Notes under the pieces: generated by a model | What the model was told of the DNA's origin: nothing | The model's database searches: none | The model's input: the letters and a program-made list of their open reading frames with translations, nothing else | Source: Candidatus Brocadiia bacterium | GTDB lineage: Bacteria > Planctomycetota > Brocadiia > CAIUPP01 | Reading direction: 5' to 3' | DNA: 63,073 nucleotides | NCBI GenBank assembly: GCA_050015075.1 | Contig: JBEKCB010000031.1 | Coordinates: forward strand, 1-63,073 | Made by a program: the position numbers and the translations under genes | Shown here: piece by piece, positions 1-63,073 of the stretch | Layout of the letters: the number at the start of each line of letters is the position of its first letter | Numbering within the stretch: position 1 is the first letter of the stretch

Positions 1-764
1 CGACCGGCCACGGCAAGTCCACCACGCAGGCGGCGATGATTGACATCATCAATGAACGGCGCCGCGCGCATATCGTGACGGTGGAAGACCCGCTCGAGTT
101 CATTCACAAGAGCAAGACTTCCGTGATCGAACAGCGGGAAGTCGGCCTCGATACGAAGAGCTTCGCGTCGGCGCTGCGCCACGTGCTGCGGCAGGCGCCC
201 GACGTGATCCTGATCGGCGAAATCCGCGACCTAGAGACCATTTCCACCGCGTTGACGGCCGCGGAGACCGGCCACCTGGTCATCACCACGCTTCACACGA
301 ACGACGCGATGCAATCCATTGACCGGCTCGTGGACGTTTTCCCGCCGCACCAGCAGTCCCAGGTGCGGTCGCAGTTGGCGCTGACCCTCCTGGCGGTGAT
401 CGCCCAGCGGCTGGTGCCGCGGGCGGATGGGCACGGCCGCGTCCTGGCCGTCGAGCTGCTGCGCAACAACGCCGCCTCCGCAAACTTGATCCGCGAGGGG
501 AAAACCCACAACATCTATACGGTCCTGGAGACGCACGCGAGCGAAGGGATGTGCACGATGGACTCGAGCCTCAAGCAGCTCTGCCTGCAGGGAATCATCA
601 CGCGCGAGGAAGCGCGCCGGCGCATGAGGAGCCCGGACCAACTGACCATGAGCGGCGTCGTTCCCTCAGCGGTCGGCCAGGGGTCTCCGAAGCCGGCGGA
701 TGTGCTCGACCAGGGCGAGGCAGCGGGAGGCGCCAAGGCGCGCACCGCCGCGAAGCCGGCTTAA
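1..764 (+). CDS. pilT: PilT/PilU family type IV pilus retraction ATPase, 5'-truncated by the window edge
   Basis: In-frame Walker A TGHGKST from position 3, TVEDPLE Asp box, [20 protein letters not shown] Walker B region, [13 protein letters not shown] His box. Confidence 0.9.
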
Positions 765-778
765 CTGAGGAGACTCTT

Positions 779-964
779 ATGCGCCTTCTCCATTGGGCGG
801 CGATCTTCTTCATCGTCGCAATCATCGCGGCCATCTTCGGATTCGGCGGCATTGCCGCCGCCGCGACGGACATCGCTCGAATCTTGTTCTTCGTATTCAT
901 CGTGGTCTTCCTGCTGCTGATGATCGGCTGGCTGGTTCGCGGCAAAGGGCCGCCTCCGGCTTAG
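779..964 (+). CDS. DUF1328/UPF0391 small membrane protein
   Basis: 61 aa [40 protein letters not shown] matches the family pattern; GAGGAG RBS upstream of ATG 779. Confidence 0.9.
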
Positions 965-1051
965 GGCATCGGAAGGCGGGCGGTTTCCTGCATTCCGGGG
1001 CGAACTTTGGGGGACAGGGTCGTGAGCAACTCGGGGCGTCGTTCCGTAGGA

Positions 1052-1633
1052 ATGTTCAGTCCACGGCTGATCAGGCTTGTGGCCTGCGTCGTGCTCATCG
1101 CCCTGCTGCCGCTGGCCACAGGATGCTGTGGATCGTTCCCGCTGACGCACATCATCTACCAGTTCAACGGCGAGGTCACGCACTCCGACCTTGTCCACTC
1201 GATCATCTTCTGGGTGTTCATTATTATCCCCGTCTATTGGGTCGGGCTCCTGGGCGATGTCATCGTGCTGAACCTGATCGAGTTCTGGACCGGCGAAAAA
1301 ATGACGGTGTCCACCCAAACCCTTCCGGACGGGACGATCGCCGCGCTGGAGCCTTCCGCAGACGGAAGCGAGGCCGCGCTGACTGTTTCGCGCGATGGCA
1401 AGGTGCTGGAAAAAATCCGCTTTGTCAGGGTTTCCGAAAAAGAGTTGCAGGTATTCGATGAAGCCGGACACAAGGTCGGCGGCGTCATCCGCACGGCCTC
1501 CTCCGACCTGGCGCTCACGGATGCTCAGGGGGCGACCGTGGTCACGATTCGCTCCGGCGAGATTTCGCAGTTCCGGGAAGCCATCAAAAAACTCTCGGCG
1601 ACGCCGGCGGCCGGACCGGCTTTTTCCTGGTGA
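1052..1633 (+). CDS. DUF3332 family exported/lipoprotein
   Basis: Signal peptide ending ATGC, then GSFPLT..YQFNG and IPVY...GDVIVLNLIEFWTG motifs typical of DUF3332. Confidence 0.75.
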   Translation: MFSPRLIRLVACVVLIALLPLATGCCGSFPLTHIIYQFNGEVTHSDLVHSIIFWVFIIIPVYWVGLLGDVIVLNLIEFWTGEKMTVSTQTLPDGTIAALEPSADGSEAALTVSRDGKVLEKIRFVRVSEKELQVFDEAGHKVGGVIRTASSDLALTDAQGATVVTIRSGEISQFREAIKKLSATPAAGPAFSW

Positions 1634-1691
1634 CCCGCCGGAAGTCGGCGAGGGACCCGATGTCGCTCACGGTCAGCAAGGAGGAACGGAC

Positions 1692-2147
1692 ATGAGAATC
1701 TTCGACGCCGCCGCTATGTTGTCTGAGGAGTTGCATGCCTTCCCTACATTGAGGATCGTCTTCTCGTTCAAGGACGGGACACGGATGCTCGTCGGAAAGT
1801 CTTCCGGCACGGAGTCGGACCCGTGCGCGCTGCGCGCTCACCCCAATGCGGCCTCGCCGGAGGTTATCGAGGTCGAGGGATTTGCTTGCGACCAGGCGGG
1901 AAACCTGCTCCCGGACGCGAAGAAGATGCAAAGGTTTTTCCCCGCGGACCTGATTGCCGGCTTCGACCTGATCGAAGCGCACCCGAAGACGCTGGCCCGT
2001 GTGCGACAGGCGCTCTTCGGACAAGGCGAACATTCTTCCGCAGCTCAACCGCCCGCCCGGCGTGAACCAGCCCCGGCGAAAGCGGGCGCACCATCGCCCG
2101 AGCAATCTCATCTGCGCATGGCCGAAGACGGCCCGTCCGGGAAGTAG
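1692..2147 (+). CDS. Hypothetical protein
   Basis: ATG preceded by AAGGAGGA RBS; fits between neighbours in the same orientation; no recognisable motif. Confidence 0.55.
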   Translation: MRIFDAAAMLSEELHAFPTLRIVFSFKDGTRMLVGKSSGTESDPCALRAHPNAASPEVIEVEGFACDQAGNLLPDAKKMQRFFPADLIAGFDLIEAHPKTLARVRQALFGQGEHSSAAQPPARREPAPAKAGAPSPEQSHLRMAEDGPSGK

Positions 2148-2192
2148 GAGCGCATTCCTGACTAACCGATCTCTTTGAAAAAGGAACCGGCA

Positions 2193-2963
2193 ATGGCAGA
2201 GCAACCTGGCGCACCCGAAAAGCCCGTTGAAAAGACCGCCACTCAGCAGAAAGCCGCCGCGCCCGAGAAAGCCGCCGCGCCGAGCAGGACGCCTGAGAAG
2301 GCCGCAACGCCGGCGAAAGCCGAGGAGAAAGCCGGTGCGCCGGCGAGAGACGAGAAGACCGAAGCGCTTGAGAAGCGTATCCTGGAATTGGAGAAACGAA
2401 GTGGTGGGGTGAAATGGACCGCAGCGCTGGCCGCCGCAGCGCTGGTGTGCGCGGTCATCGCCATTGTATGCGCCGTAACGCTCAGCCGCCCGCCGGTCGC
2501 GCCCAAGGTTATTCAGGCTGAGGGAATCCAATTGAACGACCCGCAAGGACGCTTTAGAGCGGAGATCGGGCAAATTGACTCCGGTTGGGGGCTTGCCCTT
2601 TCCGACCGAGGCGCCGCCGAGGCTCAAACCGGAAGCCCAGCCGGAGGCGCGTCTCCTCAAATCGAAATCCGCATCGGCAATGGGGACAATCACCTCATCG
2701 TTCGAGGCTTGGCGCCGCACAAAAGTGTGGTTGATTTGGGCGTGAATAAACTCGGCTGGCCATCCATAATTCTGTTCGACAAAGAAACCGCAGCCCGGCG
2801 CGCGGTGCTGGGTGAAACGGAGGTTCCGTCCGAAGGCAAGCTTGAGAAACGCGCGCCTGATTCGGTGGTCCTGAGCGACAAGCAGGGCGCTCCGATCTGG
2901 AAAGCCGGCGAGACCGCCGATGATTTCGCGCCGGTCGCCCCAGTCCTCCCGGCGACGCCGTGA
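2193..2963 (+). CDS. Hypothetical single-pass membrane protein
   Basis: Ala/Lys/Glu/Pro-rich N-terminus, short coiled coil, one hydrophobic helix, then a beta-rich domain; AAGGA RBS. Confidence 0.6.
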   Translation: MAEQPGAPEKPVEKTATQQKAAAPEKAAAPSRTPEKAATPAKAEEKAGAPARDEKTEALEKRILELEKRSGGVKWTAALAAAALVCAVIAIVCAVTLSRPPVAPKVIQAEGIQLNDPQGRFRAEIGQIDSGWGLALSDRGAAEAQTGSPAGGASPQIEIRIGNGDNHLIVRGLAPHKSVVDLGVNKLGWPSIILFDKETAARRAVLGETEVPSEGKLEKRAPDSVVLSDKQGAPIWKAGETADDFAPVAPVLPATP

Positions 2964-3000
2964 CACTGATGGACGGCCTGATTGACCGTTAGGAAAAGCG

Positions 3001-3044
3001 CGCGCCCTTCGTCCGTTCCGAAGCCGCAACGGCCGAAGGGCGCG
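3001..3044. terminator. Hairpin between convergent genes, probable terminator
   Basis: cgcgcccttcgtccgtt / aacggccgaagggcgcg 17-bp inverted repeat with one mismatch. Confidence 0.6.
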
Positions 3045-3073
3045 GGTGATTCTTTCCGATTCTTACTCCACGC

Positions 3074-3502
3074 TCACAGGTGGCTCTGAATCCTCTCGAG
3101 GACATCCCTTGACCGTGGTTCTTCGCCCCAGAACCCGACCCGGATGCAGACATCCGTGCTCTGAGGATTGACCGCTGTGAGCTTGATCCTGAGGCGCTTG
3201 CCGTCGGCGAATTCGGACTCCAGCGTTGTCACATTGGCGTCGGTCTTGTCCAGGATGACCGGAAGCTTGAGATCGTTCAGCGCTTTGACGGCGGCGGCAT
3301 GGACCTTGATTTCGGGGGAGTAAATAGGCTGCGTCAAATTGCCCTTGACATAAACTATCGCCCCGCCGGCCACGACCGCTCCGGCTACCACGCCGACGCC
3401 GAGAACCACGCATCCGCAAAGCGCCGGCAAGCCCGCGATGCACAGCACCAGCGCGCACCGGCGAGCCCAGGACGTTACTCGTCCGTTCCGTCTGTTACTC
3501 AT
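3074..3502 (-). CDS. DUF3568 family lipoprotein
   Basis: Lipobox LCGC, Gly/Ala-rich GAVVAGG segment, YVKGNL and C-terminal IRVGFWGEE..SR motif. Confidence 0.75.
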   Translation of the reverse strand: MSNRRNGRVTSWARRCALVLCIAGLPALCGCVVLGVGVVAGAVVAGGAIVYVKGNLTQPIYSPEIKVHAAAVKALNDLKLPVILDKTDANVTTLESEFADGKRLRIKLTAVNPQSTDVCIRVGFWGEEPRSRDVLERIQSHL

Positions 3503-3645
3503 GCTGAATCCCTTTTGCTGAAGAAGTTCCCCGTGCCGCGATATTGTGAGAATCGAGCATGAGCGCGAGCCTCAGGGATGACCCACCGCGACATAAGCGT
3601 AGCCAACCTCCAAGCCTGTGTCAAAGGGGCATCTTCGAAACCGGA

Positions 3646-4098
3646 TCAGGACGCGGCGCGCCACGCCGGCTCAGGCTGCGCCATGCCGGACGTGTTCCCG
3701 AGCCGCTTGTCAACGTCCTGCAGAATCTTCTGCGAGATATCGCGGTCGCCCCAGAACCCGACGCGGACGTGAATCTCGGTCACTCCAGCGGAAAGCGATT
3801 TCAGCTCGATGCTGATCTTGCGGCCATCCTGCGCGTAGGATGTCAACGTGCTTTCGATGTCGCCGGTCCCTTCGGTGGAGACGCCGTTGCCCATTTTCTG
3901 CAGCGTCGCCGTCGCCGCATCGCGCACGCGGGGAAGCGACCCGGCCAGCGAGGTCCTCAACTCTCCGTGGACCCAGACGGCGCCCGAGACGCCCACCGCA
4001 GCTCCGGCTGCGAAAACGACCGCGATGCATCCGGTGGCGGCGACCAGCGTGACCGCTGAAAGCATTCCCACCGCGCAGACCAAAAACCTTTTCATCAT
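3646..4098 (-). CDS. DUF3568 family lipoprotein (tandem paralogue)
   Basis: Lipobox ATGC, AAGAAVG, WVHGEL and VRVGFWGD..IS motif parallel to the adjacent gene. Confidence 0.75.
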   Translation of the reverse strand: MMKRFLVCAVGMLSAVTLVAATGCIAVVFAAGAAVGVSGAVWVHGELRTSLAGSLPRVRDAATATLQKMGNGVSTEGTGDIESTLTSYAQDGRKISIELKSLSAGVTEIHVRVGFWGDRDISQKILQDVDKRLGNTSGMAQPEPAWRAAS

Positions 4099-4219
4099 CC
4101 ACCCCTCTGAATGAAAGTTGCCTTGTTACGGCTCCACGCCTGCCACTCGGAGTGTAACACTTGACATGCCTTCGAGCAACAAGCGATACGACCCGATGGG
4201 CACATCTATGAGCGGCGGG

Positions 4220-6544
4220 TCAGTTCTTCCGCTCCTGGCCGGGTATCGGTCCCTGGGCGTCGGCCAGAAGCCGGGCTGCGATTTCCTCGAAGCGCCCGAT
4301 TTCCTCCCGGAACTGTTTCAGCCGGACGCCCGCCTCGGGCATGTTGCCGGACTGGGCGGCGGCTTCGATCCCTGCGGCGGCTTTGGCGACGGCGACCGCC
4401 GAGACGCTGAGGCTTGCGCCCTTCACGCGGTGGGCGAGCGCGGCCAGTTGCTGGTCCTTGCCTTCGTCGAACGCCTGTTCCATCTCGCGGGAGTCGCTGC
4501 GGGTGCAGGTGCGGTACTTGGCGATGATCTTCAGCGCAAACGCGGCATTGCCGCTGCAGCGCTTCAGGAGGTCGGCGTGGTCCAGGACCGGTTCGCCTGC
4601 GGTTCGGGGCTGCTCGACCGGCGTTGCGGACGGCGCGCCGCCCGGAGCTTTTGCCGGTCTGTCCGGCGGGCTTGTCGGAACCCGCCGCGACTTGCCGACA
4701 TACGCTTGAATGACCCGCGCCACCTCCTCCATGACCAGGGGCTTGGTCAGGTAATCGTCCATTCCCGCGGCCAGGCAGCGTTCCCGGTCGCCCTGCATCG
4801 CGTTCGCCGTCAGGGCGACGATCGGCGTGTGCGCGCTCCCTCCGCGCGGCTGCGGCCGCGCCGCCTCATGCGCGCGGATGCCGGCGGTGGCTGCGAAGCC
4901 GTCCATCACCGGCATCTGGCAGTCCATCAGGATCAGGTCATAGTCTTTCTGCGCCGCCGCGCTGACCGCTTCCTTCCCGTTCGCGGCGCAGTCGCATTCG
5001 TGTCCGAGCAGGCGCAGGATCTCCACGGCGACCTCGCGGTTGATCTCGTTGTCCTCGGCCACGAGAATCCGGGCATCGGGCGTTGAAACCGGTTCCACCC
5101 GAGCCGGTTCCGGAACCGGGGCCGGCGGCGCCTCTGTCGGCGCGCCGCCCAGGGATTTGACGATGGCGTCGAACAGCTCCGACTGGCGGACCGGCTTGGT
5201 CAGAAAGACGGCGACTCCCGCCTGCCGTATCTTCTTCGGTTCGTCGTCGCCGGCGGAGCTGAGCATGACGACCACGGTTTTGCGAAGCCGCGGGTCCGCC
5301 TTGACGGCTAAGGCCAGTTCCAGACCGCCCATGCCGGGCATGTTGCGGTCCGTGATGGCCACGGCGATCGGCCTGGTCGTCCGGGCGGCCTTGCGCATGA
5401 GGGCCAGCGCGCTTTCGGCATCAGCGGCGTCTTGAACTTTGCAGCCCCAGGATGAGACCTGCTCACGGAGGATTTCACGGTTGGTCTCGTTGTCGTCAAC
5501 GATGAGGACCGGCAGGGAATGCAAGGCCTTCGGTTTCCGCGAGGATGCGGGTTCCACTCCCGTTTGCTTCTTCAGTACCGCGGTGAACCAGAAAGTGGCC
5601 CCATGGCCTGGAGCGCTGTCCACGCCGATGACGCCGCCCATGAGATCCACCAGTTGCTTGCAGATGGCCAGGCCCAGCCCGGTTCCGCCATACTTGCGGG
5701 TGGTGGAACTATCTCCCTGGATGAAGGGCTGGAACAGCCGCGCCTGCTCCTCGCTGGAGATGCCGACGCCCGTGTCGCGCACGGCGATGCGCACCGCCAC
5801 CTCGGAGGGTCCCTTGTCTTCCGTCGAGGCCGTAATGATGACTTCCCCCTTCTCCGTGAACTTGATGGCGTTGCTCGTGAAGTTCGCCAGGATCTGCGCA
5901 ATGCGCGTCGGGTCGCCGCGGAGGCGCGTCGAGAGAGTCGGCGCCACCCGGCAGGCCAGCTCGATGCCTTTGCGCCGGGCGCTGTCCGCAAACACCTGCG
6001 TGACGCTTTCGACGGTATCGAGAAGGTCGAAATCCACCTGCTCAACCTGCAGTTTTCCGGCTTCGATCTTGGAGAAGTCGAGGATGTCGTTGATGATCGC
6101 CAGCAGGGTATCCGCGGCGGTCAGCGCCGTCGTGACGAAACGCTCCTGCTTCTTTTCCAGCGGCGTGCTTCGGAGCAGGTGGAGCATGCCGATGACGCCG
6201 TTCATGGGCGTGCGGATTTCATGGCTCATGTTCGCCAGGAACCGCGCCTTGGCGGTGCTGGCGGCCACGGCGGCGGCCTCGCTGCGCGCGGCGCGTTCGG
6301 CTTGTTCGTGCGCGACCCGGTTGATTCTCTCGTTCTCGCGCAGCACTGCTTCCAGTTCCGCAGTGCGGTCGCGCACACGCTCTTCCAGAATGACCGTGGT
6401 CTGGAACAGGCTGAAATCGGATACGTGGGCGCTGGTGCTGCCCTCCGCGCGATCCATCAGCGCTTCGATGATCTTGTTGAGCCGGGCGACCTCGGACGGC
6501 CAGTCCGGCTGATCGGGGACGGAAGCAGGCGCGGACTCACCCAT
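4220..6544 (-). CDS. Cytoplasmic hybrid histidine kinase (HisKA-HATPase-REC-REC-HPt), NosP-associated type
   Basis: FLANMSHEIRTPMNG H-box, NAIKFT, DTGVGI, GGTGLGL boxes, two receivers (IVDDN..DRNMP; VAEDN..DCQMP), HPt AHRVKGAS; no TM helix. Confidence 0.92.
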   Translation of the reverse strand: MGESAPASVPDQPDWPSEVARLNKIIEALMDRAEGSTSAHVSDFSLFQTTVILEERVRDRTAELEAVLRENERINRVAHEQAERAARSEAAAVAASTAKARFLANMSHEIRTPMNGVIGMLHLLRSTPLEKKQERFVTTALTAADTLLAIINDILDFSKIEAGKLQVEQVDFDLLDTVESVTQVFADSARRKGIELACRVAPTLSTRLRGDPTRIAQILANFTSNAIKFTEKGEVIITASTEDKGPSEVAVRIAVRDTGVGISSEEQARLFQPFIQGDSSTTRKYGGTGLGLAICKQLVDLMGGVIGVDSAPGHGATFWFTAVLKKQTGVEPASSRKPKALHSLPVLIVDDNETNREILREQVSSWGCKVQDAADAESALALMRKAARTTRPIAVAITDRNMPGMGGLELALAVKADPRLRKTVVVMLSSAGDDEPKKIRQAGVAVFLTKPVRQSELFDAIVKSLGGAPTEAPPAPVPEPARVEPVSTPDARILVAEDNEINREVAVEILRLLGHECDCAANGKEAVSAAAQKDYDLILMDCQMPVMDGFAATAGIRAHEAARPQPRGGSAHTPIVALTANAMQGDRERCLAAGMDDYLTKPLVMEEVARVIQAYVGKSRRVPTSPPDRPAKAPGGAPSATPVEQPRTAGEPVLDHADLLKRCSGNAAFALKIIAKYRTCTRSDSREMEQAFDEGKDQQLAALAHRVKGASLSVSAVAVAKAAAGIEAAAQSGNMPEAGVRLKQFREEIGRFEEIAARLLADAQGPIPGQERKN

Positions 6545-7697
6545 GGGTGCCTTCCATCGGCGTGCAACCGATAGCGACGCCGGTCAGCGTCTGATTGACA
6601 TGAATGCCGTGGTATTGCTCGCCGTAGGTATTGAAGCCGATGAGGTTGTTGTCGCGGAAAGCGGCTTCGACGCGAGCGACGATCCCGCGCTGAACCATTT
6701 CCAGCTTGCGCAGGATGCAGTCGCAGCCGAGAATGAGTTGGGGCGGGCCGACGGCGGCCCGTATCCCGGCCATGGCCTGCTCCAGGTTCTCCTCCAGGTC
6801 AACACCGCGTCCCGCGCGCAGGACCACGCCCTCCTCAATGGCGCAGAAGAAGGTCAGGCTGCCGTCGGGGTTGGCCTTCTGGATGGAGCGCACGTAGTTC
6901 GCACCCTCAATCAAGACCACCACCGGCGACGCCGCGAAACGCATAGGGTCCAGGTTCTCCATACTCGTTCCGGTCAGCCGGGCATAATCCTCGGCAGCCG
7001 GGCGGCCGTTGATCTCCCGGACGATCCGATGCTCGGCATCGGCCGCTGTGACCACGACGCGCCGTTCCGTTGGAAGGAAGTGCTGTGTTTTGAATATCCT
7101 GAAGGGCAAGGGCGTCGTGATCAGGACCAGGACGGCGCTGTCCGCGTGAAAGCTGCCGTCGCAATACACGTGCGTCGCGCCGAAATTCAGGCCGTCACCC
7201 GCCGAACCGCCCACCAGCGGGAGCTTTCCCAAGGCATTCTGCAAGACGCTCGTGACCGGCTCCTCGCGCATAGACAAGCCGTCTATGAGCAGAAATGCGA
7301 AACTGCTCTTCGCGTCGGCGCCGGGCGCCCGTTTTTCCAGCTCCTGCAGCAGAGCCTGCACCAGGGACTGGCCCTGGACGGCCTCGAATTGCTGCAAGCC
7401 GTCAATACGGCCGCTCGCGGCGGCAAAGCTGCCGGCAGGAAAGCTCGCCCCGGAAATGCTGTGGTCGCGACAACCTGCGGGGCCAATCTCGCCCGCCGTG
7501 GTGCAGCCAACGACTTGAACCCCGGCGAACAAACGCCTCATTTCCTCCGCGAGCGCCTCGAGGTTGTACTGGCTCGAGCAGAAGAACATCACCAGCGCCA
7601 TATCCGGCTGCGACACCTGGGCGTGAAACTCGCGCACGGCCTCGCGCGCGTCAGTTGCGGCCGATTGAGCCGTGCGTATGCGGGCCTGGTTCTCCAC
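6537..7697 (-). CDS. nosP: FIST-domain nitric oxide/heme sensing protein NosP
   Basis: FFCSS, GCTTAGEI, DGLS, GGSAGDG, GCDCILR, GFNTYGEQ...HVNQT FIST motifs; GTG 7697 with GAGGAG RBS; overlaps the kinase start. Confidence 0.85.
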   Translation of the reverse strand: MENQARIRTAQSAATDAREAVREFHAQVSQPDMALVMFFCSSQYNLEALAEEMRRLFAGVQVVGCTTAGEIGPAGCRDHSISGASFPAGSFAAASGRIDGLQQFEAVQGQSLVQALLQELEKRAPGADAKSSFAFLLIDGLSMREEPVTSVLQNALGKLPLVGGSAGDGLNFGATHVYCDGSFHADSAVLVLITTPLPFRIFKTQHFLPTERRVVVTAADAEHRIVREINGRPAAEDYARLTGTSMENLDPMRFAASPVVVLIEGANYVRSIQKANPDGSLTFFCAIEEGVVLRAGRGVDLEENLEQAMAGIRAAVGPPQLILGCDCILRKLEMVQRGIVARVEAAFRDNNLIGFNTYGEQYHGIHVNQTLTGVAIGCTPMEGTHG

Positions 7698-7959
7698 GTC
7701 GCTCTCCTCGCCTTGGCTGATCCGGTGCGCAGGCGCCCTGCGGCAATGATCGCCCGGCATCCATCGCGACCATGGCCATGATTTTCCTCATGTAAGTCAT
7801 CGGCATTTGAGCAACACAGGTAAGGAGAAGAACCGGATTTCGCATCCCGACGCACGGCCTCACTAACGGAATTTCCCCATCGTTCACTTAACCCCGCCGC
7901 GCTCCCGGCCGATAACTAAATCGTGAATGCTCCGGGGAGATTGCAGAGAAAGGGACTCC

Positions 7960-8403
7960 ATGCGCATCCTGATCGCCGAGGATGACCCGGTTTCCAGCGA
8001 AATCATTGAAATGACACTCCGCGAATTGGGCTACGAGGTTGTCGTCACGCGCAATGGCGCCGAGGCATGGGAGGCCCTGCAAGCCCCGGACGCGCCCTCG
8101 CTGGTGATCCTGGACTGGATGATGCCCGGCATGGACGGCGTCGAGGTGTGCCGGAAGGTGCGGCGCCTCGAGACCGAGGTGCGTCCGTACATTATCCTGC
8201 TTACGGGCAAAGAGGCCGACAAGAATCTCGTAATAGGCATGAACGCCGGCGCGAACGCTTACGTGACAAAACCGGCAAGCGCCGACCAACTCGAAGTGCT
8301 CGTCCGAGAGGGAAAGCGGATCGTTGAGATGCAGATGGAAATGCTCACGGCCAAGAGGACGCTGCGTCAGCAAGTCGAAATCCTGAGAAAAGAGATTCGT
8401 TAA
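7960..8403 (+). CDS. Response regulator receiver protein with short C-terminal coiled coil
   Basis: ILIAEDD, LDWMMPGMDG, LLTG, YVTKP receiver motifs; no output domain. Confidence 0.85.
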   Translation: MRILIAEDDPVSSEIIEMTLRELGYEVVVTRNGAEAWEALQAPDAPSLVILDWMMPGMDGVEVCRKVRRLETEVRPYIILLTGKEADKNLVIGMNAGANAYVTKPASADQLEVLVREGKRIVEMQMEMLTAKRTLRQQVEILRKEIR

Positions 8404-8612
8404 CCGCGCATGATGATCCCGAGCCGGTAACATCGCAAACCGTTACGTTACTTCGCGTTAGCGCGTTATACCCCGCAGTTGCCAGCCTCACAAATCGCCT
8501 CCCGACGCCCACTTTATGGACAGTGTTGTCCGCCACAGTCCCGCATTGGATTGCATTTTCCTACAATAATTGTCAGAATAGATGTTTTTCGTGTCTGGAA
8601 CTGGAGTTTCCG

Positions 8613-9314
8613 ATGCATCTGTCCGTAAAGCGCGTCGCTCGCGCGTTGAACGTGAGCGAGAAAACGATATACCGCTGGATTGACCAAAGCGCCATCCCGG
8701 TCCACCACATCAACGACCAGTACCGGTTCAACTCCGTGGAACTGCTCGAGTGGGCCTCGGCGAGGAAGATGCATCTCTCGCCGGAGTTGCTGGCCGGGAC
8801 CGGAAACGGCGACAGCCCGCAGCCTTCCCTCAGAGCGGCGCTCGAACTCGGCGGCGTGCACTACGGCCTCGGCGGCGAGGAGAAATCCTCCGTCCTGCGC
8901 GCCGTCGTGCGCCTGCTGCCGCTGCCGACGGAGACGGACCGCGAGTCGTTCTTCCAGCTTCTCCTCGCGCGCGAGATGGCCGGTTCGACCGCCGTCGGCG
9001 ACGGCATCGCGGTCCCGCACGTGCGCAATCCGATCGTGCTCTCCACCGAGCAGCCCGCCGTGATGCTCTGCTTCCTGGCGCATCCGGTGGACTTCGGCTC
9101 GCTCGACGGTCAGCCGGTAAGCGTGCTCTTCACGCTCGTCAGCCCGACCATCCGCGCGCACCTGCATCTGCTCTCGTTGCTGAGCTTCGCCTTGCGCGAC
9201 CCGCGCTTCAAATCCGCCGTCCTTCGGCACGCCGCGTCCGAGGAGATCCTCGATGCGGCCGCGAACGCCGAAGCCGGCCTGCCGAAGCCGCCGGCCCCGG
9301 GCAAGGACGACTAG
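8613..9314 (+). CDS. Excisionase-type HTH fused to PTS EIIA (Ntr/fructose type) domain
   Basis: LSVKRVARALNVSEKTIYRW HTH_17-like N-terminus; AREMAGSTAVGDGIAVPH phospho-His motif and DFGSLDGQPV. Confidence 0.85.
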   Translation: MHLSVKRVARALNVSEKTIYRWIDQSAIPVHHINDQYRFNSVELLEWASARKMHLSPELLAGTGNGDSPQPSLRAALELGGVHYGLGGEEKSSVLRAVVRLLPLPTETDRESFFQLLLAREMAGSTAVGDGIAVPHVRNPIVLSTEQPAVMLCFLAHPVDFGSLDGQPVSVLFTLVSPTIRAHLHLLSLLSFALRDPRFKSAVLRHAASEEILDAAANAEAGLPKPPAPGKDD

Positions 9315-9317
9315 CCC

Positions 9318-11309
9318 ATGTCCTTGCTCCTCATCGGACTCGCGATTGTGATCCTCGGCGGCGGCGCGGCGCTGGCCGCGAACCGGCGCGCGGACGCGGC
9401 ATCGCTCATCGGCGCGGGCGGCGCGCTGATCGGGTGCGGCGTTGCGTTCGCCGGCGCCTTGCGGGCGCTGCTCGCGGGCGGCGCGGAATCGCTGCGCCTT
9501 CCGTGGGCCGTGCCGCTGGGCGGATTTCACCTGCAGCTCGACGCGCTCTCCGCGCTCTTCCTGCTTCCGGTGCTGGGCTTGTCCGGAGTCGCGGCGGTGT
9601 ACGGCGCGGAATACCTCCGCGGCTCGCTTCCGCTGAGATCGCAGGGCTTCTCGTGGTTCTGCTACAACCTGCTCATCGCGAGCATGGCGCTGGTCATCGT
9701 CGCGGCGGACGGCGTGCTGTTCCTCGTCGCGTGGGAAGTCATGGCGCTCTCGTCGTTCTTCCTCGTCGCGTTCGAGCACGACCGCAGGGAAGTGCGCGAT
9801 GCGGCGTGGACCTACCTGATCGCCTCGCATCTCGGGACGGCGTTCATCGTGGCGTTCTTTCTGATCCTGGGCACGCGCGCCGGGTCGTTCGACTTCGACC
9901 GGATCGGCGGCGTCTCGGGCGCGCGGGCGGGCCTGCTCTTCCTCTTCGCGGTCATCGGGTTCGGGACGAAGGCCGGCTTCATGCCGCTCCACGTCTGGCT
10001 GCCGGAAGCGCACCCGGCCGCGCCGAGCCACGTCTCGGCGGTCATGTCGGGCGTGATGATCAAGACGGGCATCTACGGCATCCTCCGCGCGGTCACGCTC
10101 CTCGGCGCGCCGGCGGAGTGGTGGGGCTGGCTGCTGGTGGGAATCGGGCTGACCTCGGGCGTGCTCGGCGTGCTCTTCGCGCTGGCGCAGCACGACGTCA
10201 AGCGGCTGCTGGCGTACCACAGCGTGGAGAACATCGGGATCATCGCGCTCGGGATGGGCATCGGGCTGATCGGCGTGAGCGCGGAGATGCCGGCGCTGGC
10301 GGTGATCGGGTTCGCCGGCGCGCTGCTGCACGTCGTCAATCACGCGGTGTTCAAGGGGCTGCTGTTCCTCGGCGCGGGCGCGGTGCAGCACGCGACGGGC
10401 ACGCGCGAGATAGACCATCTCGGCGGGCTGCTCAAGCGGATGCCCTGGACGGGCGCGGCGTTCCTGGTCGGCGCAGCGGCCATCTCCGGCCTGCCGCCGC
10501 TGAACGGGTTCGTGAGCGAATTCCTGATTTACCTCGGCGCGTTCCACGGCGGCGCGGCGCTGAACGGCGCGAACGCCGTCGCCTCGATCTTCGCGATCCT
10601 GGCCCTGGCGCTGATCGGCGGGCTGGCGCTGGCCTGCTTCGCCAAGGCGTTCGGCATCATCTTCCTGGGCGAGCCGCGGAGCGAACATGCCCTTCACGCG
10701 CACGAGGCCGGGCCGGCCATGCGGCTGCCGATGCTGCTCCTGGCCGCCGCCTGCCTGGCGATCGGCCTTTGCGCGCCGCAAGTCGTCCGGGCGATGGCGC
10801 CGGCCGTTGGCTGCATCGTGGCCACGCCGCCCGTCGAGACGGCCCGCCTGTTGAGCGCCGCCGCCCTGCCGCTGTCGGGCATCGTCCTCTGCGCCGCCGG
10901 ATTTCTTTTCCTGGCGGCGCTGCTCGCGTTGATTCGATTCCGGCTCGCGGGTCGCGATGCCCCGGCGCGGACGGGCACGTGGGACTGCGGCTACGCCCGG
11001 CCGACGGCGCGGATGCAGTACACCGCCTCGTCGTTCGCACAGCCGCTGACGGACCTGTTCCGGGTTTTCCTCGGTACGCGCCGGGAATTCACGCCGCCGC
11101 AGGGCGTGCTGCCGACGCAGGCGTGCGAATTCCACAGCGAAACGCCCGACATGTTCACCGAGCGCTGCTTCCGGCCCGTTTTCGCCGGCATCGCCTGGCT
11201 TATGGCGCACCCGCGCCGGCTCCAGCACGGGCGCGTGCAATTGTACGTGCTCTACGTAGCGCTGACGCTCGTCGCGCTGTTGATCTGGTACCTGGGGTGG
11301 CTGTCATGA
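9318..11309 (+). CDS. hyfB: HyfB-like antiporter-type membrane subunit (NuoL/MrpA family) of an Ehr complex
   Basis: WEVM, GTKAGFMPLHVWLPEAHPAAPSHVSA, KRLLAYHSVENIG, NHAVFKGLLF, WDCGY. Confidence 0.88.
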   Translation: MSLLLIGLAIVILGGGAALAANRRADAASLIGAGGALIGCGVAFAGALRALLAGGAESLRLPWAVPLGGFHLQLDALSALFLLPVLGLSGVAAVYGAEYLRGSLPLRSQGFSWFCYNLLIASMALVIVAADGVLFLVAWEVMALSSFFLVAFEHDRREVRDAAWTYLIASHLGTAFIVAFFLILGTRAGSFDFDRIGGVSGARAGLLFLFAVIGFGTKAGFMPLHVWLPEAHPAAPSHVSAVMSGVMIKTGIYGILRAVTLLGAPAEWWGWLLVGIGLTSGVLGVLFALAQHDVKRLLAYHSVENIGIIALGMGIGLIGVSAEMPALAVIGFAGALLHVVNHAVFKGLLFLGAGAVQHATGTREIDHLGGLLKRMPWTGAAFLVGAAAISGLPPLNGFVSEFLIYLGAFHGGAALNGANAVASIFAILALALIGGLALACFAKAFGIIFLGEPRSEHALHAHEAGPAMRLPMLLLAAACLAIGLCAPQVVRAMAPAVGCIVATPPVETARLLSAAALPLSGIVLCAAGFLFLAALLALIRFRLAGRDAPARTGTWDCGYARPTARMQYTASSFAQPLTDLFRVFLGTRREFTPPQGVLPTQACEFHSETPDMFTERCFRPVFAGIAWLMAHPRRLQHGRVQLYVLYVALTLVALLIWYLGWLS

Positions 11310-12232
11310 GCGCGATCCAACTGATCCATCCGCTGCTCGCGCTGCTCCTGGCGCCGCTGATGCTCGGCGTCATCGTCCGCACCAAGTCGTTCTTCGCCGG
11401 GCGGACCGGCCCGCCGCTGCTGCAACTGTACGCCGACCTCTTCAAGCTGCTGCGGAAGGGATCGGTGTACAGCCGCACGACATCGTGGATCTTCCGCGCC
11501 GGGCCGGTCGTGGGACTGGCGGCGGCGATGGCCGCGCTGGCGCTGACGCCGTTCGGCGGGCAGCGCGCGGTGGTGAACTTCCCGTGCGACTTAATCGCGC
11601 TGGCGTACCTGCTCGGGCTGATGCGCTTCTTCACGATCCTGGCCGCGCTCGACACCGGCTCGGCGTTCGAGGGCATGGGTGCCAGCCGCGAGGCGCAGTT
11701 CTCCGCGCTCGCCGAGCCGGCGCTGCTGCTCGGGCTGGCCGCGGTGGCGCGGCTGACCGGCTGCCTTTCAGTGGGCGAGCTTTCGCTGAGCGAAATGCTG
11801 GCCCGCGTCACGCCGGCGGCCTGGCAGCACGCGGGCGCGGCGCTCGGGCTCGTCGCGGCGGCGCTGCTGGTGGTCTTCCTGGCCGAGAACGCGCGCATCC
11901 CGGTGGACGATCCGAACACGCACCTGGAACTGACGATGATCCACGAAGTCATGGTCCTCGATCACAGCGGCCCGGACTTCGCGTACATCCTGTACGGCGC
12001 GGCGCTGAAGATGTGGATCCTCGGCGCGGTGCTCATCGGCGTCGTTGCGCCGGTGCGGACCGGCGACGCGGCGCTGGACCTCGGCGCGGCGCTCGGCGGC
12101 ATGTTCGCGCTGGCCGTGCTCGTCGGCGTCATTGAATCCGTCATGGCGCGCCTGCGGCTGCTGCGCGTGCCGCAGATGCTCGTCGGCGCGACGGTGCTCT
12201 CCGGGCTGGCGCTGGTCCTTCTGTTGAGGTGA
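11306..12232 (+). CDS. hyfC: HyfC/HycD-like NuoH-family membrane subunit
   Basis: GRTGPPLLQLYADLFKLLRK, ALDTGSAFEGMGASRE, ENARIPVDDPNTHLELTMIHE; ATGA overlap with hyfB. Confidence 0.88.
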   Translation: MSAIQLIHPLLALLLAPLMLGVIVRTKSFFAGRTGPPLLQLYADLFKLLRKGSVYSRTTSWIFRAGPVVGLAAAMAALALTPFGGQRAVVNFPCDLIALAYLLGLMRFFTILAALDTGSAFEGMGASREAQFSALAEPALLLGLAAVARLTGCLSVGELSLSEMLARVTPAAWQHAGAALGLVAAALLVVFLAENARIPVDDPNTHLELTMIHEVMVLDHSGPDFAYILYGAALKMWILGAVLIGVVAPVRTGDAALDLGAALGGMFALAVLVGVIESVMARLRLLRVPQMLVGATVLSGLALVLLLR

Positions 12233-12879
12233 GCATGAGCGGCTGGATAGACGTTGTCATGGTGGCGCTGATCCTGACGAACCTCGTGGTGCTCGGCTCG
12301 AGCCGGCTGAACACCTGCATCCGCGTCATCGCGCTGCAGGGCGTGGCGCTCGGCACGCTGCCGCTGATGGCCGGGCCGAGCGTGCTGCCGCTGAGGATGA
12401 TCGCGTTGACCGCGGGCACGATGGGCCTGAAGGGCGTCGTGTTTCCGTGGCTGCTGCTGCGCGCGATGCGCCAGGCGGAAGTCCGCCGCGAGGTGGAGCC
12501 GTACGTCGGCTACATCTGGTCGGTGGTGGTCGGGCTGGTTTCGCTGGGCGTTTCGGTGTGGCTGGGTGCGCGGCTGCCGCTGCCCGGCCCGGTGCATCCG
12601 ACGCTCGCCGTGCCCGTGGCGCTGTTCATGATCTTCGTCGGCCTCTTCGTCATCATCAGCCGCCGCACCGCGCTGAGCCAGATCCTTGGCTACATCATCC
12701 TGGAGAACGGCATTTATGCCTTCGCCATGGTGATCCTGGGCGAGGTGCCGGTACTGGTCGAACTGGGGGTTCTGCTCGACGCCTTCGTCGCGGTGTTCGT
12801 GATGGGCATCGCGATCTATCACATCAGCCGCGAGTTCGACCACGTGGACGCGGACCAGTTGGATACCTTGAAAGGCTGA
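12229..12879 (+). CDS. hyfE: HyfE-like membrane subunit
   Basis: Hydrophobic 216 aa with QILGYIILENGI and LVELGVLLD motifs; GTGA overlap. Confidence 0.85.
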   Translation: MSMSGWIDVVMVALILTNLVVLGSSRLNTCIRVIALQGVALGTLPLMAGPSVLPLRMIALTAGTMGLKGVVFPWLLLRAMRQAEVRREVEPYVGYIWSVVVGLVSLGVSVWLGARLPLPGPVHPTLAVPVALFMIFVGLFVIISRRTALSQILGYIILENGIYAFAMVILGEVPVLVELGVLLDAFVAVFVMGIAIYHISREFDHVDADQLDTLKG

Positions 12880-12882
12880 GGT

Positions 12883-14361
12883 GTGACCTCTTCCGCGATA
12901 TTCTGGGCGCTGCTGCTGATCCCGGCCGCGGGAAGCGGGATCTGCCTGCTCCTGCGCACGCCGCGCGCCGTCCTGCTGCTGGTCTGCGCCGGGGTGCTCG
13001 GCAGCGCCGTGCTCGCCTTCTGCGCGGCGGCGCGGGCGCTCGCGTGCGGCGGGCTCGTCTCGCCCGGCGAATGGTTCTTCCTCGACGCGCTTTCGGCGTA
13101 TCACCTCATGATCATGATGGCCGTCTTTTCGCTCAGCTCGCTTTACACGCTCAGCTACTTCCGCCGCGAAGCGCAGACGGGCGAGTTCACGCCCCGGCTG
13201 GCGCGGCGCTTCGGAGCGCTGTGGTTCGGCGCGCTGGCCGCCATGACGCTGGTGCTGATCTCGAACAACCTCGGCATCATGTGGGTCGGCATCGAGGCCA
13301 CGACGCTCGTCACGGCGTTCCTCATCTGCCTGCACCGGTCGCCCGCTTCGCTCGAAGCGATGTGGAAGTACATCATCATCTGCTCGGTCGGCGTGGCGTT
13401 TGCGTTCATGGGCACGCTGCTGGTGGGCGCCTCGACCGCGCGGCAACTGCCCGCGGCCGATGCGCTGCTCTGGACGAAGCTCTACGCCGCCTCCGGCGCG
13501 CTCAACCCGGTGCTGCTCAAGGCGGGCTTCCTGTTCCTGCTGGTCGGCTACGGCACGAAGGCGGGACTCGCGCCGATGCACAGTTGGCTGCCCGACGCGC
13601 ACAGCCAGGCGCCCTCGCCTGTCTCGGCGCTCTTCAGCGGCTTCCTCCTGAACGCCGCGCTGTACTGCATCCTGCGCTACGTGCCGCTGGTCGAGCGCGC
13701 GACGAACTATTCCGGCTGGAGCCTGCGGCTGCTGGCGCTCTTCGGCGCGGTCTCGATCCTCACCGCGGCGGCGTTCATCTACTTCCAGCGCGACGTGAAA
13801 CGGCTTCTCGCGTACAGCAGCGTGGAACACATCGGCATCGTGGCGCTCGGCATGGGGCTGGGAGGCGCGGGCGCGCTGGGCGCGCTCTTCCACATGCTCA
13901 ACCATTCGCTCGCCAAGACACTCGCCTTCTTCAGCGCCGGCCGCCTGGGACAGATGTACGGCACGCATGACATGGACCGGATCAGCGGGGCGCTGAGGGC
14001 GGCGCCGGTCTGGGGCAAAGGGCTGCTCCTGAGCCTTCTCTGCCTGATCGGAGTCGCGCCGTTCGCGATCTTCATGAGCGAGTTGCAGATCGTGTCCGCG
14101 GCGGCCGCCGGCGGCGCGTGGTGGACCATGGGACTTTTCCTGTTCGGCGTCGGCGTGGTGTTCGTCGGCGCGCTCAAGCACGCCGTCTCGATGTCGTGGG
14201 GCGCGCCGGCTGAAGGAGTGAAAGAGGAGCGGGCGGACGCGCTCGAGGCCGTCCTGGCTTTCGCGCCGATGGCCGCGCTGCTCGCGCTGGGTCTCTGGAT
14301 GCCGGCTTTCCTGCGCGACGCCATCGTCCAGGCTGCCGCCATCGTCGGAGGCCGGCCATGA
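12883..14361 (+). CDS. hyfF: HyfF-like antiporter-type membrane subunit
   Basis: WVGIEATT, SLEAMWKY, GTKAGLAPMHSWLPDAHSQAPSPVSA, KRLLAYSSVEH. Confidence 0.88.
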   Translation: MTSSAIFWALLLIPAAGSGICLLLRTPRAVLLLVCAGVLGSAVLAFCAAARALACGGLVSPGEWFFLDALSAYHLMIMMAVFSLSSLYTLSYFRREAQTGEFTPRLARRFGALWFGALAAMTLVLISNNLGIMWVGIEATTLVTAFLICLHRSPASLEAMWKYIIICSVGVAFAFMGTLLVGASTARQLPAADALLWTKLYAASGALNPVLLKAGFLFLLVGYGTKAGLAPMHSWLPDAHSQAPSPVSALFSGFLLNAALYCILRYVPLVERATNYSGWSLRLLALFGAVSILTAAAFIYFQRDVKRLLAYSSVEHIGIVALGMGLGGAGALGALFHMLNHSLAKTLAFFSAGRLGQMYGTHDMDRISGALRAAPVWGKGLLLSLLCLIGVAPFAIFMSELQIVSAAAAGGAWWTMGLFLFGVGVVFVGALKHAVSMSWGAPAEGVKEERADALEAVLAFAPMAALLALGLWMPAFLRDAIVQAAAIVGGRP

Positions 14362-15872
14362 GTTCCATGCTCCTGCTCCAGAACGGCCGCGCGGTTCCCC
14401 TGGCCGAACTGCCCATCGTCGGCATGGCCGAGTTCCGCGACTCGATCCTGGGCGCGACGCAATCCGGCGCGCGCATCGTCTCGCTCTTCGGACAGCCGCA
14501 CGGAAGCGGCGTGCGCCTGTATGCGGTGCTCACCGGCCACGAGGGCGCCACGCTTTCGGCGCTGTCGGCCGACGCGGGGGCGAGCTATTCCGCCTTGACG
14601 CCCGACTGCACGCAGGCGCACTGGTTCGAGCGCGAGATCGCCGAGCAATGGGGCGTGCGGCCCGAAGGCCATCCGTGGCTGAAGCCGATCCGGTTCCATC
14701 GCTCGTACCGCCCCGGCTGCGACGCGTGGGGCCGCAAGCCGGACGAGGAGATTCTCCCGGGCGTGACGGATTTCTTCCGCGTCGAGGGCGAGGAAGTCCA
14801 CGAGGTAGCCGTCGGCCCGGTCCACGCGGGCGTGATCGAGCCGGGGCATTTCCGCTTTCAGTGCCACGGCGAGGACGTGTTCCACCTGGAGATTTCGCTC
14901 GGCTACCAGCATCGCGGCGTCGAGCGCGCGCTCGTCGGCGGGCCGGACCGGCGGACGCCGCACTTCATGGAAACGCTCGCCGGCGACACGACGATCGGCC
15001 ACGCGACGGCTTACGCGCAGGCGGTCGAGTCGCTGGCCCGCGCCACGCCGCCCGCGCGCGCCGAAGTGCTCCGCGGGATCGCGCTCGAACTCGAGCGGAT
15101 CGCGAACCACACCGGCGACCTCGGCGCGCTCGCCGGCGACATCGGCTATCTGCCCACCGCTTCCTACTGCGGCCGGCTGCGCGGCGACGTGCTGAACCTG
15201 ACCGCGCTCGCCTGCGGCAACCGCTTCGGCCGGTCGTGGCTGGTCCCCGGCGGCGCGGCGTTCGACCTCGAACCCGCGCGCGCCGCCGAGCTGCGCGAGC
15301 GCCTGCAGAAAGCGCTGGCCGACATCCGCAACGCCGCGGACCTGCTCTGGAACACGCCGTCGGTCCTGGCGCGGTTCGAGGACGCCGGCCCGGTTTCGAA
15401 GGAAGCCGCCGTGGAACTCGGCCTGGTCGGCCCGGCGGCGCGTGCGAGCGGGCTGAACCGCGACGTGCGCTTCGAGCTGCCCGCCGGCATCTGGCGCTTC
15501 ACGCACATCCCGATCTCCTGCTGGCACGACGGCGACGTGTTCGCGCGCGCGTATGTCCGCTGGCTGGAAATCCAACGCTCGGCCGATTTCATCCTGGCGC
15601 AGCTCGAATCGCTGCCCGAAGGCCTGATCCGCTCGCCCGTCGGCCCGCCGGCGCCGGACCGGTTCGTCGTCTCGATGACCGAAGGCTGGCGCGGCGAAAT
15701 CTGCCATGTCGCCATCACCGACGCGCGCGGCCGCTTCGCGCGCTACAAAGTCACCGACCCGTCGTTCCATAACTGGATGGGCCTGGCGCTGGCGCTGCGC
15801 GGCCAGCAGATTTCCGATTTCCCGCTCTGCAACAAGAGCTTTAACCTTTCGTACTGCGGGCATGATTTGTGA
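14358..15872 (+). CDS. HyfG/HycE-like large subunit (NuoC+NuoD fusion) without NiFe-binding cysteine pairs; EhrL type
   Basis: WFEREIAE, VGPVHAGVIEPGHFRF, LGYQHRG present; ETLAGD replaces RxCGxC and KSFNLSYCGHDL replaces DPCxxC. Confidence 0.88.
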   Translation: MSSMLLLQNGRAVPLAELPIVGMAEFRDSILGATQSGARIVSLFGQPHGSGVRLYAVLTGHEGATLSALSADAGASYSALTPDCTQAHWFEREIAEQWGVRPEGHPWLKPIRFHRSYRPGCDAWGRKPDEEILPGVTDFFRVEGEEVHEVAVGPVHAGVIEPGHFRFQCHGEDVFHLEISLGYQHRGVERALVGGPDRRTPHFMETLAGDTTIGHATAYAQAVESLARATPPARAEVLRGIALELERIANHTGDLGALAGDIGYLPTASYCGRLRGDVLNLTALACGNRFGRSWLVPGGAAFDLEPARAAELRERLQKALADIRNAADLLWNTPSVLARFEDAGPVSKEAAVELGLVGPAARASGLNRDVRFELPAGIWRFTHIPISCWHDGDVFARAYVRWLEIQRSADFILAQLESLPEGLIRSPVGPPAPDRFVVSMTEGWRGEICHVAITDARGRFARYKVTDPSFHNWMGLALALRGQQISDFPLCNKSFNLSYCGHDL

Positions 15873-15878
15873 AGGATG

Positions 15879-15974
15879 GGAGATTGGGTGATTGGGTGAT
15901 TGGGAGATTGAGATGTTGAGCCCGGCGGCCTTCCGTACGCCCAATCTCTCAATTTCCCAACCTCCTGATTTCCC
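15879..15974. repeat. Inverted arrays of short octamer tandem repeats
   Basis: GGAGATTG GGTGATTG GGTGATTG GGAGATTG AGATGTTG followed by inverted CCAATCTC TCAATTTC CCAACCTC CTGATTTC. Confidence 0.7.
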
Positions 15975-15998
15975 CTGTCTTCTTCTGCGAGATAACGC

Positions 15999-16763
15999 AT
16001 GCTGAAAGCCCTGATGGCGCGTATTCGGCAGAAGCACCGGACGATCCGCTGGCCGGGGCGCGAGCCGGTCATGCCGGACCGTTTCCGCGGACGGCCCGAG
16101 ATCGAGCGCTCGCGGTGCACCGACGATTGCCGCTGCTGCGTCGAGTCCTGCCCGACCGGCGCGATCGAGCGGACCGCGGCCGGCCCGCGCATAGACCTTG
16201 GCCGCTGCCTGTTCTGCGCCGACTGCGTCCAGGCGTGCCCGCATGGCGCGCTGCGGTTCACGCAGGAGTACCGCATGGCCGCGCGCGGACGGGGCGACCT
16301 GCTATACTCCGAGGGAGAATACCGCCTCGCGCGCGCGCTCGATGACAAGGCGCGGCGGCTGTTCGGGCGCTCGCTGAAGTTGCGCCAGGTCAGCGCCGGC
16401 GGCTGCAACGGCTGCGAGGCGGACATGAACGTGCTGGGCACGGTGGTCTTCGACATGGGCCGGTTCGGCATCCAGTTCGTCGCCTCGCCGCGCCACGCCG
16501 ACGGGCTGCTCATCACCGGCCCGGTCACCGCGAACATGCTGCTGGCGCTGCGCAAGACGTACGAGGCGCTGCCGCCGCCGAAGCTCGTCATCGCCGCCGG
16601 CGCGTGCGCCATCTCCGGCGGGCCGTACATCGGCCGCCCCGAAGTCCACAACGGCGCCACCGAACTGCTGCCCGTGGACCTCTATATCCCCGGCTGTCCG
16701 CCGCACCCGATGACCACGCTCGACGGCCTGCTGCGGCTCCTGGGCCGGCTCGAATCGCGATGA
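15999..16763 (+). CDS. Fused 2x[4Fe-4S] ferredoxin (HyfH/NuoI-like) and small subunit (HyfI/NuoB-like); EhrS type
   Basis: CTDDCRCCVESCP, CLFCADCVQACP, then GGCNGCE, ASPRHADG, GACAISGG, IPGCPPHP. Confidence 0.88.
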   Translation: MLKALMARIRQKHRTIRWPGREPVMPDRFRGRPEIERSRCTDDCRCCVESCPTGAIERTAAGPRIDLGRCLFCADCVQACPHGALRFTQEYRMAARGRGDLLYSEGEYRLARALDDKARRLFGRSLKLRQVSAGGCNGCEADMNVLGTVVFDMGRFGIQFVASPRHADGLLITGPVTANMLLALRKTYEALPPPKLVIAAGACAISGGPYIGRPEVHNGATELLPVDLYIPGCPPHPMTTLDGLLRLLGRLESR

Positions 16764-16863
16764 GGTTGCGCGGCGGGCAGGTTTGTGATTTGATAAAGAA
16801 ATCCCCGCGAACGGCAGCGCATAGACGGCGATTCAAGGTCGCGCAGGAGCGAAGGGGCCAGCC

Positions 16864-17976
16864 ATGAACGCAGAAATCATCTGCCTGTACGCGTTCGACA
16901 TCGCCCAGGAGGCCGATCTTCCGCGGATCGAGGCCCTGGTGACCGGGACTGCGGAGCAGGTCCGGCTCGGCCACCTCAAGGACGCTCCGCCCGGTTTTCC
17001 AATGTACCGCCCCATTGCCATCCGCGACGAAGCCATGCCGGCCGAAGGCCCGCATGGGCCCGTGACGCTGTTCGCCTCGGTCAAGCTGTTCGCGGTCGGC
17101 GCCATGTCCATCAAGGTCCGCCTGCCCGTCGCCTGCGAGCACATCGCGGACCTGCAGGCGCATCGCAACCTGCTCTTCACGGATGGCGGCGCGCTGGAGC
17201 AGCGCGTCATCGGCATCGCGCGGCAGGTCTTCGAGAAGGTCAAGCCGGGGCTCGACACGCCGGTCCCCGAATTGCCGCCGCCGGAGAGATACACGGTCTT
17301 CTGCATCAGCACGCCGTTCCCGGCGGAAGCGGGCGGAGACTCCGATTGCGCGGCCTGGCTGCGAAAACACGAGCGCGCGGTCGCCGCGCTCCTCGTCGGC
17401 GAACCGGAGCCCACCCGCTTGAGCCAGCAGGAGGTCCAGGACACGGCGAAGTGCTGGTATTCCTACTATCAGCGCGACCTGGCGGTCATTGACTGGGACG
17501 CCGCCCTGCTGATTGACGCGCCGGAGGACTACAACGACACGCTCTACGTGATCGAGATGGCGAACCTGCAATTGGAGGAACTGCGCGTCTACGACCAGAA
17601 GCTCGATTCCGTGCTCGACAAGGCATATGCCGACGTGGAGCGCGCCGCGCCTTCCTATGCCTTTGGGGAGCGGCAGCGCGTCTTGAGGGAACTGCGGGAA
17701 ATCCGCATGGACATGACCAAGGTCTCCGATGAGATTTCGAACATCACGAAGTTCTTCGGGGAATGGCACCTGGCGCGGATCTACATGGGCTGCGCCGAGC
17801 GCTTCCATCTCGCGGAATGGGAGAACATGGTCAGTCAGAAACTGCGCGCCCTGGACGGCCTCTACACCATGCTCCAGCAGGACAGCACCAGCCGCGCATT
17901 GCTCATCCTCGATGCCGCCATCGTCGGACTCTTCGTCATAGACCTCGTCGTCATCATCCTTCTCGGCCTGCGATAA
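16864..17976 (+). CDS. Conserved hypothetical protein, RMD1/DUF155-like with C-terminal TM helix
   Basis: YAFDI start, IDWDAALL, EMANLQLEELRVYD, LARIY and terminal hydrophobic helix. Confidence 0.6.
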   Translation: MNAEIICLYAFDIAQEADLPRIEALVTGTAEQVRLGHLKDAPPGFPMYRPIAIRDEAMPAEGPHGPVTLFASVKLFAVGAMSIKVRLPVACEHIADLQAHRNLLFTDGGALEQRVIGIARQVFEKVKPGLDTPVPELPPPERYTVFCISTPFPAEAGGDSDCAAWLRKHERAVAALLVGEPEPTRLSQQEVQDTAKCWYSYYQRDLAVIDWDAALLIDAPEDYNDTLYVIEMANLQLEELRVYDQKLDSVLDKAYADVERAAPSYAFGERQRVLRELREIRMDMTKVSDEISNITKFFGEWHLARIYMGCAERFHLAEWENMVSQKLRALDGLYTMLQQDSTSRALLILDAAIVGLFVIDLVVIILLGLR

Positions 17977-17978
17977 CG

Positions 17979-18047
17979 CCCGTTGCTTGTAGTGGCGCCG
18001 TAAGGCGCTACTTCGTATGCCCTGACGGGCACACTACGAGCGACGGG
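17979..18047. repeat. GTAG-type REP doublet in inverted orientation
   Basis: Outer arms cccgttgcttgtagtg / cactacgagcgacggg (2 mismatches) enclose hairpins gcgcc-gtaa-ggcgc and tgccc-tgac-gggca. Confidence 0.6.
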
Positions 18048-18121
18048 TTTGAGCCGGAAGTGCGATTGATGTATCATGCCCGCGGTGACAATGACAGGAT
18101 TTTGTTTTCGAGGGGAACGCG

Positions 18122-18928
18122 ATGGCGAAATCGAAGGCGAAACTGCGGAGCCTGTTCCTGGACGAGCTGACGACGACCGAGGTAGAGGCGTATCTCAAGC
18201 GCGGCGGCCGGACCGCGCTGATCCCGGCCGGGTCCGTGGAGATGCACGGTCCGCACATGCCCATCGGCACGGATACGATGATCGCGCGCGCCTTCTGCAT
18301 GCGGCTGGCGGCCGAGACCGACGGCATCGTCTTCCCCGACGTGGCCTATTCCTGGGCCGGCGCGACCGAGGGCTTCGCCGGCACCGTCTCCGTGCCGCCG
18401 GAAAAGTTCATGGAGCTGGTGACGCTGATCGCGGTGAAGGCCTGGAAAACGGGATTTCGCCGGATCGCGGTGGTGAGCGTCCACGGCCCCAACGACGACA
18501 TGATGTTCCTCTGCGTGCGGCGGCTCTACGAGGTCCACGGCGTCCCGGCGCAATTCATCAATCCCTGGCGTGTGCAGTCGCCCGAGGCCGCGGCGTTGTT
18601 CGCCGGCAAATGGGCCGGCGGCAAGGAAGTTTCGCTGATGCTCGCCGCGCTGGACGTGCTGGGAAAGTCGAAGCTTTATTCGGAGAAAGAGCTGGCCCAC
18701 GACGACCCCGCGCCGCCGCTCCTGGCGTACCAGATGGGCTTCAAGGGCGTGACCGGCTTCTTCTACCAGGACATGCGCCATCACGTCGCGCCGACGCGCT
18801 GCACCTCCAAAGCGCGCGGCCAGAAGTTCTTCGACGCGCAGGTCAAGCCGCTCGCCGCGAGCATCAAGGCGCTGGACAAATACGTCCGCCTGGCCAAGCG
18901 CCAGAAGAACCAGGGCTGGTTCCGGTAA
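18122..18928 (+). CDS. Creatininase family amidohydrolase
   Basis: LIPAGSVEMHGPHMPIGTD, FAGTVS and VHGPN motifs. Confidence 0.8.
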   Translation: MAKSKAKLRSLFLDELTTTEVEAYLKRGGRTALIPAGSVEMHGPHMPIGTDTMIARAFCMRLAAETDGIVFPDVAYSWAGATEGFAGTVSVPPEKFMELVTLIAVKAWKTGFRRIAVVSVHGPNDDMMFLCVRRLYEVHGVPAQFINPWRVQSPEAAALFAGKWAGGKEVSLMLAALDVLGKSKLYSEKELAHDDPAPPLLAYQMGFKGVTGFFYQDMRHHVAPTRCTSKARGQKFFDAQVKPLAASIKALDKYVRLAKRQKNQGWFR

Positions 18929-18965
18929 GAGATTCGGCGGAAGTTCAGCGAACCGAGGGAGCTGC

Positions 18966-19814
18966 GTGACGACTGTCAGCGGCGAGGCGGGACACTGGCC
19001 TGAGATGGCCCGGGTGTGGCCGCAAATCGGTCCGCCGCTGCGGCCCGTGAGCGAGGATATCGCGTTTTGCCGCGAAGCCGTGGCGGATTGGGTGCGCTGC
19101 CATGGCGCGCCGCGCGTGCTGTTGCTCGGCGTCACCCCGGAATTGTACCGCCTTCCCTGGCCGCAGGGGACCGACGTCCTCGCCGTGGACCGCGCGCAGG
19201 CGATGATTGATCGGGTCTGGCCCGGACCTGCGGCGGCCGTCCGGTGCGCGGACTGGCTCTCGATTTCCCTGCCGCGCGCGTCGCGGGATATCGCGCTCTG
19301 CGATGGCGGCCTGCATCTGATTTCTTATCCGCAAGGGCAGCGACGCCTCGTCCGCATCCTGCGCGACCTTCTCTCGGCCGAGGGACTCTGTATCCTGCGC
19401 CTTTACGTTCCGCCTGCGCAGCGGGAGTCGCCGGAGGCGGTTCTGCGCGACCTGCTCGGCGGGAAGGTGTCCAGCCTGAATATCCTGAAACTGCGGCTGG
19501 GCATGTCCCTGATGGAAAATGCGTCGCAGGGCGTCCGTCTCGGCACGGTGTGGCAGACGCTCCACCAGGCGGCGCCGGACCTGGCGGCGCTGGCGGCGCG
19601 CCTCGATTGGACGCCGGAGCACACGCTGGCGATCAACACCTACCGCGAATCGGAGGCCCGATATTCCTTCGCTTCAGTCCGCGAGGTCTGCGATCTGTTC
19701 TGCCGCGCGCCCGGCGGATTCAGGCTCCGGGCCGTGAAGACGCCTTCGTATGAACTCGGCGAACAGTGCCCCACCGTCGTATTGCAGCGCAGCGACCGCG
19801 AACCCGGCACGTGA
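18966..19814 (+). CDS. Class I SAM-dependent methyltransferase-like protein
   Basis: VLLLGVTPE motif I variant, LAVD, CADW, DIALCDGG, LSAEGLCILR. Confidence 0.65.
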   Translation: MTTVSGEAGHWPEMARVWPQIGPPLRPVSEDIAFCREAVADWVRCHGAPRVLLLGVTPELYRLPWPQGTDVLAVDRAQAMIDRVWPGPAAAVRCADWLSISLPRASRDIALCDGGLHLISYPQGQRRLVRILRDLLSAEGLCILRLYVPPAQRESPEAVLRDLLGGKVSSLNILKLRLGMSLMENASQGVRLGTVWQTLHQAAPDLAALAARLDWTPEHTLAINTYRESEARYSFASVREVCDLFCRAPGGFRLRAVKTPSYELGEQCPTVVLQRSDREPGT

Positions 19815-19824
19815 GGGCGCAGCC

Positions 19825-20685
19825 TTGAAAAGCATCGCCATCCTGATGCATGAGTGCTACCGCCGCCGAAGCCACACCTACCTGATAGACTCGCTGGCGG
19901 AGGTGTGGAACAAGCAGGGTCTGCGCGCCTCGTGCCTCTACGGCGTCCGGGAGCCGTGCGATGCGGACCTGCTGATCCCGCACATTGACCTGACCCGCAC
20001 GCCTCGGGAATATGTCGAGTACGTCCGCGCTTTTCCCGGCGCCGCCGGCCGCGGCGTGGCGGACATTTCCAAGCGCCGGGTCAGCGCCCAACTGCTCTCC
20101 CGCGGCGACGGCTACCATGGACCGGTCATGGTGAAGACCGACGCCAACTCCGGCGGGCTGCCGGAAGACTGGCTCTTCCGCTGGCGGCATCCCTCTCTGG
20201 CGCGCGCCGAGGCGCTCCTGGAGCCGCTCCTCCAGCCGCTGTGCGGCGGGCCCTGGGCGCGGCTGCGCGTACTGCGCGAATATCCCGTCTACCCGTCGCC
20301 GGCCGAGGTTCCCAAGGGCGTGTTCAGAAACCGCGCGCTCGTCGTCGAACGCTTTCTCCCCGAGCGCGAAGGCGCCAGGTACTTCATGCGGCACTACCTG
20401 TTCCTCGGCGACCGCGCGCGGAGCACCCGCGTCGCGGGCTCGGTCCCTTTCCTGAAACGGGCCGCCTGCGCGACGGTGGACGAAGGCCTTCCCGTCCCGG
20501 ATGAAGTGATCGCCCTGCGCCGCCGTCTCGCTCTCGACTACGGCAAGATAGATTACGTCATGCACGGCGGAAAGGCGGTCATCCTCGACGCGAATCGCAC
20601 TCCCGCCGGGCCCGGCACGCCGGAGGCGACGGCGCGCACCGTCGGAGACCTGGCCGACGGCATCTGGTCGCTCCTGGCGAAATGA
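19825..20685 (+). CDS. Putative ATP-grasp fold protein
   Basis: PVMVKTDANSGG, LVVERFL, DYGKIDYV...VILDANRTP resemble the RimK-like Lys, Asp and (E/D)xN motifs; TTG start after GAGGG. Confidence 0.55.
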   Translation: MKSIAILMHECYRRRSHTYLIDSLAEVWNKQGLRASCLYGVREPCDADLLIPHIDLTRTPREYVEYVRAFPGAAGRGVADISKRRVSAQLLSRGDGYHGPVMVKTDANSGGLPEDWLFRWRHPSLARAEALLEPLLQPLCGGPWARLRVLREYPVYPSPAEVPKGVFRNRALVVERFLPEREGARYFMRHYLFLGDRARSTRVAGSVPFLKRAACATVDEGLPVPDEVIALRRRLALDYGKIDYVMHGGKAVILDANRTPAGPGTPEATARTVGDLADGIWSLLAK

Positions 20686-20712
20686 TCCTTCAGGCGAGGC
20701 AGGACCACGCTC

Positions 20713-21792
20713 ATGACTCATTACCTCAGCGCCATGGCCGGACGCATCCGCGCCGCCGCGAGAGCGCTGGCCGGCAGCCGCGCCGATCCGCCCCGCAGCC
20801 CGCAAGGAATTCAAACCCTGATCAACGGTTATCAGCACACCGCGCTGATCTGCCTTGCGGCCAGGCTCCGGCTTGCCGATCACCTGGGGAACGGGCCGAG
20901 AACCAGCGCGCAACTCGCCCAGGCGCTGGGCGCGCATGCCCCTTCACTCCACCGCGTGCTGAGAGGCCTGGTAACCCTGGGCGTGTGCTCCGAAGCGCCG
21001 GACGGGCGCTTCGCGCTGACCGCCCTGGGCGCGGAACTCCGCTCCGACTCGCCCGCCGCCGCTCGCGGCCTGGCGCTGCTGACGGGCGAGGAATACGCGC
21101 CGGCATGGGGAAACCTGCTCTACACCGTAATGACCGGCGAGCCGGCATTCCGCCACTGCTTCGGCATGAACACCCTGGAGCACCGCGCGAAACATCCCGA
21201 GCTGAATGACCACTTCAACAAAGGCCTGGCGCTGGGCGCGGCGCGCGTCGCCCCGGCGATTCTCGCCGCGTACGATTTCTCGGCATTCCGCTCCGTGACG
21301 GATGTGGGAGGCGGCCAGGGCGCGCTGCTCGCAGCGCTGCTTCAGGCGCATCCTCATCTCAATGCGACCCTGTTCGAGCGCCCGCCCGTCGCCGCCGCCG
21401 CCCGCGCCCAGTTCCAGGCGGCCGGCGTCTCCGAGCGATGCCGGGTCGTCGAAGGCGACTTTTTCGATCACCTGCCCGGCGGCGCCGACGCCCTCATCCT
21501 CAAGAGCGTCCTTCACGACTGGGACGACGAGCGGGCCGCAGCGCTGCTGCGGAATTGCCGCCAGGCGCTCTCCGCTCAAGGCAGGCTTCTCATCATCGAA
21601 CGCCTGCTGCCCGAGCGCGCAGCCGATGACCCGGCGGCCATCGTCGTGGACCTGCAAATGCTCGCGCTCACCGGCGGCCGGGAACGCAGCGAGGCCGACC
21701 ACCGCGCCTTGCTGAACGCGTCGGGTTTCGCCCTGGCAAGAGTCCTCCGCACCGCCGCGGGCTTCAGCATCCTCGAAGCCGCGCGAACGTAG
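20713..21792 (+). CDS. O-methyltransferase family 2 with dimerisation domain
   Basis: DVGGGQG, GDFF, LKSVLHDWDDE, GGRERS. Confidence 0.9.
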   Translation: MTHYLSAMAGRIRAAARALAGSRADPPRSPQGIQTLINGYQHTALICLAARLRLADHLGNGPRTSAQLAQALGAHAPSLHRVLRGLVTLGVCSEAPDGRFALTALGAELRSDSPAAARGLALLTGEEYAPAWGNLLYTVMTGEPAFRHCFGMNTLEHRAKHPELNDHFNKGLALGAARVAPAILAAYDFSAFRSVTDVGGGQGALLAALLQAHPHLNATLFERPPVAAAARAQFQAAGVSERCRVVEGDFFDHLPGGADALILKSVLHDWDDERAAALLRNCRQALSAQGRLLIIERLLPERAADDPAAIVVDLQMLALTGGRERSEADHRALLNASGFALARVLRTAAGFSILEAART

Positions 21793-22015
21793 CCGGCCGG
21801 CCGCAACGAGCTGGGCCAACTCCGAACGCAGCCGGAGCGTATTCTGGGACATGATATGTTAATCCCCTTGACCACACATCATTGGCGGCGTACCATGGAA
21901 TGTTCGAAAAGGAGGAAAATAACTGGTATTGTGTCCCACGTTTCCCCAACGCGCAGCCTAACCTAAGAAAACAGAGGCACTTTTTCAACAGCCCCATGTG
22001 CCCGTTTATCCTGAA

Positions 22016-22861
22016 CTAGGAGGATGCAGCGCCTTTCAGCTTTCCATTCTTTTCGTTGGTGGAGCGTGTTATCCTACTCGCGGCACGCGCCTGGATCGCT
22101 TCATCAAGGCGCATGTAAAGTTCATTCATTGTATTAATCCCCTCGAAGCGATACGGTTCAGGTTCGTCGGCGAGAATTACCTCCGCGTTGCCCTTGATGC
22201 AGGTTATCTTCGCTCCCTTCAGCTTCTCCAAAACTCGAGCCTGCATGGATTGCTGCTGCGTTTGCGAACCGTTGGCCGCTTCCCCAGCACCGCCGTAAGT
22301 ATATCTTGTGTACCAATCGTACGTATCCAAAGCTGGGTTGGGATACTCCTTAATTATAGCTTCGGCTATGGCGTCGCGTGCTGAAAAGAGGTTTTCCAGA
22401 GAGTTTCGGGTTACCTCAGCGAAAACTCCATTGACTACCATCAGAAAACGGTCATCGTGAAGATTAAAGAATGCCCACTTCGTTTTATCGCTCGCCTCAC
22501 GGTCAATGTGCTCTATGGCATTCCTCGGCTTTACGAACGACCCCAAAAAGGCTCTCTTCTTGCTCCACTCTATCTTAATAACGTCAGATACTGGCCGCTT
22601 AAAGCAGCTCCTGTTTTTCGAAAGGGACTCGAGAAGCCTTCCAGCGCGGCGTACCGCGCAAACAAAACAGGATGCGTGATAAATCATCGCCTTGTTATTT
22701 TCTGGATTATTTGTCGCGAGAAGCTCTTCATATAGCCGAAAGGAGGTCGCTGCGCCTTCTACGTCAGCATCAAAAAGACTGAATCGCTTTGCTGCTTCTG
22801 AAGCGTTGTTGGCCGCTAAAGAAAGTTGTGCCCTCATCTGTAGGGATATCTCAAACATCAT
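22016..22861 (-). CDS. Hypothetical protein on an AT-rich islet, carries an RxxxxH motif
   Basis: 281 aa ORF in sequence visibly more AT-rich than the flanks; PRNAIEH; upstream TTGACG-16-TACAAT at 23039-23012. Confidence 0.6.
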   Translation of the reverse strand: MMFEISLQMRAQLSLAANNASEAAKRFSLFDADVEGAATSFRLYEELLATNNPENNKAMIYHASCFVCAVRRAGRLLESLSKNRSCFKRPVSDVIKIEWSKKRAFLGSFVKPRNAIEHIDREASDKTKWAFFNLHDDRFLMVVNGVFAEVTRNSLENLFSARDAIAEAIIKEYPNPALDTYDWYTRYTYGGAGEAANGSQTQQQSMQARVLEKLKGAKITCIKGNAEVILADEPEPYRFEGINTMNELYMRLDEAIQARAASRITRSTNEKNGKLKGAASS

Positions 22862-23068
22862 CTTTCACTCGCCTTATTCCTGAGCGCTCGGGTGAGCGCT
22901 GGGAAAATAGGATCACAATCCCATTTATTTCCCTCGTTTCTGAGCGATTGCGGTGGCATGAATTGCTGCTTTTCCATTTGCTTATCTTCGGCGAACCGCT
23001 GGCTCACGCCCATTGTACGCTCAAACTGCTTGGCGTCAAGGGTTTCTCGTCTTACTGGAGGAAGATAG

Positions 23069-23278
23069 GAAAACCGGGGACTGGGTGACCGTTGAAAAAG
23101 GTGTCGGACGCGCCAACTCCGATGCGCATCTCAGCTCAGTCATTCCCGCGCAAGCCCTTCGGCCGTGAGCTCAGGGTCGAACGGCGGGAATCCAGGGTCT
23201 CAGCGCGCGAGACTGGATTCCCGCCTTCGCGGGAATGACAAGGAGCGTTTTTCAACAGCCCACCTGTCCCCAGTTTTC
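23069..23278. mobile_element. Nested non-autonomous repeat element (MITE-like) containing a REP pair
   Basis: Outer IR gaaaaccggggactgggtg / cacctgtccccagttttc; inner IR gttgaaaaa / tttttcaac; core gtcattcccgcg...gcgggaatccag and ctggattcccgccttcgcgggaatgac. Confidence 0.65.
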
Positions 23279-23330
23279 AGTTTCCCCGAACGTCCGAGAC
23301 GCAGATAGAATCACCGTGAGGCGCGCGCGA

Positions 23331-24833
23331 CTACTGTTTCGCGGGTTTGGGTGAAAGGAATTGCAGGGCGGCCTTGAAGGCCTCCGGGTTTTCCTGGAAT
23401 AAGCCGCTGTTTCCCGCCACGACAAATCGCCCGGCGCCGAGCCCGCCTCGCAGGACTATGCTCAGCCCGTTGGAATCGCGGAGCGCGGTCGTTACGCCAA
23501 CTCTTAAAGGCTTGACCTGAGAGGGCCACCAGCTCTCGCGCTTGAACGCTTTGATTCCGCCGAAGAGTTCGGGATCCGCCGACAAGGGATCGGCCGCGCC
23601 GATGTTCCTTCCGGTGATGTTGAAGCCCAGCGCCCGGCCGATGGCATTGAGCGGATAGCTCTCAACGGTCTTTGTCTTGGCGGCAAAGGACCATGCCTGC
23701 CCCGCACAGAGGCAACCGCCTCCTGTGGATACGAAGTCCCGCACCAGCTCGACCTCCTCTCTGGTGAATTGGGAAGGCTCTCCGTCGGTTATGATGAGAA
23801 CGCCGATGCCGGACAGGAACTGCTTATCAATCGGACCGTCATTGGGTTTCCAGGTGAAATTCACGGCTTCAACCGTCTGCCGCAGGTTTTTCCAGCCTAG
23901 CCCGTACTGCAGCGCGACGCCGACGGTGCGGCTGCGCTGGGCGTCGAACGGTACGGCGCTCAAGCGAACGGCAGGCTCGGCGTCCGGCGCAGCGGGAGGC
24001 TGCGCGACGGCCGGCTCGGCCGCGGCGGGTTGAGCGGCGACGGTTATGCCGATCTGTTTCCACATCGCAAAGCACATGTCGCTGAGTTCGCCTTCCAGCC
24101 GGGCGCAGTCCGTGGCGGCCTGATCGGCCTGGGCCTCAAGCTTCCTCAATTGAGCCCACGCGTCCGCAGACTCTTTGGACATCACGCCTTGATTGTCGGT
24201 GATGACGGTCGAGCTTGAGCCGGTCGCGGTCCGTTGCGCTCCCTGGACGATCGTCTTGGAGTTGTCCGGCGGACGGGTGATCTGGGTAGTCCGGTTGGCG
24301 GTGACCGATGAGTCGCCGGCCGAGTTGATGGTGGTTTGCGCGCCACCCATGAGGCTGTCGCATCTCGCCTTGGCCGCAGCCTTGCTCTTGTTGAGGTCTG
24401 CGAGAGCCTTATTCGCCTTGGCCAGGTCCAGGGCGGCCTGCGAAAAGCCGGGATATCCGAGAACGGAATTGAACCAGGAATCGGCCGCGTCGAGGCTGCG
24501 GCCGGAGACGGCCCCGTCGAAGGCCAGCGTTCCGTTTCCGCATTTGAGGGCGGAGTTGACGAGTTGTTTCCAGAACTGGGAGTTGCTGTTCTCGCACTGC
24601 AGCTTGGCGATGGACTCCACTTTCACGCGTTGAGTTTCATCGCCGGAAATGCAGAGCAGAGAATCGCCGGCCATGGCCTGGATCCTGGCCATGATCATGC
24701 GGCCCGACTTCAGCCGAATCTGGTCGGAAGCCTCCGGCGCGGCGTTGTCAGCGAACGCGAAAGCGACGACAGACAGGGCAAGAATTGCGGCGGCTTCAAA
24801 TCGCGCGGTCACCGGAAACCCCTTTCCGATCAA
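23331..24833 (-). CDS. Exported multidomain protein with coiled coil and C-terminal flavodoxin/GATase-like alpha/beta domain; start uncertain
   Basis: Signal peptide AFAFA, DQIRLKSG small beta domain, Pro/Ala linker, FTREEVELVRDFVSTGGG and GAGRFVVAGNS motifs. Confidence 0.6.
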   Translation of the reverse strand: MIGKGFPVTARFEAAAILALSVVAFAFADNAAPEASDQIRLKSGRMIMARIQAMAGDSLLCISGDETQRVKVESIAKLQCENSNSQFWKQLVNSALKCGNGTLAFDGAVSGRSLDAADSWFNSVLGYPGFSQAALDLAKANKALADLNKSKAAAKARCDSLMGGAQTTINSAGDSSVTANRTTQITRPPDNSKTIVQGAQRTATGSSSTVITDNQGVMSKESADAWAQLRKLEAQADQAATDCARLEGELSDMCFAMWKQIGITVAAQPAAAEPAVAQPPAAPDAEPAVRLSAVPFDAQRSRTVGVALQYGLGWKNLRQTVEAVNFTWKPNDGPIDKQFLSGIGVLIITDGEPSQFTREEVELVRDFVSTGGGCLCAGQAWSFAAKTKTVESYPLNAIGRALGFNITGRNIGAADPLSADPELFGGIKAFKRESWWPSQVKPLRVGVTTALRDSNGLSIVLRGGLGAGRFVVAGNSGLFQENPEAFKAALQFLSPKPAKQ

Positions 24834-24964
24834 ACGCGGCGCTGCACGCGCCGTAGTCGCGGACGGAACGGTCGGTTAACCGTCCGGCCGAGGAGCGCCG
24901 GCTCCCTGGATCGGCATTTCCCACTTGACTGTTCTCCAGAGGACGGCCGGCGTTTGAACATGAG

Positions 24965-24992
24965 ATTGTACATCCGAATTGCCCGCTGTCAA
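24965..24992 (-). promoter_or_regulatory. Sigma70-type promoter for the exported protein
   Basis: TTGACA-16 nt-TACAAT on the minus strand. Confidence 0.5.
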
Positions 24993-25210
24993 GGAGTTTC
25001 TCGGCCGGTGTCGCACTTGATTGGATTCGTTTTTTCAGATGGGTTTGTCCAGCCGAGCGTCCCTTCAGCCTCCTGCCGGTGACGGCGTCATGCGATGGGG
25101 CATTTTACCGGCACGCGCGGCCAGTTCGACATCATTCCGGCCCGTCGCGGCCTCGTCATGGCGCCATTGCGGCGGCATGAAAGAGGCATGCATATCATGA
25201 ATAGTCTGAT

Positions 25211-25226
25211 TGTTTCACGTGAAACA
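25211..25226. other. parS: parS centromere-like site
   Basis: Exact consensus TGTTTCACGTGAAACA, intergenic; palindrome extends to 20 bp (25209-25228). Confidence 0.9.
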
Positions 25227-25270
25227 ATTTATAAAACATCTTATGTTCCTGCGGGATTCCGCTCTGCTGC

Positions 25271-26002
25271 TTATCGCGTGAAGATCAAGAGGATAAGGAC
25301 CGCGAGGAGCAGCGCCGCCACGGCGATCCACAAGGGCGAGGCCGGGTCGAGGACCTGGTCCAGAAAATTCTTCCGCGGCGGGGTTTCAGGCGCGGGGATT
25401 TGCAGGTCGGGCTCGCGCGCGCCGGGCCAGTCGGGCAACGGCTGGCCCCTGCCTTTGGCCTGCGCCAGCGACAGCACTTCGTCAAGCGCCGCGATCTGCT
25501 GCCGGTCCTTCAATACGAACTGCGCCGACTCCTTGGTTCCTCCGAACACAAAACTGTACGACATGCCGGTCCACTGGGCGCGGTTGAATTGCTCGACTTT
25601 GTGGAATTCCGTCGCGTCCGCCAGGCGGTGGACGGCGAGCGGCCGATGGCTGCCGCGGCATTCCACCAGGTTGCCGGGCGTGACGAGCAGGAACGGCTTC
25701 AGTTCCCCGCGCCGCGAGCGGAAGAACTCCGCCAGCGCGACGAGCCCGTAAGTCACTCCCAGCAACCCCAACGCGGCCGGGATCAAGCAGTACCACCACC
25801 GGCTCAACGTCGGATCGTGGCGCATCGAGACGGCCATGGCCAGGCAAACTCCGGCCACGGCCAGCACGATCAGCCCCATCCACAACGGCCATCGCCTCAA
25901 CCGGGAAAGGAAGAAGCTCCCGCGCCCGAAGCCGCCCTGGCGCTGCGCCGCCGCCAGGCGCTCGCACGCCTCGGCCGGAAGGTGCTGATGACAGACCTGC
26001 AT
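25271..26002 (-). CDS. Hypothetical membrane protein
   Basis: Two N-terminal and one C-terminal hydrophobic helix; AGGAGG RBS. Confidence 0.65.
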   Translation of the reverse strand: MQVCHQHLPAEACERLAAAQRQGGFGRGSFFLSRLRRWPLWMGLIVLAVAGVCLAMAVSMRHDPTLSRWWYCLIPAALGLLGVTYGLVALAEFFRSRRGELKPFLLVTPGNLVECRGSHRPLAVHRLADATEFHKVEQFNRAQWTGMSYSFVFGGTKESAQFVLKDRQQIAALDEVLSLAQAKGRGQPLPDWPGAREPDLQIPAPETPPRKNFLDQVLDPASPLWIAVAALLLAVLILLIFTR

Positions 26003-26011
26003 ACCGCCTCC

Positions 26012-26650
26012 TTAGCCGCCGCCGAACGGCCGCGCGCCGGCGGCCTGGGGCTTGGACGCGCCCACGTAGCTCACGTACGTGTCGTCGTCCACCTGCGCGG
26101 GGTTCGCCTTGACCAGCTCCGCCAGCCATTCGCGCCGCGCCGCTTTATATGACGAAAACGACTGCACGTCCAGCACGCCCGAACCGGTGTAATAGGCCGC
26201 CGGTCCCCAGACCGCCTGCTCGGGCTTCAGCGGATGGCGCTTTCGCTTGATCGTCCGCACCAGGTACCACAAGGCGCCGGAGATGACCGCGGCTGCGAGG
26301 ACCGAACCGGCCATACAGAGCGCCGTCATCAGGTCCGAAGCCTTGTGCGTCGCCGGGTCCCGGTACGGGTCCGACAGTTGAACGGAGAGCACCAGGAAAC
26401 CGATGAACACGAAGAATCCCAGGATCGCGAACGCGATCGCCCAGCCGAGCAGCCCCAGCGCGCTGTCGGCCTGCTTGTGGCAGGGAGCGCAATAGTTGAA
26501 GCTCTGGTAGTACGTCGTCCGCGTCAGCCAGCCCTTCAAGCCCTTGTAACCGTACCGGAAGGACACCGTCGCCGGCGCCATGCAGTTCGGGCAGACGGGC
26601 GGAATGACCTGGGACTTGCCCTTCAACTTGATGGACGTCCATAGAGCCAT
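26012..26650 (-). CDS. Hypothetical membrane protein with N-terminal CxxC pair
   Basis: CPNC and CAPC(H) then two TM helices; GAGGAG RBS. Confidence 0.65.
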   Translation of the reverse strand: MALWTSIKLKGKSQVIPPVCPNCMAPATVSFRYGYKGLKGWLTRTTYYQSFNYCAPCHKQADSALGLLGWAIAFAILGFFVFIGFLVLSVQLSDPYRDPATHKASDLMTALCMAGSVLAAAVISGALWYLVRTIKRKRHPLKPEQAVWGPAAYYTGSGVLDVQSFSSYKAARREWLAELVKANPAQVDDDTYVSYVGASKPQAAGARPFGGG

Positions 26651-26705
26651 CAGACTGTCTCCTCAATAAAATCGGTGTGGGAAGGACCGCCGATCCTATC
26701 CCTCG

Positions 26706-28124
26706 TCATGGTTCCGCGGTCTCCGGAGTTGCCGCCGCCGAGTCCGGCGCTTCGGCGCGCAAGGGAACGACCGCGTGCATCCACGTTCCCGTGCTGAAGA
26801 CCTTCCACGTCACGAAGGCGGCGATGACGTTCGCGGCCGCCAGCCCGCCGTAGATGCCCATGCTGCCCCAGCCGACCAGGAAGCCGAGGACCAGCGCCAT
26901 GGGCACGCGCAGGCCCCACTGCCGCAGGAGCGAGATGATCATGACCGGCTTCGTATGCCCGGAGCCGTAAAACGCGGACATGAGCACCATGAGCACGTTG
27001 AAGAAGTAGTTCGACGCGGGCACGATGAGGAAGAAACGTCCCGCCTCGGCGATCACGCCCGCATCCCGCGTGAACGCGCGCGCGACGATGTGGCCCTCCA
27101 TCATGATCAGCAGATAGGGCACGAGCATGCCGAAGGAGAACAGCATGACGCTCGTCCGCACGGCGCGCCGCGCCAGGGCCGGCTTTCCCGCGCCGAGCGC
27201 CTGGCCGACCACCGGCGCGGTGGACATCGCGAGGGCCGCGGCCGGGATGCCGCAGACCTCGGTGATGCGCGAGCCGACCGTGAAGGCGCCCATGACCGTG
27301 GCGCCCAGGGAGTTGATCATGGCCTGCAACGCCAGGAACCCCAGCGAGTTGCTGCACATGCTGACGCCCGCCGGCGTGCCGATGCGGAAAATCTGCCGGA
27401 TGATGGCTTTGTTCGGGCGGAAGTCCGCCAGCGTGAGACGCAGGCCCGAGCGGCCGCGGCTCAGCAGGATCACGGAACAGACCGCCGTCATCACCTCCGA
27501 AAATGCGCTGACGGTCGCCGCTCCGCGAATGCCCATCGCCGGCACGGGACCCCAACCGAAGATGAGCAGCGGCGACAGGCCGAAGTTCAGAACGTTCGTG
27601 CAGAGGCCCACGATCACCATGGTGAGCGTGTCGCCGAGCGCACGCAATGCCGAGCCATACGCGATGTTGACCGCAATGAAGGGCATGCCGAGCAGGAGGA
27701 TGCGCAGGAAGGCGAGCGCCTGCGGCTTGACCTCGGGCGGGGTCTGCAGAAGGCTGAGCACTTGCGGCGCGAAGATGAACATCAGCACGGCCATGGCCGT
27801 GGTCACGAGGGTGAGCAGGAGCATCGTCTGCCCGGCGGCCTTGTCCGCGTCGCGAGGGCGTTTCGCGCCGGTGTGCTGCGCGACCAGCGCCGTGCCGCCG
27901 CTGCCGAACCCGGTTCCAAAGGCGACGACGATGAAGGTCAAGGCGGCGGTCGGGCCGACCGCCGCGAGCGCTTCCCGCGCGCCCACCCGCAGCTTGCCCA
28001 GCCAGAAGGCGTCCACGAGGCTGTACAGGCTGTTCAGGGTCATGCCGGCCAGGATGGGCAAGGCCATCGAGATCAGCGTGCGCGGCAGCGAGCCCTGCGT
28101 CAGGTCGCGCCTCTGTTCGTTCAT
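26706..28124 (-). CDS. MATE family efflux transporter
   Basis: DLTQGS..RTLISMALP, LYSLVDAFWLG, ALRALGDT, IRGAATVS, FYGSGHTK; highly hydrophobic. Confidence 0.9.
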   Translation of the reverse strand: MNEQRRDLTQGSLPRTLISMALPILAGMTLNSLYSLVDAFWLGKLRVGAREALAAVGPTAALTFIVVAFGTGFGSGGTALVAQHTGAKRPRDADKAAGQTMLLLTLVTTAMAVLMFIFAPQVLSLLQTPPEVKPQALAFLRILLLGMPFIAVNIAYGSALRALGDTLTMVIVGLCTNVLNFGLSPLLIFGWGPVPAMGIRGAATVSAFSEVMTAVCSVILLSRGRSGLRLTLADFRPNKAIIRQIFRIGTPAGVSMCSNSLGFLALQAMINSLGATVMGAFTVGSRITEVCGIPAAALAMSTAPVVGQALGAGKPALARRAVRTSVMLFSFGMLVPYLLIMMEGHIVARAFTRDAGVIAEAGRFFLIVPASNYFFNVLMVLMSAFYGSGHTKPVMIISLLRQWGLRVPMALVLGFLVGWGSMGIYGGLAAANVIAAFVTWKVFSTGTWMHAVVPLRAEAPDSAAATPETAEP

Positions 28125-28220
28125 GGGGATTGATGCTGACATCCTTCCAGTTTACACGGCGCCTGTCCCTTGACGCAATTCTTGTCCTGCGGCGCGGCGC
28201 TCCTGCCCCTTTGCGCGGAA

Positions 28221-29489
28221 TCAAGGCGCGCGCCGGTGTCCATCCGAATCTTCGGCGCGATCGGCGTTCGGAGGCAGGCTTCTGGCCTGCCGCAACGCCT
28301 CGTCGCCGAACCGGCCGCGGGCGCGGTCTATGGCCTGGCTGAGCCGCTTTTGTTTCTCGGACCGGGGATTTTCCCGGGGCTTGTCGAACAGCGTGCGCTG
28401 CTTCGGCCCGGGCGGCTCGAAGCCGGAGACGCTCACGCCGATGAGACGGACCTTCTTCCCCTGGCGCGCGATGCGCTCGAAGTTCGCCCAGGCGACGGCA
28501 TAGATCGCCGGGGCGAAATCCACCGGTTCCTCCACCGTCTTCGCGCGGGTGTACGTGAGAAAGCCTTCCAGGCGAATCTTGGTCGTGATGGTGCGGCCCT
28601 GCCTCGGACGCGCTCCTTTTCGTCGCGCGGCAGTCTCCGCTCCGCGCAGCCGCGCGGCGACGCTTTCGCAAAGCTGCATCAGCGTGGACATGAGCAGTTT
28701 TTCGTCGCCGGTGTCCTCCTCGAAGGTGCACTCGTTGCCGATGGACTTCACATCCTCCGTCGCATCCACGGGCCGGTCGTCCATGCCGTGCGCATGCTCC
28801 CAGAGTTCCTGCCCCATCTTGCCGAACTCGCGAGTCAATTCGGCCGGGTCGCACTCGGCGATATCGCCGACGGTGGCGAAACCTTTGCGGGCCAGGATTT
28901 CTTTCGTCTTCTCACCGACGCCCCAAAGGCGGCCCATCGGCAGCGGGCGCAGGAAGGATTCGGCCTGGCCCGGCTCGACGATGACGATCCCGCGCGGCTT
29001 CTTCCTGTCGGAGGCGATCTTGGCCACCATCTTGTTCGGCGCGATGCCGATGGAGGCGGTCAGTTGCGTTTCCTCCGTAATGCGCTGCTGAATCCGCTCC
29101 GCCAGCGCGCGCTTCGAGCCGAAGAGATGCAGCGAGCGGGTGACATCGAGAAAGCATTCGTCCAGCCCCGTCTGTTCGATGTCCGGCGTGAATTCCTCCA
29201 GCAGCTTGAGGACCCGGCGCGATGCCTCCTCGTACGCCTCCATGCGAGGCGGGACGAAACATCCCTGCGGGCAGAGCCGCCAAGCCTGGCTGATCGGCAT
29301 GGCGCTGTGGACGCCGAACTTGCGCGCCTCGTAGGAACAGGTGGCGGCGACGCCGCGCCCCTTGCCGCCCTTCGGGTCCGCGCCGACGATGACCGGCTTG
29401 CCGCGCAGTTCGGGATTGTCGCGCTGCTCGATGGCCGCGAAGAAGGCGTCCATGTCCACGTGGACGATCACCCGTTCGCCCGCGGCCAT
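28221..29489 (-). CDS. dinB: DNA polymerase IV
   Basis: HVDMDAFFAAIE, SYEARKFGVHSAM, GLDECFLD, AKIASD..KP, KSIGNECTF. Confidence 0.95.
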   Translation of the reverse strand: MAAGERVIVHVDMDAFFAAIEQRDNPELRGKPVIVGADPKGGKGRGVAATCSYEARKFGVHSAMPISQAWRLCPQGCFVPPRMEAYEEASRRVLKLLEEFTPDIEQTGLDECFLDVTRSLHLFGSKRALAERIQQRITEETQLTASIGIAPNKMVAKIASDRKKPRGIVIVEPGQAESFLRPLPMGRLWGVGEKTKEILARKGFATVGDIAECDPAELTREFGKMGQELWEHAHGMDDRPVDATEDVKSIGNECTFEEDTGDEKLLMSTLMQLCESVAARLRGAETAARRKGARPRQGRTITTKIRLEGFLTYTRAKTVEEPVDFAPAIYAVAWANFERIARQGKKVRLIGVSVSGFEPPGPKQRTLFDKPRENPRSEKQKRLSQAIDRARGRFGDEALRQARSLPPNADRAEDSDGHRRAP

Positions 29490-29581
29490 CGTTTTCTCCC
29501 GCGTCTTGCCATCGCGCCCCGGAACTCCCGTCTCACTTTACCGGACGCTGCAAGAGTTGACAAGCGCGGCGGCTGCCCCCG

Positions 29582-30310
29582 TCAACGTTGCGCAGAAGGA
29601 ATGATCTGCAGCACGAAGCAAACACAGTACTTCTCGGCAGCGCCGGGCTTCGGCCCGACCCTTACCAGCATCCCGTCCATGGAATTGCGAGGAAAGCGCA
29701 TCTTTATTACCTCACCATCCGGCAGAGTGATCGGCACGGTTTCCTGCCGCTCGACCTGGTCTTGCGTGAGCGGGACGGCAATCGTGTACTTCACAGGGTA
29801 AAGGAGACTCCGGCTGCTCATCCAGCCAAGGATTTTCTCCTCGACGGCATGCTTGACGCAATAGTGCCGCTCGACCATCCCTGCTTCGGTCTTGTCTGTG
29901 ACATGGATCGTCCCGGGACTATCACATAACCGGCACTTGCAGCCTGCTTCCGATTCCTTCCCCTGCGTTGGCACACGATATGGGCTTATGCGCATAGTGC
30001 TCTGCACGACGTTCGTCACCCAGCGCCTCTCCAGATATCTCCATCCCTGGCCCGGCCGCGCACTGTCCCTGATGTAGCGCACCAGCGCCGCCCAGTTCTT
30101 AAAACCGTACTCTTGGGCCAGCGCATGCTGCGCTTCTGCGAGGGTGACCTTGGCTTTCAGGATGTCCTGATCGGAGGAGGCGGCGAAGCGGCTGAGATGC
30201 CGCAGGACGCGGCAGGCCGAGACATCGCCCTGCTTGTGAGCTTTGAGCAGGTCCTTGGCTTGCTTGCGGAGCTGATCGAGGTTGGGGCGGTCAGGCAGCG
30301 AGAGGCTCAT
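29582..30310 (-). CDS. Mosaic protein: LPxRPNLxQLRKQAK N-terminal domain, Cys/His finger, DnaJ C-terminal-like segment
   Basis: SLPDRPNLDQLRKQAKDLL...AQHALAQEYGFKNW; CRLC...YCVKH; VPITLPDGEVIKMRFP..DGMLVRV. Confidence 0.6.
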   Translation of the reverse strand: MSLSLPDRPNLDQLRKQAKDLLKAHKQGDVSACRVLRHLSRFAASSDQDILKAKVTLAEAQHALAQEYGFKNWAALVRYIRDSARPGQGWRYLERRWVTNVVQSTMRISPYRVPTQGKESEAGCKCRLCDSPGTIHVTDKTEAGMVERHYCVKHAVEEKILGWMSSRSLLYPVKYTIAVPLTQDQVERQETVPITLPDGEVIKMRFPRNSMDGMLVRVGPKPGAAEKYCVCFVLQIIPSAQR

Positions 30311-30438
30311 GCGGCGCCTTCTTTCCACGTTCGCCCGCGGTCTGCAAGTTCAGGCGGAAAAGAAGGTTCGCCAGGTTTTCTCGCTCAGGTGGGCTCGGCC
30401 CTTTCCGCAGACCAGGAGGCGCCCCTTGCGCCGAGGCC

Positions 30439-30467
30439 ATGGTAATCCCGGTCGCGGCCGCTGTCAA
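30439..30467 (-). promoter_or_regulatory. Sigma70-type promoter defining a ~120 nt leader
   Basis: TTGACA-17 nt-TACCAT on the minus strand. Confidence 0.65.
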
Positions 30468-30502
30468 GAAAATAATTCGCGGCGCAGCCGTGGCCGAATT
30501 CA

Positions 30503-31807
30503 TCAGAAAGTGATCTGAAGCCGCAGCGTGCCCACCAGGGCGTTGGGATGCGCGCCGCCCGGGTGAACGATGTATTGGACGTCCGGCTGGATGAAAGCCC
30601 AGTGGGTCAACTGCCATTGATAGAACGTCTCCAGCGCGAGTTCATAGGGATGCGCCAGCCCGGCCTGGGAACTGATGTGCGCGTATTGAGGGCTGACGCC
30701 GATGATGTCGCCCGGCCGGGCGCCGATCGGCCCGGTCCAGGTGACGCCGCCGCCGAAATGACGGTCAATGGCGTTGATGTCTTCCTGCGTGCCTCCATAT
30801 TCGAGGAAGGTCCGCACGCCCCGGCCGTTGTCGGGCTCTCCTTGGGGCTGCCAGAGGGTCTGGTCCAGAATTGCGTAGCCGCCGTACGCGCCTTGCTGCT
30901 CCGAGCCGTCGAGGCGCGTGAACGTTCCGGAATGTTCCCAGGCGCCCGCCTTCAGATTGCCTCCCGCCGCGAATAAAGGCGCGGCATGCCATTTCAAGCC
31001 GGTCTCGCCGATCAGGAATGTGCCGCCCTCGGTGCGCTGAACACTGGCGGGATTGTCCGCCAACTCGCCGAATCGGTCCGAGCGGTTGGCATAATACGCG
31101 CCGAAACCGGCATACCAGAATTCATTGGGCGCAAAGAAGACATTGACTGAGGGCATCGGATCGGGCGTGGTGGGAAACACGAAGATCGTCGGGCTGACCT
31201 GGGCTGAACTATTGAGGAATGGCAGGCCGTTGTCAATGACGCTGAACTCGGTGTTGGCGTCCACCTTTCCGATCTTGATGCGAATCTTGTCATCCAGCAG
31301 CTTTTGTTGATACCAGATCTCGAAGATTTGCAGATACTGCGATGAGTTCTGCTTGTCGAACACCTGGAGATCGCCCACCAGGACGGTGGTCGGGTTTCTG
31401 CCGGCGTGGTCCTCGAGGTCCGCATAGAACTCTCCGCCGCGCCAGTGAAGCAGTTTGTCGGTGTCCACCGCCAGGTTAAAATCGGACGTGGCCGCCCCGA
31501 CGGCAGGAGCGGTGGCCAGGCCGCCCCGGAAGTTGTTGAACCCTTCCAGCGTGAGGGTGGCGCCGATGGTGATTCCGGCGTCCTGCAACCGCTGCCGCTG
31601 GCCCCACCAGCCGCCGGTCAGGTTATTCTCAAAGCCCGAGGCGGCCGGCGCGACATCCGGTTCCGCGGGGGCATCGAGAGGAAGCGGAGGATTATCCGGG
31701 GAACCGGGCGCGCCGGCCAGCGCCGTCGACCGCGGCATCAGCGATAGAAGGGACAGGATCGCGATACCGCCCGTCATGGCCGCCGACCGACGAGAAATCT
31801 TGCCCAT
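30503..31807 (-). CDS. oprB: Carbohydrate-selective porin, OprB family
   Basis: LTGGWWGQRQRLQDAGI, WYQQKL, KIGKVDANTEF, IQPDVQYIVHPGG, terminal Phe. Confidence 0.85.
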   Translation of the reverse strand: MGKISRRSAAMTGGIAILSLLSLMPRSTALAGAPGSPDNPPLPLDAPAEPDVAPAASGFENNLTGGWWGQRQRLQDAGITIGATLTLEGFNNFRGGLATAPAVGAATSDFNLAVDTDKLLHWRGGEFYADLEDHAGRNPTTVLVGDLQVFDKQNSSQYLQIFEIWYQQKLLDDKIRIKIGKVDANTEFSVIDNGLPFLNSSAQVSPTIFVFPTTPDPMPSVNVFFAPNEFWYAGFGAYYANRSDRFGELADNPASVQRTEGGTFLIGETGLKWHAAPLFAAGGNLKAGAWEHSGTFTRLDGSEQQGAYGGYAILDQTLWQPQGEPDNGRGVRTFLEYGGTQEDINAIDRHFGGGVTWTGPIGARPGDIIGVSPQYAHISSQAGLAHPYELALETFYQWQLTHWAFIQPDVQYIVHPGGAHPNALVGTLRLQITF

Positions 31808-31933
31808 GCGCCTGGCCTCTTCCCGCAGCGTCTTTGATCTCGAATTTCCTTATAATGGTTCGCGCAGGTCGCGGTCAATGCCCTTGGCGGGCGACGGACG
31901 CGAAGGCAGCGCGCGGGAGACCTGAAAAGCACA

Positions 31934-31960
31934 AGGCCCGCTGATCATCTCAGCGGGCCT
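31934..31960 (-). terminator. Probable terminator of the Rrf2-led operon
   Basis: Perfect 11-bp stem aggcccgctga / tcagcgggcct followed on the minus strand by tgtgcttttc. Confidence 0.6.
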
Positions 31961-31981
31961 CGCGGCGAAACGCGGCCTGAC

Positions 31982-32695
31982 TTAGCCGATCCACAAGCCT
32001 TCCACGCGGACCTGCAATGCAGTCGGCGTGCGATTCAGGTAATTCACCAGCCCGCTGTGCCGCCACTGCAGCATGCACATCGTCGGCTGAAAATAATAGC
32101 GCATCCCGATCCTGATGTCGCAGCGGGCGCGCTGGATCAACCCTTCGTATCCCTCGGCGATGTAATATCCCAGGTCTTTGAAGCCGTGCTGGCGCGGGCG
32201 CAGCGGGCCGGTCACGCACCACACGATTACGCCTGTGCGAGGGTCCACTTGCATGGCCACGCCGCAGTGCGTGATGGGGCAGCCGCACGACATCCCCAGC
32301 GGCCGGCCGATCAGCGTGTCGCCGGGCTGGATGTCCATCTCGCGCGTGATCAGCGGATTGTGCGGCAGGATGATCTCGCGCGGACCGGGTTCTTCGGGGA
32401 AGTGCTCCAGGTAGAAGTCGAACTCGCGGCCGAGGCTGTCTCGCCAGGCCGCCGAGGGCTCGCCGGTTGCGGCCGGGCCGTTGGCGCAAGCGCCACAGGA
32501 CGGAAGCGTGAGCGGCTCAGCCGTCGCCGCTCCCGCCGCAGCTTTCGGCTGCGTGGGAGAACGTTCGCTCGAGAGTTGAATGCAGCGCTTGATCAAGTCC
32601 GGCTCGCTGACCAGCCGATCGGCGAATGCCGAACAGGTGCGAAATCCGCACACTCCGCAATCCAGTCCCGGCAAATCCTTCACAGTCACGCTCAT
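31982..32695 (-). CDS. Putative Fe-S binding protein (FeS domain, COG2000-like)
   Basis: LPGLDCGVCGFRTC...C N-terminal FeS domain; CGAC; GRPLGMSCGCPITHC. Confidence 0.75.
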   Translation of the reverse strand: MSVTVKDLPGLDCGVCGFRTCSAFADRLVSEPDLIKRCIQLSSERSPTQPKAAAGAATAEPLTLPSCGACANGPAATGEPSAAWRDSLGREFDFYLEHFPEEPGPREIILPHNPLITREMDIQPGDTLIGRPLGMSCGCPITHCGVAMQVDPRTGVIVWCVTGPLRPRQHGFKDLGYYIAEGYEGLIQRARCDIRIGMRYYFQPTMCMLQWRHSGLVNYLNRTPTALQVRVEGLWIG

Positions 32696-32757
32696 GCTGT
32701 GCTCCTCTTTATCAACCGCACGCGTCCATGGAACCCGCGCCCTGGAAAATCCTTGCG

Positions 32758-33936
32758 CTATGCAGGCACAGGCACGCGGGTCATGGCAGGCCGCAATGCC
32801 GCCACGGCCTGCGGAAGAACTTGCAATAACCGCTCCACTTCCGCCTCGGTGGTGAAGCGGCCCAACGTCACGCGCAGCGAGCCGCGCGCCCGAACCGGGT
32901 CAAACCCCATCGCCAGCAAGACGTACGAGGGTTCACCCGCATGATGTGCGCTGCACGCGCTCCCCGTCGAGACCGCGATCTTCGCCTCGTCCAGCGCCAG
33001 GAGCAGCCGGATCGCTTCGCCTTCCTGCCCCGCGAACCCCAGGCAGATGTGCCCCGGCAACCGCTGAAACCGATGGCCGATGAGGTAAGCGTTGGGGATC
33101 AGGACGGTGACGGCTTCGATGATGCGGTCGCGCAGATTCACCAGCCGGGCCGCCTCGCCGGACATTTCTGCGCGGGCGATCTCGGCGGCCTTCCCCAGCC
33201 CGACGATGCCGGCCACGTTGTGAGTGGCGGAGCGCAAGCCGCCCTCCTGCCCGCCGCCGTGAACGAGCGGCTCCAGCCGGACGCCCTTGCGCACATAAAG
33301 CGCCCCGACGCCTTGCGGGCCGTGAAGTTTGTGCGCCGAAAGCGAGAGCAAGTCCAGCGGCTGAGCCTGCGCGTCCAGCGGCAATTTACCCGCGGCCTGC
33401 ACGGCGTCGGTGTGGAAGAGCGCGCCGTGCTCGTGCGCGATTCGCCCCAACTCGGTGATCGGCTGAAGCGTCCCGACGACGTTGTTCGCAGCCATGATCG
33501 AGACCAGCCGAGTGTTCGGACGCAGCGCGCCGACCAGCGCGGCCGGATCCACGATCCCATCCGCGCCCACAGGCAGATAAGTGGTTTCGACACCGCGCCG
33601 CCGGAGGTAGCGGCAGGTCTCCAGGATGGCCGGGTGCTCGATGGCGCTGGTGACGATGTGGCAGCCACGCTCGCCCAAGGTCTCGGCCGTACCGACGAGC
33701 GCCATGTTGTCGGCCTCGGTCCCGCTGGCGGTGAACACAATCTCGCCGGGCGCGGCGTGCAGCAAATGAGCAACCTGCCGGCGCGCGTGCTCCACCGCTT
33801 CGTTCGCCTGCCGCCCGGCCCAGTGCCAACTGGAGGCATTGCCGAATCGCTCGCCAAGCCAGGGCCGCATGGCCTGGGCGACGCGCGGGTCGAGCGGCGT
33901 CGTCGCGGCGTTGTCCAGGTAAACCCGTTCGGGCAT
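32758..33936 (-). CDS. iscS: Cysteine desulfurase, group I (IscS/NifS)
   Basis: YLDNAATT, FTASGTEADN, IEHPA, HTDAVQ, SAHKLHGPQG PLP lysine, STGSACS catalytic Cys. Confidence 0.92.
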   Translation of the reverse strand: MPERVYLDNAATTPLDPRVAQAMRPWLGERFGNASSWHWAGRQANEAVEHARRQVAHLLHAAPGEIVFTASGTEADNMALVGTAETLGERGCHIVTSAIEHPAILETCRYLRRRGVETTYLPVGADGIVDPAALVGALRPNTRLVSIMAANNVVGTLQPITELGRIAHEHGALFHTDAVQAAGKLPLDAQAQPLDLLSLSAHKLHGPQGVGALYVRKGVRLEPLVHGGGQEGGLRSATHNVAGIVGLGKAAEIARAEMSGEAARLVNLRDRIIEAVTVLIPNAYLIGHRFQRLPGHICLGFAGQEGEAIRLLLALDEAKIAVSTGSACSAHHAGEPSYVLLAMGFDPVRARGSLRVTLGRFTTEAEVERLLQVLPQAVAALRPAMTRVPVPA

Positions 33937-33937
33937 C

Positions 33938-34639
33938 TCACTCGCCCCGATAGAAAATCTGGTTTTCCAGCGGCCGCACCACGCCGAAGTGCGATTGCCA
34001 GCCGACTTCCTTTTTGCCCACGCAGATCGTGCAGGTGCCGACGGGCGGATTGCCGCGCAACAGCAGATGCTCGCCGGCGTCGGGCGTGGCGTGGACGTGC
34101 TCGACCAGCGGATCAATCCCGATGCCGTACAGCGCGTTCACCTCGCGGATCCGGACCGATGGCGCGACGTCCTGGATGCGGGCGCGGAACACTTCGCGTT
34201 CCGCCTGCGAGACGCGGTCTATTTTGGTGACGACGGCCACGTCGGCCAGCGAGAGCATCGGCCCGACCTTGAGCGGCAGGTTCATCCCGCTCGTCGCCTC
34301 CAGGACCACCATCCCCAGTCCGCCGTCCACGTAGGGCGAGCAGCGCAGGCACAGCCCGGCCGTCTCGACGAACAGCACGCCGCAGTCCGCTTTGCGCGCC
34401 CAGTTGAGCGCATCGCCCAGCACCATCACGTTGCAGTGGTCGGGGCACAGTTCGCCCGAATAGACCTTGCGCGTGGGGATGCCGAACTCCTCGGCGAGCT
34501 GTTCGTCCTCTTCGGCGAATTGCACGTCAATCTTGAGAAAGGCGGCGCGCAGGCCGCCCTGCAGGAGCTTGCGGATCATGTGCCGCAACACGGAGGTCTT
34601 GCCGGTCGTGGCCGGCCCGGCGCAGATGACGAGTTTCAT
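33938..34639 (-). CDS. HypB/UreG-like G3E GTPase, Cys-rich
   Basis: GPATTGKT, ETAG, TKID; LCPDHC, GLCLRCSP, CTIC. Confidence 0.8.
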   Translation of the reverse strand: MKLVICAGPATTGKTSVLRHMIRKLLQGGLRAAFLKIDVQFAEEDEQLAEEFGIPTRKVYSGELCPDHCNVMVLGDALNWARKADCGVLFVETAGLCLRCSPYVDGGLGMVVLEATSGMNLPLKVGPMLSLADVAVVTKIDRVSQAEREVFRARIQDVAPSVRIREVNALYGIGIDPLVEHVHATPDAGEHLLLRGNPPVGTCTICVGKKEVGWQSHFGVVRPLENQIFYRGE

Positions 34640-35421
34640 GCCCAACCCTCCATCTCGCGCGCCGTCAACCGCGCGCCGGACCGAATGGTGTTGCGCAAAC
34701 GGGAGAGCAGGTCGTCCAGGTGGCTCACCTTTACCGAGAACTCGCGCTCTTCCGCGTCGGTGTGCAGAACCTTGGTGACCGTGCCGCCCTGCATCACGAT
34801 GCGATAGTCCGAAAGCAGCGCGATGCGCGGATCGTGCGTGACGAAGATGAAGATCTTGCGGTACTCGCGGAGCAGCTCCAGCGCCCGCGTGCGATGGATG
34901 CCGGCGTTTTCCACCTCGTCCAGCAGCACGATGGGCGTGTTGCAGATGATCGTCGCGTCGGCGATGAGGAGCGCGCGCGTCTGGCCGCCGGAAAGCTCCG
35001 TCATGCGGCTGTCCACGAGGATCGGCTCGCCCGTTAACTGGTTGGCGAAGCCCAGCGTGCGCTCCAGCATCCCTTCGATTTGCGAGCCGGCGCTGCTGCG
35101 GATGCGCGCGTGGGTCATCAGGAATTCCCGGACCGGCAGGTCGGAGAGAAACGTCGTGTGCTGCGTAATCAGGGCGATGGGATTGCGGGCCGGGTCGTCG
35201 CGATACTCGGCGGGCGGCCGCACGCCGTTGATGAGGATGCGCCGGCCCGTCGGCGTGTTGGCGTCGGCGAACAGCTCGATGTCGTTGATGAGCGTGGTCT
35301 TGCCGGAGCCGGTCGGCCCGACGATGCTGACCACGTCGCCCATCCGCAGGTCAATGCGCTGCACGGCTTCCGGCTCGCCGGACTTGCCGTGGCCGCCGAG
35401 AATCGTAATGGCCTCGATCAC
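34636..35421 (-). CDS. Stand-alone ABC-type ATPase
   Basis: GPTGSGKT, LSGGQ, VLLDE, VTHD; no permease gene adjacent; ATGA-type overlap with the GTPase. Confidence 0.85.
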   Translation of the reverse strand: MIEAITILGGHGKSGEPEAVQRIDLRMGDVVSIVGPTGSGKTTLINDIELFADANTPTGRRILINGVRPPAEYRDDPARNPIALITQHTTFLSDLPVREFLMTHARIRSSAGSQIEGMLERTLGFANQLTGEPILVDSRMTELSGGQTRALLIADATIICNTPIVLLDEVENAGIHRTRALELLREYRKIFIFVTHDPRIALLSDYRIVMQGGTVTKVLHTDAEEREFSVKVSHLDDLLSRLRNTIRSGARLTAREMEGWA

Positions 35422-35474
35422 ATTAGTCTCCTTACCCGATGAGACGAGTCACATATCAAGCCCAAAAAAGCCGC

Positions 35475-35876
35475 CTAGGACACGTCGGCCAGCGTTGTGC
35501 TTTCCAGCTTATCCGCCACGTAATCGCGAATCTGCTTGAACACGCGGACAAGGCTCTCTTCCTTTTCGATCGGCGTGGACTCGTAAAAGTACTGGCTGAC
35601 CGACTCCGTCGGCGCGAGCGCTCCGTCGAACAGGCGGATGACTTCGGCCAGCGTGATTTTGTCGGCGTGCTTGGCCAGCCGATAGCCGCCGTGCTGCCCT
35701 TTGCAACTGCGCAGGTACTTCGCGCGCTTGAGAGCGAGCAGAATCTGCTCGAGGAATTTGCGCGGAATGTCCTGGGCCTGGGCGATCGTCTCGACCGAGA
35801 CAAAACCATCCGTGTTGTGGCGGCTCAGATAAACCAGAGCGAGCAGAGCGTATTCGCTGCGAAAGGTGAGTTTCAT
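35475..35876 (-). CDS. Rrf2 family transcriptional regulator lacking the IscR Cys triad
   Basis: SEYALLAL, IAQAQDIPRKFLEQIL, GQHGGYRLA, ITLAEVIRLFDG; no Cys in the C-terminal cluster region. Confidence 0.9.
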   Translation of the reverse strand: MKLTFRSEYALLALVYLSRHNTDGFVSVETIAQAQDIPRKFLEQILLALKRAKYLRSCKGQHGGYRLAKHADKITLAEVIRLFDGALAPTESVSQYFYESTPIEKEESLVRVFKQIRDYVADKLESTTLADVS

Positions 35877-35888
35877 CGCCGGTCTTTC

Positions 35889-35939
35889 TTATATGACTAA
35901 GCTGGTGGGAATTGTAGTATAAGAATGGCCGCCTGTCAA
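35889..35939 (-). promoter_or_regulatory. Sigma70 promoter plus candidate Rrf2 operator
   Basis: TTGACA-17 nt-TACAAT (35939-35911) followed by attcccaccagcttagtcatataa, resembling IscR-type sites. Confidence 0.6.
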
Positions 35940-35942
35940 GCA

Positions 35943-36608
35943 TTATTCCGCGGGTTTTTCGCGCAAACGATGGTGAACGGCGCCGGCGACAGTTCGTTTC
36001 CCGGCTGGGGTCAATCGTTCCGCCTCGGCGGGATAGGTGATCGTCGTGCCGCGAGCTTTGGCAAACGGCGTCAAAGTGTGAACCTGGCGGCGGGTGGGAC
36101 TCATGATATCCTCCACGCGGATTCCACGAACCAGCAAGGCATCCGCGATGAGCGAGCGATGACAGCGCCACGGCACCGCTTCGGCGCACATCAATGCGAT
36201 CCGGTCCCGGCCCGCCAACTGGATCAATTCATCGAGACTTTTCTTGAATTCCGGCGTCTGCATGTAATCCGCAAAACCTCGAAAAGAGGCATTTCGCCAG
36301 CCCGTGTTGGGCGAATCGCTTCGGGTGTGACGCAGTCCACCGAGTCCCGGCATGTGAATGTATTCCACGCCAGCCTTCTTCAACGAACTCGGCAGCGCAG
36401 TCTTATCAAACTGCGGGTTGTGCCGGGAGCGTGGCACCGTTCGCACGTCTGCGACAAGCGATATGGCGTGTGCCCGAAGCAGGCCGATGAAGTCCTCAAG
36501 CGTGCGCGTGGAATGCCCGATCGTCAGGACCATCGGCGAAGGTTCCGGCCTCGGCTTTCTCTTTTTTACACGAGCGGCTGGCCTGCCGTTGGACCTGGGC
36601 GCGCTCAT
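35943..36608 (-). CDS. DUF488 family protein; start uncertain
   Basis: LTIGHSTR, DVRTVPRSR, LGGLR, LMCAEAVPWRCHRSLIAD. Confidence 0.85.
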   Translation of the reverse strand: MSAPRSNGRPAARVKKRKPRPEPSPMVLTIGHSTRTLEDFIGLLRAHAISLVADVRTVPRSRHNPQFDKTALPSSLKKAGVEYIHMPGLGGLRHTRSDSPNTGWRNASFRGFADYMQTPEFKKSLDELIQLAGRDRIALMCAEAVPWRCHRSLIADALLVRGIRVEDIMSPTRRQVHTLTPFAKARGTTITYPAEAERLTPAGKRTVAGAVHHRLREKPAE

Positions 36609-36642
36609 TTTTCTGACGCTTTTTCGGATCACCGCCGCACCA

Positions 36643-39045
36643 CTATCTGGGCCCGCTGACAACAACCGAATAATTCCGGCCTTCCCAGCGCTGAGCTTCT
36701 TTCCAGAAAAACGTGAACTCGATCACCGAATCGCCGGGACAGCTCTCCGTGGGAAGATCCGCAAACCACAGGCCCAGGATGCTGTTATTGGCGGAATCCA
36801 CCCTGCGGGTGCTCGCCCAATGATCGGCGGACCAGACAACCGTCGCCTCTGCCGCAACGATGATGCGCAAGGTTTTTCCGCGCGGCATTCGGCGAAGCCG
36901 GTGGCGGAAGAGCCAGATTTCATGTCGGCTCTGCGCCGGGTGGACGACGTATCGCTGGAACGCCGGCTCGACTCGATCAAAACAGACGCCGTCGTGAGCA
37001 CTGCGCACGAGCGTGACGTATTCAGCGTGCGACCAGCACAACGGCATGGCCGCGCCCGTCGGCCGGCCGCGCTTCGTGCCTTTCTTCGGCAGGTCGTCGG
37101 CGTCCCACAACTGCTCGCTGATCATGCCGCCTTCGTTGGCGAATTTTTCCATCGCCGAGATGAACGGCATCGGACCGCGTCCGGCGGCGATCTCGTAATG
37201 GCCGCGCTCGCCAGTCAAAATCGGCCAGGCGCGGCCGACGCCCGTCCCGTCGAACGCGCCGCCGTCGTCCTTTTGCCCATAACCGTCGTGATTGTAGCGG
37301 CGCCAGCACGGACCTTGCGGCAAGTTGCGCTTGAGCACGCGGTCAATGACGGCGACCGAATCGCGCACGATGGGATCGTCCACCGCACGGATGCCCAGCC
37401 GCACCAGGTGCAGGAAGTCACCGCCGACGATGTTCCTTGCCGGATGGAGGCCGTTGCCGTTGGCGACGGCGAGCACCGTTGTGTTCGGATCGGCGTGCGG
37501 ATCGGGCGTTACCGGATCCGTGGGATTGATCCGAATGTAGTGGCGGCGCAAGCCTTCGACGACCTCACCGCAGGTCGTGACGGTCCATTCCTCAACATGC
37601 GCGGCCAGCCAGTCCGCGTACTCCAGGATGAAATTCATCGTGCTCGCGTCATCGCACTTTCTGGCGAACTCCGCGGCGCACACCAGGCTGGCAATCACCG
37701 TGGCCAGCGTCGAGGGCGAATAGCCGGCGTTTTCCTCCCAGCGTTCCTGTGCGGTGACCGGCCCATGCCGGATGAGATACCCGGCGGCGCGGAAGATCAT
37801 GACGCACGGATCGAACCGCCCCATCGAGGCGCCTTCGCTTCGGAAGCGCCACGCCAGCAGGATGGGCGCGGCGATTTCATCGAGTTGCACTCCGGACCAG
37901 TACGCCTTCCCGTTGATCCAGCTATTCTGCGGGAATCTGCCGTCCGGCCGCTGAATGGCCGCGAGCCAGATCAACGCGCGCAAAGGAGTCCCTGTCTGGC
38001 CTGTCGCCAGGAGTGCGGTCGCGCTCTGCACCAGGTCGCGTGTCCAGACCAGATGGTAACCGCCCAGGTCGTTGTCGTCCTTCGTCTCGCCCCAGGGGAT
38101 GCTCATGGACGACACCAGCGCGCCTTGAAACGTTTTGTCCTCATGGGCGAGCAGGATGCAGCGGCTCAGCCGATACGCGCGACCCCCGTCCGACGTGACA
38201 TGGACGAAATCATATTTCGGGTTGACCATCGTGCGCTGCCACTGGCGGACATAGGTTTTGCGATGCGTGTCGAACGGCTCCGCCAGCGATTGCAGCAACT
38301 TGGCCGCCGTGCTCTGCTGGCTCTGGCCAAGAGCAATTGCGATCGTGAATTCATCGGCGTCCTGAAGGGCGATTTCGCCGGTCAGCGCGATGTTGCCGTC
38401 CTCTGCGGCAGGGAATTCCCAGTCCATCTTGAAATGCTTCATCACATCCTGCCAACCGTCGCTGGCGCCGACATAACCGACGGATCGCCGCAAGAACCCG
38501 CTGCTGCATCCCATGACGAGATGAACGTTTTCCCGGACGGCATGAAGCAGTTTGTTGCCGCCGATTTCGGGACAGCAGCCGGAGTTGCCCGCGCCATAAC
38601 GCGCAATGTGCGGGGCGAGCAGCGCGTAGAGACGCAGTTTGCCGCGCAATGATTTATCGGGCACTTCGACTTTGGTGTACACGAGCAGCACCGACCGGTG
38701 CGGATCGGCGAGGACGTGCTTGATCAGCCGATAGCGTCCGCCGCGATCGGAATTGGTGAGGCGGTACAAGAGACAATCGCGTTCCGGGTATTCGATCCGG
38801 TGATTCAGGTCGCGCTTCTCCTCGTGGCAAAACGTGGCCCCGTCACTGATGAGGAATTGAAAATCGCGCGTGTTCGGTTGGTCCACGGAGGGGTAGTAGA
38901 TTTCGTTCACGATGCCGTGGCTGAGCGTGAACCAGAGCCGGCAGCTCGTATGATAGGCCGTGCCGAGCCCGTTCTTGGCGCTGGACGTCCAGCGAGGTTC
39001 GATTCCCGGAGCGCCGAATGCGGCCGCCGGTTGGGATGGACTCAT
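36643..39045 (-). CDS. Glucoamylase / glucan 1,4-alpha-glucosidase, GH15 with N-terminal beta-sandwich
   Basis: GAPGIEPRWT, GGYHLVWTRD, QLDE, QERWEEN, RYNHDGYG, SEQLWD, PLCWSHAEY. Confidence 0.9.
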   Translation of the reverse strand: MSPSQPAAAFGAPGIEPRWTSSAKNGLGTAYHTSCRLWFTLSHGIVNEIYYPSVDQPNTRDFQFLISDGATFCHEEKRDLNHRIEYPERDCLLYRLTNSDRGGRYRLIKHVLADPHRSVLLVYTKVEVPDKSLRGKLRLYALLAPHIARYGAGNSGCCPEIGGNKLLHAVRENVHLVMGCSSGFLRRSVGYVGASDGWQDVMKHFKMDWEFPAAEDGNIALTGEIALQDADEFTIAIALGQSQQSTAAKLLQSLAEPFDTHRKTYVRQWQRTMVNPKYDFVHVTSDGGRAYRLSRCILLAHEDKTFQGALVSSMSIPWGETKDDNDLGGYHLVWTRDLVQSATALLATGQTGTPLRALIWLAAIQRPDGRFPQNSWINGKAYWSGVQLDEIAAPILLAWRFRSEGASMGRFDPCVMIFRAAGYLIRHGPVTAQERWEENAGYSPSTLATVIASLVCAAEFARKCDDASTMNFILEYADWLAAHVEEWTVTTCGEVVEGLRRHYIRINPTDPVTPDPHADPNTTVLAVANGNGLHPARNIVGGDFLHLVRLGIRAVDDPIVRDSVAVIDRVLKRNLPQGPCWRRYNHDGYGQKDDGGAFDGTGVGRAWPILTGERGHYEIAAGRGPMPFISAMEKFANEGGMISEQLWDADDLPKKGTKRGRPTGAAMPLCWSHAEYVTLVRSAHDGVCFDRVEPAFQRYVVHPAQSRHEIWLFRHRLRRMPRGKTLRIIVAAEATVVWSADHWASTRRVDSANNSILGLWFADLPTESCPGDSVIEFTFFWKEAQRWEGRNYSVVVSGPR

Positions 39046-39117
39046 GTGACCTCTCCTGTGCGGGTTATCTTTTTCATGGGCCTGCGCGCGTGCCGCCGGC
39101 GACGATGACCGGAATTC

Positions 39118-40605
39118 TCACGCGATCGGCCTCCATGCGTGCCCCTCGCGCGCGAGCAACTCGTCGGCCGCCTTCGGGCCCGAACTGCCGGCTGCGTAAT
39201 TGGGGAAACCGCGCGGACGACTGTTCGCCCATACCTCAAGCACCGGCATCAAGAGTCGCCATGCCGCCTCGACCTGGTCCTCGCGCACAAAGAGTGTCGG
39301 ATCATTGTCCATCACATCCCGGAGCAAAGTCTCGTAGGCGTCGGGCGACGGGACCCCGAAGCTCTCCTCATAACCGAACCGCATCTCCACCGGGCGCAAC
39401 AGCATCCTGGGCCCCGGGTACTTGGCCTGAAAGCATAACGTAATGCCTTCCTCGGGTTGGATCGCCAGGACAAGGCACGATGGGTGCCAGTCACGGCCGG
39501 CCTCGGGCGGGAAGGACTGATGCGGCGCCGCGCGGAACTGGACGGCAATTTCCGAGACTTGCCGGGGCAGGCGCTTGCCCGTGCGGAGATAGAATGGAAC
39601 GCCCTGCCAGCGCCAGTTGTCTATGAATAACTTCAGGGCCGCAAAGGTTTCCGTTTGTGATTGAGGCGAAATATCGTCCTCCCGGCGATAACCGCGAACG
39701 GGCTTGCCATCGAGACGGCCGATGCCGTACTGCCCGCGCACAGCGCAATCACGCACCGCGCCGGCGCGGATGGGGCACACGGCGTGAAGAACGTCCACTT
39801 TCTTATTGCGAATCTCGTCGGCATTGAACGAGACCATCGGTTCCATGGCCACGAGACAGAGGAGTTGCATGAGGTGACTCTGCACCATGTCGCGCAGGGC
39901 GCCCGCGTGGTCGTAATAGCCGCCGCGTTCCTCGACGCCCACCTGTTCGGCCACGGTGATAGTCACGTAATCCACGTAACGCCGGTTCCAAATCGGCTCG
40001 AAGAGCGGATTGGCGAAGCGGAAGGCCAGGATGTTCTGCACCGTCTCTTTGCCCAGGTAGTGATCGATGCGGAAAATCTGAGATTCGTGGAAACTCTCCG
40101 TGAGCGTTCGATTCAGCTTCCGCGCGGAGTCCAGGTCATGGCCGATCGGCTTCTCCACCACAATCCGGGCGCGCGCGCGATCCCGATTCAGCCCCGCAGT
40201 TGCCAGCATTTTCGGGATCACTCCGAACAAAACCGGCGGCGTTGCCATGTGAAAAATGCGGGTGGCCTTCATCTTCCAGTCTTTCTCCAGTTTCGCGCAT
40301 CTCTTTTCCAGATTGGAGTACGTTGCAGGGTCGCTGTAATCTCCCTGTTGATAGGTGACGTGCTCGGCGAAGTCGTTCCAGTCCGTGCTTTTCACCTTCC
40401 CTTTCCGCGAGAACCGCTTCACGCCGGCGAGGTAGCGTTCGCGCAGCTTCGCGTCGCGGAACGGGGAACGACCCACGCCGATGATCGCAAACTGTTTCGG
40501 CATCCGCCCGTCCCGGTGCAGGTCGAACAAGGACGGCACTAACTTGCGCCAGGTCAAGTCACCCGTACCGCCGAAAATCACAACAATGGCCGGTGGAACA
40601 TCCAT
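39118..40605 (-). CDS. zwf: Glucose-6-phosphate 1-dehydrogenase
   Basis: GGTGDL, EKPIG, RIDHYLGKE, RWQGVPFYLRTGK. Confidence 0.96.
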   Translation of the reverse strand: MDVPPAIVVIFGGTGDLTWRKLVPSLFDLHRDGRMPKQFAIIGVGRSPFRDAKLRERYLAGVKRFSRKGKVKSTDWNDFAEHVTYQQGDYSDPATYSNLEKRCAKLEKDWKMKATRIFHMATPPVLFGVIPKMLATAGLNRDRARARIVVEKPIGHDLDSARKLNRTLTESFHESQIFRIDHYLGKETVQNILAFRFANPLFEPIWNRRYVDYVTITVAEQVGVEERGGYYDHAGALRDMVQSHLMQLLCLVAMEPMVSFNADEIRNKKVDVLHAVCPIRAGAVRDCAVRGQYGIGRLDGKPVRGYRREDDISPQSQTETFAALKLFIDNWRWQGVPFYLRTGKRLPRQVSEIAVQFRAAPHQSFPPEAGRDWHPSCLVLAIQPEEGITLCFQAKYPGPRMLLRPVEMRFGYEESFGVPSPDAYETLLRDVMDNDPTLFVREDQVEAAWRLLMPVLEVWANSRPRGFPNYAAGSSGPKAADELLAREGHAWRPIA

Positions 40606-40611
40606 GGCGCC

Positions 40612-41187
40612 TCATTCTTTCTCGCACTGGGTCTGGATCGAACCATTGATTTCCGTTCTCAGGCGTCCTGTGTAGGCGGCGAGCGGACGCATCCCGTCCA
40701 CAGGCAGCTTCGCGGCCAACTCCGCCATCTTCGCGGTGGTCCCCGGCAGCTTCAGGTCCGGCGCCAACTCGCTCATGGGAACGGCCAGGAAGGGCCGGCG
40801 CGCGATCTGAGGGTCCGGAAGCACAAGCTCTCGGGTGTCCATGACCAGGTTGCCGTAAAGGATCAAATCGAGGTCAATGGTCCGCGGGGCATACTTGTCT
40901 GCAGTCCGCCGCCTTCCGAGGTCGGCCTCAATGCGCCGGAGTACCTGGGATTTCAATTTCTGCGGGCGCATCTCCGTCCGGATTTCCACGACGCAGTTGT
41001 AGAACGAAGGCTGGCCGGGCCGGCCTTCCGGTTCGGTGCGGTAGACGGTGGAAATCGCGACGATGGGCGCGCGCAAGGCCAGCGCGCGCAGGGCGGCGCG
41101 CACATTCAGGCTGGGTTTGATGTTCGATCCGACCGCCACGAACGCTCGCGTCATGTCGTGCGCCTTACCCGGCTCACTCCTGGTCAC
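40612..41187 (-). CDS. folK: 6-hydroxymethyl-7,8-dihydropterin pyrophosphokinase
   Basis: VGSNI, STVYRTEP, FYNCVV, IEADLGRRR, PRTIDLDLILY; start may be ATG 41154. Confidence 0.92.
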   Translation of the reverse strand: MTRSEPGKAHDMTRAFVAVGSNIKPSLNVRAALRALALRAPIVAISTVYRTEPEGRPGQPSFYNCVVEIRTEMRPQKLKSQVLRRIEADLGRRRTADKYAPRTIDLDLILYGNLVMDTRELVLPDPQIARRPFLAVPMSELAPDLKLPGTTAKMAELAAKLPVDGMRPLAAYTGRLRTEINGSIQTQCEKE

Positions 41188-41540
41188 GTCTCTCGCTCGC
41201 GCATGATCTCAACGCCCACGCTCCGGGCAAAGCGGAGCGCCGAAGGCTTGTCCACTCGCACCTGGACTTTAACGACGCCGGGCGTCGCCAGGCAGACGTT
41301 CGCAATCGCCTCCGCCAGCGCTTCGAGCAGGAAGTATTTCGAATCCTCGACGAGCGCCAGCACACGCTTCTTGATGCCGCGATAGTCTACGGCGTCTTCG
41401 AACCTGTCCGTTCGTCCGGGCGTTCTGAAGTCGGCGTAAACGGAAAGGTTGATCGTCACGTCCTGCTTCTCGCGCCGCTCGTCTTCGTTCACCCCGACAA
41501 TGCAGCGGGCGCGAAGATCAGTAATGATGATCCGGTCCAC
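41184..41540 (-). CDS. folB: Dihydroneopterin aldolase (FolB/FolX family)
   Basis: DRIIITDL, IVGVNEDER..KQ, VDY, LLEALA, VDKP; GTG start at 41540. Confidence 0.88.
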   Translation of the reverse strand: MDRIIITDLRARCIVGVNEDERREKQDVTINLSVYADFRTPGRTDRFEDAVDYRGIKKRVLALVEDSKYFLLEALAEAIANVCLATPGVVKVQVRVDKPSALRFARSVGVEIMRERET

Positions 41541-42327
41541 GGTCCAGCTCCAAAAGGCGCCGGCCTCCGTCCACAAAGATGACCTGGCCGGTCACAAAGT
41601 CGCTCCTGAGCAGATACATCACCGCGTCGGCGATATCGCCCGGATTTCCGTGCCGCTTGAGAGGAAGGCCCTTCGCAAGCTCGTCAAGGTAAGCCTCATC
41701 CTTCCCCGGCGGCGGAAGGATCAGCCCGGGAGCGACGCCGTTCACCGCGATGCCCGGCGCGAATTCGACGGCCATCATCTCCGTCAAAGCCGCGAGCGCC
41801 CGCTTGCTGAGGATGTAGGCGACATGGGACATATCCAACCCGGCAATCCGGGAATCGAGCATGTTGACGATTCTCCCGCGGCCCGTTCGACCATGCTCAG
41901 GGCCGCCCTGAGGCAACTCGAATGGGCGGCCGACCCGGCGGGCGAATTCCCTGCTAAGCGCCAGCGGCGCCCACGCGTTGACCTGCATGAGGCGCGTCAG
42001 CCCCGCGAAGTCCATATCCTGAATCGTGCTGGGAAGGAAGAGCGACGCGCTGTTCACCAGGATGTCCAGCGATCCGGCCGCAGCGAGCGCGTCCGGAATC
42101 AGCCGCGCCGGCGCCTCGGCGTCGTCAAAATCCGCCTTGACGAGCCACGCTTTCACGCCGCGTGCGACGAGTTCCGTGCGAAGTTTTCCCGCCTCCTCGA
42201 CTGACTCCCGATAGTGAACGATCACGTTCGCCCCGGCATCCGCCAAGGCCAGCGCGATCTCGCGACCGAGCCGCTTCGCCGCGCCCGTCACCAGAGCCGT
42301 CTTCCCGTTGAGCCGGTCCTTGCTCAT
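41518..42327 (-). CDS. Pteridine reductase-like SDR (FolM/PTR1 type)
   Basis: TGAAKRLG with the pteridine-reductase Arg, VHYR, NSASLF, YILSK, VNGVAPG, VDGG; pterin operon context. Confidence 0.85.
   Translation of the reverse strand: MSKDRLNGKTALVTGAAKRLGREIALALADAGANVIVHYRESVEEAGKLRTELVARGVKAWLVKADFDDAEAPARLIPDALAAAGSLDILVNSASLFLPSTIQDMDFAGLTRLMQVNAWAPLALSREFARRVGRPFELPQGGPEHGRTGRGRIVNMLDSRIAGLDMSHVAYILSKRALAALTEMMAVEFAPGIAVNGVAPGLILPPPGKDEAYLDELAKGLPLKRHGNPGDIADAVMYLLRSDFVTGQVIFVDGGRRLLELDRGPDHHY
41881..41927. repeat. Palindromic element inside the SDR coding sequence
   Basis: gcccgttcga / tcgaatgggc and ctcagggc / gccctgag arms; gcggcc repeated 48 bp apart. Confidence 0.65.
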
Positions 42328-42677
42328 CAACGATTCGCCTTGCCGGACGATGCGCCTGCCGTCAACTGATTGATCCTCGCAGCCATAATGAAGTCGTTCT
42401 GGGACAACCCGCCGATTTTGTGCGTCGTGAGGACGAGCCGGACGGTCTTGTACGAGATGAAAATATCCGGATGATGCCCCTGGCCCTCGGCGATATCGGC
42501 CGCCTTGTTCACGAAAGACATCGCCTCGCGGAAGTCCTTGAATTGGAACTCCCTCTTGATCGCCGCGCCTTCCAGCGACCAGTTGGGCACGCCGCGGATC
42601 ATCTCCTCCGCCTGCGCCGGTGAGAGGGGTGTATCTCCGGCCTTGGGAGGTTTGCAGGTCTGATCCGAAAGAGCCAT
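42327..42677 (-). CDS. phhB: Pterin-4-alpha-carbinolamine dehydratase
   Basis: FQFKDF, AEGQGHHPDI, TTHKIGGLSQNDFIMAARI. Confidence 0.92.
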   Translation of the reverse strand: MALSDQTCKPPKAGDTPLSPAQAEEMIRGVPNWSLEGAAIKREFQFKDFREAMSFVNKAADIAEGQGHHPDIFISYKTVRLVLTTHKIGGLSQNDFIMAARINQLTAGASSGKANR

Positions 42678-42728
42678 GACGGCCTCCTCTCCTTTATTAA
42701 CTGCGCCGCGCGGACCGCCGAGACACGC

Positions 42729-43916
42729 TCAGGCCAGACGCTCGTCCGCGCCGGCCCCGCGGCGGATCAAGGCGCGCGCCGCCTCCACCTTTTCCCAGAC
42801 GTTGCACATCATGGCTCCGCGAATCTTGCCGTCGCGCAGGTAATAAATGGTGCCGGTGTCGAAGGGCTTCTGCCAATCCGCGCGGGTCTCCATCCGCGAG
42901 TTGACCTCGCCGACGGCTTCGTACCCGAACTCGAAGAGATCGGAGAAGAAGTACGGCATGTAGGTGAAGGCGTCGTGCGCGCCGGCCATATTTCGCCCGG
43001 CATGTTTGCCCTGGTTAAGGGCATTGTCCCAGTGCTCCATGCGCGCCTGTTGCCCGAGCGCCTGATACGGGAACCGGGCGTTGTCGCCGGCGGCATGGAT
43101 GTCCGGATGAGCGGTCTGGAGATACTCGTTGACGAGGATGCCGTCGCCCGTGGCCAGGCCGGCACGTTCGGCCAGTTCGACGGCGGGTTTGACGCCGACG
43201 CCGACAATCAACAGGTCGGACTCGACCTTCCCGCCGCCGGTCTGGACGACGAACTGCGAACCCTTCCGCTCAAAGGACGCAGGCTTCTGCCCTTTGAGAA
43301 TTCGGATGCCTCGGCTCTGAAAGAGACGCTCCATGGCCAGTCCCAGGTCCTCCGGAAACACCCGGCCGCAGAGATGACCGGAGGGGTAAATCATGGTGAC
43401 TTTCAACTTGTTGATGCAGAGTGCGGCGGCCATTTCCGATCCGATAAACCCGCCGCCGATGATCACCGCCGACTTGCCTTCCGCCGCCTCCAGTCTCATG
43501 CGCTGATAGTCGTCAAGGGTTCGATAGTAGCAGATTCCGGGCAGGTCGCCGCCGGGAATCGGGAGGAGTTGCGGCGTGGCGCCGGTCGCCAGGAGCAGTT
43601 TCTCGAACCGGTGGCGGTCCCCATTGCTGTCGGCGACCGTTTTGCTCTTCACGTCCAGCGCCACGACGCGCCTGCCCGCGAACAACGTGACGCCGTTTCG
43701 ATCATAGAAAGCGCGGTCGTGAAGGAAAATGTCCTTGACCTGCTTCTTTCCGAACCAGAGCTTCTTGGAGAGCGGCGGCCGGTCGTAAGGCAGATGTTCC
43801 TCCGCGCCGATGATCGCGACGGAGCGCTTCGCGTCGCGCTCGCGGATTCCCTCGACGGCCGATGCGCCCGCCAATCCTCCGCCGACGATCAGGTAATCAC
43901 ACGCGTGCTCCGTCAT
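42729..43916 (-). CDS. NAD(P)/FAD-dependent oxidoreductase, ferredoxin reductase/AIF-like
   Basis: GGGLAG, PYDRPPLSK, LATGA, GGGFIGSE, AAGD, RMEHW, PYFFSD. Confidence 0.88.
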   Translation of the reverse strand: MTEHACDYLIVGGGLAGASAVEGIRERDAKRSVAIIGAEEHLPYDRPPLSKKLWFGKKQVKDIFLHDRAFYDRNGVTLFAGRRVVALDVKSKTVADSNGDRHRFEKLLLATGATPQLLPIPGGDLPGICYYRTLDDYQRMRLEAAEGKSAVIIGGGFIGSEMAAALCINKLKVTMIYPSGHLCGRVFPEDLGLAMERLFQSRGIRILKGQKPASFERKGSQFVVQTGGGKVESDLLIVGVGVKPAVELAERAGLATGDGILVNEYLQTAHPDIHAAGDNARFPYQALGQQARMEHWDNALNQGKHAGRNMAGAHDAFTYMPYFFSDLFEFGYEAVGEVNSRMETRADWQKPFDTGTIYYLRDGKIRGAMMCNVWEKVEAARALIRRGAGADERLA

Positions 43917-43971
43917 GGCAGGCCCCTTCCAATTCGGCGTCCCGTCGCCGGGCGACGGGAAGCCTGGTCCG

Positions 43972-44622
43972 TCACCGCGTCAGCCGGCACGCCACGAGGA
44001 ACTCCTCGCGCAGGGCCGGGTTCTTTTCATATTCCCCGCGCCAGTTCGTCGTGCGCGTGGTAGGAGTCATTTCCCGGACTCCCCGCATCTCCACGCAAAG
44101 ATGGTGCGCTTCCAGGTAAACCGCAACGCCGTGCGGCTGCATCATGGTTTTGAGGGTGTCTGCAATCTGCTGGCCGATTCTCTCCTGAACGGCGAACCTC
44201 CTCGCGAATATCCGCACGAGACGGGTCAGCTTGGATATCCCGATAATGTGCTCGTGAGGGATGTACCCGACATACGCCTGGCCGTAGAACGGCAATGCGT
44301 GGTGCTCGCACAGGGCGATAAACGGGATCGGCCCTTCGACCACCTGGCTCAACTGGCAGTCCGAGCCGCCCCGGCATTCCGTGTCGAACGCCTTGATCAG
44401 CTTCGGATCGCCCTCATAGCCCTCGGTCGCGTCATAGAGCGCCCGGAGAAACCGGTGCGGCGTCTCTGCGGTCGAAGGGGTATTCAGGTTCATGCCCAGG
44501 GCGGCGAGTATCTCGGCCGCATAGCCCTCGAATTTCCGCATTTGCTCTTCAGAAATCCGCCTCGGCTGCATGAACAGCGTGGCGTCAATTTCCTGTGCGT
44601 TGGTCCCGTGGTCGCCGGACAT
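43972..44622 (-). CDS. folE: GTP cyclohydrolase I
   Basis: ETPHR, LCEHHALPF, GISKLTR, VQER, HLCVEMRGV; GGAGGAGG RBS. Confidence 0.93.
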   Translation of the reverse strand: MSGDHGTNAQEIDATLFMQPRRISEEQMRKFEGYAAEILAALGMNLNTPSTAETPHRFLRALYDATEGYEGDPKLIKAFDTECRGGSDCQLSQVVEGPIPFIALCEHHALPFYGQAYVGYIPHEHIIGISKLTRLVRIFARRFAVQERIGQQIADTLKTMMQPHGVAVYLEAHHLCVEMRGVREMTPTTRTTNWRGEYEKNPALREEFLVACRLTR

Positions 44623-44814
44623 CGCGTCCTCCTCCAATTCGTTTTCCGAGGGGCGAAGAGGGGCCATCCGTTCGTCGCTGAGAGGGGCGGTTTACCGCTC
44701 CCGTCCTGGCCCACCAGGAAGAGCGCCTGCGCGCGAGTCCCCGCTCAACAATTCAACCTATCACGGCCGCACGCCGAAAACAAGCCGCGCGACGGGTGAT
44801 CCGGTCAGGCCGAT

Positions 44815-45090
44815 TCAAGGTGCGGATCCCCTTGCGTCCCTCGCTCCTTTCCACAACCGGCGGAGCTTCCCGCCCAGGAACTGCCCCAGGAAGAAAGCGC
44901 CGACCAGCGCCGGAAAGGTGGCGAGACTCCAGCCCAGCTTAGACAGAATGCGCAGACCGATGCCGATGATCACCGGGACATGCACGGCCAAAAACCAGGA
45001 AAGCGAAAACTTCCTAACCCCGGCTCTCCAGAAGCCGAAGGGGACGTTAATCACCAATATTACAAGCAGCAGTTCCCAGCGGGTAAGCAT
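44815..45090 (-). CDS. Small membrane protein
   Basis: INVPFGFWRAGVRKFSLSWFLAVHVPV; three hydrophobic segments; GAAGGA RBS. Confidence 0.65.
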   Translation of the reverse strand: MLTRWELLLVILVINVPFGFWRAGVRKFSLSWFLAVHVPVIIGIGLRILSKLGWSLATFPALVGAFFLGQFLGGKLRRLWKGARDARGSAP

Positions 45091-45133
45091 GTCGGGCGGA
45101 ACCTGTCCTTCCAGTGCGTTCGTCAAACGCCTT

Positions 45134-45475
45134 TTACGGCAAGATGCGTTCCTCACGGGTGACGAAAAACTTTGTTTTTTCCAAGTCGGCAAAGAGCAGT
45201 TCGTCGGGCCGTATTTTCGCCAGGTACTCCGGGTGCTGGAAGAATGCCTCTTTATCTGCGACGCTGTCAAACCAGACCTCCGCCGTGCCATCATAGGGCG
45301 CGTCGCCGGAGACGTATTCCTCTGGCACGGTGTGGCATTGGACGTACTTGCGGATGTAGCGCCGGCATACGGGTGTAGTCTTTATCAAGTTGGCGTGGAC
45401 GGTGCTCCAGTGGTTGTGGAATTCCTCAACGCTCATGCCCTGCCTTCTCTTCACGGCGACAATCAACTTCAACAT
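45134..45475 (-). CDS. EthD domain protein
   Basis: KRRQGMSVEEFHNHWSTVH, YVQCH, YDGTAEVWFDS, DELLFAD. Confidence 0.85.
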   Translation of the reverse strand: MLKLIVAVKRRQGMSVEEFHNHWSTVHANLIKTTPVCRRYIRKYVQCHTVPEEYVSGDAPYDGTAEVWFDSVADKEAFFQHPEYLAKIRPDELLFADLEKTKFFVTREERILP

Positions 45476-45532
45476 ATTTGCTCCTTGATGCCTGACCGCC
45501 GCGGGAGGACGTCCGTATGGCAAACGCCCGTT

Positions 45533-45570
45533 AAAAAGAAGACGGCTCGACGCTTTCACGTCGAACCGCC
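45533..45570 (-). terminator. Intrinsic terminator ~60 nt upstream of the EthD gene
   Basis: GGCGGTTCGACG-tgaaag-CGTCGAGCCGTC followed by TTCTTTTT. Confidence 0.7.
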
Positions 45571-45820
45571 TTACTTCGATCCGGCCGTCTGGGTTTGCCC
45601 CCGCACATCATCCCGCATTCCCTGACGTCCAGTTCTCGCCCCACATTCGGCATTGTATCAAGCCGACGGCGCTGATCAATCGGGCGCCTCCCCGTTCTTC
45701 GCATAGGGCAAACTCCGATGCAGCGCGGGCGCACTCAGCCTCCAGCCCCGACACACCGTCACGCCTTCCCAAGCCGGGCAGGCGATGGGCGCCTTAATCC
45801 GTGGACGGACTGCCACCGTC

Positions 45821-46366
45821 TCAATGCCCGGCCAGTTCGTACGCGAGTTGGTGGTACTTCTCGTGAACGCCTTCGCCGATCTCTTCGGCCTCCACCCGGT
45901 CGAACGCCTTCACCATGTCCCGGCACTCTTTGGGGGTGAGCAGGCGGTCGGCTATTGCGAAGAGAACGCCTTCTTCCTTCTCAATGTGCGCGCGAAGCAA
46001 CGCCGCGTACGCCAGAAGCGCGTCTGCCGCTGCTGCGGCGGCGTCGCGGCGGCCCGCCTTGAGGCCGGGCAGCGCGGCGGCGATGGCCCGGACCTGACCT
46101 CGGCCCGCGTCGTGCTCGGACAGCATCACGCCGATCGGGCCGCCCTCCCTCGGCACGCCGTGTCTCTCCAGCGCCGGGAAGAGATGCCGCTCCTCCTTCG
46201 CGTGATGGCAGCGGTCCACAAACATCTTGAAGAAGTCGGCCATCTTCTCGACCGTCTGCGCGTCACAGGCGCCTTTTTTTCGAGCGGCGGTCCCTTCGCG
46301 CTCGGCGCCTTTCAGCACCAGGAGGATGATCTGGTGTTCGTGCTTCAGGATTTCAGTCGGCGTCAT
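45821..46366 (-). CDS. Hemerythrin (HHE) domain protein
   Basis: EH, HHAKEE..LFP, MLSEH, HIEKEEGVLF. Confidence 0.88.
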   Translation of the reverse strand: MTPTEILKHEHQIILLVLKGAEREGTAARKKGACDAQTVEKMADFFKMFVDRCHHAKEERHLFPALERHGVPREGGPIGVMLSEHDAGRGQVRAIAAALPGLKAGRRDAAAAAADALLAYAALLRAHIEKEEGVLFAIADRLLTPKECRDMVKAFDRVEAEEIGEGVHEKYHQLAYELAGH

Positions 46367-46376
46367 AGTCGCTCCT

Positions 46377-46856
46377 TCAGAGGCCCAAATCGGACAGCCC
46401 GGGATGATCGTCGGGCTGGCGGCCCAGCGGCCAACGGTATTTGCGGTCCGACTCCTTGATCGGCAGATCGTTGATGCTGGCGATGCGGCGGCGCATGAGT
46501 CCGTGATCGTCGAACTCCCAATTCTCATTGCCATAGGAGCGGAACCAGTTGCCCGAGTCGTCGTGCCATTCATAGGCGAAACGCACCGAGATGCGCGCTT
46601 CATGAAAAGCCCATAGCTCTTTGATCAGCCGATAATCCAGCTCTTTCGCCCACTTGCGGGTGAGGAACTGCACAATGGCCTCGCGCCCGGAGATAAACTC
46701 GGCGCGATTGCGCCAGGCGCTGTCCACGGTGTAGGCCAGAGAAACCCTGACCGGGTCGCGCGTGTTCCAGGCGTCCTCGGCCATGCGCACTTTCTGCGTT
46801 GCGCTTGCCTGATTGAAGGGTGGAACAGGCGAGCGGGTATTCTGCGTCTCTGACAT
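46377..46856 (-). CDS. DUF1348 / NTF2-like (SnoaL) protein
   Basis: [46 protein letters not shown]. Confidence 0.9.
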
Positions 46857-46857
46857 T

Positions 46858-47037
46858 TTATTCTCCCGGGTCCGCTTTAGGCGGCGCGTCGTTTTGGCCT
46901 ATGCCGAAATGGAAGACCAAGTGTCCGCCGAGGGCTGCGAGAATGAACAGCACGAGCGACGCCACGGCCAATGTCGGGATTGCGCCCGCAGCCACCACAT
47001 TCAAGCTACCTGCCGTGGCGGCCGCCGTCAACAACAA
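46858..47037 (-). CDS. 59 aa small membrane protein or gene fragment, absent from the ORF track
   Basis: TAAGGA RBS, TTG start, [59 protein letters not shown]; stop 1 nt before the DUF1348 ATG. Confidence 0.5.
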
Positions 47038-47271
47038 TTCTCGCGTTCCTTATCCTCGGAGTTCACCGGAGCACGAGAGTCGCCCGTTGATTTCGCAAGG
47101 CGTCTGCATCTCTCTCGCCCGGCTGAAGGCGCGCGCCGTAGCGGCCATCGCCCAGGATTGCGGCCTTGCGATTTGCCCGTCCGCGGGCTTGACTCTGCGG
47201 CCGCATGATGCTCCAATGAAATCAGCGGGCGCAGGGGCATGTGCAGGGCATGGGGCAAAAGGAGGCATGCA

Positions 47272-47724
47272 ATGGCCGGGCATTTCACTCACGCGGCGTT
47301 GATTGTTTTGGTGGCGGCGGTCCTGCCGATTGCCGGCGCAGGATGCGGCGACAGTGGGCACGGCTCAACGGCGGCAGCAGCGGAATCCGCGCAGGCGAAG
47401 GTCTATTCGAAGGACTTCTTCGGCCCCTGGAATGCCAATGTGGCGAAAGCCCACCTGCCGCAGATCACCTGTGAAAAGGCAGGCGACGGGCTGAAAGTCA
47501 CGGTCAAGGTTGACAACCACCCGATGAATGCGGAAGTCCCTCACTACATCATGTGGATCAGGATCGAGGACGGCAAGGGTAACGTACTGGGTAGGAAGGA
47601 CTTCGTGGCCACCGATCCGGCGCCCATCGCGACGTTCGAGCTGAAGACCCTGCCGGACAAGATCGTGGCTTTCGAGCGCTGTAATATCCACGGCACTTGG
47701 ACAAGCGAGACGGACGTCAAGTGA
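47272..47724 (+). CDS. Superoxide reductase-like (desulfoferrodoxin ferrous domain) lipoprotein
   Basis: HLP, HPM, PHYIMWI, CNIHGTW give four His plus Cys; hydrophobic signal ending GAGC. Confidence 0.8.
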   Translation: MAGHFTHAALIVLVAAVLPIAGAGCGDSGHGSTAAAAESAQAKVYSKDFFGPWNANVAKAHLPQITCEKAGDGLKVTVKVDNHPMNAEVPHYIMWIRIEDGKGNVLGRKDFVATDPAPIATFELKTLPDKIVAFERCNIHGTWTSETDVK

Positions 47725-47756
47725 CGCGGGGGCGCCTGCCTGAAACGGGGTTGCGT

Positions 47757-48278
47757 ATGAAGACCGGGACGACCGTGGCGATTACCCTGGGCGCGGCAGC
47801 CGTCCTGTCGGCGGCCGGTGCGCTCATCGTCATCGCGACCGGCGCGTACAACGTGGCGGCCACCTCGCCGCATTCCAAACCGGTCGAGTGGGTCCTCGGC
47901 ACGACGATGGACCGTTCCGTCGAGGTGCGCGCAGCTCGGCTAATTCCTCCGGAGGCGGCGCTGAAGGCGACTGGAAGGGCGGGCTTTCAGGAATTCGACG
48001 ATAACCTGTGCGTCATGTGTCACGGAGCGCCGGGCGTCGAGGCCACGGGAATCGGCAAGGGGCTTTATCCGTCCGCGCCGGAACTCTCGAAAGCGACCGG
48101 CGACCTGAGCATGGCCGAGATCTACTGGATTATCACAAATGGGATCAAAGACACGGGCATGCCGGCCTTCGAGGCGAGCCTTCCGGAAAAAGACAGGTGG
48201 CTGATGGCCTCATTCGTGAAGAGGCTGGCCGGCATGTCGGCTAAGGATTACCAAAACCTTAGGCCGGCAGGAGGATGA
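47757..48278 (+). CDS. Membrane-anchored monoheme cytochrome c
   Basis: N-terminal TM, GAYNVAAT.PH, CVMCHGAPG, NGIKDTGMPAF. Confidence 0.88.
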   Translation: MKTGTTVAITLGAAAVLSAAGALIVIATGAYNVAATSPHSKPVEWVLGTTMDRSVEVRAARLIPPEAALKATGRAGFQEFDDNLCVMCHGAPGVEATGIGKGLYPSAPELSKATGDLSMAEIYWIITNGIKDTGMPAFEASLPEKDRWLMASFVKRLAGMSAKDYQNLRPAGG

Positions 48279-48458
48279 CTAAGTCTACACGCAGTCTGGC
48301 CGCTTTCCGCCTGCGCCCCCGTTCTTGCGCCATGCATCACCTGTAGTCGGTCGCCCTCTTCCGCCTGTGTGTCTCCAAGTCGCCCAGACGCGACAACCGC
48401 CGTAACGTGCAAGGCGAAGCGGCGACGAGGCCGGCGGCCCATAAAAGTGCAGCGCCAT

Positions 48459-48881
48459 TCAGGATATGAGTTCGTGTTTGACGTCAAAATGTCTCGCCGA
48501 TGCGGCGAACACCTTGTCTGCGGTCGCAACCGTAAGGCCGTTGGAGAAGGCTATGGCCAGGTGAAGAGCATCGAGCGTCCGCAGCGGAGTATGGAACGTG
48601 GCCAGCCAATCGCGGGCCAGCATATAGTCGCGTTGCTCAATGGCAATCATTCGGTAAAAACTGCCGCCGACGTGAGCTTTGAATAGCGAAAGGACTTTCA
48701 GCGCATCGTCCTTCGTGAGTTCATTCATGCGAATACGTCGCGCGAGCGCGGAATAGAATTCGATCTCCGACAGGCCGCTGATTGCGACCGTATCCGACCC
48801 GGAACAGAGTTTTTGAACCTTCGAGTTCATCGGTTCGGGGAGATACAAGGCCACCAGGACGCTGGTGTCGAGGTAACGCAT
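48459..48881 (-). CDS. vapC: VapC family PIN-domain toxin
   Basis: YLDTSVLV, EIEFYSAL, LRTLDALHLA, TADK. Confidence 0.88.
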   Translation of the reverse strand: MRYLDTSVLVALYLPEPMNSKVQKLCSGSDTVAISGLSEIEFYSALARRIRMNELTKDDALKVLSLFKAHVGGSFYRMIAIEQRDYMLARDWLATFHTPLRTLDALHLAIAFSNGLTVATADKVFAASARHFDVKHELIS

Positions 48882-49120
48882 CAGAATCGCTCCTCGCGGC
48901 GCATTTCGATCACGGTTTCACTAAGCGGCTTGCCTTTCAGTTTGATGGACTTGCGGAATTCCGTGAGGTCGGGCAAACGTCTGAGCTGCTTCCGTTCAAC
49001 CGGACCAATGCAAGCGGTCTCCTTGCCGCGCAGGGTGATGACCACGGATTCACCGCGTGCAGCCGCGCGCACCAAGGCGCCCAGGCGTTTTCGCGCTTCC
49101 TTCAGGCTTACGGGTCCCAT
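48881..49120 (-). CDS. Phd/YefM family antitoxin
   Basis: SLKEARKRLGALV..A.RGESVVITLRGK; TGATG coupling to the toxin. Confidence 0.88.
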   Translation of the reverse strand: MGPVSLKEARKRLGALVRAAARGESVVITLRGKETACIGPVERKQLRRLPDLTEFRKSIKLKGKPLSETVIEMRREERF

Positions 49121-49136
49121 GCGGGTTCCTCCAGAA

Positions 49137-49176
49137 TGTACACCTTAAGTTTACACTGCAAGCGGCGCGTCGTCAA
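49137..49176 (-). promoter_or_regulatory. TA operon promoter with overlapping palindromic operator
   Basis: TTGACG-17 nt-TAAACT; imperfect palindrome TGTACACCTTAAGTTTACA at 49137-49155. Confidence 0.6.
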
Positions 49177-49374
49177 GCCGCAGAAGTAAGCACATTCAGA
49201 AGCGCCGCGTCGTCACGGCGCTGTAGTGACCAGAGCCCCTCAGACGTGACGGCCGAGAGGAAAGATGTATGCTCGCGTCGCCCAAAGACGATCGGACGGC
49301 GGCTTTCGGCCCCGCTCCGGCCACGCCGAAGGCTTGGAAACCTGCCCGGAAGCAGTTCTCCACCAGCAGCTTAC

Positions 49375-49403
49375 TTGACAAGTGGAATTCTGTTAACCAG
49401 AAT
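49375..49403 (+). promoter_or_regulatory. Sigma70-type promoter
   Basis: TTGACA-17 nt-CAGAAT upstream of ATG 49451. Confidence 0.5.
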
Positions 49404-49450
49404 ACGACATTTGACGGCTGATCGTCGTGCGGAGGAGCTTGGGTGATTGC

Positions 49451-51373
49451 ATGAAGCTGTTTGTGCCAGGACGCATTTGCCTGTTCGGCGAGCACACGGA
49501 CTGGGCCGGCGGTTATCGCCGCATCAACGCCGACCTGGGCAAGGGCTATACGCTCATCGCCGGAACGAACCAGGGCGTGTACGCCGAAGTGAAGCCCCAC
49601 CCGACCAAACTGGTCATCCGGTCCACGCTTTCGGACGGCGCGCGCGAGGGATCGTTCGAGATTCCGATGGTGCGCGAAGCGCTTCTCGCGGAGGCCGAGC
49701 GCGGCGGCATCTTCAGCTATGCCGCCGGCGTCGCGTACCAGATCCTCACTCACTACCGCGTGCGCGGATTGGAGATTGACAATTACCTGACGGACCTGCC
49801 CGTGAAGAAGGGGCTTTCCTCCAGCGCCGCCTTCTGCGTTCTCATTGCGCGCGCCTTCAACCGCATTTATGACCTGAAGATGACCGTGCGCGGCGAAATG
49901 GAGTTCGCTTACTCCGGCGAGATCACCACTCCGTCGCGCTGCGGCCGGATGGACCAGGGCTGCGCCTACGGCGGACGCCCGATCCTGATGACCTTCGACG
50001 GCGACCGCATTGACGTCGAGGAACTCAAGGTCCCGCGCAACCTGTACTTCGTCATTACCGACCTCGGCGCGGGGAAGGACACCAAGGAGATCCTCTCGAA
50101 GCTGAACCGTTGTTATCCGTTCGCGGAGGGCGAACTGCAGCGAGGCGTGCAGAATTACCTCGGCGCGGTCAGCGCGGAGATCACGCACGAAGCCTGCCGG
50201 GCGCTGGAGAAGGGCGATGCCGCGCGGATCGGCGAATTGATGCGCAAGGCGCAGGCGGAATTCGACAAGCATCTCCAGCCCGCATGCCCGTCCGAACTCA
50301 CCGCGCCGGCGCTGCACAAAGTCCTGAGCTACCCGCCGATTCAGCCGCACGTTCTCGGCGGCAAGGGCGTCGGCTCGCAAGGCGACGGCTCCGCGCAGTT
50401 CATCGTCAAGGATGAGGAGAGCCAGCTGAAAGTCGTGGAGATCCTCGAGCGGGACCTGCGCCTGTCCTGCCTGAAACTCGTCCTGGCCTCCGGCCCGAAG
50501 GTCCGCAAGGCCGTCATTCCGGCCGCGGGGTTCGGCACGCGCCTGTTCCCCGCGTCCAAGGCCGTCAAAAAAGAATTATTTCCCGTCATTGACCGCGACG
50601 GCCGCGCCAAGCCCGCGATCCTGGCGATCATCGAGGAAGCGATCGCGTCGGGAATCGAGGAGCTTTGCCTTATCGTCCAGCCGGAGGACCGCGAATTCTT
50701 CGAGGATTTCTTCAACAATCCGCCGCGCATCGAGAATTTCAACAGGCTCTCCCGCGAGAACCAGGAATACTGCGGGTACCTGGCGGAAATCGGCCATCGC
50801 ATCACGCTCGTCGCGCAGACCGCGCAGGAGGGCTTCGGGCACGCGGTCTTCTGCGCCCGCGAGTGGGTCGGGGACGAGCCGTTCCTCCTCATGCTCGGCG
50901 ACCACCTCTACGCCTCGACCACGGAGACGCCGTGCGCGCGGCAGGTTCTGGACGCGTATGAGCGCCTCGGACAAAGTGTCGTCGGGCTGAAGATCACGCG
51001 CGGCGCGGAGATCGGCCACTTCGGCTGCGTCGGGGGCATTTGGCAGACCGAGAACTCCACCCTCTCCGTTACGGAATTTGCGGAGAAGCCCAGCCTGGAA
51101 TACGCGCAGACGCACCTGGCCGTGGACGGGATCGAAAGCGGGCATTTTCTCACCGTCTTCGGGCAGTACGTGCTCAAGCCGAGGCTCTTCGAAATCCTCG
51201 AAGAAAACATCCGCAACAACGTCCGCGAGCGCGGGGAGTTTCAACTGACATCCTGCCTGGACAGGCTGCGACAGGAAGATGGATTCACGGGAATCGTCGT
51301 CCAGGGCCGGCGGTTCGACATCGGCCTGCCCGAAGCCTATCGGGAAACGGTCATGGACTTCCGAAACGCGTAG
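49451..51373 (+). CDS. GHMP sugar kinase fused to GalU-like nucleotidyltransferase
   Basis: PGRICLFGEHTD, PVKKGLSSSAA, CGRMDQ; then KAVIPAAGFGTRLFPASK..KE, GFGHAV, LGD, EKP, GEFQLT. Confidence 0.85.
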   Translation: MKLFVPGRICLFGEHTDWAGGYRRINADLGKGYTLIAGTNQGVYAEVKPHPTKLVIRSTLSDGAREGSFEIPMVREALLAEAERGGIFSYAAGVAYQILTHYRVRGLEIDNYLTDLPVKKGLSSSAAFCVLIARAFNRIYDLKMTVRGEMEFAYSGEITTPSRCGRMDQGCAYGGRPILMTFDGDRIDVEELKVPRNLYFVITDLGAGKDTKEILSKLNRCYPFAEGELQRGVQNYLGAVSAEITHEACRALEKGDAARIGELMRKAQAEFDKHLQPACPSELTAPALHKVLSYPPIQPHVLGGKGVGSQGDGSAQFIVKDEESQLKVVEILERDLRLSCLKLVLASGPKVRKAVIPAAGFGTRLFPASKAVKKELFPVIDRDGRAKPAILAIIEEAIASGIEELCLIVQPEDREFFEDFFNNPPRIENFNRLSRENQEYCGYLAEIGHRITLVAQTAQEGFGHAVFCAREWVGDEPFLLMLGDHLYASTTETPCARQVLDAYERLGQSVVGLKITRGAEIGHFGCVGGIWQTENSTLSVTEFAEKPSLEYAQTHLAVDGIESGHFLTVFGQYVLKPRLFEILEENIRNNVRERGEFQLTSCLDRLRQEDGFTGIVVQGRRFDIGLPEAYRETVMDFRNA

Positions 51374-51591
51374 ACGCGTCAGCCTCAATGGCGGCAGCGG
51401 CAACTAATCCCTACTTACTCACGCGCTTCCTGCGGCCAGAGTAAGGTGGCGCGGGCGGCCACATCGTTCGCGAGGGGCTCGCCTTCCAACCCCTGCATCA
51501 ATCGCGAGCAGGTCGAATGCGCCGCAGCGCACCGCGAATTGCGCACCGGGTTGGACCGCTTTCCAGCACAGGCTTTTAGCACTTCCGGGGC

Positions 51592-51665
51592 TTGACAGCA
51601 CCCCTCGCTCGTGGTAGAAGAAATGAGATGCTATGCTGTGCTACATTGTGCCACACTGTGGTACG
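51592..51665 (+). promoter_or_regulatory. Promoter and 10-bp direct-repeat array upstream of the cytochrome/porin operon
   Basis: TTGACA-17 nt-TAGAAG; agatgctatg ctgtgctaca ttgtgccaca ctgtggtacg at 51626-51665. Confidence 0.55.
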
Positions 51666-51771
51666 CAGTCGGGGCGATGGGCAAACCGGAAGGGCAAACG
51701 GCAGGAGGCTGCGTCCGAGAAAGCCGCAACCGCGCGCGTGGAACAGTGCAACCACTAGCTCGAGGAAAATC

Positions 51772-52077
51772 ATGAGCCAATTCAGTTCACGGTGGCCGTT
51801 CCTGCAGCTCGGCGTTGGACTGGCGGCGGCTCTCCTTGCGACGGCGATGGTCTCCTGCGCGACCCATGCGCCGTCCAAACCGGCGGCGGAGCAGAAACTC
51901 ACCGGCCAGGACCTGTATGCCATTAATTGCGGCCGCTGCCATCCGGAACGCTATGCGACGGAGCGTACGGCGGGGCAATGGAAGACGATCATGCTGCACA
52001 TGCAGGTACGGGCGAATCTCCCTCCAGACCAGGCGAAGGCGGTCCTCAAGTATCTTCAAGAAGACAGCGGCAGGTAA
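51772..52077 (+). CDS. Small monoheme cytochrome c lipoprotein
   Basis: Lipobox MVSC, CGRCH, distal HM; GAGG RBS. Confidence 0.8.
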   Translation: MSQFSSRWPFLQLGVGLAAALLATAMVSCATHAPSKPAAEQKLTGQDLYAINCGRCHPERYATERTAGQWKTIMLHMQVRANLPPDQAKAVLKYLQEDSGR

Positions 52078-52095
52078 TTTTGAGGAGCTTGGCTT

Positions 52096-53487
52096 ATGAT
52101 GACTCGCTCCCTGATCCTTGAAGCGGCGGCCGCCGTCTGCATCCTGGCAGTCATTCTTCCCCAGCCCGCGGCTGCGGAGGTGTCCGATGACGAGTTCAAG
52201 GCGCTGAAGGAGGCCGTTCAGCAGTTGACCCAGCAGCAGCAGGAACTCCTGAAGCAGCACGCGGAAGACCAGAAGCAGCGGGCCGAAGATCGGCAAAAGA
52301 TCCAGAAATTGGAGGAACAGTTATCCGCGGCTTCGAAGGCGCAGCCGTCCGGCGAAGCGGTCACCGGCGAGCAGTTCAATTCGCTGAAGAGCGCCGTGGA
52401 CAAGTTGAGCCAGCAGGTTGCCGCCCCACCCAGCGGGCCGTTCGCGCTGCAGGACTTTATGATTGTGGGCGACGCGGAGACCCAGTTCGCGAAGGTCCAG
52501 GGGCAGCATGGCGGATTCGCGCTGTTCGATTTTGCGCCGATCTTCCTGCTCCGGGCCTCTGACAAGGTGCTGTTTGAGGCCGGGTTCGACATCAACCTGG
52601 TGGATAATCCGCAGGATAATAATACCCCCGGCGCTTCGACATCGCTCACCCTAAGTTTCGCCCAGTTGGATTACCTGCTCAATCAGTACGCGACGCTGGT
52701 GTCCGGCTACATGCTGCTGCCCCTGGGCACTTACGCCGAGCGGAACGCGGGCTGGCTGAATAAGTTTCCGGACGACCCGTTCGTGCGTGACTTCATACTG
52801 CCGGGCGCCGGCGCGGGCGCACAGGTGCGCGGGGCTGTGCCGTTGGACGCGTCAGGACAGACGCTCGCCTATGCCGCTTATGTCGTTGACGGACCGAGTT
52901 CGAGTGTATCCACCGGCGCTCCCGCCGGCTCGCTTGACCTCACGGGCAATGTTGGGATTACGAACAACGGCAAGTTTGCGAATTTGCACGCTTCGCCCAG
53001 CGCCGGCGGCCGCGTCGGATGGTTCCTGCCCTGGAAAGGGCATGATCATTACGACCTGGAACTCGGAGTTTCAGGCCAGGACGGCGTTTGGAACAACGCA
53101 AATAACGAGTCGTGGGCCGCCGCCGTAGGCGATGCCGCTCTGCACCTCGGCCCTTACTTCGAAGCCAAGGGCGAGTACGTCAATACCTGGGCGGAGACCT
53201 CAGACCTCGGGCACATTTACCCGCATGGCTGGTGGGCGCAACTGGGTTACAAGCTGGCGGGCCTGGATCTGGACCTCCCGTTGATCAACGACGTCGAGTT
53301 GGTCAGCCGTTATGACGAGATCAGAGACGGGCTTGGAATGAGAACCGAGCGGTACTCATTCGGTTATGTCTACTACCTTACGAACACGCTGCATTTCATC
53401 GGCGATTACGAAATCATCAACGGCAACAGTCAGGCGGTGATTCCTTCGGCCAACCAGTTGATCTTCCAGCTCACCTACGGGTTCTAA
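52096..53487 (+). CDS. Outer membrane beta-barrel porin with N-terminal coiled coil
   Basis: Signal AAA, Gln/Glu-rich coiled coil, amphipathic strands, GGRVG, C-terminal QLTYGF. Confidence 0.75.
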   Translation: MMTRSLILEAAAAVCILAVILPQPAAAEVSDDEFKALKEAVQQLTQQQQELLKQHAEDQKQRAEDRQKIQKLEEQLSAASKAQPSGEAVTGEQFNSLKSAVDKLSQQVAAPPSGPFALQDFMIVGDAETQFAKVQGQHGGFALFDFAPIFLLRASDKVLFEAGFDINLVDNPQDNNTPGASTSLTLSFAQLDYLLNQYATLVSGYMLLPLGTYAERNAGWLNKFPDDPFVRDFILPGAGAGAQVRGAVPLDASGQTLAYAAYVVDGPSSSVSTGAPAGSLDLTGNVGITNNGKFANLHASPSAGGRVGWFLPWKGHDHYDLELGVSGQDGVWNNANNESWAAAVGDAALHLGPYFEAKGEYVNTWAETSDLGHIYPHGWWAQLGYKLAGLDLDLPLINDVELVSRYDEIRDGLGMRTERYSFGYVYYLTNTLHFIGDYEIINGNSQAVIPSANQLIFQLTYGF

Positions 53488-53506
53488 TGGAAGCGAGGCA
53501 AGAAAC

Positions 53507-53980
53507 ATGCGCATGAAATCGGTACTGCCGCCCCTACTTCTTTGCGCCATCGCGTTGAGTTTGAGCGCGCCGGCCCTGGCGCCCGCAGACGAGCCGCTCG
53601 ACGCTGAGACCAAGGCCCGGGTCGAGCGTTTCGAAAAGGGGCCGGCGACGGTGGACGTCTCAAAGTATCCGCAGGGCATCCAGGACAACTACCAGGTCTT
53701 CGCCGAAAAGTGCACGCAGTGCCACAAGCTCAGCCGCCCGATCAACTCCGACTACGCGCTCCCGGCCGAGTGGGAGCGCTACGTGAAGCGGATGATGCAC
53801 AAGCCAGGCTCGGGCATCGGCAGCAGCGAAGGCAAGAAGATTTTCGACTTCCTGGTGTATGACTCCAGCGTGCGCAAGAAGGCGATGGTGGACGAGAAGC
53901 TGGCCAAGGCGACCCCCGAAGAAAAGACCGCCGCGGAAGCGAAGATCGCGGAAATCCACGCGAAGTACGACAGCAAGTAA
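53507..53980 (+). CDS. Periplasmic monoheme cytochrome c
   Basis: Signal ALA, CTQCH, WERYVKRMM distal Met. Confidence 0.8.
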   Translation: MRMKSVLPPLLLCAIALSLSAPALAPADEPLDAETKARVERFEKGPATVDVSKYPQGIQDNYQVFAEKCTQCHKLSRPINSDYALPAEWERYVKRMMHKPGSGIGSSEGKKIFDFLVYDSSVRKKAMVDEKLAKATPEEKTAAEAKIAEIHAKYDSK

Positions 53981-54009
53981 GGTGCAGCAACGGCGAATGG
54001 AGCGCGGCG

Positions 54010-55947
54010 ATGCCGAAAACTTACCCCGTCGAGATCCCGACCGCGGGTTACTTTGAGCGGCAGGTCCTCTGCCGCGAGGGGTGCCCGGTCCGCACCGACG
54101 CGGGCGGCTACGTCCAGGCCATCGCCGAGGGGCGGTACGAGGACGCCTACATTCTGGCCCGCACGCCCAACCCATTCGCCTCCATCTGCGGCCGGGTCTG
54201 CGCGGCGCCGTGCGAAGCCAAATGCCGGCGCAGCGCGCTGGATGCGGCCATTTCCATCCGCGCGTTGAAGCGGTTCGTCTGCGAGCGCTTCGGCGTCGAG
54301 TCGGCCCATTTCGATCTGGGCCGCGTATATCCGCAGGCGCGCGAGCCGAACCGGCGGCGCGTCGGCGAACGTCGCAAGGTCGCGGTGGTCGGCGCGGGAC
54401 CGGCGGGCCTGTCGTGCGCTCACGAACTGGCGCTGCTCGGGTTCTCCGCGACGGTGTTCGAGGCGCAGCCCATTTCCGGCGGCATGCTCGTGCTCGGCGT
54501 GCCGGAGTACCGCCTGCCGCGCGAGATCGTCCGGGCGGAAATTCAAGCCATCGAATCCCTCGGCGTGGAAATCCGCTGCAACCAGCGGCTCGGCCGCGAT
54601 GTCCTGCTGGCCGACCTCCGGCGGCAGGGCTACGAGGCGATCTTCCTGGGCATCGGCGCGCACAAGAGCCGCGAGCTCGCCATCGAAGGCGTGCAGCTCG
54701 ACGGCGTGCTGCGGGCCATTGAGTTCCTGCTGAACATCAACTTCGGATTTCGCGTCACGCTCGGCCGCAGGGTGGTGGTCATCGGCGGCGGGAACGTGGC
54801 GTTCGACGCGGCCCGCTCCGTGGTCCGCCAGGCCGAGCGTTTCGCCCACATGAGCGAAGCCGAACTGCGCGCGGCGCTCCGTTCCGCGGCGGCGGCGCTG
54901 GAGGAATTGACCGCGCGCGAGCACGAGCCGCCCGATGAGGTGCGGCTGGCCCTCGACGTGGCGCGCGAAGCGATCCGCAAGGGCGTTCCCGAGGTGCACA
55001 TGTACTGCCTCGAGAACCTCGACGAGATTCCCGCCGCCCGCGAGGAGATCGAGGAGGCCGAGCGCGAAGGCATCCACCTCCACACGCGATGGGGCCCGAA
55101 GAAGATTCTCGGCGCCGACGGCAAAGTCACCGGCATCCAGTTGATCCGCGCCAGCCGCGTGTTTGACGAGGACCACCGGTTCAATCCGCAGTTCATCGCC
55201 GGCAGCGAGGAATCGGTTGCCTGCGACACCGTCGTGCTGGCCATCGGCCAGGCGGCGGACCTTTCCTGGCTGCGGCCCGAGGACAACCTGAAACTGACGC
55301 CTCGCGGCGCCCTGCAGACGGACCCCGAAACGCTGGCCACGTCGCGGCCGGACGTTTTCGCCGGCGGCGACGTCGCTTTCGGCCCGCGCATCATCATCAC
55401 CGCCGTCGCCGAGGGCCAGCGCGCGGCGCGGGCGATTGCGAAATTCTTGACGGGCCGCGAGCCGGATGCGCGGCAGGAAGTCCGCGTGACGGTTTTCAAC
55501 ACCGAGCAGTACCGAATGGCGCAGGATTACGAAAAGCTGGCGCGCCGGCTGCCGCCGATGCTGCCGTTGGACCGGCGCATCGGCATTGCGGAAGTGGAGA
55601 AAGTTTTCCCGGAACCGGCCGCCGTCGAGCAATCCGTGCGCTGCCTGAAATGCCACATCAGCCCGGTGTTCGACGGCGACAAGTGCGTTCTGTGCGGCGG
55701 CTGCGCCGATATTTGCCCCGAGTCCTGCCTGCAGCTCGTGGACGTCGCCGATCTGCGCGGCGACGAAAAACTCCAGGCGGCGTTCGTCGCGCGGTATGGC
55801 CGCGTCCCCGCTCGGGGCGAGCAGGGCGCGATCATCAAGGACGAAACCCGCTGCATCCGCTGCGGCCTGTGCGCCCAGCGCTGTCCGTCGGGCGCGATTA
55901 CGATGGAGCGCGTGGAAACGCTTGCCGCCCGAGTCGAGGGATCATGA
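54010..55947 (+). CDS. GltD/NfnB/DsrL-like FAD and Fe-S oxidoreductase with C-terminal ferredoxin
   Basis: [75 protein letters not shown]; no signal peptide. Confidence 0.88.
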
Positions 55948-56414
55948 GCCAACCCGCCGACGGCAAGCTGAACCGGCGCGATTTCGTCAAGCTGACCTTC
56001 GGCTGGGGCGCCGCGCTGTTTGCGACGGGGGCCTCGGCCGCCGCGGGGGCGCGGTTCCTGGTCCCGAACGTGCTGTACGAGCCGGACCAGCGCTACAAGG
56101 CGCTCAAGCCGGACGATTATCCCGAGGGCATAACGTTCCTCCCCGAAATCCGCACATTCCTGATCCGCAACGGCGACCAATTGCGCGCGATATCGGCGGT
56201 GTGCACGCATCTCGGATGCACCGTCAATCCCAGCGCCGACGGCAAAGGCTTCCATTGCCCGTGCCACGGCAGTCAGTTCGACGAAAACGGCGCCGTCATC
56301 AGCGGCCCGGCACCGAAACCACTGCCCTGCCCTGCCGTGTCTCTGAGCCGCGACGGCCGGCTGGTGATTGACGCCTCGCAGCAGGTGCCCCCAACCCAGG
56401 CGCTGGTGGTCTGA
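55944..56414 (+). CDS. Rieske iron-sulfur subunit
   Basis: Tat-like [25 protein letters not shown]; ATGA overlap. Confidence 0.93.
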
Positions 56415-56415
56415 T

Positions 56416-57693
56416 ATGCCTAAACGACTTTGGAATCTCTTCTGCTCTTCGCGGATCGGCCGCTCGATCTTCCGCGTGGGACTGCCGGCGAGCAATCTGG
56501 ACCGGATGCGGGCGGCGGTGTCGAGTTTCGTGCTCCACATCCACCCGGCGAAAGTCCACGCGCGGACGTTGAAGTTCGGCACGACGCTCGGCCTGGGCCT
56601 GATTTCGCTCTACCTGTTCATCATCCTGGCGGTGACCGGCGCGCTGCTGATGTTCTACTACGTCCCGGCGACCGACCAGGCGTATCAGTCCATGAAGGAC
56701 CTCGAATTCGTCGTCACGGCCGGGCAGGTGGTGCGCAACATCCACTCCTGGGCGGCGCACCTGATGGTCGTCTTCGTCGGGCTGCACATGTGCCGGGTGT
56801 TCTACACGGCCGCGTACAAGCCGCCGCGCGAGTTCAACTGGGTGGTCGGCCTGGCGCTGTTTCTGCTGACGCTGGGGCTGTCCTTCACCGGCTACCTGTT
56901 GCCGTGGGACCAGTTGGCGTACTGGGCGATCACCGTCGGCACCAGCATCGCCGGGTACGCGCCGCTGGTGGGCGAAAAAATGAAGTTCATCCTGCTCGGC
57001 GGCCACACCGTCGGGCAGGCCGCGCTGATCCGGTTCTACGTGCTGCACGTGGTCGCGCTGCCGGCCGCGATGGCCCTGTTGATCGCGATTCACCTGTGGC
57101 GGGTGCGGACGGACGGCGGCCTGGCGCGGCCCGAAGAGCCGGAGCCGGCGCCGGAGCAGATGCCCGCGACGGCGCTGCCGCAAACCAAGACTTACGGCTT
57201 AATGGAACTGGCGCGCGGGACGACGCCGAAAGTCGGCGTGCCGCTCGACGACCTCGTCTTCACCTGGCCGCACCTGCTGTTCCGCGAGATACTCCTCTTT
57301 CTGTTCGTCTTCGCCCTGGTGCTGGTGCCGGCGATTCTCTGGAACGCGCCGCTGGAAGAGATTGCCAACGCGGTGTACCCGCCGAACCCCGCCAAGGCGC
57401 CCTGGTATTTTCTGGGCCTGCAGGAGCTGGTGTCGCACTCGGCCTTCTGGGGCGGCGTCGTGGTTCCGGGGCTGATCGTCACGGCCCTGGTGGTGCTGCC
57501 GTACCTCGATCGCAAGCCCAGGGGCGTCGGCGTGTGGTTCTCGGGAGAGCGGAAGGTGGCGATCGCGATTTTCACCGTGTGCCTGGCGACGATGCTGACG
57601 CTGACGGCGATCGGATGCTGGTTCCGCGGACCGAACTGGGCGTTGCAGGCGCCGTGGAAGCCCCACGTCGTGACGGAGGAGCGCCGGCCTTGA
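56416..57693 (+). CDS. Cytochrome b (b6-like plus subunit IV in one chain)
   Basis: [42 protein letters not shown]. Confidence 0.92.
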
Positions 57694-59090
57694 TCGAACC
57701 TTCTCCGCGAAGTTTATATCCATGGTTCACGGCGCTGGGGCTGCTGGTCGGCGCCCTGGTCATTGTGGCGTTTTACAAGGACCAGTTTCGGGAATGGAAA
57801 GAATGGCAGCACGCGTACGTCCAACAGGAACGGGCCCGCGCGACGACGCCGGCTCAGAAGGCCGCGGCGGCGCGCATCCCGGTGGAGATCCGGCAGACTC
57901 TTCTGCCGGGACTCAACCGCGTGGATCGTTGCGAGACCTGCCACCTGGTGGTGGATGACGCCAGCTACGCCGGTTTGCCGCAGCCGCTGGCGTACCATCT
58001 CAACCACGACCGGCATCCCTTCGAAAAGTTCGGTTGCACCATCTGCCACCAGGGCCAGGGCCGCGCCACGACCCGCGAGGCGGCTCACGGCCAGGTCGCG
58101 CACTGGGACCGCCCGATGCTGCCGATGAAGTACATCGAGTCGGCCTGCGCCAAATGCCATCTGCCCAGCGACGTGCCCGGCGCGCCGCAGTTGGCGCGCG
58201 GCCAAGGCCTGTTTAACGAGCTCGGCTGCATCGGCTGCCACAAACTTCATGGCGTCGGCGGCGCGATCGGTCCGGATCTGGATACGGTCGGAGACACCCG
58301 CAGTCCCGAGTGGCTCGCCAAACATTTCAAGGCCCCCGCCGCCGTCACGGCCGGGTCAGCGATGCCGCCGGTCACCGTCAGCGATGACGACCTGGAAGCG
58401 CTGACCCTGTACATGCTCAGCCTGACCGGCGAGCCGATGAGCGACTATTACGTCTCGATGAAGACCCTTCCCGGCCTCGAGGCCGGCCGCCGGTTGTTCG
58501 CCGAGAAAGGCTGCATCGGCTGCCACAGCATCGGCGGCAAGGGAGGAACGGTCGGCCCGCCGCTCGACGAAGTCGGCAAGCGCCACGATGCGGAGTGGAT
58601 CATCGCCCATTTTCGCAACCCGCAGGCCGTGACGCCGGGCAGCGTCATGCCGCGGTTCAGCTTCACCGAACAGGAGATCCGGTCGCTGACCGACTTCCTG
58701 CTCACGAATACCGCATCGAGCATGATCGGCTCCCTGAAGATTCCCGCGCTGATGACGCCGGTCGAACGCGGCCGGGAAGTGTTCGTGAAATACGGTTGCA
58801 CCGGCTGCCACGGTCAAGACGCCAACACCGGCATCCGCAATCCCAACGCCAAGACCGCCCAGCAAGTGCCTGGCCTGAAGTTCGTCGCCGAAGGGTACAC
58901 GAAGGACGAATTGAGGAAGCGCATCCTCGGCGGCCAGAAGGAAATCCCGAGGTTGGATCCGAAAGGCCCGCAACCGCCGCTGTACATGCCGGCGTGGCGC
59001 AGCCGGATCGCCGAAGGCGAGTTGAACGACTTAGTCGAGTACCTGATGGGCCTCGTCCCGAAGAGCGAACAGGAAAAAGAGGCTTTTTGA
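57690..59090 (+). CDS. Membrane-anchored hexaheme cytochrome c
   Basis: N-terminal TM; CETCH, CTICH, CAKCH, CIGCH, CIGCH, CTGCH; TTGA overlap and GGAGGAG RBS. Confidence 0.88.
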
Positions 59091-59227
59091 GGGCGGCGCG
59101 GTCCGGGGCGGGCTTGCCGGGTTCAAGGGGCCCGCCGCTTTGAGAGTTGTTGCGTCATCATCGTGGCGCCGCCGGCGGCAACCCCGGTTCTCTATATCCC
59201 ATTTGTCCCGTTCAGTTCCCATCCCTG

Positions 59228-62200
59228 TCACTGAGTATCCGGCGATGGAACATGCGGCGCGCCGTCGAACTCCGGCAACTCGGGGAAAATAGATTTGGCA
59301 ATGGAACGCACGCGCTCGATTTTCTCCGGCGGACCTTCGATCTGGGCGCGTTGGAGGGCATGGCGGCAGAGGAACAAGGCCTTGTCCTTGTCCGCCTCGA
59401 ACTTTGCCAGCGACGCCATAATGAGAGGATTGCCGGGATCAACCTCCCAGGCGTCCTCTACGGAAGCAGCCGTGTTCTCCTTCAGGCGTTGTTCCACAAA
59501 TTCCGGCGCCGTGACGGAAGAACGCGGAGAAATAGCGCGCGTGGCGGCATCGGCGACATACCACCGTCCAAAGCGGGAAAGATCGTCGGCGCCGGCGAGA
59601 TCTTGCAGGGCTTGACGCACGGACTTGGGGTCGCGCTGGGCCGGTTCCAGCGCTCCTTGGGGCGTGAGTTCGAGGCCGGACACCGCCTCGGCCAAATCCG
59701 CCAGCCACGACGGCGCTTCCGCAGCGACCGTCAGCGCGTCCCAAAGACACGCATTTTGGCCGACCACATAATTGGTGAATATCCATCTTGCATCGGAACT
59801 GGAAGCGGCCGTCATGACCGGACGCAGCACGCGCTCTCTCCCGAAAACCGCGGGTTGGCTGACGGCTTTTCCCGTCTGCGCGTCCCAAATCTGCGCGATG
59901 CCATCGCGTGCCACGGTGGTGATCCATCGGCCGTCTCCGCTGAAGGCGGCGAAGGCGACCATGTTATCGTGCCGCATCGGTTCGGTGAGCGGCTGGCCGG
60001 TGCGAATATCCCAAACCTGGACCGTTGCGCCGGCGATGGTCATCAGTCCCTTTCCGTCGCGAGTGAACTCCGCCGAATGAATGAGGTCTCCGCTTCGGAT
60101 CGGACCGCCCAGCGGCTGCCCGGAGCGGGCATCCCAAATTCGGGCGACCTGGAAGTCCGACACCGCCACAACCCATTGCCCGTCCGGACTGAACTTCGCC
60201 TCAAGCGGATAGTCGGGATAATCGGAGAGATGCATTTCCTTCACGGCAAGTTGAGCCGTCTGGACGTCCCAGATACGGATGAATCCATCGCCGCTCGCGG
60301 TCACAACCTGTTTGCCGTCGGGACTGAACTCGGCGCAGTTGACCCAGAGGCGACATCGCATGGGCGGGCCGGCGGGATCGCCGGTCGCCGCATTCCAGAC
60401 CTGGGCCGTGCTATCCCGCGAAGCGGTCAGCACGCGGCTTCCATCCGAGCTGAAACCCGCGGAGGTGATCGAATCTCCATGCCGCAGCGGTTTGCCGATC
60501 GGCTGACCCGTCTGCGCCTCCCAGACCTGCGCTGTATGATCGAACGATGTGCTCAGCACACGGCCGCCGTCGGGACTGAAGACCGCGGATTCGACCGGGC
60601 CTGTGAGCGCGGTGGAATGCGCCACCAGCTTCCCGGTCCGGGTCTCCCAGATCCTGACCGTGTTATCCGACCATCCGGTCGCAATCCGTTGGCCGTCGGG
60701 GCTGAAGCTCGCAAATAGGACCGCCCGGTCGTATCGGAGCGCTTCGCCGCCGAAACGGCGCGTTTGAACGGACCAGAGGCGCGCCGTATTATCGGCCGAG
60801 GCCGTCACGATCCACTTTCCGTCCGGGCTGAAGTGCGCGGAATTCACCCGGTCGGCATGCTGCATCGCGAAACCCACCGGTTCGCCGCTGCGCGCGTCCC
60901 ACAGGCAGGCGGTCTTGTCGTCCGAGGCGGTCAAAAGGCAGCTCCCGTCAGGGCTGAACTCCGCCGAATTGATCATGCCTTCATGCCTCATGGGCTGGCC
61001 GACAGGGTTGCCCGTTTTCACGTCCCAGACCTGCGCCTCCACTTTCGCCGACAAGGCGCCTCTCTCGTACTGCCCTCCGAATACGGTCACGAACTCCTTG
61101 CCGGTGGGGCTGAATTCGGCGAAATGGATCAAGTCCACGTACGAGATGGCGGTGCCGATGGCCAGCCCGGTATCCACATCCCAAACCTGGACAATATCGT
61201 TGTCACCGCCGAATACGATCAGCAAGCGCTTTCCGTCCGCGCTGAATTGCGTTTGATGGGCCCGGTCGGCTAATTCGATCGGCGTTCCGACGGCTTGGCC
61301 GGTATCCGTCTCCCACACCTGCGCCTTGTTGTCGTGCAGGAGCACGAGCCGCTTGCCGTCCGGGCTGAAACCGCCTGAGAAGAAACGCAGGTCTTTGGCC
61401 GGCGCGCCGGCCGGGATGGGCGGGCCGACCGGCTTGCCTGTGCTCACGTCCCAAACCTGCGCGCCCGCCGGCGAAATCGTCAGAGCCCGGCGGCCATCGG
61501 GGCTGAGGTGTTCCAGAGGCGGGCTGCCGCCTGCGTTCCGGGCCGGCTGGCCGGTCTGCGGATCCCAGAGATGGTATGTCGAGAGCTGACCGGCCGGCGC
61601 CTGAACTGTCATCAGCCACTTGTCATCGGGAGTGAAGGCCACATGGCTGATGGTCGCTCCGGCGCCGATGGGCGCGCCGATGGGTTCGCCGGTTCGGCTG
61701 TCCCATAGCTGCAGAATATTGGTTGAAGCGGTTACGACGCGCCGGCTGTCGGCGCTGAATCTCGCGGAGACGACGGGAGCGTCGTGATGCAACTCGATCG
61801 GCAGGAGCGGATCGGCGCGCAAAATCGAAACGGCCAGGGCCGTGGCCGCTTCATTCCGCGGGTTCTGCCGCAGCGCGCCGGCAAGCCAGGGCAGCGCACC
61901 GCCCGCGTTGCCTTGCCTCATCTTGAGATCGGCGACCGAAAAATCGGACGCGCTGGCGGATTCGTGCGCCGCGATCTCCTTTTGCTGGACCAATTCACGC
62001 TGATGTTCTGCCTCAATCCGCTTTTCTTCCGTCCTTGCCTGTTCGGCCTTGATCCGGTGGACGTAGAAGACGGTGCCCGCAACGGCCAGTATCAGAAAGC
62101 ACGCCACCAGGTTGGAGACCGTTCGATTCCGCCGGTACGCCAGTCGCACGCGCCGCATCGCCGACGGCCGCTTGTGCTCGATCGGCTCGTCCGCCAGGAA

Positions 62201-63073
62201 GTGCCGCACGTCGCGCTCCACCTCCGCCACCGTGTGGTACCGGTCCGACAGCTCCGGCTCCAGTCCGCCCAGCAGGATCGTCTCCACTTCCCACGGCAGT
62301 CCTTTGACCTGCTTCCTCGGCGATTCCGGCATCCGTCCCGCCAGCTTCTGCGTACGCACCGTCTCCGCGCTCTCACGGTCGTGATGGTACAGCCTCGTCC
62401 CCGTGCACAATTCGTAAAACGTGGCGCACAGGGAGTAGATGTCCGTCCCAGGCCCCACTTCCGCCTCCGCGTCCGCCGCCCGGATCTGCTCCGGCGACAT
62501 GTACGCCGGCGTCCCGAACATCTTCCCCGTCGTCGTCTGGATCGTCCGCTCCTCCGACTGCGTCCGCGCGATCCCGAAGTCCATCAGCTTGATCGCTCCC
62601 TCGCTCGTCACCATCAGGTTCCCCGGCTTGATGTCCCGGTGGATCAGCCCCGTGCCGTGCACCGCCGAGAGCGCGTTGGCGGCCTGCATGAACCACCCCA
62701 TCTGCTGCTCCAGCGCCACCGGTTGCTCCAGCCGCTTCTGATAGAGGCTCTCGAGCGTCTCGCCCTCGATCCATTCCAGTGCGATGAACGTCTTGACCGG
62801 CGCGCTCTTGCTGAACTGCTCGAACCAGGATTCCCCGCTGAGGCTGAAGCTCCTCGGCGCCCGCCAGGTCTCCTCGCCGTAGGCGTAGACCCCGACGATA
62901 TGGGGATGGCTGAACCGCGACAGGTAGGCCGCCTCCTGCTGGAAGCGCAGCTTGATGTCCTCCGGCGTGCCGTCGTGGAGGATTTTGACCGCCACCTGCC
63001 GCCCCGTGCTCAACTGCCGCCCGACGTGCACGGTTGCGAATCCCCCTTCGCCGGCCGGCCGGCCGACGAGGAA
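59228..63073 (-). CDS. Ser/Thr protein kinase with TM helix and WD40 repeats, 5'-truncated by the window edge
   Basis: GEGGFATV, VAVK, HRDIKPGN, DFG, GTPAYMSPE; many H..V.SA.FSPDG..VTAS.D.TA.WD repeats. Confidence 0.92.
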   Translation of the reverse strand, partial: FLVGRPAGEGGFATVHVGRQLSTGRQVAVKILHDGTPEDIKLRFQQEAAYLSRFSHPHIVGVYAYGEETWRAPRSFSLSGESWFEQFSKSAPVKTFIALEWIEGETLESLYQKRLEQPVALEQQMGWFMQAANALSAVHGTGLIHRDIKPGNLMVTSEGAIKLMDFGIARTQSEERTIQTTTGKMFGTPAYMSPEQIRAADAEAEVGPGTDIYSLCATFYELCTGTRLYHHDRESAETVRTQKLAGRMPESPRKQVKGLPWEVETILLGGLEPELSDRYHTVAEVERDVRHFLADEPIEHKRPSAMRRVRLAYRRNRTVSNLVACFLILAVAGTVFYVHRIKAEQARTEEKRIEAEHQRELVQQKEIAAHESASASDFSVADLKMRQGNAGGALPWLAGALRQNPRNEAATALAVSILRADPLLPIELHHDAPVVSARFSADSRRVVTASTNILQLWDSRTGEPIGAPIGAGATISHVAFTPDDKWLMTVQAPAGQLSTYHLWDPQTGQPARNAGGSPPLEHLSPDGRRALTISPAGAQVWDVSTGKPVGPPIPAGAPAKDLRFFSGGFSPDGKRLVLLHDNKAQVWETDTGQAVGTPIELADRAHQTQFSADGKRLLIVFGGDNDIVQVWDVDTGLAIGTAISYVDLIHFAEFSPTGKEFVTVFGGQYERGALSAKVEAQVWDVKTGNPVGQPMRHEGMINSAEFSPDGSCLLTASDDKTACLWDARSGEPVGFAMQHADRVNSAHFSPDGKWIVTASADNTARLWSVQTRRFGGEALRYDRAVLFASFSPDGQRIATGWSDNTVRIWETRTGKLVAHSTALTGPVESAVFSPDGGRVLSTSFDHTAQVWEAQTGQPIGKPLRHGDSITSAGFSSDGSRVLTASRDSTAQVWNAATGDPAGPPMRCRLWVNCAEFSPDGKQVVTASGDGFIRIWDVQTAQLAVKEMHLSDYPDYPLEAKFSPDGQWVVAVSDFQVARIWDARSGQPLGGPIRSGDLIHSAEFTRDGKGLMTIAGATVQVWDIRTGQPLTEPMRHDNMVAFAAFSGDGRWITTVARDGIAQIWDAQTGKAVSQPAVFGRERVLRPVMTAASSSDARWIFTNYVVGQNACLWDALTVAAEAPSWLADLAEAVSGLELTPQGALEPAQRDPKSVRQALQDLAGADDLSRFGRWYVADAATRAISPRSSVTAPEFVEQRLKENTAASVEDAWEVDPGNPLIMASLAKFEADKDKALFLCRHALQRAQIEGPPEKIERVRSIAKSIFPELPEFDGAPHVPSPDTQ

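Follow-up and report, generated by a model that had tools for sequence, protein, structure and literature searches.

A rare, patchily distributed ATPase-GTPase-Fe-S protein trio with an inserted cysteine desulfurase and recurring sulfur-gene neighborhoods

What is the role of an operon that combines a cysteine desulfurase and an Fe-S protein with two NTPases, yet encodes no recognizable cluster scaffold? The question is raised by a 63,073-nucleotide stretch of DNA from a Candidatus Brocadiia bacterium (contig JBEKCB010000031.1), hereafter the window. Five genes in one orientation were confirmed on the minus strand at 31982-35876. They encode an Rrf2-family transcription regulator (35475-35876, 133 aa; PF02082, 114.5 bits), a soluble ABC-type ATPase (34636-35421, 261 aa; PF00005, 58.1 bits), a HypB/UreG-like G3E-family GTPase (33938-34639, 233 aa from ATG; PF02492, 43.6 bits), a group I, NifS/IscS-type cysteine desulfurase (32758-33936, 392 aa; PF00266, 262.5 bits), and a two-domain Fe-S protein (31982-32695, 237 aa) that matches PF04060 on residues 8-39 only and for which the label COG2000 is a putative assignment. 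The ATPase and GTPase genes overlap at ATGA, the ATG at 34639 being a more likely GTPase start than the TTG at 34645. The GTPase and desulfurase genes meet at TGAgATG, and 62 nt separate the latter from the Fe-S protein gene, with AAGAGGAG preceding its ATG. The junctions inspected left no space for an additional gene.

The transcription signals lie at both ends. A sigma-70-type promoter, TTGACA-17-TACAAT, occupies 35911-35939 on the minus strand and matches the consensus at 11 of 12 positions; the promoter scan found 2 sites against 0.5 expected from shuffles. At about 31924-31959 on the same strand, an intrinsic terminator consists of a 14-bp GC-rich stem and a U-rich tail, UUGUGCUUUUC. Its predicted fold of -36.3 kcal/mol (z = -4.13) was equaled by none of 200 shuffles; the hairpin at ~31959-31924 was absent from the list of the consensus terminator scan. 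Gene calls, near-consensus promoter, and strong hairpin thus bear out the original prediction of five co-oriented genes with their own promoter and terminator. Profile searches of the operon genes likewise found no permease to accompany the ATPase, as had been proposed, and no IscU/NifU/SufB-type scaffold. The flanking genes, for a Y-family polymerase, an OprB porin, a DUF488 protein, and a GH15 glucoamylase, are all unrelated, and no sulfur gene was found among them. The operon is a self-contained unit.

To define its core, we compared 160 related loci: 80 genome loci of a bacterial clade and 80 metagenome loci of an archaeal type. The order ATPase-GTPase-Fe-S protein was kept in these 160 loci, and the ATPase gene lies directly upstream of the GTPase gene in every case in both clades. 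In the bacterial clade, the GTPase gene adjoins the Fe-S protein gene in 72 of 78 informative loci, with the desulfurase gene between them (56) or without it (16). Among the archaeal-type loci, the GTPase was found in 72/80 and the ATPase in 66/80, each of the 14 loci lacking the ATPase having <850 nt upstream of the Fe-S protein gene. The trio is the conserved core of the operon, and its treatment as a unit was well founded, the neighborhood comparison showing strict conservation. Linkage to the desulfurase held in part: it is far from sporadic in the bacterial clade (56/72 informative loci) but fails in the archaeal type (0/80). Because it is absent from all 80 archaeal-type loci and from 16 bacterial trio loci, the desulfurase is an accessory insert outside the trio core.

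The module is rare and patchy across phyla, although its range takes in both bacteria and methane-cycling archaea. A two-pattern scan confirmed at least 285 species loci among 185,579 species genomes, and of 40 relatives only 2 had a full-length homolog. Sequences from different phyla are 65-90% identical and intermingle in the tree, where 19 label changes were counted and 10 would be the minimum. The two clades are themselves related: the ATPase and GTPase of the window scored 210-345 bits against their archaeal-type counterparts in phmmer, and its Fe-S protein is ~45% identical to the archaeal-type branch of the family.

The proteins encoded by the trio have distinctive sequences. PF00005 is the sole Pfam match of the ATPase, no NCBIfam model exceeded 52 bits, and the catalytic motifs are intact: GPTGSGKT (Walker A), LSGGQ, LLDE (Walker B), and THD (H-loop) show no variation among 31 sequences from both clades. 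The GTPase shares with HypB and UreG the PF02492 fold family and the Walker A, Walker B, and (N/T)KxD motifs. Its CPDH aligns with the CPH metal motif of UreG (5xkt) and, as in HypB, a Cys follows the Walker B strand. Nevertheless, it falls far below both equivalog cut-offs (HypB TIGR00073, 52.1 bits against 121.2; UreG, 21.3 against 204.2), carries an extra invariant C-terminal CxxC...W..H segment, and stands beside hydrogenase or urease genes in 0/160 loci. Residues G10, G15, K16, C67, P68, D69, H70, E94, C99, R101, C102, T140, D143, C205, C208, W216, and H219 do not vary among 35 sequences. The Cys motifs named at the outset, CPDHC, CLRC, and CTIC in the GTPase and SCGCPITHC in the Fe-S protein, are indeed present in the translations.

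In the Fe-S protein, a low-complexity linker joins the N-terminal Cx2Cx4Cx16C domain to a C-terminal domain rich in beta structure. The AF2 model of the protein has a pLDDT of 85.6, and >90 in the C-terminal domain, for which no similar solved structure was found in the PDB (best Foldseek E 0.021; best Z 4.8). Residues C13, C16, C21, C38, R131, C139, P140, H143, C207, and H213 are shared by 72 bacterial sequences and by 78-80 of the 80 archaeal-type ones, and C139/H143/C207/H213 are putative ligands of a metal or small metal-sulfur center. The genome encodes four full-length class-V enzymes, this desulfurase among them. The desulfurase displays the PLP lysine (HK) and GSAC loop motifs and scored below the NCBIfam cut-offs for NifS (TIGR03402, 467.7 bits against 530.75) and IscS (399 against 548).

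The neighbors of the trio suggest the area of metabolism. Near the 80 bacterial loci are genes for CysK/cystathionine beta-synthase (CBS; 22), OAH/OAS sulfhydrylase (8), CysE (8), and an MBL-rhodanese protein (4); the examples of the first three groups that were scanned exceeded NCBIfam cut-offs, and the MBL-rhodanese match was below every one. Downstream sequence of at least 4.5 kb was available for 41 archaeal-type loci, of which 21 contain methanogenesis marker 16 (ComF), cysteate synthase, and sulfopyruvate decarboxylase; 2 contain ComF and ComDE; 10 contain a LarE-type sulfur transferase and a radical SAM protein, many of these with ThiF/MoeB; 1 contains radical SAM alone; and 7 contain none of ComF, cysteate synthase, LarE, or radical SAM. 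The sulfur context thus recurs in three independent settings: bacterial, coenzyme M, and LarE/radical SAM. In bacteria, the trio shows no tie to COG1900 sulfurtransferases (4/50 carrier genomes). Because the conserved neighbors concern cysteine, homocysteine, coenzyme M, and sulfur insertion, they point to sulfur mobilization rather than general cluster assembly.

According to the legend of Fig 2 in PMC12068725 (PLoS Genet 2025), an ATPase, a 'Ni2+ binding GTPase', and a 'COG2000 domain Fe-S protein' often colocalize with coenzyme M biosynthesis, and the role of these three proteins is given there as unknown. The same three protein types occur in the same order in the window. The trio of the window differs from that of the legend: it falls within a bacterial clade, has a NifS insert and an Rrf2 gene in front, possesses the extra invariant residues C137, C144, C160, and C67/C70, and lacks coenzyme M genes in its vicinity.

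We read the module most readily as an accessory one that has spread horizontally and serves sulfur mobilization or a metallocenter. Its accessory and mobile character is supported by the conventional scaffolds of nearly all carrier genomes examined, the scarcity of homologs among relatives, the identity and interleaving across phyla, and the conservation of promoter and leader together with the genes. Our fuller version, a horizontally acquired, Rrf2-repressed three-protein module with an inserted cysteine desulfurase, is tentative, and its biochemical steps are all inferred. Observation supports the five genes and the way they are coupled, the conserved trio with its conserved residues, the sulfur-gene neighborhoods, and the patchy cross-phylum distribution; evidence of function comes solely from gene neighborhood. 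In this scheme, the Fe-S protein would be the functional end product, a small redox metalloprotein whose N-terminal [4Fe-4S]-type domain moves electrons and whose novel C-terminal domain may hold a metal or small metal-sulfur center on Cys139/His143/Cys207/His213. The GTPase would load that center using its own invariant Cys/His motifs, with a soluble ABC ATPase dimer providing conformational work, as SufC does for SufBD. Sulfur might arrive as persulfide from the in-operon NifS in bacteria and as free sulfide in archaea without a desulfurase in the locus. The loaded Fe-S protein could then pass activated sulfur, as persulfide or metal-bound sulfide, to enzymes that form thiols or insert sulfur.

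An alternative closer to the original prediction is dedicated Fe-S or metal-sulfur cluster assembly, in which NifS provides sulfur, the GTPase provides iron, the ATPase plays the role of SufC, and the C-terminal domain is the scaffold from which particular client enzymes receive the cluster. The parts do parallel SufS and SufBC2D, as a desulfurase, a soluble ABC-type ATPase, and a Cys/His-rich partner in one operon with an Rrf2-type regulator, and the minimal archaeal SUF form is reportedly SufB2C2. Three more Cys, C137, C144, and C160, are invariant around the core site in the bacterial clade, and several of the archaeal-type neighbors are Fe-S enzymes (radical SAM proteins and marker 16, which has a ferredoxin domain). 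Unlike SUF, however, the operon has no SufB/SufD core domain, contains a G3E GTPase, and has an ATPase that is not SufC by any NCBIfam model among the best 25. The description as scaffold-less is true of the operon but not of the genome: although no SufBD was found in the window's genome (93.6% complete), nifU-nifS lies on another contig, and a SufBD and/or NifU_N-type scaffold occurs in 49 of the 50 other carrier genomes (SufBD 39/50, NifU_N 48/50), so that carriers mostly have normal SUF too. Because of these conventional scaffolds, the operon is not a stand-alone substitute for ISC, NIF, or SUF, and its replacement of general Fe-S biogenesis is unlikely. The rarity and patchiness of the module also count against dedicated assembly, as do bacterial neighbors (cysK, cysE, CBS, metY) that encode PLP or acyltransferase enzymes needing no cluster, and the absence of a conserved A-type, Nfu, or Mrp carrier nearby in the 160 loci. 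On balance, we regard it as unlikely.

The Fe-S protein might instead be a small ferredoxin-dependent reductase of persulfide, polysulfide, or thiosulfate that delivers sulfide to CysK, MetY, and ComF, the two NTPases serving only to mature its active-site metal. Its N-terminal domain is of the electron-entry type found in RnfB and the large subunit of the corrinoid/Fe-S protein, the conserved neighbors CysK, OAH sulfhydrylase, and ComF are sulfide consumers, and the G3E GTPases HypB and UreG are maturases of enzyme metal sites. Methanogens, however, usually have ample sulfide, the protein has no nameable substrate-binding feature, its C-terminal fold is without a solved relative, and a strict 1:1:1 linkage with two NTPases is unusual for simple maturation. 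We therefore consider a reductase decidedly unlikely.

Sulfite supply for sulfonate synthesis, with the trio providing or channeling sulfite to cysteate synthase or phosphosulfolactate synthase, would address a gap, as we know of no source of sulfite for these enzymes in methanogens. A cysteate synthase gene comes after the trio in 36 of the 80 archaeal-type loci, directly and without ComF in three (L106, L133, L156). Against the CapA cysteate synthase model, whose cut-off is 600, the bacterial CBS-like neighbor reached 401 bits. Nevertheless, it is mostly ComF, not cysteate synthase, that adjoins the Fe-S protein gene downstream (40/80 loci, median +620 nt); the LarE/radical-SAM and bacterial cysK/cysE/metY/NifS contexts involve sulfide or persulfide; and the six-electron interconversion of sulfide and sulfite normally needs siroheme, of which there is no sign here. 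Such a role is improbable. Finally, maturation of a Ni, Co, or Zn enzyme that has nothing to do with sulfur, with incidental sulfur neighbors and the Fe-S protein as electron donor or accessory chaperone, is hardly credible: the nearest characterized relatives of the GTPase are the nickel chaperones HypB and UreG, but its scores against both are far too low, no candidate client metalloenzyme is conserved beside the trio in the 160 loci, and sulfur enzymes recur in all three contexts.

The regulator of the proposed sulfur-mobilizing module has the Rrf2 winged-helix fold and exceeded the rrf2_super cut-off. CymR was its best equivalog (83.3 bits, cut-off 195), followed by IscR (65.3, cut-off 207.55), both matches being below cut-off. 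It has a single Cys, C58, and hence no Fe-S cluster ligands; CymR likewise is not known to have the three-Cys ligands. In Bacillus, cymR lies directly upstream of a cysteine desulfurase gene, and the window's Rrf2 gene is also placed upstream of one. Of 55 loci whose sequence extends far enough, 35 have an Rrf2 gene upstream in the same orientation. Being closest to CymR and without cluster ligands, the protein might allow expression of the operon during a shortage of cysteine or sulfur. If the purpose is cysteine synthesis, it is paradoxical for a repressor that responds to cysteine limitation to govern a desulfurase. A candidate Rrf2 operator at 35880-35931 on the minus strand is an imperfect inverted repeat whose 14-nt arms, at 35918-35931 and 35880-35893, are 86% complementary and separated by 24 nt; between them lie the -10 box and the leader element TCCCAyCAG..TAGTCATATAAG. 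The long palindrome is weaker in the nearest relative, L002. The leader element recurs at loci from several phyla, and in 28 of 36 related loci, again from several phyla, it is conserved together with the genes and a TTGAC(N)-16/18-(-10-like) promoter ~30 nt 5' of the Rrf2 start.

Five ORFs, all in the same orientation as the original prediction had claimed, were found on the minus strand of the window, and each had a Pfam match. They encode an Rrf2 regulator (35475-35876; PF02082, 114.5 bits), an ABC-type ATPase (34636-35421; PF00005 only), a CobW/HypB/UreG-family GTPase, a NifS/IscS-type class-V aminotransferase, and a 237-residue FeS protein (31982-32695) whose sole Pfam match was PF04060, the 33-residue FeS domain, at residues 8-39. 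Because the ABC and GTPase genes overlap as ATGA, the likely start of the GTPase is the ATG at 34639. Similarly, the GTPase/NifS junction reads TGAgATG, which sets the start of NifS at 33936. The FeS protein gene is preceded by a Shine-Dalgarno sequence, AAGAGGAG. The junctions of the operon show tight coupling. The genes flanking the operon encode a Y-family polymerase, an OprB porin, a DUF488 protein, and a GH15 glucoamylase; the operon thus stands alone in the genome. A 248-residue ORF (29582-30328, minus strand) that lies between the polymerase and the porin had no Pfam match.

The cysteine motifs quoted in the original prediction were all visible in the translations, and the promoter and terminator that it had assigned to the operon were likewise found. 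The promoter is near-consensus, TTGACA-17-TACAAT (35939-35911, minus strand). The terminator, located 3' of the last stop codon (31959-31924, minus strand), consists of a 14-bp GC hairpin followed by a U-rich tail (-36.3 kcal/mol, z = -4.1); it was detected by folding and was absent from the output of a simple terminator scan. An imperfect inverted repeat, 35880-35893 / 35918-35931, encloses the -10 box and is a candidate operator. A promoter of the form TTGAC(N)-16/18-(-10) occurred approximately 30 nt upstream of the Rrf2 start in 28 of 36 loci from several phyla. In those loci, the promoter was followed by a shared leader element, for example TCCCAyCAG..TAGTCATATAAG, or ATAGGA..AGTAGGAttT in Chloroflexota. 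Judged by sequence conservation, this promoter and leader (35880-35939 in the window; L002-L081 among the fetched loci) probably constitute an operator that moves with the cassette. The window contributes this cross-phylum conservation of promoter and leader, as well as one further member of the trio of ATPase, GTPase, and FeS protein, from a peat Brocadiia-like planctomycete.

The ABC ATPase retains all catalytic NBD motifs and fits no named ABC family in NCBIfam: 151 ABC models matched it weakly, at 52 bits or less, and SufC was absent from the best 25. The claim that this ATPase lacks a permease was borne out for the operon, which encodes no membrane protein, and no permease cluster was conserved beside the trio in 160 loci; a partner may be encoded elsewhere. 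The GTPase belongs to the G3E family (PF02492, 43.6 bits against a cut-off of 20.7). Its invariant residues include G10, G15, K16, E94, T140, and D143, corresponding to the P-loop, Walker B, and TKxD motifs, as well as the additional motifs CPDH, CxRC, and a C-terminal CxxC..W..H. In an alignment with UreG, CPDH coincides with the CPH metal motif; however, the protein scored far under the cut-offs for HypB (52.1 versus 121.2) and UreG (21.3 versus 204.2), and no hydrogenase or urease gene cluster was among the conserved trio neighbours in the 160 loci. The desulfurase is of the group I type (PF00266, 262.5 bits), scoring 467.7 bits for NifS and 399.3 bits for IscS, both under the equivalog cut-offs. 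Its translation contains SAHK and GSAC, which we take to be the PLP lysine motif and the flexible-loop catalytic cysteine motif, respectively. Fe-S regulators of the Rrf2 family (IscR, NsrR, RirA) were defined by three conserved cysteine ligands, plus His or Asp, in the C-terminal half. These cluster ligands were absent from the 133-residue operon regulator, whose single cysteine is C58 and which has none in residues 85-133. Moreover, it scored 65.3 for IscR versus a cut-off of 207.55, and its best equivalog was CymR, also below the cut-off.

In a protein collection clustered at 90%, the FeS protein had 2,208 relatives at E ≤ 0.001 of 2,514 candidates scored; at 50% clustering, the family comprised 244 representatives. 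Among the 120 matches listed, identity ranged from 66 to 99%, and all were annotated simply as "(Fe-S)-binding protein" or "uncharacterized Fe-S cluster-containing protein". We compared 72 FeS proteins of the bacterial clade, that is, the window's version of the trio, with 80 of a divergent, archaeal-type clade. Conserved in both were the N-terminal C13, C16, C21, and C38 as well as R131, C139, P140, H143, C207, and H213, with D93, R106, and E184 nearly always kept. Residues C137, C144, C160, and C67/C70 were specific to the bacterial clade and were retained with or without NifS in the locus.

An AlphaFold2 model of the FeS protein based on a 64-sequence alignment had a pLDDT of 85.6, exceeding 90 in the beta-rich C-terminal domain. 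These 64 diverse sequences superseded a 12-sequence alignment, which had yielded an unusable model (pLDDT 40.2). Foldseek searches against the PDB returned no solved relative and nothing beyond generic beta-barrel fragments (best E 0.021), and exhaustive structural alignment with VIA-align over 48,161 representative chains gave generic fragments with a best Z of 4.8 over 56 residues. In a profile search of PDB sequences, the sole match was that of the N-terminal domain to the corrinoid/Fe-S protein (E 0.007), and a search of the ESM Atlas gave a single lead at 0.76, under the trust level. The absence of a solved structural relative does not prove that the predicted C-terminal fold is new.

Among 185,579 species genomes scanned, at least 285 loci of the bacterial clade were confirmed, of which 80 were fetched. 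The order GTPase-NifS-FeS protein was found in 56 of these, and 16 had no desulfurase between the GTPase and the FeS protein. A further four contigs ended inside or just ahead of NifS, two loci had NifS remnants only, and two were uninformative. The Rrf2 gene preceded the ABC gene in 35 of the 55 loci with enough upstream sequence; in six Chloroflexota loci (L009, L016, L023, L035, L011, and L017; about 4.1-5.3 kb), two tandem Rrf2 paralogues did so. For the archaeal-type clade, an alignment of the divergent branch (about 45% identity) yielded 167 confirmed metagenome loci, 80 of which were fetched. These keep the order ABC-GTPase-FeS protein, the GTPase being present in 72 and the ABC gene in 66. 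In all 14 loci lacking the ABC gene, the sequence ahead of the FeS protein gene was shorter than 850 nt, and in three loci the ABC/GTPase pair lay downstream instead. The proposed linkage of the desulfurase to the trio therefore stood for the bacterial clade but not for the archaeal-type clade, where none of the 80 loci had a desulfurase inside the unit.

As to the two remnants, that of L043 is 63 residues long. In L026 (7363-8693), from a complete Eremiobacterota chromosome, only a 190-residue NifS remnant precedes the FeS protein gene, and no ABC ATPase or GTPase was found within 8 kb upstream; decay or rearrangement of the copy may explain this locus. Two metagenome proteins, P0154 and P0261, appeared to join the C-terminus of NifS in frame to the N-terminal domain of the FeS protein. 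They were set aside as possible artefacts of assembly or gene calling since their contigs were fragmentary with frameshifted stretches. No fused protein of more than 415 residues carrying the C-terminal domain was found, which is weak evidence.

The genes neighbouring the trio were tallied for both clades. The bacterial loci, many of which end early downstream, carried cysK or cystathionine beta-synthase (22/80), an OAH/OAS sulfhydrylase (8/80), serine acetyltransferase, cysE (8/80), an MBL-rhodanese protein (4/80), or an unnamed FAD protein (4/80). The scanned examples of cysK, CBS, cysE, and sulfhydrylase exceeded the NCBIfam cut-offs; the MBL-rhodanese match was below every cut-off. Among the 41 archaeal-type loci with at least 4.5 kb downstream, 21 encoded methanogenesis marker 16 (ComF) with cysteate synthase and sulfopyruvate decarboxylase, and two encoded ComF with ComDE. 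A LarE-type PP-loop sulfur transferase with a LipS2-like radical SAM protein occurred in ten, a radical SAM protein only in one, and none of these neighbours in seven. The LarE/LipS2 arrangement adds a third setting in which the trio recurs (L138, L145, and L149-L161); the genes upstream often encode ThiF/MoeB and an SsuA-like binding protein, together with a small unknown ORF.

The trio is already flagged as unexplained in one paper, PMC12068725, whose Fig. 2 legend describes an ATPase, a "Ni2+ binding GTPase", and a "COG2000 domain Fe-S protein" of unknown role as often colocalised with coenzyme M (CoM) genes. The window's trio matches this methanogen trio: the order of ATPase, GTPase, and PF04060 protein is the same, and the proteins are homologous to the copies beside CoM genes. 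In the 80 loci found by alignment of the FeS protein family, the window's ATPase and GTPase matched the archaeal-type neighbours at 210-345 bits, and the genes downstream of the trio copies include those for marker 16, cysteate synthase, and ComDE, in agreement with the remark in the legend. The putative COG2000 assignment of the FeS protein rests on the wording of that legend and on homology to the CoM-adjacent loci. By locus tag in supplement file 4 of the same paper, the CoM genes of M. acetivorans, MA3297-3299, are flanked not by the trio but by MA3296 (hypothetical) and MA3300 (MoaD/ThiS). In a full-text literature search, only PMC12068725 and its preprint mentioned the trio, and no characterisation of it was found.

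Across Planctomycetota, Chloroflexota, Verrucomicrobiota, Actinomycetota, Omnitrophota, Thermodesulfobacteriota, and Acidobacteriota, the three proteins of the trio share 65-90% identity. A tree built from their concatenated sequences (61 rows) required 19 changes of phylum label versus a minimum of 10. In this tree, the window and a near-identical Candidatus Brocadiia relative clustered with rows from Verrucomicrobiota, Actinomycetota, Acidobacteriota, and Alphaproteobacteria (SH-aLRT 92, not starred) and not with other Planctomycetota. A full-length homologue of the FeS protein was present in only two of 40 relatives of the window's genome, a same-genus genome (94%) and one same-class genome (48%); the other 21 matches covered the N-terminal domain only, within proteins of approximately 450 residues. 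The same-class copy (G060:C21:51532-52170) belongs to the archaeal-type branch and not to the bacterial clade, which suggests a separate acquisition.

The original prediction had described the operon as scaffold-less. This held for the operon, whose five proteins had no match to SUFBD_core (PF01458) or to NifU_N (PF01592), the domain of IscU/NifU-type scaffolds, but not for the genome: contig C2 encodes NifU (281 residues) followed by NifS. A genome-wide check for isc/suf found no SUFBD_core match in the 4.64 Mb assembly (93.6% complete), which apparently leaves NifU-NifS as the sole classical Fe-S system of this genome. Including the operon's NifS, the genome encodes four full-length class-V enzymes. 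Among 50 other genomes carrying the module, SufBD was present in 39 and a NifU_N-type scaffold in 48; the only one with neither was G029, of 2.6 Mb (completeness not given). With classical scaffolds in nearly all carriers (49 of 50), the trio is unlikely to replace house-keeping Fe-S biogenesis. That the trio is a dedicated cluster-assembly machine is a reading we consider unlikely.

Overall, these data support the view that the trio is an accessory module that has spread horizontally and is linked to sulfur mobilisation, with the FeS protein as its likely end product. The two NTPases would be obligate helpers of the FeS protein, and NifS would be an optional sulfur feeder in bacteria. A more novel reading, which we regard with low confidence, is that cysteine desulfurases and rhodaneses have a third, NTP-driven counterpart in the trio for making activated sulfur. 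In this reading, sulfide or the persulfide of NifS would be captured by the FeS protein at a Cys2His2 metal centre within a previously unseen fold and delivered to thiol-forming enzymes at the cost of ATP and GTP. A small sulfur reductase encoded with its maturases is a doubtful alternative, and a role in sulfite supply is improbable. An unrelated metal maturase is very improbable. If the NTP-driven route is correct, methanogens without desulfurases would have in the trio their long-sought sulfur donor, and anaerobic bacteria living in sulfur-poor peat and sediments would have borrowed it repeatedly. A step is missing from the account of how anaerobes, above all desulfurase-less methanogens, convert sulfide into protein-bound sulfur for cysteine, homocysteine, CoM, and thio-cofactors. 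Given its strict linkage among such sulfur genes in two domains of life, its 65-90% identity across bacterial phyla, and a key domain without a solved match, the trio is a concrete candidate for this step and one that can be tested.

Other sulfur-related genes were noted in the window's genome, namely those for a COG1900/HcyBio homocysteine-biosynthesis protein (G000:C17:49333-50409, 507 bits) and a sulfite/nitrite reductase-type protein (G000:C4:18293-19312). A tie between the trio and COG1900 sulfurtransferases in bacteria was rejected, as the two were co-present in four of 50 carrier genomes. In two metatranscriptome runs, most matches to the operon were patches of 35-60 nt from conserved motifs of other organisms. 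The RNA fitting the window's organism comprised only an exact 220-nt contig (Rrf2 5' end) and a 263-nt contig (ABC 5' end), which may be DNA carry-over. The operon DNA was present in peat, wetland, and soil metagenomes. Finally, the G+C content of the segment at 22001-24000 is 0.553, versus about 0.63-0.69 in the rest of the window.
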